A stretch of 32,000 bases of DNA from Candidatus Iainarchaeum sp. (GTDB lineage: Archaea; Iainarchaeota; Iainarchaeia; Iainarchaeales; DTGL01): NCBI GenBank assembly GCA_038736825.1, contig JAVYME010000002.1, positions 1 through 32,000 on the forward strand, read 5' to 3'. Shown one piece after another: positions 1-32,000 of this stretch. Below the pieces are notes generated by a model. It saw nothing but the letters and a program-made list of their open reading frames with translations, was not told the DNA's origin and did no database searches. The stretch's first letter is position 1. Every line of letters starts with the position of its first letter. The position numbers and the translations under genes were made by a program.

Positions 1-156
1 ATTGAATTCTCTTGAAATTGTTTCAAGGTCGTAAGAGTAATCGGCTTTGCCTAGTGCTCTTTCAAGACATTCCATTGTGGCTTTTCTGGGAAGCACTTTT
101 TCTATTTCCCTTTCAATTAAGGGCTTTCTTTGCGCTAGCAGTTTTTCTATATTCAT
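1..156 (-). CDS. 5' end of a gene running off the left edge (52 codons, MNIEKLLAQRKPLIEREIEKVLPRKATMECLERALGKADYSYDLETISREFN...). Product unknown; weakly reminiscent of polyprenyl-diphosphate synthase N-termini.
   Basis: Absent from the ORF track because it has no stop inside the window. Hand translation of the reverse complement from ATG at 156-154 is stop-free to position 1. Confidence 0.4.
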   Translation of the reverse strand, partial: MNIEKLLAQRKPLIEREIEKVLPRKATMECLERALGKADYSYDLETISREFN

Positions 157-277
157 TTCTTTCACTTGAAAGCAATTGGCTGAAAAGGAATAAAAAGAAA
201 ATGGTTATGTATAAGATGGCCTGGCTTTTTGGCTTTCAGGAATATGGTTTTATTCTTTGTTCTGCCCCCTTCTATTT

Positions 278-1648
278 ATGGGCTTCCTGGAAAAACTGTT
301 TGCAAGCCTTTTCGGTTCAAAAAAATCCAGTAAAAGCAGGAAAGCAAGCTCCAACCAGATAAGCTTTGAAGAAGTAAACCAATTCCTAGAACAAAAGGCA
401 GCAGAGCAAAAAGCCACCTCCCTTGACAAGGAAATCCCAGCAAAATTTGCAGAAATAAAACACACAATCCGTGAAACCAGCGAGCTTTTAGCCGAACTTG
501 AAAAGGAAGAAATCACTGAAGAGGGAAACCAGCGCTTCAGAAAGGCAGTCAAAACAGCAAAAGGCGACGCCATAAAAAAAATCAAAGCAGTTTTAGAGCG
601 AATACAGCCACCCTTCACTGACGATTTAGAGGAAATACGCAATTATTCCAATGAAAGCCTTGAACTCTTGGACAAAAAAATAAGAGCCAGCTCTAAAAAC
701 ATAGCCTACACCAGTTTCCTTTTAAAAGACTCAATGCGAGAAATAGGCAAGCGAATGGATTCCCTTGAAACAAGCCTTAAAGAGCTCTCTGAAATAGTAA
801 AACGCAACGATTTCCTCTTCCAAAAGAAAAGCCTTGAAGCCTTTATTGCCTCCATTAAAAAGGAAAAAGCAGAGCTTTCAATGACAGAAGAAAAAATAAC
901 CGCTTTAGAAAAAACCCTTGAAGCCATAGAAAAAAACAAGAAATCCGTAAAAGCAGCATTGGAAAGAACAATGAATTCAGGTTCAGCAAGAGAACTCCAA
1001 GCCCTGGAATCCAAGAAAAAAGAATTATTATTGGAAAAAACAAAACTAAGGGAAAAATTCCTGGAAACAGTTTTATGCATGGAAAGACCCTTGAAAAAAC
1101 TAGCCAATCTTTCAGAAAAAGGCCTTTTTTCGCTTGGAAGCGATTCAGAAACCACGCTTTCACTCTTTTTCAGGGATCCAGCCCTATTATACAAGAGGGA
1201 CACCAAAGGCGAATCCTTCAAGCGCTTGTTGAAATCCCTCAAAGAAGCAATTGAAAAAGGAAAAATAGAACTAAGCGAAAAAGAAAAAGCCAAAACCCTT
1301 GCAAGCATAGAGGAACTGCTTGAACGCGACTTCTTTTCAGACTTTTTTTGGAAAGAAAACAGCCTGGAAAAAGCCCTCAGGGAAACAGAAGCCAGAGAAA
1401 AAGCCATTTCAGTTAAAACAGAAATTGACACTGCCAAAAAACAACTGGAATCCCTAGAGCGCAATTACAGGGAAACCCTTGCAACACTAACAGAAACCCG
1501 CAAAACAGCAGAAGCCCTCAATAAAAAAATATTTGAATCCATGAAATCCCTTGAAGCAACGCTTTCCAGCCTTACAGGCAAAAAAATAGAAATATTGGAA
1601 GCACAACCGCTTGCTCCAAAAAATCCAGCACTGCAAGAATCAGACTAA
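278..1648 (+). CDS. Coiled-coil protein of unknown function (456 aa from ATG 278; the track ORF begins at an upstream TTG at 257)
   Basis: Long ORF with E/K/L-rich heptad-like composition throughout. N-terminus is MGFLEKLFASLFGSKK. The antisense ORFs (706..1464, 855..1163) are low-complexity mirror artefacts. Confidence 0.7.
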   Translation: MGFLEKLFASLFGSKKSSKSRKASSNQISFEEVNQFLEQKAAEQKATSLDKEIPAKFAEIKHTIRETSELLAELEKEEITEEGNQRFRKAVKTAKGDAIKKIKAVLERIQPPFTDDLEEIRNYSNESLELLDKKIRASSKNIAYTSFLLKDSMREIGKRMDSLETSLKELSEIVKRNDFLFQKKSLEAFIASIKKEKAELSMTEEKITALEKTLEAIEKNKKSVKAALERTMNSGSARELQALESKKKELLLEKTKLREKFLETVLCMERPLKKLANLSEKGLFSLGSDSETTLSLFFRDPALLYKRDTKGESFKRLLKSLKEAIEKGKIELSEKEKAKTLASIEELLERDFFSDFFWKENSLEKALRETEAREKAISVKTEIDTAKKQLESLERNYRETLATLTETRKTAEALNKKIFESMKSLEATLSSLTGKKIEILEAQPLAPKNPALQESD

Positions 1649-1713
1649 AAAAATTTTTAGTCAAAAAACTGCTTTTGCCACTAAAACCGCATAAAAAAAC
1701 TAAAAAAAGAAGT

Positions 1714-1798
1714 GGTGTGAATTCAACCAGAAAGGAAAATCCGAAGAAATTCCCAGTAGCTGCAATTCCGAAGAATTCAGCTTGGTTGAAATCACACC
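1714..1798 (-). ncRNA. Candidate structured small RNA: a three-way junction with two C(UUCG)G-capped hairpins. Class not recognised.
   Basis: Hand fold. P1 pairs 1798-1783 with 1729-1714 (15 WC pairs plus one U.U). P2 is 1782-1758 (10 bp, one bulged G, UUCG loop). P3 is 1753-1734 (6 WC pairs plus two U.U, UUCG loop). Two T7 runs lie immediately 3' on the minus strand (1708-1702, 1699-1693). Confidence 0.35.
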
Positions 1799-1922
1799 AG
1801 ACAAATATATCACCTAAATCCAGTTATTGCTATGCAATTCGCAACACAAACCGTTTTTTCAACTACAGTTTTTAATCCAAACCCTGCGTTTTGCTTTTTT
1901 TCCTTTCCCCTCCAAATCCCTT

Positions 1923-2489
1923 ATGCTTAAAATCGCAATAACCGGCAGCCTTTGCGCTGGCAAAACCACAATAGCCCACTTATTGAAAAGAAAAGGCTTT
2001 ACAGTAATAAGCGTTGACGCAATAATAGCAAAATTATACAAAAAAAAATCCATTGCAAAAAAAATCAAGTCCTTGTTCGGTTCACTGAACAAAAAAACAA
2101 TAGCAGAACAAGCCTTTTCCAATCCAGTGAAAAGAAAAGCCCTAGAATCCATTTTGCACTCCCAAGCAAGAAAAATCCTATTGAAAAAACTCTCCTTGCT
2201 GGAAAAAGAACGCTTTGTTTTCGTGGAAGCCCCGCTATTGTTTGAATCTGGTTTCGAGCAAGACTTTGATTTTGTGGTTGCAGTCTGCGCTCACCCAAAA
2301 ACCCGCCTTTACAGAATGCTTTCCAAAGGCTTTTCAGAAAAAGAATTCCTTGAAAGAGAAAAAGCCCAATTGCCTGAAAAGGAAAAGGTTAAAAGAGCAA
2401 ACTTTGCAATTGATAACAGTGGCTCCATTGCAGAACTAAAACCACAAATTGAAAGACTATTATTAAAACTGGAGGCATTAAATGCCTGA
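1923..2489 (+). CDS. coaE: Dephospho-CoA kinase, bacterial type
   Basis: MLKIAITGSLCAGKTT P-loop at the N-terminus. Length and layout typical of CoaE (VISVDAI..., PLLFESG, AIDNSGS...L near the C-terminus). Start moved to ATG 1923 from the track's upstream start at 1827. 8-nt overlap with coaD. Confidence 0.8.
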   Translation: MLKIAITGSLCAGKTTIAHLLKRKGFTVISVDAIIAKLYKKKSIAKKIKSLFGSLNKKTIAEQAFSNPVKRKALESILHSQARKILLKKLSLLEKERFVFVEAPLLFESGFEQDFDFVVAVCAHPKTRLYRMLSKGFSEKEFLEREKAQLPEKEKVKRANFAIDNSGSIAELKPQIERLLLKLEALNA

Positions 2490-2973
2490 AAGAATTGCAG
2501 TTTACGCTGGAACCTTTGACCCAATAACCAACGGCCACATAGACATCATCAAGCGAGCCCTGAAAATGTTTGATTCAGTAATAATCGCCATAACCACAAA
2601 CCCGAAAAAAACCCCGCTCTTCTCTTTAGAGGAAAGAGTTGCAATGGCAAAAGCCTCAACCAAAAACCTTCAAGGCGTTTCAGTTGAATCCTTTTCCGGC
2701 CTGCTAGTGGACTACTTAAAGAAAAAAAAAGCCCACACCATCCTCCGCGGCTTGCGCGCTTTAAGCGATTTCGAATACGAATTCCAGCAAGCCCTAATGA
2801 ACCGCAAAATGCTTCCAGAAGCTGACACAGTGTTCATAATGACAAGCCCGAAATACTTTTATGTCAGCAGCTCAGTAGTAAAAGAAATCGCCTCCTTGGG
2901 CGGCTCCCTATGCGAATGCGTTCCCAAGCCAGTGGAAAAAGCCTTAAAAGCAAAATTTGCAAAAACCCATTAA
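2482..2973 (+). CDS. coaD: Phosphopantetheine adenylyltransferase, bacterial type
   Basis: AVYAGTFDPITNGHIDII (T/HxGH nucleotidyltransferase motif), RGLRALSDFEYE and SSSVVKEI are hallmark CoaD segments. 163 aa. Confidence 0.9.
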   Translation: MPERIAVYAGTFDPITNGHIDIIKRALKMFDSVIIAITTNPKKTPLFSLEERVAMAKASTKNLQGVSVESFSGLLVDYLKKKKAHTILRGLRALSDFEYEFQQALMNRKMLPEADTVFIMTSPKYFYVSSSVVKEIASLGGSLCECVPKPVEKALKAKFAKTH

Positions 2974-3007
2974 CAAAATTCAAACCCCGAATTCCAAAAA
3001 AGAAACC

Positions 3008-3015
3008 TTTAAATA
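3008..3015 (+). promoter_or_regulatory. TATA-box candidate (TTTAAATA) with a purine-rich BRE-like AGAAACC just upstream, for the pilin gene
   Basis: Matches the archaeal TTTAWATA consensus. A GGAGG Shine-Dalgarno lies at 3098-3102, 8 nt before ATG 3111. Confidence 0.35.
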
Positions 3016-3110
3016 CAGAAAACCCCCATAAATAATGCTATATTGGTGCCATTGGCTGCCTTATGGTTGTTTTTGGCGCCAGTTCTTTGCAAAGAACGGA
3101 GGATGATGAA

Positions 3111-3557
3111 ATGAACAAAAAAGCACAATCTGCTTTAGAATACCTGATGACCTATGGTTGGGCCCTAATCGTGATCGCCATAGTCATTGGAATTTTGTGG
3201 TACGTAACATCAAGTGCAACAGGCGGAGTAACCTGCCAATCCAGAAGCAACAACTTCGTGGTAACGGCACAGGCAGTATCCGCCGGACCAGGGGGAGTTA
3301 GTCTAACACTGCGAAATGGAACAGGACAAACAGTCACAATGGTTAGTGCAACAGGAAGAGGAGATTTTAATGGCGCAGGTGTATTGAGCACTAATACTGT
3401 CGCCCCAAATCAAACAGTTAATATTACTGGGATAAATGCGCCTCCTAATGCAGCCACAAATTTGAGTAATACTTTTGACGATGGAAGAGTAGAGATTGTT
3501 GCCAGCATTGATACGCTTCCAGCAAATTTTGACGTCATCTGCACTGGAAAGGTTTAA
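3111..3557 (+). CDS. Archaeal type IV pilin (class III signal peptide, EppA/DUF361-like, Q at +1)
   Basis: MNKKA/QSALEYLMTYGWALIVIAIVIG: a basic stretch, A/G at -1, Q at +1, E at +5, then a hydrophobic helix. N-x-S/T sequons are present. One Cys follows the helix and one is near the C-terminus. Start set at ATG 3111 behind GGAGG rather than the track start 3063. Confidence 0.85.
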   Translation: MNKKAQSALEYLMTYGWALIVIAIVIGILWYVTSSATGGVTCQSRSNNFVVTAQAVSAGPGGVSLTLRNGTGQTVTMVSATGRGDFNGAGVLSTNTVAPNQTVNITGINAPPNAATNLSNTFDDGRVEIVASIDTLPANFDVICTGKV

Positions 3558-3572
3558 ACTTGCCTTTCCATC

Positions 3573-3602
3573 TTTTTTCTTTTTTTTGTTTGTTGATTTT
3601 TT
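3573..3602 (+). terminator. Oligo-T terminator candidate after pilin 1 (T6, T8, T6 runs)
   Basis: Archaeal termination uses T-runs; three occur within 50 nt of the stop at 3557. Confidence 0.35.
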
Positions 3603-3665
3603 GATTGTCTTCTTCAAGCGCAGGCTTGGCTGTATTGCTCTGTTGGTCGGGAGGGACTGGTTTTT

Positions 3666-4094
3666 ATGAAGAAATTGCTTTTGGCTTTGGGGATAATTGT
3701 AATAATTTTCATTGTTTTTGTTTTTTTGTTAGTTTCTTTTGGAGTTTTTTGGTATGTGACTTCTAGTGCGACAGGCGGTGTAAACTGTAAGTCAGAAAGT
3801 CGTGGATTTGCTGTAAGAGCATTTGCTGTTTTAGCGGGCAGTAGAGGCGTTATGATTACTCTGCAAAATGGCACTGGCAGCGATGTAATTGTAAACTCTG
3901 TGATTGGATCTGGAGACTTTAGGGGCGTGGGAGAGGTTTCGGTTTCGCCGGTGGCTGCAAACCAAACCTTTAAGATTATGGGCATTGATGCCCCAGAGAG
4001 GGGCACCAAGTTTGGCAATGGCAGGGTTACAGTCAATGTCACGTCCAAAGATTTGACATATGACTTTGATGTTGTCTGTTCTGGTCAAGTTTAA
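3666..4094 (+). CDS. Pilin paralogue with a replaced N-terminus (no recognisable prepilin cleavage motif)
   Basis: Globular part aligns with 3111..3557: WYVTSSATGGV(T/N)C, NGTG, GDF.G.G, A.NQT, GRV, FDV(I/V)C.G.V-stop. The N-terminus is MKKLLLALGIIVIIFIVFVFLLV instead. GGGAGGG lies upstream. The in-frame upstream region has a stop at 3594 and no alternative start. Confidence 0.7.
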   Translation: MKKLLLALGIIVIIFIVFVFLLVSFGVFWYVTSSATGGVNCKSESRGFAVRAFAVLAGSRGVMITLQNGTGSDVIVNSVIGSGDFRGVGEVSVSPVAANQTFKIMGIDAPERGTKFGNGRVTVNVTSKDLTYDFDVVCSGQV

Positions 4095-4104
4095 ACCACT
4101 TGTC

Positions 4105-4125
4105 TTTTCCTTTTTTTTCTTTTTA
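4105..4125 (+). terminator. Oligo-T terminator candidate after pilin 2 (includes a T8 run at 4111-4118)
   Basis: T-runs directly after the stop at 4094. Confidence 0.35.
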
Positions 4126-4129
4126 TCTT

Positions 4130-5080
4130 TCTTTCACTTTTAAGTTTCAGTTTTAGGTCGTTTGGGGGGGCTGTTTGGGTTTTGTGTAACATTTTGCATT
4201 GCAGCCAAGGAAGTGTATTTTTTGTGTATTTGTAATTGTACTGTTTACACTAACCCTGCTGTCTGCTTGTTGTTTTTTTTTATTGTGTTACACTTAGTTT
4301 TACACTTGTTTTTGTATTGTATAAAGAGTTTTTTGTGTTTGTTTCACTGGCTTTACAGTGGATTGTACTATTGTGTATGATTGTGTATTTGGCTTTGCTT
4401 TGGCAGGGCTCTTTTTGTATTGCCTTGCCCTTTCTGGTTTCCTTTGTTTTTGGTTTTATTATGGATTGTGCCTTTCTTTGAGTTTTTATTGTAAGGTTTT
4501 ACACTTTTATTGTATTTTTTTGCAGTTTGTTGTGTATTTTTTACAGTTTTTTTTACACTTTTTACTGTAAGCTTTTGCACTTTTTACAGTTTTTTTGCAG
4601 GCTTTTTTTTGGGTTTTGTAATATTGTACAGTTCATGTGCTTTTTACTGTAAAGCAATACAGTATTGTTTCGTTTGGTTGCACTTTTAAGTGTAATTGTG
4701 TTTGTCTTTTGCAAAAGCTTTGCACTTTTAGTGTAATTTCCTACAATTGAATTGCAGGCTTTTTTTGCGTGCTTGCAGTTGCCTTTACACTAATTGTGCT
4801 TTTTATTGTAAAACAAGTAAAATTCAAGTGTAATTTCTGGCGGTTTTAGTGCAGAATTGTGTAATAGTTAGTGTTAGTTTTACTGTATGTTTGCACTTTT
4901 AGTGTTTTGTAATTGTATTTATTGTAAAGGCCAGTGCAATTATACTGTAAAGTGTTTTTTTGCTGATTTTTTTATTGTAAAATCAATGCAATATTTAGTG
5001 CAATAAAAGTGTAATCAGTACAATAGCGTTTACAGTTGTTTTTGCTGTTTTAGTGTAAGCCCGTGCATTTTTGTAGTGGT
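4130..5080. repeat. ORF-free block densely populated by the TT[AG]CA[CG]T motif family and its complement, in two orientation-biased arms
   Basis: Hand count: 16 forward and 10 reverse exact heptamers plus many one-off variants. Several 17-18 bp imperfect palindromes. No credible ORF. See the first finding. Confidence 0.6.
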
Positions 5081-5081
5081 T

Positions 5082-5414
5082 TTATTGTAATGATATTTTG
5101 ATTTCTTTTTTGTTTTCAGGAATTAGTTTTATTTTATTGCCCTTTTTTAAGCCGTAGTATTGGACTAAATCGGCTGGCAGGGTTATTGCTAGGCTTCGGC
5201 CTGCATTTATTATGGGTCTCTGGAAGACGAATTTTGTGTTTATTTGTTCGCTTAATTTCTGCATTTGTTTGCTTGTTGCAAATTTTTCTCCACATTTTGT
5301 GCATTCATAGTAGGGGGAGTTCTTTATTATGATGCGGCCTCCGTCCAATTGGAGTTCTTCGGATTTGAGTTCTGTTTTTCCGTTGCACAAATGGCATTTT
5401 ATCTCTGCTTCCAT
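5082..5414 (-). CDS. Antitoxin-like protein: N-terminal YgiT/MqsA-type zinc ribbon fused to a C-terminal AbrB/SpoVT/MazE-type DNA-binding domain
   Basis: CHLC...(23 aa)...CTKC zinc ribbon. C-terminal GRSLAITLPADLVQYYGLKKGNKIKL is a swapped-hairpin AbrB-like signature. 16-nt overlap with the upstream gene. Confidence 0.65.
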   Translation of the reverse strand: MEAEIKCHLCNGKTELKSEELQLDGGRIIIKNSPYYECTKCGEKFATSKQMQKLSEQINTKFVFQRPIINAGRSLAITLPADLVQYYGLKKGNKIKLIPENKKEIKISLQ

Positions 5415-5659
5415 TTTTTTGCCTCCTCTTCACTGGCTTCCCATAGGGTAAGCACATAGATTAATCCGGGTTTTTCGGCTTTCACTGCAGTTAATATGGT
5501 GTTTTGTATTCCAAAAATGGTTTTGCATTTGTCGTTCTCTTCTTTGATTTTGACTTCTTGTTTTTTTATTGCGAGTTCGATTTCACCGTAATTTAAGCCT
5601 AGCATTGCAGCTCTTTCTGCGAACATGTGCTTGGCGTGCAATGTCCATCTGACAATCAT
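5399..5659 (-). CDS. Small toxin-like protein (DUF4258-like)
   Basis: MIVRWTLHAKHMFAERAAMLGLNYGEIELAI resembles the H-A-x-x-R-M-x-E-R opening of DUF4258 proteins. About 86 aa and translationally overlapped with the Zn-ribbon/AbrB gene. The track start at 5677 is a TTG; ATG 5659 is preferred. Confidence 0.55.
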   Translation of the reverse strand: MIVRWTLHAKHMFAERAAMLGLNYGEIELAIKKQEVKIKEENDKCKTIFGIQNTILTAVKAEKPGLIYVLTLWEASEEEAKKWKQR

Positions 5660-5680
5660 AACTGGATTATGTTGCAAAGA

Positions 5681-5690
5681 AATTATAAAG
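5681..5690 (-). promoter_or_regulatory. TATA-box candidate (minus-strand CTTTATAATT) 21 nt upstream of ATG 5659, implying a leaderless or near-leaderless transcript
   Basis: AT-rich octamer at the distance expected for an archaeal TATA box relative to a leaderless start. Confidence 0.3.
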
Positions 5691-5726
5691 CAATACTTGA
5701 TTATAATTTGGTATTGCTATTTGCTT

Positions 5727-6734
5727 TTATAGGAATCCCATTTGTCCCATAAGGGTTCCCAGTGTGCTGCGCACGAAGAAGAATAAAAAGAAGTCTATGA
5801 AGAGGATAACCGGAATGTAGCGTATGCCGTTTATTTCGTTTCCTGTCTGGATTACGCCTATTGCTAGAGAGGAAAAAATTGCTGTGATTACGAGGGCGAT
5901 TTCTGCAAAAAACACTATGAATTCTTCGCTTACTTTTTCTTTTTGAGTGTCTGTTGTGAGCATTGTTATTCTGCCAGCCACTCCAATGCTTGTGTTTTCT
6001 GGAAGGTTTGATGGACCGTATTGTGTGGAGCGCTCGCTTACAATGCCTACAATGTAGGAGGAAATCCCAAACAATATTGGGGCGCCAAATGCTGCTGTAA
6101 TGAATATCATCATTATGTACATGCTAATGTTGGCGTTGATTTCTTCTTTGATTGCGTTTTCTTCTCTTATGCTGTCACTTAACTGGAATAACAAGTCTGT
6201 TATTTGGCCTCCGCTTCTTATGCCGTGAATGAGCAGGCTTATGGTTCTTTCCAGCAATGGCGAGTTTATTTTTTTGGGTATTTCGCTTAATGCAACCTCT
6301 GTTCTCTGCCCTGTAATGATTTTTCTGCTTGCCACTTTGAATTCTCGGCTTAATGGCCCGAATTCGTCTCTTGCTGATTCAAATAGTGCTCTTTCTGTGG
6401 TCATGCCGGTTTTAATGTTTGAGGCTATGAGTTCTAGTGCGTCTGGAAGGAATTTTTCTGCAATTTCTGCTTTTTTTAGTGAAACTATTTTTAGCCAGTA
6501 TAAGGCTATGCCTGCAAAAAGCATTGTTGCTATTGGAAAGGAAAGATATCCGGGAAAACCGTATAAGAGGTAGGCGGCAATTGAAGCAATTATGCCCAAG
6601 CCAACTGAAAATATTACTAGAAAGCCTGCAAAGCGGGTTTCACTCATTTCTATGTCTACATATGCTAAGCTTTTGGACAGCCTTTTTCTCAGGCTTTTTG
6701 GCAGTATGGCTCCAATTCTTTCATAAAATGACAT
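5727..6734 (-). CDS. Pilus platform membrane protein, T2SS-F domain (TadC/EpdK/FlaJ-like half)
   Basis: 335 aa. Multiple TM helices flank a cytoplasmic helical domain (LPDALELIASNIKTGMTTERAL...), typical of GspF/TadC-type proteins. Last gene of the pilus operon. Confidence 0.85.
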   Translation of the reverse strand: MSFYERIGAILPKSLRKRLSKSLAYVDIEMSETRFAGFLVIFSVGLGIIASIAAYLLYGFPGYLSFPIATMLFAGIALYWLKIVSLKKAEIAEKFLPDALELIASNIKTGMTTERALFESARDEFGPLSREFKVASRKIITGQRTEVALSEIPKKINSPLLERTISLLIHGIRSGGQITDLLFQLSDSIREENAIKEEINANISMYIMMIFITAAFGAPILFGISSYIVGIVSERSTQYGPSNLPENTSIGVAGRITMLTTDTQKEKVSEEFIVFFAEIALVITAIFSSLAIGVIQTGNEINGIRYIPVILFIDFFLFFFVRSTLGTLMGQMGFL

Positions 6735-6740
6735 TTTTTT

Positions 6741-7646
6741 TCAACTGCTTATGAGTGTTGGCCTCTTGGATTTAATGAGGCCTATGAACATGAATTCCAT
6801 TATGCCTATTACTACTAGCAAGAGAATGAATATTGGCTCGCTTATGCTTATTTTTGGAAAGCTTCCAATTACTATCAGGAATGCTAGTCCGAGGGCTGGA
6901 ATTATTATTCCAATCATCATGTATACTAGGGAGAGAACTCTTAGTTGAGCCCCATATTTTTCAATTCCTATTTTTTGTTGTCTTGAAAGCGAGTGAAGTG
7001 ATTCTGATATGATTTTTTCTATGTCGCCTCCGCCTTTCAAGCCGTTCACCATTTGCCACACTACTCTGCGGAACATTGGGGAGGGGTTTGCGTCAGCCAT
7101 TTCCTGCAATGCTGTTTCTTGTGGTATGCCGGCATTGATTTTGTGCATCATTTTTTGGAATTCTTGGCTTAGGGTGCCGTATTCTTCTTCTGCCACCACT
7201 TTCATTGCATAGTATAAGCTTATTCCGCTTTTCAATTGCACTAGGATTGTTCTCAGGGCGAAAACCAGGTTTTTTTCAATTTCTCTGACTTTTCTCCTTA
7301 CAACAATTGTAGGGTATGCCAGTAATTGCACTAAAACCATGAAAGCACTGAATAATGCCAGTAAAAACGTTATTATTAGTGGGTGTGTGGGTGGGTTTAT
7401 CCACAAGCGATCCACAAGCAAGAATATCAATCCAAAGGATAACATGAAATAGAATGCTGCCAGCATTACCATTATTGCAATATACTCTTTGGCTGTTATG
7501 TTTAAGTCTGCTTGTTTGAGTTGGCTTTTCAGGATTGGAAATTTTTTTTCAAGTGTTGCGCCCAAAGGGGTTAGTGGAGCGCTCATTGTTTTGAGTTTTT
7601 CCAGTGGCAGTATGCCAAATGGCAGCATTTGCTTCATTTGCATCAT
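6741..7646 (-). CDS. Pilus platform membrane protein, T2SS-F domain (TadB/EpdJ/FlaJ-like half)
   Basis: 301 aa with the same architecture (LVFALRTILVQLKSGISLYYAM...). ATGA overlap with the ATPase gene. Confidence 0.85.
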   Translation of the reverse strand: MMQMKQMLPFGILPLEKLKTMSAPLTPLGATLEKKFPILKSQLKQADLNITAKEYIAIMVMLAAFYFMLSFGLIFLLVDRLWINPPTHPLIITFLLALFSAFMVLVQLLAYPTIVVRRKVREIEKNLVFALRTILVQLKSGISLYYAMKVVAEEEYGTLSQEFQKMMHKINAGIPQETALQEMADANPSPMFRRVVWQMVNGLKGGGDIEKIISESLHSLSRQQKIGIEKYGAQLRVLSLVYMMIGIIIPALGLAFLIVIGSFPKISISEPIFILLLVVIGIMEFMFIGLIKSKRPTLISS

Positions 7647-9160
7647 TCTATTATTTTTTTAAAGTCCTGGTTTTTTCTAACAATTTCTATAACCCGGTCT
7701 GGATCATTATAGTATTCTGCAACAACCCTTCCAACACTATTTACATCCTTTATTTTTTTGTCCACCATCCAGTCCAGGATTTTTTGCTTTTCCAGTATTT
7801 CTTTCTTTATTTCCATTACATTCATGCCTGTATGCAAGCCCAGTTCGTCAAACAACCTAATGCTTTCATTTTGTTTTCTTATCTGGTCTTTTGCTGGACT
7901 CCACCTAAAAATCAGGTTTGTTTTTACAACTTCCTCTGTCACTCCTCTTTTTTCTGGAATGAATTCTGCGACATGCAATACTCTCCTGCTACCTATTTTC
8001 CTGTTCCTGAACATTACAACGTTTAAGTGGACTGCGTCAAGCATTGTCAAGGGCACTGAAATCGGCGGGTTTACAAGCCTTCTAATGGTTTCCTGTGCAG
8101 TGTTTGCGTGCACTGTAGTGTAAGCGCTATGCCCTGTGTGCATTGCTTCAAACAATACTTCGGCTTCCCTTTGCCTTCTTATTTCGCCTACTATTATTCT
8201 GTCAGGCCTCATTCTAAGAGAGTTTACCAATAAGTCGAGCATTGAAACCCCGCCTTTTCCTTCAGGGTTGGGTTCTCTTGTGGTTAATGGAACCCAGTGC
8301 AAGAATTCTGGTGCTCTTAGTTCTCTTGTGTCTTCTATGCTTATCATTCTATGGTTTGGGGGAATGAATGGAAGGCAAATGCCGAGAATTGTGGTTTTTC
8401 CGCTTGCTGTGCCCCCACTGAATATTATGTTTAACTCGTATTGTATTGCTTCCCACAAGGTTGCCATTAATTCTGCGCTTACTGTGTTGTTTTCTATTAG
8501 TTCTGAGACTGTCCAAGGGTCTCTCCTGAACATTCTAATTGTGATTGTGTTTCCATTGCTGCTTATCGGGTAAAGGGTTGCGTTTGCCCTGTCTCCTGTT
8601 ATCAAGTGTGCGTCCAGCAACGGGTTTAAGGTGGTTATTTGTTTGCCGATTCTTCTTGCAATTATGTTTGCATAGTTTTCTATTTGTTCTTCGGGTTCAA
8701 CGAAAATGTTTGATTTTAGCCAGCCGTATTTTTTGTGGTAAACCCATACTGGGGCGTCTGACTGGTTTACCACGATTTCTTCCAGGTTTGGGTCTGAAAG
8801 CATTATTTCCAGTTTGCCTAAGCCAAGCATTTCGTGCATTAGGACTGCGGTTAAATCGTTCACTGTTTTTTGGTCTGCTTTCGGCATTCTTGCCTTTATT
8901 TGCTTTTCTGCCTCTCTTGCAAAGTTTTTTTTCATTTCATTGATTTGGTCTGGGTCTGAGATTTTTTCGCTCATTGCCCCTCTCACTGATATAAGGCTGT
9001 TTTTTAGTTCTAAGAGCAGTGCTTGGGTTCCAGCGCCTATTTCTGGAATGTTCACATTGTATTCGTTTACGAGTTCGTGCCTTTTTTCCAAAATGTTGAT
9101 TTCCACTTCTTCTTTGTCGGCTTGCACTTTATAGGATTCTATGACTTTTTCCACTGCCAT
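7643..9160 (-). CDS. Type II/IV secretion-family ATPase (archaeal PilB/FlaI/TadA-like assembly ATPase)
   Basis: Walker A GGTASGKTT. ISIEDTRELR, RMRPDRIIVGEIR and EAMHTGHSAYTTVHAN are canonical VirB11/GspE-family boxes. GGTGG Shine-Dalgarno upstream. Confidence 0.95.
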   Translation of the reverse strand: MAVEKVIESYKVQADKEEVEINILEKRHELVNEYNVNIPEIGAGTQALLLELKNSLISVRGAMSEKISDPDQINEMKKNFAREAEKQIKARMPKADQKTVNDLTAVLMHEMLGLGKLEIMLSDPNLEEIVVNQSDAPVWVYHKKYGWLKSNIFVEPEEQIENYANIIARRIGKQITTLNPLLDAHLITGDRANATLYPISSNGNTITIRMFRRDPWTVSELIENNTVSAELMATLWEAIQYELNIIFSGGTASGKTTILGICLPFIPPNHRMISIEDTRELRAPEFLHWVPLTTREPNPEGKGGVSMLDLLVNSLRMRPDRIIVGEIRRQREAEVLFEAMHTGHSAYTTVHANTAQETIRRLVNPPISVPLTMLDAVHLNVVMFRNRKIGSRRVLHVAEFIPEKRGVTEEVVKTNLIFRWSPAKDQIRKQNESIRLFDELGLHTGMNVMEIKKEILEKQKILDWMVDKKIKDVNSVGRVVAEYYNDPDRVIEIVRKNQDFKKIIE

Positions 9161-9181
9161 TTCATTCCACCATTGCGGGTT

Positions 9182-10417
9182 TTATTTTTTTGCTTTTTTT
9201 TCTTCTTTTAATTTTATTAGAATGCCGCCCAAAGGCAAGTATTTTAATTCCACAAGCCCGTTTTCTGCAAGGATTTCAGCGTATTCGTCCACTTTTTTTC
9301 CGGGAATGCCAAGCTCTTTTGATAATTGTTTTGATTTTGCATGCCCTTTTTCTTTTACATAAGCGTAAATCCTGTCCGCATCCGTTACAATGCGGTGCTT
9401 TTTTATCTCTTTTGCAATTGTTTTTGTTTTTTCTTTTTTGTGGTCCAAGTAGGGCATTGCGGTGTCAATCATTTCAGGCGATTCTTCTATTATTATTCTT
9501 CTTTCCCTTCTGTCAGCTTCAATTAAGTTTATTAGTCTGTCAAAGTCTTGCAATAGCCTGCGGCTGTCCAGTTTTTCGAGCTCGCTTTCAATTTGTTTTT
9601 CGCTTAAATGGTATTTTTGCATTAATTCTTGAATTCTGCGCTCTGCAACCTCTATTTTTTCTTCTGGAGTGCCTTCTCCGCTTTTTTCTTTTATTATTTC
9701 TTTTAATCTTTCTCTTTGCATTTCCTCCATTGCAGCTTTTTCTGCTCTTTGTTTTGCCCAAAGGCTTCTTTCAATGAGAGCGCTTTCCTTGTCTTGTGGC
9801 TTGGTTTCAATAGCACTAGGGGTTTCAAGCGAAGTATTTTTTTGCGGTTCTTCCAATGGTTTAACCTCAGGCGTGCTCTCCTTTGAACCAACCACTGGTT
9901 CTGTTGTTTCTGGAGTTTTTTCTGCTTCCACTGGTTTTGCTTCTTTTTCTTTTTCGGCTTTCCTTGTTTTTTTGGTTTTTGGCTTTAATGGCTTTTTTCC
10001 TTCAAGTTTTGCCCTTATTTTTTTCCTGCGCAGTTTTCTTTCTTTTGGCAAACCCTTTTTTTTGCTTTCCTCTCTCTCCATCTTTATTATTTCCTTTTCC
10101 AGTGAAACAAGCTTTTCCTCTATTTCTTTTATTGCCTTGCGGTCAGCAGGGGTTTTCTCTTTTTTTGCAGCAATTTCATCCAGTTTGTGCTCTAACCTTT
10201 TATGCCAAGCTTTTTTTGCAGCAAGCTGGTGCTCTGCCTTTCCATCAAACCAACCCTTGTGCTTTTCCATTTTCAAGAATTCGCCGCCCTTGCTTTCCCT
10301 CCATTTTTCAACAGCAGTTGGCGGGTGCTTTTCAGCCTCTCTGGCAATCTGCTCTGCCTTTTTTATTCCAAAAAGCCGTTTAAGCAATTCAAACAATCTA
10401 ATAGCCATTTTTTTCAT
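9182..10417 (-). CDS. Lys/Glu-rich protein with a C-terminal winged-helix-like domain; pilus-operon accessory of unknown function
   Basis: 411 aa with long charged low-complexity and coiled-coil stretches. The last ~70 aa (IVTDADRIYAYVKEKGHAKSKQLSKELGIPGKKVDEYAEILAENGLVELKY) look like a wHTH. The + strand ORFs across it are mirror artefacts. Confidence 0.7.
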   Translation of the reverse strand: MKKMAIRLFELLKRLFGIKKAEQIAREAEKHPPTAVEKWRESKGGEFLKMEKHKGWFDGKAEHQLAAKKAWHKRLEHKLDEIAAKKEKTPADRKAIKEIEEKLVSLEKEIIKMEREESKKKGLPKERKLRRKKIRAKLEGKKPLKPKTKKTRKAEKEKEAKPVEAEKTPETTEPVVGSKESTPEVKPLEEPQKNTSLETPSAIETKPQDKESALIERSLWAKQRAEKAAMEEMQRERLKEIIKEKSGEGTPEEKIEVAERRIQELMQKYHLSEKQIESELEKLDSRRLLQDFDRLINLIEADRRERRIIIEESPEMIDTAMPYLDHKKEKTKTIAKEIKKHRIVTDADRIYAYVKEKGHAKSKQLSKELGIPGKKVDEYAEILAENGLVELKYLPLGGILIKLKEEKKAKK

Positions 10418-10464
10418 CTCTCTTTTGAAGAATATTGCAGGCTCTTTATTATTAATTTTTCCCT

Positions 10465-11442
10465 TTAATTTATTGCCTCCAAATTGTTTGATTTCACGAT
10501 TTTTTTGTCAGGAGTGCTAACTGAAACATTAAAATCAAGCAATTTAAAGGAATCCACGTTTGCATCAAACAAGTGGTTCACTAAAAACTCTGTCCTTGTA
10601 GGGCCAGCATGGTTTATTGAAACCCCTTGACTGAAACTGATTGTTATCGGACTAGAATTGCAGGACGGCTTGTCGCAAAAAATTGTTATTGTTTCCCCAG
10701 TTGCTGGATTATAATGTCCTGAAATTGTTTTTTGCAGTGCCCCGAAATTGCAATTGCCGCATTTTGAGTCATCTATTGTTATAGAAAAATACGGTTGTGT
10801 GCTGGCTGGATTGAATGGTTGTGAGGCAGGACAAATTGCACCATTGCAAAGAATTGCATTATAGTCTTCATCGTACTGGTAAATTGTCACTCCAACATCA
10901 ATTCTTTTAATTCGCGAAAAATCAAATCCAGAGCAGCGCCCGCTCTTGGATTCTGCAAAAACTGCACTTTGTTTGCTTAAAGCGAATTCATAACAAAAGG
11001 GCTCCAGCAAGAAATGGAATGTGTTCGCATTGCCACCCCATTCCTCGTTCTTGATGGTGTTAATGTCCACATCCAATCCAGCATAGGTTGTTGCATAGCT
11101 TTTGTCCTCAAGCATTATTTCTGCAAGGTTTAAAGTGTCAAAATACGTGTTGAAATCCGATTCCCTTAAAGGCAAGCCAAAGTCTGTGCTTGTGGAATGG
11201 TTTCCAAAATTATAGTCGAATGGCAGAATCCTTTTCTCGATTTTTGTCGCTTCAGCGCTTTTCTTCAATTCTATCACTGAATCATTAATGTTTTCAAACA
11301 ATTCTGAAACACGCAATATTGTTGCCGGAGTGTCAAAATGCTGTTCTGTGGCACGGTTTTCCTGTATTGTGGAATTCAATGCCAGTATGGAAAGAATCAT
11401 CAAGAAAACCATTGCAGTGAACAAAATGCCTTTTGAATTCAT
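10465..11442 (-). CDS. Secreted or pilin-like Cys-rich protein of the pilus operon
   Basis: N-terminus MNSKG/ILFTAMVFLMILSILAL (basic residues, G, then a hydrophobic helix). About 10 Cys in the C-terminal half. Operon position. Confidence 0.65.
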   Translation of the reverse strand: MNSKGILFTAMVFLMILSILALNSTIQENRATEQHFDTPATILRVSELFENINDSVIELKKSAEATKIEKRILPFDYNFGNHSTSTDFGLPLRESDFNTYFDTLNLAEIMLEDKSYATTYAGLDVDINTIKNEEWGGNANTFHFLLEPFCYEFALSKQSAVFAESKSGRCSGFDFSRIKRIDVGVTIYQYDEDYNAILCNGAICPASQPFNPASTQPYFSITIDDSKCGNCNFGALQKTISGHYNPATGETITIFCDKPSCNSSPITISFSQGVSINHAGPTRTEFLVNHLFDANVDSFKLLDFNVSVSTPDKKIVKSNNLEAIN

Positions 11443-11457
11443 TTTTTCACTTTAAAG

Positions 11458-13797
11458 CTATTTTCTCCAAACCCAAGCAGTTAACTTATAATATTCCACT
11501 CTTGTCCCGCTATGGCATAAAATTTTGGCAATGTTTCCCCGCGGGCACTCTTTTATGTTGCCATTCGGGTTAATTACTGCAATAATCCAGCCCTCTTTTG
11601 AAAGCGGTTGATCGTAAAACAGTTTGAAAGCATTCACATCCAATAAAGGAACATTAATAGTCAAAAGCTTGTTCACTGGATCAATTGTTGCACCATCAGG
11701 GCTCCAATAAAAGTCTATTGTTGTTGCCCCTGCATTCAGCAACCCAGTGTTTTTAGCATTCAAATCCAAAAACAAGCTGTTAACAGCAACCAAATAACCA
11801 TTAACAATTGCAACTTGAAGGTCACGGAACTTCAATATTATGGTTTTTTTGTCAGGCCAAATAATGGGGGTTTTGCTTATTCCATTTTCGTCTTTATAAT
11901 AGAAAGCACTGTTTTCTCCTGGAATCTTGAAACTGCTAGTATTGCAAGCAGTGTCCATGTTGCAATCGTACTGGACAATGAAGTGGTTAAGCCATTCTTC
12001 GTTGGTTGAAAGGTGTGCTTTCGAATATTTCAAGAATTCCTTGCCTGAATCCACTTCAAAAGTGCCGCCATTGCTGTCCAAAACCCTGGCTCCAGCTGGC
12101 AATTCAACCCTAATGCTTACATCATAAGCCTCCTTTTGCTTTTTCAAAAGATAACCAATCTGGTAGCCAATATCTTCGTAAACTTGAGAGAGCAAAGTGA
12201 AATCTGAAAGATAATAATATTTTCCGCCAGTTATATCGGCCATTTCTTGCATTTTTGAAAGATTGTCAGAGGATCCAAATCCAATTGAGTAAATCACAAT
12301 ATTATTGTCCTTGCAAATATGTGCTTCTGGAATTGGCTCGTGTTGTGGGTCTTCTGTTTGCATATTGCTAATCAAAACAATTGCTTTTACTGAACCACTT
12401 TGGGCTCGTGATGATGTCAGTTCAAGTCGGCCCTCGTAAAGGGCAGAGCCAGTCTCGCTTTGTCCCCCCACCACTATGTCATCAATTCCTTTTTTTATCA
12501 AAAACCGGTTTGCATCACTGGCAACCATTAATTTTAGGTCAGTATTGACGTCTTGGTTGAATGAAAACATTGCCAGTTGGTCATAGTTTGCATCCCACAT
12601 TTGATGGTTAATGAAAGATTTTGATGCTTTTTTTAGCAGGTCTTCGATTTTGGCTTTTCCTTTATAGACAAGATTCAAGTCATAATTGATATTTTCATCA
12701 CTCCACCCCTGTATTCTCCAAAGCCCAGCCCCCGGATTGTTACCAGGGTCAACGGTTATGGGGGATGCCCCCGTTGCACCATTGACATTTGGCTTATATG
12801 TTCCAGTTGGACTCAAAAGCCTAAGCCTAGGGCTTCCACATGAACCAGCATAACCGGAATAGCTCATTAGAATTTGGAATCCCAAATCGCTTTCAAACTT
12901 TTCAATGTTTATATCATACAGGTTTTGCCAACTGTTAGCATCCGGATTATTGCAATTTCCAGAATAGGTGCCGCCATTAAATGAGCCACTTTTTATTACT
13001 CCCATGTTTTTGTTATTTTCGTTGCTTTTTAGAGAACCGCTTTTTGTGAGTAGCAAAACAATGTCTGCTTTTTTTCTTCCGCCTGAAGGAATGAAGGCGT
13101 TTAAATCGCATCTTATGTTTTGATCGCATTCTATTTCGCTTGTGTCTGGATCAAACTTTGTTGTGAATTGAATGTTTAAGTCAGGGCTGCTGCCGTTAAA
13201 GTATGCGATTGTTGGTTTTTCTTGAAAGAATGCTAAAACCGGTTTTTTGCTTGTTTTTTTGTCTGCGAATTGCACTGAGCATTGCCCTGGAGGTGATTTT
13301 TTCACCAAGAAAGTGCTAGTGCTCACGATTTCTTTTCCTTGCGGTATTGTGTTTCCTTTTTCTGGAAACACTATTTTGCTTGGAAAGCATTCTGTAAAGG
13401 TTTTGTTTGGATCCAAAAGGCAGTTTTCTTTGTTTGATTCAAATTTTTCCAGTCGAATGCGTAAGTCAAGGTTTGCCGGCAATTCTTTTTTCAAGATTGC
13501 GTAAAGCGCGTCCATTTGCGCGTTCTGTTTTAGTGCTGTTTCTTCAAAGCCGAAATTGTTGTCTAAAACGTTTATTACAAAGCCGTTTTCGTCTAATGCC
13601 CTGCGCATGTCTGCAATTAGTTCTTTGGATTCAATTAGTGCAGTATAGGGTTCTTTTTGGTGTGGGTAGATTGCTGCAATTCCCAAAAAGCCCAGTACGA
13701 CGAGCAATGCCATTGCTGCTTCAAAGGTGAAGGCATAGCCTTTTGCTTTATCTGAATGTTTTGAATTCGACAATTGCGTTCTCCCCCTTGAATTCAA
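11458..13797 (-). CDS. Large pilin-like protein with an internal von Willebrand factor A domain (TadG-like candidate tip adhesin)
   Basis: N-terminus ...DKAKG/YAFTFEAAMALLVVLGFLG. vWA landmarks: ADIVLLLTKSGS, GGQSETGSAL, AIVLISN, NIVIYSIGFG, ADITGGKYYYLSD. The start overlaps the upstream gene by 50 nt, so the true start may lie a few codons in. Confidence 0.8.
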   Translation of the reverse strand: MNSRGRTQLSNSKHSDKAKGYAFTFEAAMALLVVLGFLGIAAIYPHQKEPYTALIESKELIADMRRALDENGFVINVLDNNFGFEETALKQNAQMDALYAILKKELPANLDLRIRLEKFESNKENCLLDPNKTFTECFPSKIVFPEKGNTIPQGKEIVSTSTFLVKKSPPGQCSVQFADKKTSKKPVLAFFQEKPTIAYFNGSSPDLNIQFTTKFDPDTSEIECDQNIRCDLNAFIPSGGRKKADIVLLLTKSGSLKSNENNKNMGVIKSGSFNGGTYSGNCNNPDANSWQNLYDINIEKFESDLGFQILMSYSGYAGSCGSPRLRLLSPTGTYKPNVNGATGASPITVDPGNNPGAGLWRIQGWSDENINYDLNLVYKGKAKIEDLLKKASKSFINHQMWDANYDQLAMFSFNQDVNTDLKLMVASDANRFLIKKGIDDIVVGGQSETGSALYEGRLELTSSRAQSGSVKAIVLISNMQTEDPQHEPIPEAHICKDNNIVIYSIGFGSSDNLSKMQEMADITGGKYYYLSDFTLLSQVYEDIGYQIGYLLKKQKEAYDVSIRVELPAGARVLDSNGGTFEVDSGKEFLKYSKAHLSTNEEWLNHFIVQYDCNMDTACNTSSFKIPGENSAFYYKDENGISKTPIIWPDKKTIILKFRDLQVAIVNGYLVAVNSLFLDLNAKNTGLLNAGATTIDFYWSPDGATIDPVNKLLTINVPLLDVNAFKLFYDQPLSKEGWIIAVINPNGNIKECPRGNIAKILCHSGTRVEYYKLTAWVWRK

Positions 13798-14236
13798 CCA
13801 GTCTTTTTAGCGAGACTGTGTTTTTTTCTGGAGTGGGTGGCACTCCAAGGGTTGTGGTTAAGCCTTGTGATTTGAATTCAAAGTAAAAGTCATAGCCTTC
13901 AAGTTTCATTTTGGTTTTTGCGGTTTGATAGTCTAATGCCAGGAATGCTGCCAGTTTTGTTTCATCTATTGTGTTTTTTTTGCTGCACAACCCGATTATT
14001 TCGACATTGCTTGGATTCCAGTTTTCAGGATAGCCTTTTGTTTTTAATAGTGCGTTTAGTGCTTGCAAGGATTTTGCTTCCATTTCGGTTGTTGCAATTG
14101 TGCCTGTCGCATTGCGGTAATTGATTGTCCAAATTGTGTTCAGTATTGTGAATGCCAGCAGGAAAACCATTATTCCTATCAAGAAATCGTAAAACGACAC
14201 CTGCCCTTTTCTAAAAATTTTATGGCGTGTTTGCAA
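13748..14236 (-). CDS. Minor pilin-like protein
   Basis: FRKG/QVSFYDFLIGIMVFLLAF class III-type signal with Q at +1 and an acidic residue at +6. Confidence 0.7.
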   Translation of the reverse strand: MQTRHKIFRKGQVSFYDFLIGIMVFLLAFTILNTIWTINYRNATGTIATTEMEAKSLQALNALLKTKGYPENWNPSNVEIIGLCSKKNTIDETKLAAFLALDYQTAKTKMKLEGYDFYFEFKSQGLTTTLGVPPTPEKNTVSLKRLVEFKGENAIVEFKTFR

Positions 14237-14591
14237 TTGTTATCACTCCGTTAAGGTTTTTTGCAGTCACTTTTCCACTGTTAAGGTTTGCGGGAACGGC
14301 TTTTCCAATGAAATCGCAGCGCATTCCCTGCATTAACACGTATCCGTCTCCCACTTGAAAGTTTTTGCTTGCAGTGAATTCTGCTTTTGAGAATGGTCCT
14401 TCAGAGTAAAGCAGTGATAGTGATAATGCGATTTCATTGCATTCATTGGCTGTTTTGTATGCAAAACCTAGTTCTTTTGTGGTTTCATCCCTTAAAGCGT
14501 TTATTACCACTACCAAAACCAGTAATAAGAGCAATACTGCCACTGCTGCGACTGCTTCCAGGGTGAGCTGGGCTTTGTTTTTTTTCATCAC
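14220..14591 (-). CDS. Pilin-like protein (class III signal peptide)
   Basis: MMKKNKA/QLTLEAVAAVAVLLLLL: Q at +1, E at +5, then a hydrophobic helix. Confidence 0.75.
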   Translation of the reverse strand: MMKKNKAQLTLEAVAAVAVLLLLLVLVVVINALRDETTKELGFAYKTANECNEIALSLSLLYSEGPFSKAEFTASKNFQVGDGYVLMQGMRCDFIGKAVPANLNSGKVTAKNLNGVITIANTP

Positions 14592-14989
14592 ACCACTTCA
14601 ATGAAGTTCACGTTTTCGTCCACTGCAATGGCTTGCACTTTGTGGTATCCTTTTGTTGAGGGGATTGTGCCTGAAACATTAAAGTCGAATACTGCAATGG
14701 AACTGCTTCCATTGAATTTTATGGTGATTGTTTTGCCTTCTGGTTTGATGCTGGTAATGCCGTCAGGCAAATTGATTTCTGCAATGAGTGCGCTGCCTGG
14801 TCCGAGAGCGTAAACCTTGTCTGCTGTGGCTGTCAAAGTGTTTAGGGCTGTGTTTGCTTGGTCTATTTGCACTGCATTGTTGTAGGATGGCAGTATGTAT
14901 GCCAGCATTAGTGCTGTTGCCAAGAGCAGTGTGGCTGCAATTATCATGTATTCCAGGGCTGCTTGCGCCCTGTTAAAAGAGAGTTCCAT
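14588..14989 (-). CDS. Pilin (class III signal peptide); first gene of the pilus operon
   Basis: MELSFNRA/QAALEYMIIAATLLLATALML has the same QxALEY motif as the pilin at 3111. ATGA overlap with the next gene. Confidence 0.8.
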   Translation of the reverse strand: MELSFNRAQAALEYMIIAATLLLATALMLAYILPSYNNAVQIDQANTALNTLTATADKVYALGPGSALIAEINLPDGITSIKPEGKTITIKFNGSSSIAVFDFNVSGTIPSTKGYHKVQAIAVDENVNFIEVV

Positions 14990-15117
14990 CTTTTTTACCT
15001 ATATTATTATTTAATGGCTGGATTAAAAATTGTTTTCCTTTTTTTGGTTTTTTTTTTAATAAAAATGTGTTTAAACAGGGAATAAATATGTTTTAAGGCT
15101 TTTTCAAGCCATTTTTT

Positions 15118-15846
15118 ATGATGGAATTGGCTGGTAGTGCTTTCAAGGAAGAGCTTTTGGAGCGAGTGAGAGAGCTTGAAAGGAAATTGAAGGAAAAAGA
15201 GGCAGAGGTTAGGGCTTTAAGCGAGAAAGCCAAAACTGCTTCCTTGTTTGAGTTTTCTGAAAAGGGTTTAAGGCTTAAATTGTACCGTTTTCTTTTGAAA
15301 AAGTATTCTGCTCTCTTGAATGAAAAGGAAAAGAAAACAATTGGTGAAGTGAAAGCCTTGATTGATGGCTCTGACCTTACAATTCAAAGCCTTGTGTCAG
15401 AGTTTAAGGGCAATTCTTATGAGTTTGAAAGGGATTTTTTGAGTGCTGCTGAAAAGGCTTTCGAGTTTGTGAAAAAGGAAATCGCTTATGTAAAACTCGA
15501 CTTGGACTTGGATTTTTTCATGTCTCCGCTTGAAATAATGACTGAAAAGGTTGCAGATGACGAGGATAAAGCGATTTTTTTGTGCTCTATGCTGTTTGCT
15601 TTGGGTGATGAAAGCGCAAGCGTTGTGATTGCCGAACTTGATGACCTTTCAACCCATGCTTTTGTGGTTTTAGAATTTGATGAAAAAGTGTTTTTTTTGG
15701 ATGCATCGCAAGAGCACGGTTTTTCAGAGTTTTCTGGAACCACAAGCGAAGTATTGAAAAAGTATTCTTTTGAAGGGCACAAAATCCGAAAGCTTTTATA
15801 CAAATTCAACCATTTTGAATACAAGTCTTTTGTGGAAGAAGGCTAA
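15118..15846 (+). CDS. Coiled-coil N-terminus plus a transglutaminase-like (Cys-His-Asp) domain protein
   Basis: The order and spacing in AIFLCSMLFALGDES...STHAFVVLEF...VFFLDAS fit the papain-like transglutaminase core triad. TATA-like AATAAATA at 15081-15088. Confidence 0.6.
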   Translation: MMELAGSAFKEELLERVRELERKLKEKEAEVRALSEKAKTASLFEFSEKGLRLKLYRFLLKKYSALLNEKEKKTIGEVKALIDGSDLTIQSLVSEFKGNSYEFERDFLSAAEKAFEFVKKEIAYVKLDLDLDFFMSPLEIMTEKVADDEDKAIFLCSMLFALGDESASVVIAELDDLSTHAFVVLEFDEKVFFLDASQEHGFSEFSGTTSEVLKKYSFEGHKIRKLLYKFNHFEYKSFVEEG

Positions 15847-15870
15847 ACTTTTCACCAAGTGGTTTTTTTT

Positions 15871-16305
15871 ATGGTTTTAAGAGTGAAAAAAGAGAAAAGC
15901 GCTGGCGCTATAGTTTTCCGGCGCGGGCAAAAAGGAATAGAATTCCTTTTATTGCATTACGGGAAAGGCCACTGGGAGTTTCCCAAAGGGCATGTTGAGG
16001 CAAGAGAGACAGAGATTGAAACGCTTTTGCGTGAACTAGAAGAGGAAACCGGGCTTTTTGATGTAAGGATTTTGCCTGGTTTCAGGCATGAAATAAAGTA
16101 TTTTTTCACTGAAAACAGGAAAAGAATTGCCAAAACAGCGGTTTTCTATCTTGCAGAGTGCATTAGTGGAAATGTGCGATTGTCTTTTGAGCATTCAGAG
16201 TTTGAATGGCTTCCTTTTGAGAGTGCATTGAAACGATTGTCTTTTCAAAACACCAAGGAATTGCTGGCAAAAGCCAAAGAGTTTTTGGACAGGCAAGCAC
16301 TTTAA
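15871..16305 (+). CDS. NUDIX hydrolase
   Basis: Complete Nudix box GHVEARETEIETLLRELEEETGL (Gx5Ex7REUxEExGU). Start at ATG 15871 (track start is GTG 15859). Confidence 0.85.
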   Translation: MVLRVKKEKSAGAIVFRRGQKGIEFLLLHYGKGHWEFPKGHVEARETEIETLLRELEEETGLFDVRILPGFRHEIKYFFTENRKRIAKTAVFYLAECISGNVRLSFEHSEFEWLPFESALKRLSFQNTKELLAKAKEFLDRQAL

Positions 16306-16377
16306 GCTCTTTTCATCAGCACAATCAAAATAAATATTAACCAGTTTTCCTTTTATTTGTCTAAGGGGTTTTTTTGC

Positions 16378-16752
16378 ATGGCTGGAAAATGGGTTCGCCC
16401 AAGGCTTTCTGTTAAAAGAAAAACTGGATTCAAGATTGAAAGAATTGAATTCAGAACGCGTTTTTTTGAAAAGGTTGCGTTTATGGGTTGCCCGCACTGG
16501 CGCCTTAGGGCTGAATACAGGCAAGGCAATAAGGATTTGAGTTTGAGGGAAGCCAAATCCCTTGCAAGGAAATCTTTTGAAAAACTTGCTTTAATGGGAA
16601 TGCAAGCGGAAAAAATAAAGCCAATGTATTTTTTGATTGAAGAGGGCGGTGAAAAGAAAAGTTTTCTGGCAAAACCGGATGTTGAAAGGTTAAAGGCTTT
16701 GCAGGCAAAAGCCAGACAGGACAAGCCAAAAAAGAGAAAGGGAATTAAATGA
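16378..16752 (+). CDS. Basic 124-aa hypothetical protein
   Basis: ATGA overlap with the downstream galT-like gene supports translation on the + strand. No recognisable domain. Competing minus-strand ORFs (16353..16724, 16195..16524) have no such coupling. Confidence 0.5.
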   Translation: MAGKWVRPRLSVKRKTGFKIERIEFRTRFFEKVAFMGCPHWRLRAEYRQGNKDLSLREAKSLARKSFEKLALMGMQAEKIKPMYFLIEEGGEKKSFLAKPDVERLKALQAKARQDKPKKRKGIK

Positions 16753-17819
16753 ATGAATTGCGCAAGGATTACTTGGTGGAAGAATGGGTTATTATTGCTT
16801 CAGGGCGAAGCAAAAGACCACAGCCTTCAAGTGAAAGCGAGCGCAAAAGCACTCCTTTGGAGAAATGCCCTTTTTGTCCTGGAAAGGAAAACGAAACCCC
16901 TCCTGAAATAATGCGCTTGCCTGTGAGCTCTAAGGGCTGGAGGGTAAGGGTTGTGCCAAACAAGTTCAGTGCAGTTCAAGACCATGGAGTGATTGAATCC
17001 CTGGGCTTAAAATACCGCTCTCTAAAAACCGCTTTTGGCAAGCACGAAGTAATAATTGAAACCCCAATCCACGACCTGGAAATGGCGGATTTTTCCCTTG
17101 AAAGAATTAAAGAGGTTTTAAGCGTTTACATTGAAAGAGTCAAAGCCCTTGAAGCAATAAAAGGAGTCGAAGAAGTTTGCTTGTTCAAAAACCAGGGTTT
17201 TTCCGCGGGCGCATCCATAAGCCACACTCACTCGCAAATAATTGCATTGAACAAGGTTTCAGAAAAAACCAAGAGAGAATTGAAAGCCTTCAATGCAGCC
17301 TTTCTTGAATCACAATCCTGCCCTTATTGCGAAATAATCTCTCTTGAAATGGACTCCCAGAGAAGGGTTTACGAAAACCAGTCTTTTGCCTGCTTTACGC
17401 CCTTTGCACCCCGTGCTGGCTATCAATTGCTGGTTTTCCCAAAAAAGCACTCCAGGCATTTTTCAGAAATGGGGGAAAAGGAAAAAGCAGACTTGGCAGA
17501 AATACTGAAAAAAGCGCTTTCAGCAATAAAAACCCTTGGCGCAGACTTCAACATGGTTTTCAGGAACGCAGTGCCTTCAGCCAGAGAATACCACTGGCAC
17601 ATTTCCATAATGCCTCGCTTGCTTGTGCGCGCTGGCTTTGAAGAAGGCACAGACTGCATAATAAACATTTACTCTCCAGAGGAAAGCGCTGCATTCTATC
17701 GCGAAGAATTTGCAAAACCATTAAAGGAGGCAAAAACAGAGGAATTAAAAGAACAACCGGAAACAGGGGATTTCTACTTAAAATTAAACCTTTCCTTTGA
17801 ACCGGGAGAACAAAAATGA
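16749..17819 (+). CDS. galT: Galactose-1-phosphate uridylyltransferase-family enzyme (GalT-type HIT; hexose-1-P nucleotidyltransferase or NDP-glucose phosphorylase)
   Basis: CPFCPG zinc motif near the N-terminus, active-site SHTHSQII (HxHxQ), and a second half-domain with HWHI. Confidence 0.8.
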   Translation: MNELRKDYLVEEWVIIASGRSKRPQPSSESERKSTPLEKCPFCPGKENETPPEIMRLPVSSKGWRVRVVPNKFSAVQDHGVIESLGLKYRSLKTAFGKHEVIIETPIHDLEMADFSLERIKEVLSVYIERVKALEAIKGVEEVCLFKNQGFSAGASISHTHSQIIALNKVSEKTKRELKAFNAAFLESQSCPYCEIISLEMDSQRRVYENQSFACFTPFAPRAGYQLLVFPKKHSRHFSEMGEKEKADLAEILKKALSAIKTLGADFNMVFRNAVPSAREYHWHISIMPRLLVRAGFEEGTDCIINIYSPEESAAFYREEFAKPLKEAKTEELKEQPETGDFYLKLNLSFEPGEQK

Positions 17820-19189
17820 ATCCAGAGATTTTCCGCGAATACGACATTCGCGGGCACGCAGAAAAAGACTTGGACAACCAAACAGTGAAAAAAATAGCGA
17901 AAGCCTTTGCCTCAAAAATTTTGGAAAAAAAAGGCAGAACTGTCTGCCTTGGAATGGACAACAGGGAAAGCAGTGAAAGAATTGCAAGCGCTTTCCGCAA
18001 TGGCTTGACAGAAAGCGGGCTCAACGTAATAGATGTGGGCATTGTGCCAATTCCAGCACTCTATTATTCCATTATTGCCTTCAATTCAGACGGAGGAGCA
18101 ATGATTACAGGCTCGCATTTAGCAAAAGAATTCAATGGATTCAAGTTGAGTGACGACAAAAGCGCTGCAACCCTTTTTGGAAAACAAATACTGGAATTAA
18201 AAGAAATCGCTGAAAGCAAAAAATTTCAAAGCCTTGAAAAAAAAGGCTTGGTGGAGAAAAAAAACGTGCTGAATTCCTTTATTGGCTCAATAGTGGAAAG
18301 AATTCACTTGCAGCGCTCATTGAAAATTGCAGTGGATTGCGGGAATGGCACAGCCTCGCTTGCAGCCAGCCAAATCCTGAAAGCCATTGGATGCCAAGCA
18401 AGCCCATTATACTGTGACTTGAATTCCGGTTTTCCAAACCACCACCCAGACCCAGTAAAACCAGAAAACCTGCAAGCCTTGATTGAAAAGGTTAAAAGAG
18501 AAAAATGCGATTTCGGGGTAGCCTTTGACGGCGACGCTGACAGAATCGGCGTAGTTGACGAAAAAGGCAACATTTTATGGGGCGACATGCTGTTATCAAT
18601 TTTTGCCCAAGACCTGCTTGAAAGAAAACCAAAAGCAAAAATAGTTTTTGAAGTGAAATGCTCCAAAATAGTGGAAGACACAGTGAAAAAAGCCGGCGGC
18701 ATTCCAATAATGTGGAAAACAGGCCATTCCCTGATAAAAAAGAAAATGCGCGATGAAGGCGCACTGCTTGCAGGAGAAATGTCAGGGCATCTCTTCTTTG
18801 CAGACAACTATTTTGGCTTTGATGACGCGCTTTTTGCAATGGCAAGGCTTTGCGAAATTGTTTCCAGAAAAGGCGCTCTCGGAAAAATAGCCTCAAGCCT
18901 GCCAAAATACAATTCAACGCCAGAAATCAGAATTGAATGCAATGAAAAAGAAAAATGGCTTTTAGTGGAAAAAGCCAAAAAATATTTTTCAGCAAAACAC
19001 GACATTATAACAATTGACGGAGTTCGCGTGAATTTTCCTGATGGCTGGGCTTTGGTTAGAGCCAGCAACACAAGCCCAGTATTGGTTCTCCGCATGGAAT
19101 CCTCAACAAAAAAAGGGCTTGAAAGAATAAAGGAAGAAATGCGGATTGCAATGAAAGAAATAGCTCCAAAACTGGAATTGGGGTTTTAA
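17816..19189 (+). CDS. Phosphomannomutase/phosphoglucomutase (alpha-D-phosphohexomutase family)
   Basis: Phosphoserine loop ITGSHLAKEFNGFK, metal loop FDGDADR, sugar loop GEMSGH, phosphate loop RASNTSP. ATGA overlap with galT. Confidence 0.9.
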   Translation: MNPEIFREYDIRGHAEKDLDNQTVKKIAKAFASKILEKKGRTVCLGMDNRESSERIASAFRNGLTESGLNVIDVGIVPIPALYYSIIAFNSDGGAMITGSHLAKEFNGFKLSDDKSAATLFGKQILELKEIAESKKFQSLEKKGLVEKKNVLNSFIGSIVERIHLQRSLKIAVDCGNGTASLAASQILKAIGCQASPLYCDLNSGFPNHHPDPVKPENLQALIEKVKREKCDFGVAFDGDADRIGVVDEKGNILWGDMLLSIFAQDLLERKPKAKIVFEVKCSKIVEDTVKKAGGIPIMWKTGHSLIKKKMRDEGALLAGEMSGHLFFADNYFGFDDALFAMARLCEIVSRKGALGKIASSLPKYNSTPEIRIECNEKEKWLLVEKAKKYFSAKHDIITIDGVRVNFPDGWALVRASNTSPVLVLRMESSTKKGLERIKEEMRIAMKEIAPKLELGF

Positions 19190-19893
19190 TGCCAGCAAAA
19201 TACACTGGACCGGTTGTTTTTATCACTCACCCGCTTTGGACTGAAGCCAGAAACGGTTTTTTAGAACCAGAAAAGGTTAAAAGGCAGGAAAAATTTCACA
19301 GGCAAAAAATTTTGCAATTGCTTTGTTTTGCAGCAAAACACGGGTTGCCTGTTTTCTATGTTCGAGACCCAAAAACTGAAAAAAAATTTTTTGAACTTGC
19401 TGAACAGGCAGGCTTTAATGCAAGAGAGCGCCACAGAGTGTTTCAATTGAAACCGGTTTTTTTTTCAAAACAAAACAGGAATGCTCAAATCATTTGCCTG
19501 GAGCAAGGCACGGCTTTGCCAGAAAAACTGAAAAACCATTTTAATCCAACCTCCATTATTCACGCTGGCGCTCTTAGAACTGAATGCGTTGGCGACAGTA
19601 TTTTTGGCACTGGAAAGGCTTGGCCTAACGCGAGACAGGTTTTGCTCACTGGTTCTTATTCCTTTGAATTGCCAGCATTTCGCTTTCCAAGCGAACCAAA
19701 AAATAGGGGGGTTTGGACTGATAGAGCGGCAAAAATGCGAGAATTAAGGGCTTCAGGAGTTCATACAACCAGCAAGCTTGGAAGGCACTTGTTTTTCCCA
19801 CAGCATTCTTTCAATAGCAAGAGCAATGGAATGCCTTTAAAGCCAGTGCTGGCTTCAAGAAAAAAGCCAAGGTTTAACCCGAAAAGAATTTGA
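19189..19893 (+). CDS. Hypothetical protein (234 aa, very basic C-terminus)
   Basis: Its start overlaps the PMM/PGM stop (TAATG). No domain recognised; IIHAGALRTECVGDS is only vaguely isochorismatase-like. Confidence 0.55.
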   Translation: MPAKYTGPVVFITHPLWTEARNGFLEPEKVKRQEKFHRQKILQLLCFAAKHGLPVFYVRDPKTEKKFFELAEQAGFNARERHRVFQLKPVFFSKQNRNAQIICLEQGTALPEKLKNHFNPTSIIHAGALRTECVGDSIFGTGKAWPNARQVLLTGSYSFELPAFRFPSEPKNRGVWTDRAAKMRELRASGVHTTSKLGRHLFFPQHSFNSKSNGMPLKPVLASRKKPRFNPKRI

Positions 19894-19918
19894 ATCGTTG
19901 TTCAACGAAAAAAAAGCG

Positions 19919-19930
19919 TTTTTTGTTTTT
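19919..19930 (+). terminator. Oligo-T terminator candidate (T6-G-T5) after the sugar-nucleotide operon
   Basis: T-runs 26 nt after the stop at 19893. Confidence 0.35.
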
Positions 19931-19946
19931 CCTTGAATCGTTGTTT

Positions 19947-20014
19947 GTCGTTGTTTGGAAATATATTAAAAGTTTATAGTGTCGTTGTTTGGAAATATAT
20001 TAAAAGTTTATAGT
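19947..20014. repeat. Perfect tandem duplication of a 34-bp unit (GTCGTTGTTTGGAAATATATTAAAAGTTTATAGT) upstream of gap
   Basis: 19947-19980 and 19981-20014 are identical base for base. Each copy carries AAAAG-TTTATAGT, a BRE/TATA-like element. Confidence 0.95.
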
Positions 20015-20073
20015 TTCCAATATTAAACGTTTCATTATAACGCGTTTTTTTTTGGGTTAAGGGGGGTTGAAAT

Positions 20074-21072
20074 TTGAAGGTTGCAATTAATGGGTTTGGG
20101 AGAATTGGAAGGCTTTTTTTAAGGCATGCTCTTTCAGAAAAATCAATTAATGTTGTTGCAGTGAACGATTTAGGTGATGCCAAAACAATGGCTCACTTGT
20201 TCAAATATGACTCTGTTTTTGGCAAATTTCCAGGGGAAGTCAAGGCTGGCGATGGCGAAATAAGCATTAATGGAAAAAAAATCAAGGTTTTCAGCGAGCG
20301 CGATCCAGAAAAACTGCCTTGGGCTTCACTTGGCGTTGAAATAGTGCTTGAAAGCACTGGGGTTTTTACCAAAAAAGAGGATTGCTCGAAGCATTTAAAG
20401 GCTGGCGCTAAAAGGGTTGTTTTAAGCGCTCCACCGAAATCAGATGACATTAAACAGTTTGTTTTGGGCGTGAACGAGAAAAACTATGATCCAAAGACAG
20501 ATTTCATTGTCAGCAATGCGTCTTGCACTACAAACTCTCTTGCTCCAGTGGCAAAAATTTTAAATGACGAGTTTGGAATTGAAAAGGGCTTTATGACAAC
20601 AATTCACGCTTACACTGGCGACCAGGTTTTAGTGGACGGCCCTCACAAGGATTTGAGGAGGGCTCGCGCTGCTGCCACCAACATTGTTCCAACCACTACT
20701 GGTGCAGCAAAAGCCATTTCTAGAGTGATTCCAGAGCTTGCTGGAAAGCTTGACGGGATTGCTGTCAGAGTGCCAGTGCCTTGTGGTTCTGTGACAGATT
20801 TTGTTGCATGGCTTGAAAGGGAAGTAACAGTTGAACAAGTGAATGCTGCAGTTAAAAAGGCAGCAGAGGGTTCCATGAAGGGCATTCTTGAATTCAGCAC
20901 TGAAGAGCTTGTGAGCAGCGACATTGTTGCAAACCCGCATTCCAGCATTTTTGATTCCAAGTGCACTATGGCTTCAGGGAAAATGGTTAAGGTTTTGTGC
21001 TGGTATGACAACGAATTCGGTTACAGCAAAAGGCTTGTTGATTTAATGAAATTCATGGAGGCAAAAAAATGA
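20074..21072 (+). CDS. gap: Glyceraldehyde-3-phosphate dehydrogenase, class I (bacterial/eukaryal type)
   Basis: INGFGRIGR Rossmann motif and active-site SNASCTTN. TTG start preceded by AAGGGGGG. 332 aa. Confidence 0.95.
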   Translation: MKVAINGFGRIGRLFLRHALSEKSINVVAVNDLGDAKTMAHLFKYDSVFGKFPGEVKAGDGEISINGKKIKVFSERDPEKLPWASLGVEIVLESTGVFTKKEDCSKHLKAGAKRVVLSAPPKSDDIKQFVLGVNEKNYDPKTDFIVSNASCTTNSLAPVAKILNDEFGIEKGFMTTIHAYTGDQVLVDGPHKDLRRARAAATNIVPTTTGAAKAISRVIPELAGKLDGIAVRVPVPCGSVTDFVAWLEREVTVEQVNAAVKKAAEGSMKGILEFSTEELVSSDIVANPHSSIFDSKCTMASGKMVKVLCWYDNEFGYSKRLVDLMKFMEAKK

Positions 21073-22322
21073 TTGACGGGATTCGTTCCATTGAAGAGGT
21101 TTCAGTCAAGGGCAAAACAGTTATTTTGAGGGCAGACCTTAATTCTGCAGTCAAGACATCCATGGAACTGGCTGAACCATTAAAGGAAGAACCAAAGTTC
21201 AAGCACACCAAACTCCTTAAAAGCCCAAAGCTTGCAGCGCACGCTAAAACCATAAGATGGCTTGCAGCCAATGGAGCGAAAATTGTTGTTTTAAGCCATC
21301 AAGGCAGGGAAGGCAGAAGCGATTTCATAGATTTAAGCAATCATTGCACAATCCTGCAAAGGCTTACAGACTTAAATGTAAGTTTTTTCAAGTGGAACGA
21401 AGACTATCTTTCAGCAATAAAAAAAATGAAAGAAGGCGAAGTGGTTCTCCTTGACAACACCCGCTTTCTCGCGTTTGAGTCAAAAGAAAAGCCAGCCGCA
21501 GAACACGCAAAAGAAAAAACAATAAAGGATTTGGCTTCTGTTGCAGATTTCTTTGTATTGGATGCCTTAAGCGTTGCACACAGGTCTCATGCCACAGTGG
21601 TTGGCTTTACCGCATTACTGCCAAGCTTTGCAGGACCGATTTTGGTTGACGAGCTTGAAGCACTGAAAAAAATAGAAAGCGCTAAGGATAACACAGTGCT
21701 AGTGGTTGGCGGCTTAAAGCCAGAGGACACCCTGCCAGTAGTGGAAAAAATGTTGTCCGGAAAGCGCGCAAGCCAGGTTTTGCTTGGCGGCGGTTTGGGC
21801 GAACTAGCCATAATGGCTAAAGGCAAAAGCCTTGGAGAAAAAGACGCTTTCTTAAAGGAAAACAAGGTGCTTGACTCTTTGCCTGAAATGAAGCGCGTGT
21901 TGGAAAAATTCAATGGAAAGATATGCTTTCCAGTGGATTTAGCCATAAGGCGCAAAGGGCAACGCGAGGAAATATCGCTTGCAGAACTTCCAATAAACGA
22001 CATGATTTATGATGTTGGCGAAATCACAATGAAAAACTATTGCAGCATTGTGAGCAAGGCAGACTTGGTTATATTTAATGGTCCTTTGGGCAAGTTTGAA
22101 TCCTACCAGTTTGCTTATGGGACAAGAAAAATGTTTGAAACCCTTTGCAGGAGTCGAGCTTATTCCATAATCGGTGGTGGTGACACGCTTACTGCAATGG
22201 TGCGGCTTGGCTTTAAAGAAAAAGAATTCAACCATGTAAGTCTTGCCGGAAAAGCCTTGCTGCAATTCTTGGTTGGAGAAGAATTGCCTGGAATTATTGC
22301 TTTAGCCAAAAACAAGCAATAA
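21069..22322 (+). CDS. pgk: Phosphoglycerate kinase (archaeal-looking)
   Basis: RADLNS, SHQGR, DALSVAHRSHATVVGF, GGGDT. ATGA overlap with gap. Confidence 0.9.
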   Translation: MIDGIRSIEEVSVKGKTVILRADLNSAVKTSMELAEPLKEEPKFKHTKLLKSPKLAAHAKTIRWLAANGAKIVVLSHQGREGRSDFIDLSNHCTILQRLTDLNVSFFKWNEDYLSAIKKMKEGEVVLLDNTRFLAFESKEKPAAEHAKEKTIKDLASVADFFVLDALSVAHRSHATVVGFTALLPSFAGPILVDELEALKKIESAKDNTVLVVGGLKPEDTLPVVEKMLSGKRASQVLLGGGLGELAIMAKGKSLGEKDAFLKENKVLDSLPEMKRVLEKFNGKICFPVDLAIRRKGQREEISLAELPINDMIYDVGEITMKNYCSIVSKADLVIFNGPLGKFESYQFAYGTRKMFETLCRSRAYSIIGGGDTLTAMVRLGFKEKEFNHVSLAGKALLQFLVGEELPGIIALAKNKQ

Positions 22323-22357
22323 TTTTTTTAAAAGGAAATTTTCACAAAAAAAAGAAC

Positions 22358-22375
22358 TTTCACCCGATAGTGAAA
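22358..22375. promoter_or_regulatory. Inverted repeat TTTCAC-N6-GTGAAA, a candidate operator upstream of the glucan-synthase-like gene
   Basis: Perfect 6+6 dyad. An extra TTTCAC half-site lies at 22340-22345. TATA-like TTTTAATT at 22429-22436. Confidence 0.3.
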
Positions 22376-22455
22376 AAACTGTTGGGTTATCCTTTTCTTT
22401 GCTTTGGTTTATTCTTCTAATTGCGCGCTTTTAATTTTTAGTGATAATGGTTTCC

Positions 22456-23649
22456 ATGGACGTCCTAATGCTTGGCTGGGAATTTCCACCCCTAAAATCT
22501 GGGGGATTAGGCACCTACCTATACCATTTCACCCGCGAACTCCACAAACTAGGCTTAAGCATTTCCCTAATAACACCATACACTGGCAAAGACATTTCTC
22601 CTGGCTTTGTCAAAATCCTTCAAGCAGGCCCAGAAACAGAAATAATCGGCATTAAATCCACCCTCATGCCTTACGCCACCCCCCTGCCAGCAACTGTTCT
22701 CTCAACCACAACCGGATTAAAACAACCCTATGGCTGGAACCTCTTTGAAGAAGTCTCATATTACACTGCCAGAGCAATTGAAATCGGAAAAAAACTACAA
22801 TTCAAAGCAATCCACTGCCATGACTGGATGACATTTCCAGCAGGCATAGAACTCAAAAGCATAACCGGCAAACCACTTATTGCAACCATCCACTCCACAG
22901 AATTCGACCGCACAGGCCAGTTGTATCCAAACGAATGGATTGCTGGAATTGAAAAGACTGGCTTGCAGGCAGCAGACAAAATAATCACAGTAAGCAATTT
23001 CATGAAAACACAAATAGTTGAAAAGTACTCGATTCCACCCGAAAAAATAACTGTTGTCTACAACGCAATAGACCTCTCGCATTACTCAAAAAAACCCCAC
23101 TTGAACAAGCCAAACGAAAAAATTGTATTGTTTGTGGGGCGCCTTACAATCCAAAAAGGGTGCCCTTTCTTTTTGGAAGCAGCAAAAAAGGTTTTAGAGT
23201 TTGAACCAAACGCGCGCTTCATAATAGTGGGTTCAGGCGACATGCTTGGCGAAATGATACAAAAAAGCATTGATTTGGGGATAAGCAGCAATGTCACCTT
23301 TACCGGATTTGAGGAAAACGTCAGCGACTATTATTCCATAGCAGACGTGTTTGTAATGCCCTCGGTTTCAGAACCCTTTGGCTTGACTGCCTTAGAAGCA
23401 ATGGCCTGCATGGCGCCAGTGATTGTAAGCAAGCAGAGCGGGGTAAGCGAGGTTTTGAGAAATGTTTTAAAAGTGGATTTTTGGGATGTGCACGAGCTGG
23501 CAAACAAAATAATCGGAGTCCTTTGCTATGAAGCAGTCCGCTCAGAACTCCAAGAAAAAGGGTTTTCAGAAATCCAAAGGTTCAGGAACTGGGGGGATGT
23601 GGCAAGAGAAACAGCCAAAGTCTACAATGAGGCATACAATGGAGTGTGA
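22456..23649 (+). CDS. GT4/GT5-type glycosyltransferase, glycogen/alpha-glucan synthase-like
   Basis: MDVLMLGWEFPPLKSGGLGT N-terminus and a C-terminal E-x7-E region (PSVSEPFGLTALEAMA). The start could be 22441 or 22447. ATG 22456 is preferred because it sits ~25 nt from the TATA-like element. Confidence 0.85.
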   Translation: MDVLMLGWEFPPLKSGGLGTYLYHFTRELHKLGLSISLITPYTGKDISPGFVKILQAGPETEIIGIKSTLMPYATPLPATVLSTTTGLKQPYGWNLFEEVSYYTARAIEIGKKLQFKAIHCHDWMTFPAGIELKSITGKPLIATIHSTEFDRTGQLYPNEWIAGIEKTGLQAADKIITVSNFMKTQIVEKYSIPPEKITVVYNAIDLSHYSKKPHLNKPNEKIVLFVGRLTIQKGCPFFLEAAKKVLEFEPNARFIIVGSGDMLGEMIQKSIDLGISSNVTFTGFEENVSDYYSIADVFVMPSVSEPFGLTALEAMACMAPVIVSKQSGVSEVLRNVLKVDFWDVHELANKIIGVLCYEAVRSELQEKGFSEIQRFRNWGDVARETAKVYNEAYNGV

Positions 23650-23725
23650 GCGAAGATTGCAAGCAATAGAAACGGGGTTTCTTAAAAAGCCGCCAATAAA
23701 GCCTAAAACTGAAAGGTAATGAAAA

Positions 23726-24910
23726 ATGACAGATATTTGCCTTTATTTTCAAGTCCACCAGCCATTAAGGCTTTCAAAGTTTTCCTTTTTTGACATTGGA
23801 AGGCAAAAAGCATACTTTGACAGCGAAGCCAACAAATTCTATCTGGAACGGGTTGCAAGAAAATGCTACAAGCCAGCAAACGAAACAATCCTGCGCTTGA
23901 TAAATGAAAGCAATGGTAGATTTAAAGTCAATTACAGCATTACCGGAGTGCTCCTTGACCAGCTTGCAGACGGCTTTCCAGAAATAATAGAATCCTTTCA
24001 AAAAATAGCTGACACTGGATGTTGCGAGTTCTTCAATGAAACCTATTATCATTCGCTTTCATGGCTTGTGTCAAAAAGAGAATTCATTGACCAGGTTAAA
24101 TTGCACAGAAAAAAAATGCGTGCAACCTTTGGAGTAAAACCAAGGGTTTTCCGCAACACTGAAGCAATGTACTCCAATGAAATCGCAAAAACCGCAGAAG
24201 AATTGAACTTTAAGGGAATAGTTTGCGAAGGCATAGACAGATTGCTCGGATGGCGAAGCCCAAATTATGTATACAAGGCAAAGGGTTGTGAAATAAGGGT
24301 TCTTTCAAGAAATTACCGCTTAAGCGACGACATTGCCTTTCGCTTTTCAGAACACTCCTGGAATGAATTCCCATTAACCGCAGACAAATACGCTAACTGG
24401 CTTTCCTCCACACCTGGAGACTGCATCAACATATTTATGGACTACGAAACCTTTGGCGAACACCAGTGGCCTGAAACCGGCATATTCGAGTTTCTCTCCT
24501 GCCTTCCAAAAGAGATTTTCAAACACAATCACTTGAATTTTGCCACTGCTTCTGAAATAATAAAAAAACACCCTCCGCGTGACGAATTCGATGTGCCTCA
24601 AACTGTTTCCTGGGCGGATGTTGACAGGGATCTTTCCGCCTGGCTGGAAAACAAAATGCAAAAACAGGCTTTTTCAGAGATAAAAAGCCTGGAACAGCAT
24701 GCCAGGAAAGCCGGCGGCACTGCCCTTGAAGACTGGCGCAGGCTGCAGATTTCAGACCATTTTTATTATATGTGCACCAAATGGTTTGCTGACGGTGACG
24801 TCCACAAATACTTCAATCCATACCAGAATCCTTATGATGCCTTCATAAACTACATGAATGTAGTGTCAGACCTAAAGGCAAGAGTGCAAAAAAAGAAGGC
24901 AGCAAAATAG
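23726..24910 (+). CDS. Glycoside hydrolase family 57 protein (alpha-glucan acting)
   Basis: FQVHQPLRL (GH57 region I), RNTEAMY (candidate nucleophile Glu region), FMDYETFGEH (candidate acid/base Asp region). Confidence 0.85.
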   Translation: MTDICLYFQVHQPLRLSKFSFFDIGRQKAYFDSEANKFYLERVARKCYKPANETILRLINESNGRFKVNYSITGVLLDQLADGFPEIIESFQKIADTGCCEFFNETYYHSLSWLVSKREFIDQVKLHRKKMRATFGVKPRVFRNTEAMYSNEIAKTAEELNFKGIVCEGIDRLLGWRSPNYVYKAKGCEIRVLSRNYRLSDDIAFRFSEHSWNEFPLTADKYANWLSSTPGDCINIFMDYETFGEHQWPETGIFEFLSCLPKEIFKHNHLNFATASEIIKKHPPRDEFDVPQTVSWADVDRDLSAWLENKMQKQAFSEIKSLEQHARKAGGTALEDWRRLQISDHFYYMCTKWFADGDVHKYFNPYQNPYDAFINYMNVVSDLKARVQKKKAAK

Positions 24911-24944
24911 CCCAATTGCTTTTTCTGAATATGCTTGATTTTGC

Positions 24945-27851
24945 TTAAGGGCAGGTTAGTTCTTTAGTGTAGGAATTGTTGTTTTTGTTCAATTCATATA
25001 TTGTGCTTCCACTGTCCGCTGTTATCTTTATCGTGTAGGTTGTTCCAGCACTGCAAGTCCAGTAAGACATATTCCTGTCCATTTCAGCCCCTATTGAAAT
25101 GCTGCTCATTGCATCATTGTCAGAGGCAGTTGCAGATTCGCCGACAAAAAGGCTGTTATAGAATATTTTGCTTGTTATGTCTGCATTTCCCTGGTTTTTG
25201 ATTGTGTATGCAATGGTTCTGTTGTTGTTGAACCATATGTTTGTTATTGTTAGGTCTGGTGCTGTTTCTGGTGTTGGGCATGTGAGTGTTTTTGTGTAGG
25301 AGTTGTTGTTTTCGTTTGATTCAAAGATTCGCAATAGCGAGTCTGCTGTTATTTTTAGGGTGTAGGTTGTTCCAGCACTGCAAGTCCAGTAAGACATATT
25401 CCTGTCTACTGCTGCACTTGCCTCAATATCTTGAATTGTATCAAAGTCAGTGGCAGAAGCGGCTTCATTCAAGAAAAGCTCGTTGTATATGGGAGTGCCG
25501 GTTATAGAAGTACTTCCTTCATTTGCAATCCTATATCCCACTGTTCCGTTGTTGTTGAACCATATGTTTGTTATTGTTAGGTCTGGTGCTGTTGTTGGTG
25601 TTGGGCAGGTTAGTTCTTTAGTGTAGGAGTTGTTATTTTCGTTTGATTCAAATATTTGCTCTCCCGCATCAGCAATTATGTTGACATCATATGTTGTTCC
25701 GGGATTGCAACTCCAGTATGCAAGATTCCTGTCAAGGGACATTCCAGAAGCAAGATCATACATTATTTCGCCATCTGACGGGTTTGTGGCTCCACCCAAA
25801 AAAACGCTGTTATAGAATATTTTGCTTGTTATATCCGTATTTCCCTGGTTTTTGATTGTGTATCCTATTGTGCCGTTGTTGTTGAACCATATGTTTGTTA
25901 TTGTTAGGTCTGGTGCTGTTGTTGGTGTTGGGCAGGTTAGTTCTTTAGTGTAGGAGTTGTTGTTTTCGTTTGATTCAAAGATGTTGCCTCCAGTATCAGC
26001 ACTTACCTTTATCGTGTAGGTTGTTCCGGGACTACAAGCCCAATAAGACATATTCCTGTCCTGTGTATCCCCTGCGAAAATATCATACATTGCATCATAT
26101 CCTGATATTACCGGGCTTCCATTCACAAACAAGTCATTGTAAAAAAGCCTGCTTGTTATGTTCGCGTTTCCCTGGTTTTTGATTGTGTATCCTATTGTGC
26201 CGTTGTTGTTGAACCATATGTTTGTTATTGTTAGGTCTGGTGCTGTTGTTGGTGTTGGGCAGGTGAGTGTTTTTGTGTAGGAGTTGTTGTTTTCGTTTGA
26301 TTCGTATATTTGTGATAGTGAGTCTGCGGTTATTTTTAGCGTGTATGTTGTGCCAGGAGTGCAAATCCAGTAAGACATGTTTCTGTCTTCTGTTGCACCA
26401 ACAGCCAAGCTGTACATTGTATCAAAGTCCATATAGGGCACGGAATTGTTTATGAACAAGTCATTGTAAAATTCAGTGGTTTTTATTTCTGCGTTTCCCT
26501 GGTTTTTGATTGTGTATCCTATTGTGCCGTTGTTGTTGAACCATATGTTTGTTATTGTTAGGTCTGGTGCTGTTGTTGGTGTTGGGCAGGTGAGTGTTTT
26601 TGTGTAGGAGTTGTTGTTTTCGTTTGATTCGTATATTTGTGATAGTGAGTCTGCGGTTATTTTTAGCGTGTATGTTGTTCCCGGGTAGCAGGTCCAGTAT
26701 GAAATGTTTCTGTCGGCTGTTGCGCCTGCTGTGAGGCTTGTCATTGCGTCGTAGCCTGAGAGTTCTAGCGAGTTGTTTTTGAATAGATCATTATAGAATG
26801 TTTTTGCAATATTTGCGTCTCCCTGGTTTTTGATTGTGTATCCTACTGTTCCGTTGTTGTTGAACCACATATTTGTTATTATTAAGTCTGGCTTTGTTGT
26901 TGGGATAGGGCAAGTAATTGTTTCTGTATAATCATTGTTGTTTTCGTTTGATTCTATCAAGTAATCAGACATGTCTGCGCTTACTTTGAGAGTATATGTT
27001 GTTCCGGGATAGCAGGTCCAGTTTGGCATTATCCTGTCTTGGCTTGCGCCTGCTGCAAGATTTGCCATTTCATCCAAATCCACATAATATTGATTGTATA
27101 ATGCATTATAGAAGGTTGTATTGGTTATTGAAGTATTTCCCTGGTTTTTTATCCTATAGCCGATTGTGGTGTCATCGTTTGCCCAAATGTCTTGGATTAT
27201 CAGGTCAATTGTTGCTGTCGGTGTTGGTGTGGGGGTTATTGGTGTTGGGGTGGGTGTTCGTGTTGGAGTAGGGGTTGGTGTTGGCGGCGGCGGAGTGGGG
27301 GTTCTCGGTGGCGGAGTTGGTGTTGCTTGTGCTCCACTGCTTCCCCCTCCAGATGGCGGGCGTGCTGTCGGCGTTGGCGTTGGTATTGCTGTAGGTCTTG
27401 GTGGCGGAGTTTGTGTTCTGATTGGAGTCGGGCTTGGAGTTGGTGTTGGGGTTGTGGGAACCATTGTCGGTGTAGGGGTTGGTTTTGGTGTTCTTGCAGG
27501 GTTTGCTGTTGGCGTGGGGGTTATGGAACTGCCTTCCTCTTCCAAGCATTCCAATGCCAGGTTTTTTCCGTCAAAATAGAGTGTGAGCTTTGAATTTGTT
27601 GCTGTAAAGGTTGCCTTCCAATAGTCTTTTTTTGGAATTCCCCTGCATTTTGGCGGAGCATTATATTTAAGGTTTTCATAATTGTTTTCGCTGAAATAGC
27701 CAGCCCAGTAAGTTGCATTCGGGTTTTTTTCCAAGAATTCCTTTGCTTCTTTTAATTGCAAAACTTTTTCTTTTGAGAGTTGTGCTTGCTGGTTGCAACC
27801 TGAAAGAAGAAGAATTAAAAAAATGAAGGCAAAAAAAATTCCAAGTTTCAT
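24945..27851 (-). CDS. Surface lipoprotein: lipobox signal, small N-terminal domain, Pro/Thr-rich linker, seven tandem CARDB-like repeats
   Basis: [19 protein letters not shown] lipobox. About 100 aa of PT-rich linker. Seven ~109-aa units ([25 protein letters not shown]...[15 protein letters not shown]). Start set at ATG 27851; the longer track ORF (to 27935) would overlap the upstream gene. Confidence 0.85.
24948..27209 (-). repeat. Intragenic tandem array, period 327 bp (one 324), 7 units, with stretches of ~180 bp identical between units
   Basis: The landmark AACCATATGTTTGTTATTGTTAGGTCTGG recurs at 25231, 25558, 25885, 26212 and 26539, with a variant at 26863. 26171-26351 equals 26498-26678 by eye. 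Confidence 0.9.
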
Positions 27852-27859
27852 TAAAACGC

Positions 27860-28330
27860 CTACCCGATGTTTATTTGAACTCTTTTTGAAACATCCATTC
27901 CGCCGGGAATGTCCAGTTTTGCTTCCAGATACCATCTTGGCTGGGATGCAAATGAACCCCCGAGAAATGCAGCGGCTTTTGCCAATTCTCCTATAACGCC
28001 ATCTGGTGCTTGCTGGCTTTGCAAAATGTTGTTTGGAACCTTTATTTCAAACTCGTATTCGCCACTTGAATATTCTTTTTCTCCATCCAAGGGAAGTTCA
28101 AAATTGAAAATAATTTGGTTTCTTTTTTCAGTGCGAGGGCCACTGTTATAATAACTGGTTCTGGTTATTGTTCTTTCGCCCCACAACCTGGCTTTAATGC
28201 CTCTTGCTTTTGTTGGTTTGTTCATGGAGAGAACAATGCGGCCTTTTATTGTGTCGCCAGGCGAAAAATTGAATTTTTCAAGTGTTAATTCGATTTTGCC
28301 CTTTCCAAGTCCAAAAAGGAATACAAACAT
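27860..28330 (-). CDS. Arrestin-N/Spo0M-like beta-sandwich protein
   Basis: [34 protein letters not shown]...[11 protein letters not shown] follows the Spo0M/arrestin-like opening pattern. 8 nt upstream of the CARDB gene. TATA-like TTAAATTATA in the 28343-28374 spacer. Confidence 0.5.
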
Positions 28331-28374
28331 TTTAATCCACAAAATTATGCAGTTCTATAATTTAATTGTTTTGG

Positions 28375-30189
28375 TTATTGTTGTTCAAATAATATTTTGT
28401 AGGCTTTTTCGTATTCTTCTATGAGCTTGCTCCAGTCAAAGAGGTAGGAAATGTTTTTTGCGCTGATTTTTGCGTCAACCCTTTGTTTTTTGTCCATGGA
28501 ATAAATTTCAAGCATATAGTCTGCAAGTTCTTTTTTTGCGGTTTCATAGTCTGTGTTCATGCGCTTTATTACTTTCACTGATTTTTCTTCTTTTCCGCCC
28601 AAAACGTTTTTTTCAAGGTATTGGCCGAAGCCGCTCAAGTCTGAGGTTACAGTTGGTAGTGCTAGTGCCATTGTTTCTAGGGGAGTGTAACCCCATGGCT
28701 CGTAATATGAAGGGAACACGCCTAAATGGCAGCCAATGACTGCTTCATAATAGTTTAATCCGATGAGGCCGTCTGTTGTGGAAAGATAGGCTGGATAATA
28801 GATGACTTTCACTTTGTCGCATTCCCTGTTCGCCAGCCTGTTTTTTGCTAGGGTTCTAGTAATGCTGTTTTCTTCGCTTGTTTCCAGGGCGCAAACCGGC
28901 GGCAAATCGCTTTTTTCGTGTTTTAATTCAAAAATCATTTTTTTTGTGTTGTACAAGAATTCATCGTCCAAAAGGTTTTCTGATGTTGGCGGTTGTCCTT
29001 TTGAAATGTTGTAGTAAAGCCTGTTTTTTATTTTTTTTACTTCTTCCTCTATTTCGTCCTCCAACCGTTCATATAATGCCATGTGCCTTAACAGTTCTAT
29101 GTTTTTTCCCTTGTTTTCTGATGGCACCCAAATGAATGCAATTATTGTTTTTGTTGAATTGCTTTCTTTTAGTCGCTTGTTCAGTTCTCCAAGGGCGTCT
29201 ATGAACAAGTCCAAGCCCTTGTTTCTGAATTCATACCTTCCTGAAATGAAATAGAACAGGGTTTCCTCTATGTTGATGTCATAATAGGGCGTAAAATAGT
29301 CCATTACAAATTTTCTTATCTGGTTTCGGTATTGCACGTGCAAGTTTGAAAGCTCTTCCATTACATAGAATTTTTCCAGGTTAAGGCCGTTGGGAAGCAC
29401 AGCGTGCGGTTTTTTTCCAAGCAAGTATTCTGCTTCAAGCCCTGTTACTTCTGAAACTGTTGTGAAAACATTTGCGTTGTGAGCGCAAGCTCTTTCCAGC
29501 TGGTGTTTTGCTTGAATGTTGAACTGATAGCATCTTTTTTCGTCCACTGTCCTGCCTGCTGCAAGGCCTTCCTTGATTTCTCTGTGAAGGTCTTGTCCTG
29601 CTTCTGCAATGCTTCGCCCCAAAATTGTTGCATGCGTGCTGAAAACTGTTTTTATTGACGGGTCAGAGCGTTTTAAGTGCAATAGTGCGCCGCCTGCAAG
29701 CCATTCATGGCAGTGCACAACGCACCCTTCTTTTTTGAATTCTTTTGAAAAAACATTGTTTATGAGTTCTTCCAGCAAGAGCCCTGTGGCTTTGCCCCAA
29801 ACAAGCGGTTCGTCAAAATCAGTGCCTGAATGCAATGAGTCTATTCTGAAAAAATCCCAGTATTCTCTTTTGATTTCATTGGTTCGGTGTTTTAGGTCTC
29901 CGACATCAACTAAAACACATTTTGGTCTGCCTGTTAAAAGCCAGTGGCCGGAATAGCATTTTATTCCATGGTCTTTTTCAAGGCGGTCAAAGACTGCCTG
30001 GAATTCAGGGCTTGGCTTTTCGTTTTCAAAATCTGTTGCCGCGTTTCTTTTGAAATATGGGCCGACTGCAAAATAGTCCTTGAATTTTTTTTTCATTATT
30101 GGTGCTTTTGAGGAAAGCACTGTGTGAATGCCGCCAACTTTGTTGACTACTTCCCAGCTGACTTCGAAAACAATAATGTCTTGAGCCAT
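28375..30189 (-). CDS. Glycogen synthase, GT3 (eukaryote-type) family
   Basis: FEVSWEVVNKVGGIHTVLSSKA closely parallels the eukaryotic GYS opening [22 protein letters not shown]. About 604 aa. Start at ATG 30189 (the track extends to 30216). Confidence 0.9.
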   Translation of the reverse strand: MAQDIIVFEVSWEVVNKVGGIHTVLSSKAPIMKKKFKDYFAVGPYFKRNAATDFENEKPSPEFQAVFDRLEKDHGIKCYSGHWLLTGRPKCVLVDVGDLKHRTNEIKREYWDFFRIDSLHSGTDFDEPLVWGKATGLLLEELINNVFSKEFKKEGCVVHCHEWLAGGALLHLKRSDPSIKTVFSTHATILGRSIAEAGQDLHREIKEGLAAGRTVDEKRCYQFNIQAKHQLERACAHNANVFTTVSEVTGLEAEYLLGKKPHAVLPNGLNLEKFYVMEELSNLHVQYRNQIRKFVMDYFTPYYDINIEETLFYFISGRYEFRNKGLDLFIDALGELNKRLKESNSTKTIIAFIWVPSENKGKNIELLRHMALYERLEDEIEEEVKKIKNRLYYNISKGQPPTSENLLDDEFLYNTKKMIFELKHEKSDLPPVCALETSEENSITRTLAKNRLANRECDKVKVIYYPAYLSTTDGLIGLNYYEAVIGCHLGVFPSYYEPWGYTPLETMALALPTVTSDLSGFGQYLEKNVLGGKEEKSVKVIKRMNTDYETAKKELADYMLEIYSMDKKQRVDAKISAKNISYLFDWSKLIEEYEKAYKILFEQQ

Positions 30190-30302
30190 TCCCAAACCCC
30201 AAAAATAAAAAACCAAACCAGTTTTTAAACAGAGCCATTATGCTTAAATATTCTTTTTTTGTCTTGTTTTTGGGGTTTTCATTGATAAGGAAAAATTCTG
30301 CT

Positions 30303-32000
30303 TTGGGTTCTTTTGCGTATTTTTTGTCCAATCCGGATGCTTTTTTTTATCGTTTTTGTGACACTGGCTTTAAAAACAAGTGGACTGGTTTTTGGGGTAA
30401 TGGCTTTAAGCTGGTTGAATTCTTTGATTTTAGGGTTGGGGAAGAGTTTTTAGGGGAATCAAACTGTGTTTTGGCAGAATATGATTTTCTGAAAGCAATG
30501 CATTTGCACAGGCTTTCCAATGGGTTGGAGTTAACGCAAAAGGCATGGTTGCCCCGCACTGGCAGTGCATTAATCATAGAGCTTTCATCAAAAAAGGAAA
30601 TTTTGGCTGATTTGGAAATTGCGGTTAACATGCGTTCCCTGCAGGAAAACCTGCACAATCGCGCTTATAAAGTGGTTGAAGGGAAAAAAACACTGATTGA
30701 AAGCGATTTGGGCAAAATTTTCATTACCCCGCTTAAAGGCAAAGCCTCTTTTAATTCCAGTCCACAGTACAGAGAGCATTGCCCAAGCAATGAACGCCAA
30801 TGCTATTTTGTGCCAGGCATTTTTAAATTCAAAGGAAAAAAAATCGCGTTATCCGTTTCAGGGGAAAATTTTTTCAAACCCCAAAAAAACGAATTATTGC
30901 ACAAATACAAGTTTTTTTCCATGCCTTCTAATAGGATTGAAACAGGAAACTCTGTTTTGGATGCATCACTTGGCTTTGCTGCAAGCGCAATATTGTTGTT
31001 GAAAGGAAGGGATTCTTTTATTGCAGGCTTGCCTTGGTTCCAGCAATACTGGGCTCGCGATGTTTTCTGGTCCCTGCCTGCAATTACAATGCTGGGCTTG
31101 CAAGAAACAGCAAGGCAGTCCCTGTCATTTTTTTCTGCAAACTCTCTTAACGGGCAAATTCCAAACTATGTTTTTGGCAATGAAAAGACGTTCAATGCAA
31201 TAGACTCAACGCCATTGTTTCTTATAGCATTAGAGCATTATTGCAAGAGCACAGGCGACAGGGCTTTCGCTGAAAAGATTGCATCTCGTGCCTTGCACTG
31301 CATTGAATTCCTTGAATCAAGGCGTGATCCTTCAGACGGCTTTATAGTGCACGACAACGGATGCAATGAAACCTGGATGGACACCTTGAATAGGGCGGAC
31401 AAAGCAGTTGAAATCCAAGCACTATACATTGCAGCATTGAATGCCTTTTCCAGGTTTGCCTCTTGCTTAAAGAGACCGGAAAAAAAATTAAGGGAAAAAG
31501 CGGTTTGGGCTGAAAGAGAAGCACAAGAAATGCAAAAAAAATTTGACTCAGAATTCTTTAAGGACGGTTTTTTCGTGGACCGCATAATTGCAGGCCAAAA
31601 GGATTGCACTCGCAGGGCTAACGCGCTTGTGCCATTGTTTTTGGGAACAAGTGAAAGGAAAGAAGTCTTGAATGTTTTTCGCTCTGAAGAGTTTTCAAAC
31701 GAAAGAGGAATCCTGTCACTTTCCCGTTTTGATTCAAGATTCTCCCCTGAATCTTACCATGAAGGCAAAGTCTGGTCTTTATGCAATGGCTTTGCCGGCG
31801 GAGCAGAATTCTTGCTCGGCAATCCAGAAAAAGGCTGGCATTATTTTGACTTGTTGTGCGCAGACCAGGACAGGGATGCGCTTGGCTGTATTGGCGAGTG
31901 CTGGAATCCTGCAACACTCCAGCAAACAGGCTGCCCGAACCAGCTTTGGGGAAACGCAATGGCAATACGCCTTTTCATTGAATTCGCTTTAGGCATTAAT
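30303..32000 (+). CDS. Glycogen debranching enzyme / amylo-alpha-1,6-glucosidase (GDE_C family), 3'-truncated by the window edge
   Basis: Absent from the track because it has no stop. Hand translation (codon starts divisible by 3) is open from 30240 to 32000. Motifs LPWFQQYWARDVFW, AVEIQALY, NQLWGNAMAI. Start uncertain: ATG 30240 lies upstream of a good TATA (TTAAATAT, 30244-30251). TTG 30303 behind AAGGAAA is my preference; TTG 30282 and 30324 are also possible. Confidence 0.8.
   Translation, partial: MGSFAYFLSNPDAFFYRFCDTGFKNKWTGFWGNGFKLVEFFDFRVGEEFLGESNCVLAEYDFLKAMHLHRLSNGLELTQKAWLPRTGSALIIELSSKKEILADLEIAVNMRSLQENLHNRAYKVVEGKKTLIESDLGKIFITPLKGKASFNSSPQYREHCPSNERQCYFVPGIFKFKGKKIALSVSGENFFKPQKNELLHKYKFFSMPSNRIETGNSVLDASLGFAASAILLLKGRDSFIAGLPWFQQYWARDVFWSLPAITMLGLQETARQSLSFFSANSLNGQIPNYVFGNEKTFNAIDSTPLFLIALEHYCKSTGDRAFAEKIASRALHCIEFLESRRDPSDGFIVHDNGCNETWMDTLNRADKAVEIQALYIAALNAFSRFASCLKRPEKKLREKAVWAEREAQEMQKKFDSEFFKDGFFVDRIIAGQKDCTRRANALVPLFLGTSERKEVLNVFRSEEFSNERGILSLSRFDSRFSPESYHEGKVWSLCNGFAGGAEFLLGNPEKGWHYFDLLCADQDRDALGCIGECWNPATLQQTGCPNQLWGNAMAIRLFIEFALGIN

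What the first reader, a model, noticed from the sequence alone, without database searches (positions are those of the whole stretch)
4130..5080. 1 kb ORF-free block built from an oriented, helically phased TTACA(C/G)T / TTGCA(C/G)T motif family
About 1 kb lies between the stop of the second pilin gene (4094) and the stop of the antitoxin-like gene (5082), with no credible ORF. The only track ORFs are three composition-driven ones at 4162-4580, and nothing of 60 aa or more runs from 4580 to 5080. By hand I count 16 exact TT[AG]CA[CG]T heptamers on the + strand. Their starts are 4245, 4288, 4300, 4353, 4499, 4520, 4541, 4553, 4575, 4584, 4678, 4720, 4773, 4785, 4891 and 5030. I count 10 exact copies of the complement A[CG]TG[TC]AA, at 4564, 4646, 4689, 4730, 4827, 4933, 4944, 4997, 5008 and 5052. 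There are also many one-off variants (ATTGTAA x5, AGTGTAT, ACTGTAT, GTACAGT). Orientation is partitioned: 4245-4560 holds 8 forward and 0 reverse copies, and every reverse copy lies at or right of 4564. Spacings recur and sit near multiples of ~10.5-11 bp. Forward spacings are 43, 12, 53, 146, 21, 21, 12, 22, 9; reverse spacings are 82, 43, 41, 97, 106, 11, 53, 11, 44. Sites would therefore fall on one face of the helix. Where both orientations meet they form imperfect palindromes TTGCACT-TTT(A)-AGTGTAA at 4678-4695 and 4720-4736, with a degenerate copy at 4891-4907. There is also a perfect TTTAC-N-GTAAA dyad at 4643-4653 (10 of 11 at 4561-4570). A perfect 12-bp palindrome CTTTTGCAAAAG sits at 4706-4717 and a G7 run at 4164-4170. 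The left arm is very T-rich on the + strand, with many T5-T9 runs. Two arms of phased short repeats in opposite orientation is the architecture of protein-wrapped DNA. Examples are replication origins (archaeal ORB/mini-ORB dyads of the TTCCA-N-TGGAA type with a G-string, flanking an unwinding element), plasmid iterons, and partition centromeres (two arms of 11-bp repeats in parC of plasmid R1). No orc1/cdc6, rep or par gene is in the window, so the function is open. The adjacent gene (5082-5414) encodes an AbrB-domain DNA-binding protein.
Basis: partly seen in the sequence, partly recalled or inferred. Interest (0 to 1): 0.8.

Follow-up and report, generated by a model that had tools for sequence, protein, structure and literature searches.

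The report
Helically phased repeat array, function unknown
A roughly 1 kb gene-free stretch in a tiny DPANN archaeon is a real array of a 7-base motif, with every copy on one face of bent DNA; it looks like a protein-docking array, but it is a recent insertion, not the chromosome's replication origin, and its job is unknown.

Summary
There are 16 forward and 10 reverse exact TT[AG]CA[CG]T heptamers at the stated coordinates, against 1.9 and 0.5 in dinucleotide shuffles. That is 27 per kb, against 0.7-1.3 per kb elsewhere. All 26 sites share one phase of a 10.6-bp cycle over 807 bp (Rayleigh R 0.77, P<2e-4). The forward-left, reverse-right split is significant (P 0.003). Spacers are T-tracts on the + strand only, and the most strongly bent 147 bp predicted in the 32-kb window lies at about 4440-4600.

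Two relatives with the same gene order (CoaE-PPAT-pilin, converging on T2SSF-T2SSF-T2SSE) have 67-bp and 238-bp gaps here. The block and the adjacent toxin-antitoxin-like pair are therefore a lineage-specific 1.6-kb insertion. Only the closest relative shares it, and its contigs break inside motif DNA.

The origin reading fails: the ORB core (TTCC...GAA), an unwinding element, an orc1/cdc6 neighbour and conserved position are all missing. The AbrB gene belongs to a pair conserved across Diapherotrites, with its own, different operator.

My best reading is a binding-site array for an unidentified oligomerising DNA-binding protein that wraps curved DNA, possibly derived from a mobile element. 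Its function is unproven.

The parts
3666..4094 (+). Second pilin-like gene (142 aa). It forms the left flank and reads into the block.
   Evidence: ORF. Homologues P0073 and P0074 sit at the same place in relatives. Relatives L314 and L310 have one such gene, and the window has two (3063-3557 and 3666-4094).
4095..4135 (+). T-rich tail downstream of the pilin gene, shared with relatives. It is probably the original oligo-T terminator and marks the left edge of the insertion.
   Evidence: The alignment with L314 and L310 stays alignable to about this point.
4136..5081 (.). Non-coding block specific to this lineage. It carries the heptamer array and T-tract spacers.
   Evidence: Absent from the syntenic gaps of L314 (67 bp) and L310 (238 bp). 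It contains no credible ORF. There is no Rfam hit even at E<=1 and no tRNA.
4164..4170 (+). G7 run.
   Evidence: Read. It is a single copy with no adjacent ORB-like element.
4245..4590 (+). Left arm: 10 forward-oriented exact heptamers (TTRCAST) and 1 reverse copy.
   Evidence: The phase at period 10.6 bp is 4.2-7.0.
4440..4610 (.). Strongest predicted intrinsic bend in the whole 32-kb window. It overlaps the 21-bp tandem repeat TTTTTACAGTTTTTTTTGCAC (4497-4599).
   Evidence: The end-to-end/contour ratio is 0.50-0.55 against a median of 0.94 in two wedge models. TRF finds periods of 21 and 55 bp.
4643..4736 (.). Central zone where the two orientations meet. It holds TTTACTGTAAA (4643-4653), TACTGTA-N6-TACAGTA (4645-4664), TTGCACT-TTTA-AGTGTAA (4678-4695), CTTTTGCAAAAG (4706-4717) and TTGCACT-TTT-AGTGTAA (4720-4736).
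4827..5058 (-). Right arm: 6 reverse-oriented exact heptamers (ASTGYAA) and 2 forward copies, plus ATTGTAA variants.
   Evidence: R is 0.94 at a period of 10.65 bp for the right half, defined as sites at or right of 4650.
5082..5414 (-). 110-aa antitoxin-like protein with a YgiT-type zinc ribbon and an AbrB/MazE domain. It was inserted together with the block but is not tied to it elsewhere.
   Evidence: Pfam PF04014 and TIGR03831. There are 71 homologues at 52-83% identity, and the 27 aligned share 24 invariant columns. In the related loci that can be read past the gene, no large non-coding block follows it.
5399..5659 (-). 86-aa partner gene (probable toxin, no family match) that overlaps the start of the AbrB gene.
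   Evidence: tblastn finds it upstream of the AbrB gene in 28 related loci. It is called as an 86-aa gene in L315 and L316. There is no Pfam or NCBIfam hit.
5683..5726 (-). Promoter and operator of the pair: a TATA-like TTTATAA (5683-5689, - strand) and the inverted repeat AGCAATAC (5689-5696) / GTATTGCT (5711-5718). This is the right edge of the insertion.
   Evidence: The element GGTATTAYYTGATTATTAAATGATATTGCTTTATAA is conserved upstream of the pair in relatives. Alignment to L314 resumes at the T2SSF stop.
5727..6734 (-). T2SSF-family pilus assembly gene, forming the right flank. In relatives it converges directly on the pilin gene.
   Evidence: Pfam PF00482. Synteny is seen in L314, L310 and L001.

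Best explanation
The block is a DNA-level element: about 0.9 kb of intrinsically curved DNA. It carries at least 26 exact sites, or about 57 if one mismatch is allowed, for a sequence-specific DNA-binding protein that is not yet identified.

Each unit is one helical turn long. It consists of a rigid T-tract followed by a 7-bp site (TTRCAST or ASTGYAA) with a flexible CA/TG core. Because every site lies on the same face, and half a turn from the T-tract centres, the major grooves of the sites line the concave side of the bend. A protein that oligomerises site to site would therefore be wrapped by the DNA, or would coat one face as a filament. Plasmid iterons and partition centromeres are organised in the same way.

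The element is not ancestral to this locus. It arrived, or grew, together with a toxin-antitoxin-like pair between the pilin gene and the pilus assembly operon, in the common ancestor of this organism and its nearest known relative. I think the most likely source is a mobile-element maintenance module (iteron or centromere type) whose partner gene lies elsewhere or has been lost.

Shown: the motif family, phasing, orientation gradient, strand-specific T-tracts, predicted curvature, insertion status, and retention of motif and spacing in the sister lineage.

Inferred: protein binding, wrapping, and a mobile-element origin.
For: - Enrichment: 16+10 exact sites against 1.9+0.5 in shuffles, and 27 per kb against 0.7-1.3 per kb elsewhere.
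- Phasing: all sites lie within +-2.3 bp of one phase of a 10.6-bp cycle across 76 turns, P<2e-4.
- Units are otherwise barely alike. The best 60-bp self-match is 70% and the mean lag identity is at most 0.39 against 0.335 expected. Recent duplication therefore cannot explain the phase. With this much divergence, indels should have scrambled the phase unless it is selected.
- Both orientations are used, with a left-forward, right-reverse gradient (P 0.0026) and palindromic pairs in the middle.
- Phase-folded composition shows a T maximum and, half a turn away, the core.
- The most curved 147 bp of the window lies at 4440-4600.
- Sister lineage (82% identity for the adjacent T2SSF protein, 83% for AbrB): the 46 bp after the AbrB stop cannot be aligned with the window, yet they hold TTACACT, TTGCAGT, ACTGTAA and ATTGTAT at spacings of 11, 10 and 11 bp.
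- Insertion together with a toxin-antitoxin-like pair.
- Analogy: the same heptamer forms two-orientation iteron arrays next to Prim-Pol/DUF3987/HTH replication genes in phage contigs.
Against: - No candidate binder, rep, par or integrase gene lies next to the block.
- There is no target-site duplication or terminal repeat that defines a mobile unit. The only shared 10-mer lies inside the toxin gene.
- The toxin-antitoxin-like pair occurs in 28 related loci. No large non-coding block follows it in those that can be read past it, so its presence here may be a coincidence.
- The strict + strand bias of the T-tracts is not required by a symmetric protein array. It matches the third-codon-position skew of neighbouring - strand genes, which suggests that transcription or mutation bias also shapes the block.
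- The element is seen in only two MAGs, and only 46 bp of the second copy is visible.
- The phage arrays were found by searching for this very motif, so they are an analogy and not evidence of common descent.
Confidence: 0.45

Rival explanations
1. The block is the chromosomal replication origin, or one of several origins. In this reading the heptamers act as divergent mini-ORBs bound by Orc1/Cdc6, arranged in two arms around an unwinding zone.
For: There are two arms of opposite orientation, many phased short repeats and a G-run. The heptamer differs at one position from TTCCAGT, the start of the Pyrococcus mini-ORB TTCCAGTGGAACT. One copy, TTACAGTGGATTG at 4353, resembles a full mini-ORB. 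Cumulative GC skew has a minimum near 3 kb.
Against: - The conserved ORB cores 'TTCC' and 'GAA' are missing from the family.
- There is no A/T-only run longer than 12 bp, and the stability minima are no lower than at ordinary intergenic sites.
- No orc1/cdc6 gene lies in the 32 kb.
- Genes converge on the block rather than diverge from it.
- Third-position skews follow gene strand, so the skew minimum is a gene-orientation effect.
- The block is absent at the same site in two syntenic relatives.
Confidence: 0.05
2. The block is a structural element with no dedicated sequence-specific binder. Phased T-tracts and flexible TG/CA steps would make a curved, easily wrapped stretch that positions histones or another general chromatin protein, or pins supercoils. 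It would also serve as a one-way oligo-T terminator zone between the highly expressed pilin genes and the converging operon.
For: There are 23 T>=5 tracts on the + strand and none on the - strand. TTT/TTTT spectral power peaks at 10.5 bp and is the highest in the window. Predicted curvature is the strongest in the window. The block sits between convergent transcription units. From general knowledge, archaeal RNA polymerase terminates at oligo-T, and curved DNA is common between convergent genes.
Against: Curvature or termination alone does not need a specific heptamer enriched 8-20 fold and used in both orientations. Relatives with the same genes manage with 67 bp. T-tract periodicity alone is only modestly above the window's background, 16.3 against a 99th percentile of 14.4.
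Confidence: 0.17
3. The block is a functionless, decaying minisatellite. It would have expanded by slippage from the T-rich terminator tail as a 10/11/21-bp unit such as TTTTTACAGT and then drifted.
For: TRF detects 21-bp and 55-bp periods. The T/G-rich composition resembles the neighbouring pilin-pilin spacer. The syntenic gap in L310 also holds a short AT-rich repeat with a 9-bp period, and contigs break at these junctions in two relatives. The block occurs in one small lineage only.
Against: Units have diverged almost to background identity, yet all sites keep one phase over 807 bp. The reverse-oriented copies and palindromes cannot arise by simple slippage. The motif and the 10-11 bp spacing persist in a sister lineage whose sequence can no longer be aligned. 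One kb of junk is unusual where intergenic gaps are usually under 200 bp.
Confidence: 0.2
4. The block is transcribed and acts as RNA. It could be a long A-rich 3' extension of the toxin-antitoxin operon on the - strand, possibly running antisense into the pilin genes, or a U-rich multi-hairpin RNA on the + strand. The repeated heptamers would serve as protein-binding or pairing sites.
For: The - strand has no oligo-T terminator across the whole block. The + strand skew equals the third-position skew of - strand genes, as if the block were transcribed leftwards. Segment 4480-4779 folds better than shuffles, z -4.2 on + and -2.5 on -.
Against: A 10.6-nt phase that holds over 800 nt has a meaning for a double helix but not for an RNA. 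The other half folds no better than chance, z -1.8 and -1.3. The excess pairing follows trivially from a motif present in both orientations. There is no Rfam match at E<=1. No relatives are available for a covariation test.
Confidence: 0.1

Closest known systems
Partition centromeres made of phased short repeats, such as parC of plasmid R1 (two sets of five 11-bp repeats bound cooperatively by ParR) and sopC of F (43-bp repeats). This comparison is from my own knowledge.
   Same: Many short sites spaced at one helical turn, all on one face, able to carry a cooperative protein coat that bends or wraps the DNA. A 42-43 bp superperiod is also visible here.
   Different: No parA/parM or adaptor gene is adjacent. 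The array is three to eight times longer. Orientation is mixed rather than uniform. The host is a chromosome of a DPANN archaeon.
Iteron-type phage origins found here. They have AGTGTAAA(C) and ACTGTAAAC copies in both orientations flanking an A/T stretch, next to a 750-aa gene encoding Prim-Pol, DUF3987 and a C-terminal HTH (L110, L149, L174, L163, L211 and others).
   Same: The heptamer is the same, both orientations are used, and the arms are arranged around a centre.
   Different: The phage arrays are about 300 bp with 8-14 copies, a 40-60 bp pure A/T core and the initiator gene alongside. The archaeal block has none of these, and it has T-tract spacers. The phage arrays were retrieved by searching for the motif, so the likeness is not evidence of homology.
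Archaeal oriC with ORB/mini-ORB repeats bound by Orc1/Cdc6.
   Same: A long intergenic region with many short repeats in two orientations. The first seven bases are one mismatch from the Pyrococcus mini-ORB TTCCAGT....
   Different: The conserved TTCC and GAA cores, the unwinding element, the orc1/cdc6 neighbour and positional conservation are all missing.
Intrinsically curved DNA built from phased A/T-tracts, such as kinetoplast minicircle bends and nucleosome or archaeal-histone positioning sequences. This comparison is from my own knowledge.
   Same: T-tracts recur at about 10.5 bp, alternating with flexible TG/CA-containing segments half a turn away. Strong curvature is predicted.
   Different: Those sequences need no specific heptamer. 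Here a defined 7-mer is enriched far beyond what composition predicts.
Tandem winged-helix sites with a 7-bp core and a 4-bp A/T spacer, such as pho boxes of PhoB and the TT(A/T/C)ACA repeats of Bacillus PhoP at an 11-bp period. This comparison is from my own knowledge.
   Same: The unit structure is a 7-bp conserved core plus an A/T spacer of about 4 bp, making one helical turn. TTTACA occurs 9 times.
   Different: Those are 2-4 units in a promoter, whereas this array has dozens of units between gene ends. No response regulator is implied.

Membership tests
Archaeal ORB/mini-ORB replication origin | Repeats carry the conserved 'TTCC' and 'GAA' core motifs (PMC1904270). | tested here: not met
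   The family is TT[AG]CA[CG]T followed mostly by T. Position 3 is A or G in every exact copy, and there is no GAA half-site.
Archaeal ORB/mini-ORB replication origin | An A/T-rich unwinding element lies between inverted ORBs. | tested here: not met
   The block contributes none of the window's 12 longest A/T-only runs, which are all 14 bp or longer. The 60-bp stability minima in the block (-1.10 to -1.12 kcal/mol per step) are matched by ordinary intergenic sites at 15000, 19962 and 28341.
Archaeal ORB/mini-ORB replication origin | An orc1/cdc6 gene lies next to the origin. | tested here: not met
   Pfam scans of 30 ORFs across the window found no AAA+/Cdc6 protein. The rest of the 70.8-kb contig could not be fetched.
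Archaeal ORB/mini-ORB replication origin | The origin keeps the same location in related genomes with conserved gene order. | tested here: not met
   L314 has a 67-bp gap and L310 a 238-bp gap at the syntenic junction.
Archaeal ORB/mini-ORB replication origin | A replication-related skew inflection or a read-coverage peak marks the origin. | tested here: inconclusive
   The cumulative GC skew minimum near 3 kb coincides with a switch of gene strand, and third-position skews follow gene strand. Coverage cannot be tested with these tools.
Iteron-type plasmid or phage origin | Multiple repeats lie in helical phase (about 11 or 22 bp). | tested here: met
   The phase period is 10.6 bp and TRF finds a 21-bp period.
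Iteron-type plasmid or phage origin | An initiator (rep) gene is adjacent and an A/T-rich unwinding element is present. | tested here: not met
   There is no rep-like gene and no unwinding element.
Partition centromere (parC or sopC type) | An array of phased repeats able to carry a cooperative protein coat. | tested here: met
Partition centromere (parC or sopC type) | An adjacent operon encodes an NTPase (ParA/ParM) and a centromere-binding protein. | tested here: not met
   There is none in the window. A ParA/CbiA-family gene lies about 9 kb upstream of PPAT in relatives L312 and L314. That position is outside this window and not adjacent to the block.
Intrinsically curved DNA (phased A/T-tracts) | A/T-tracts of 4 or more bases recur at the helical repeat. 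| tested here: met
   There are 42 T>=4 tracts, and TTT/TTTT power peaks at 10.5 bp, the highest in the window.
Intrinsically curved DNA (phased A/T-tracts) | Macroscopic curvature, shown by anomalous gel mobility, cyclisation or microscopy. | not testable with these tools
   Only a model is available: the end-to-end/contour ratio is 0.50-0.55 at 4440-4600. The wedge parameters were recalled from memory.
Operator array of the neighbouring AbrB-type antitoxin | The sites resemble the protein's own conserved operator, and the array travels with the gene. | tested here: not met
   The operator consensus is GGTATTA...GATATTGC, not TTRCAST. No large non-coding block follows the gene in the related loci that can be read past it.
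Known structured RNA family | A match to an Rfam covariance model. | tested here: not met
   There is no hit at gathering score or at E<=1.

The most novel reading that the evidence does not exclude
The block is a working chromosomal docking array in a DPANN archaeon. In this reading, a sequence-specific protein encoded elsewhere polymerises over about 76 helical turns of curved DNA to form a segregation or chromosome-organising complex, or an Orc-independent replication-control complex, captured from a mobile element. It would be the first sequence-defined element of this kind in DPANN, and unusually long for any prokaryote.
Probability: 0.2. Interest if true: 0.75.

Novelty: new variant of a known kind. 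Interest (0 to 1): 0.5.

Why it matters
DPANN archaea have tiny, tightly packed genomes, and almost nothing is known about how they organise, segregate or replicate their DNA. A 1-kb non-coding array whose sites keep one helical phase over 76 turns, while the rest of the sequence has drifted, is a strong sign of a selected nucleoprotein structure. It also gives a concrete bait, TTRCAST at 10.6-bp spacing, for finding the protein. If the binder turns out to be a partition, replication-control or chromatin protein, the element would be a rare experimental handle on DPANN chromosome biology. If instead it is a relic of a plasmid or virus, it would point to a mobile-element type not yet described for this group. 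The study also shows why the tempting origin-of-replication reading should not be adopted from architecture alone.

Tried and rejected
1. Fetching the rest of the source contig failed. Exact-product look-ups for two window proteins and for P0001 found nothing.
2. Related loci found through the AbrB protein (34 loci): no comparable non-coding block follows the gene in those readable past it. Only L001 shows motif DNA, and its contig ends after 46 bp. A second, independent assembly (Logan) ends at the same base.
3. BLAST of the block against plasmid and phage collections gave no match.
4. Pattern scans of viral and metagenome contigs returned simple tandem repeats, phage iteron origins and palindromic elements. 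None shares a protein with the window at tblastn E<=1e-5, apart from one weak glycosyltransferase match (25% identity, L320).
5. Decayed coding sequence or a pilin cassette: tblastx and blastn of the block against the rest of the window gave only low-complexity noise. ORF translations are composition artefacts.
6. Replication skew: third-position skews follow gene strand only.
7. Unwinding element: none found.
8. Recent segmental duplication as the cause of phasing: self-similarity is too low.
9. Mobile-element borders: there is no target-site duplication. The 17-nt inverted repeat at 4235-4251 and 5008-5024 is made of the motif itself.
10. AbrB operator resemblance: rejected.
11. A CTGT-N8-ACAG match to the bacterial LexA box at 4647-4662 is taken as a coincidence, because archaea lack LexA.
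12. A literature search found no description of such arrays in Diapherotrites or other DPANN archaea.
Full report
**Source and setting.** The window comes from a Candidatus Diapherotrites/Iainarchaeum (DPANN) metagenome-assembled genome. The window's 110-aa protein is identical to an NCBI entry from a 70.8-kb contig.

- The block lies inside a type IV pilus-like locus.
- On its left are CoaE, PPAT and two pilin-like genes on the + strand, ending at 4094.
- On its right, all on the - strand, are a 110-aa YgiT-zinc-ribbon/AbrB protein (5082-5414) and an 86-aa partner (5399-5659). Beyond them lie two T2SSF genes, a T2SSE ATPase, a double winged-helix protein, a VWA protein and small pilin-like genes.
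- Other intergenic gaps in the window are mostly under 200 bp.

- Sites: 16 forward TT[AG]CA[CG]T and 10 reverse copies lie at exactly the listed positions.
- Details: the dyads, the 12-bp palindrome and the G7 run are where stated.
- Coding: the ORFs inside the block translate to low-complexity strings. There is no tRNA and no Rfam match, even at E<=1.
- Shuffles: dinucleotide-preserving shuffles of the block give 1.87+-1.30 and 0.51+-0.71 copies.
- Background: the remaining 31 kb hold 40 copies, all within genes. In 353 kb of related Diapherotrites DNA the density is 0.68 per kb, with never more than 6 in 950 bp.
- Unbiased discovery: k-mer enumeration against shuffles recovers the same family. 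AGTGTAA has z 10.9, TATTGTA 8.1 and ACTGTAA 6.8, and TGTAA occurs 27 times against 6.2 expected.
- Relaxed count: allowing one mismatch gives 57 sites.

**Phasing, orientation and shape.**

- All 26 exact sites start at 2.4-7.0 of a 10.6-bp cycle. Rayleigh R is 0.77 for all sites, 0.84 for the left half and 0.94 for the right half. None of 5000 random placements reached this, even when the best period between 9 and 13 bp was chosen for each.
- Forward copies lie to the left and reverse copies to the right (permutation P 0.0026).
- T-tracts fill the spacers, and they are always on the + strand whichever way the heptamer points. There are 42 T>=4 against 5 A>=4 tracts, and 23 T>=5 against none.
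- Folding the block on the 10.6-bp period shows a T maximum, with the A of the CA core about half a turn later.
- From this I infer that the major grooves of the cores face the same side as the minor grooves of the T-tracts. That is the concave side of the predicted bend, and it is the classical arrangement of DNA wrapped round a protein.
- Two wedge models place the most curved 147 bp of the whole window at about 4440-4600, with an end-to-end/contour ratio of 0.50-0.55 against a median of 0.94. A second bend lies at about 4750-4900. The model parameters were recalled from memory, so only the ranking should be trusted.
- T-tract periodicity alone is the highest in the window but only modestly above background, 16.3 against a 99th percentile of 14.4. 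The heptamer, not the T-tract, is what is exceptional.

**Is the phase inherited from recent duplication?** TRF reports 21-bp and 55-bp periods at 4497-4609, but self-similarity is weak.

- The best 60-bp diagonal is 70% identical.
- The best whole-block lag identity is 0.39, against 0.335 expected from composition.
- The favoured lags are mostly near multiples of 10.6 bp, for example 42, 137, 159, 253 and 339.

The units have therefore diverged nearly to background while keeping register over 76 turns. With that much substitution, neutral indels should have destroyed the register. I take this as inferred evidence that phase and motif are under selection.

**Comparative evidence.** The AbrB protein has many homologues at 52-83% identity.

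*The gene pair.*
- tblastn finds the 86-aa gene directly upstream of the AbrB gene in 28 related loci.
- A conserved promoter/operator, GGTATTAYYTGATTATTAAATGATATTGCTTTATAA, precedes the pair.
- In the loci that can be read past the AbrB gene, it is not followed by any comparable non-coding block; in most, another gene comes next.
- The pair is thus a self-contained toxin-antitoxin-like module that moves between contexts, and its operator is unlike the heptamer.

*The syntenic site.*
- L314 (PPAT 78% identical) has CoaE-PPAT-pilin converging on T2SSF-T2SSF-T2SSE and the same downstream genes, with only 67 bp between the stops.
- L310 (pilin 52% identical) has a 238-bp gap holding an AT-rich repeat with a 9-bp period and no heptamers.
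- Alignments place the edges of the extra DNA at about 4135 and at 5727.
- The block and the toxin-antitoxin-like pair are therefore a lineage-specific insertion of about 1.6 kb.

*The closest relative.*
- MAG JAPLVS01 (T2SSF 82% and AbrB 83% identical) has T2SSF, the partner gene and AbrB in the same order.
- Right after the AbrB stop come 46 bp that cannot be aligned with the window, yet they contain TTACACT, TTGCAGT, ACTGTAA and ATTGTAT at spacings of 11, 10 and 11 bp.
- Both the NCBI and the Logan assemblies end at that same base.
- The contig that carries its PPAT ends inside the first pilin gene.
- The element is thus shared by two lineages and is hard to assemble in one of them.

**Tests of the origin reading.**

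- ORB and mini-ORB repeats share invariant 'TTCC' and 'GAA' cores (PMC1904270). The family here has A or G at the third position and no GAA half.
- No A/T-only run in the block exceeds 12 bp, and the duplex-stability minima are matched by ordinary intergenic sites.
- No Orc1/Cdc6, Rep or Par protein is encoded in the 32 kb.
- Genes converge on the block.
- The cumulative GC-skew minimum near 3 kb is explained by gene orientation. Third-codon-position GC and AT skews follow the coding strand gene by gene.
- Together with the absence of the block from syntenic relatives, these results make a primary chromosomal origin unlikely. I put it at about 0.05.

**RNA reading.**

- Segment 4480-4779 folds better than shuffles, z -4.2 on + and -2.5 on -. 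Segment 4780-5079 does not, z -1.8 and -1.3.
- A motif present in both orientations gives such an excess by itself, and a 10.6-nt register has no meaning for an RNA.
- Even so, the - strand has no oligo-T tract across the whole block. The + strand skew equals the third-position skew of - strand genes.
- Leftward read-through from the toxin-antitoxin operon, possibly antisense into the pilin genes, therefore cannot be excluded.

**Similar arrays elsewhere.** Pattern scans for three phased heptamers returned mostly chance hits and simple tandem repeats, plus two recurrent classes.

- Phage contigs carry AGTGTAAA(C) and ACTGTAAAC copies in both orientations around a 40-60 bp pure A/T stretch. These arrays lie next to a 750-aa gene encoding Prim-Pol, DUF3987 and a C-terminal HTH, and in some contigs next to a DnaA_C-like 122-aa gene. 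They are textbook iteron origins.
- Nested palindromes of about 500 bp carry GCTTACAGT at an 11-bp period, in contigs of about 47% G+C.
- None of the retrieved loci shares a protein with the window, apart from one weak glycosyltransferase match in a viral contig. They were selected by the motif itself.
- They show that arrays of this heptamer do serve as initiator-binding iterons elsewhere. They do not show common descent.

**Conclusion.** The finding is real and statistically robust.

- The best-supported reading (about 0.45) is a DNA-level array of sites for an unidentified oligomerising, sequence-specific DNA-binding protein. The protein would be wrapped by, or would coat one face of, about 0.9 kb of curved DNA.
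- The array entered this locus together with a toxin-antitoxin-like module and may derive from a mobile element's iteron or centromere module.
- Rivals are a decaying minisatellite (0.2), a purely structural curved-DNA and one-way terminator buffer (0.17), an RNA role (0.1) and a chromosomal origin (0.05).
- The function remains unproven. The decisive data are read-depth and long-read analysis, a genome-wide search for further arrays, protein pull-down, and strand-specific transcript mapping.

Noticed in passing
L110 690-970; L149 6600-6900; L174 5200-5500; L163, L211, L139, L209, L203, L206: A recurrent class of IMG/VR phage contigs has textbook iteron origins. Copies of AGTGTAAA(C)/GTTTACACT and ACTGTAAAC lie in both orientations around a 40-60 bp pure A/T stretch. 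They sit directly beside a 750-aa gene encoding Prim-Pol, DUF3987 and a C-terminal HTH, and in L149 and L209 beside a 122-aa protein with a DnaA C-terminal-like HTH.
   Followed up: partly
L232 3740-4170; L248 250-720; L229 640-1100; L244 90-620; L260 1270-1560: Metagenome contigs of about 47% G+C carry nested palindromes of about 500 bp. They are built from GCTTACAGT repeats at an 11-bp period in two inverted arms. Neither the kind of element nor the host was identified.
   Followed up: no
window 5082-5726 and 28 of the related loci L001-L034: The 86-aa gene and the 110-aa YgiT-zinc-ribbon/AbrB gene form a pair conserved across Diapherotrites at 43-83% identity in varied genomic contexts. A conserved promoter/operator, GGTATTAYYTGATTATTAAATGATATTGCTTTATAA, precedes it. 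This conservation is unusually high for a toxin-antitoxin-like module, and the small protein matches no Pfam or NCBIfam family.
   Followed up: partly
window 3063-3557 and 3666-4094: The window has two pilin-like genes in tandem where relatives L314 and L310 have one. The sister MAG's contig breaks inside its first pilin gene, as expected if it also has paralogous copies.
   Followed up: partly
L310 10500-10625; L311 10470-10541: The syntenic pilin/T2SSF junction of a more distant relative holds an AT-rich repeat (TTTAAAT and ATTTAAT types) with a 9-bp period. The L311 contig ends inside it. Repeats at this convergent junction therefore recur, but with a different motif and period.
   Followed up: partly
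window 4647-4662: CTGTAAAGCAATACAG matches the bacterial LexA-box pattern CTGT-N8-ACAG inside the TACTGTA-N6-TACAGTA dyad. I take it as a coincidence in an archaeon.
   Followed up: no
L018 1-90: Three tandem copies of a 27-bp unit (GGTATTGTAGAAAGTGACTGGCAACCAT) lie just upstream of the toxin-antitoxin-like pair in one relative.
   Followed up: no
window 24945-27935: A 996-aa protein with seven CARDB domains contains long internal DNA repeats. An identical 37-mer occurs at 25035-25071 and at 25362-25398.
   Followed up: no
window 1827-2973: The CoaE (PF01121) and PPAT genes look like the bacterial type. Beyond Diapherotrites, the PPAT's best matches are bacterial (Thermovenabulum, Nitrospirae, Desulfobacteraceae; 57-61% identity), which suggests an old transfer of CoA-synthesis genes.
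   Followed up: no
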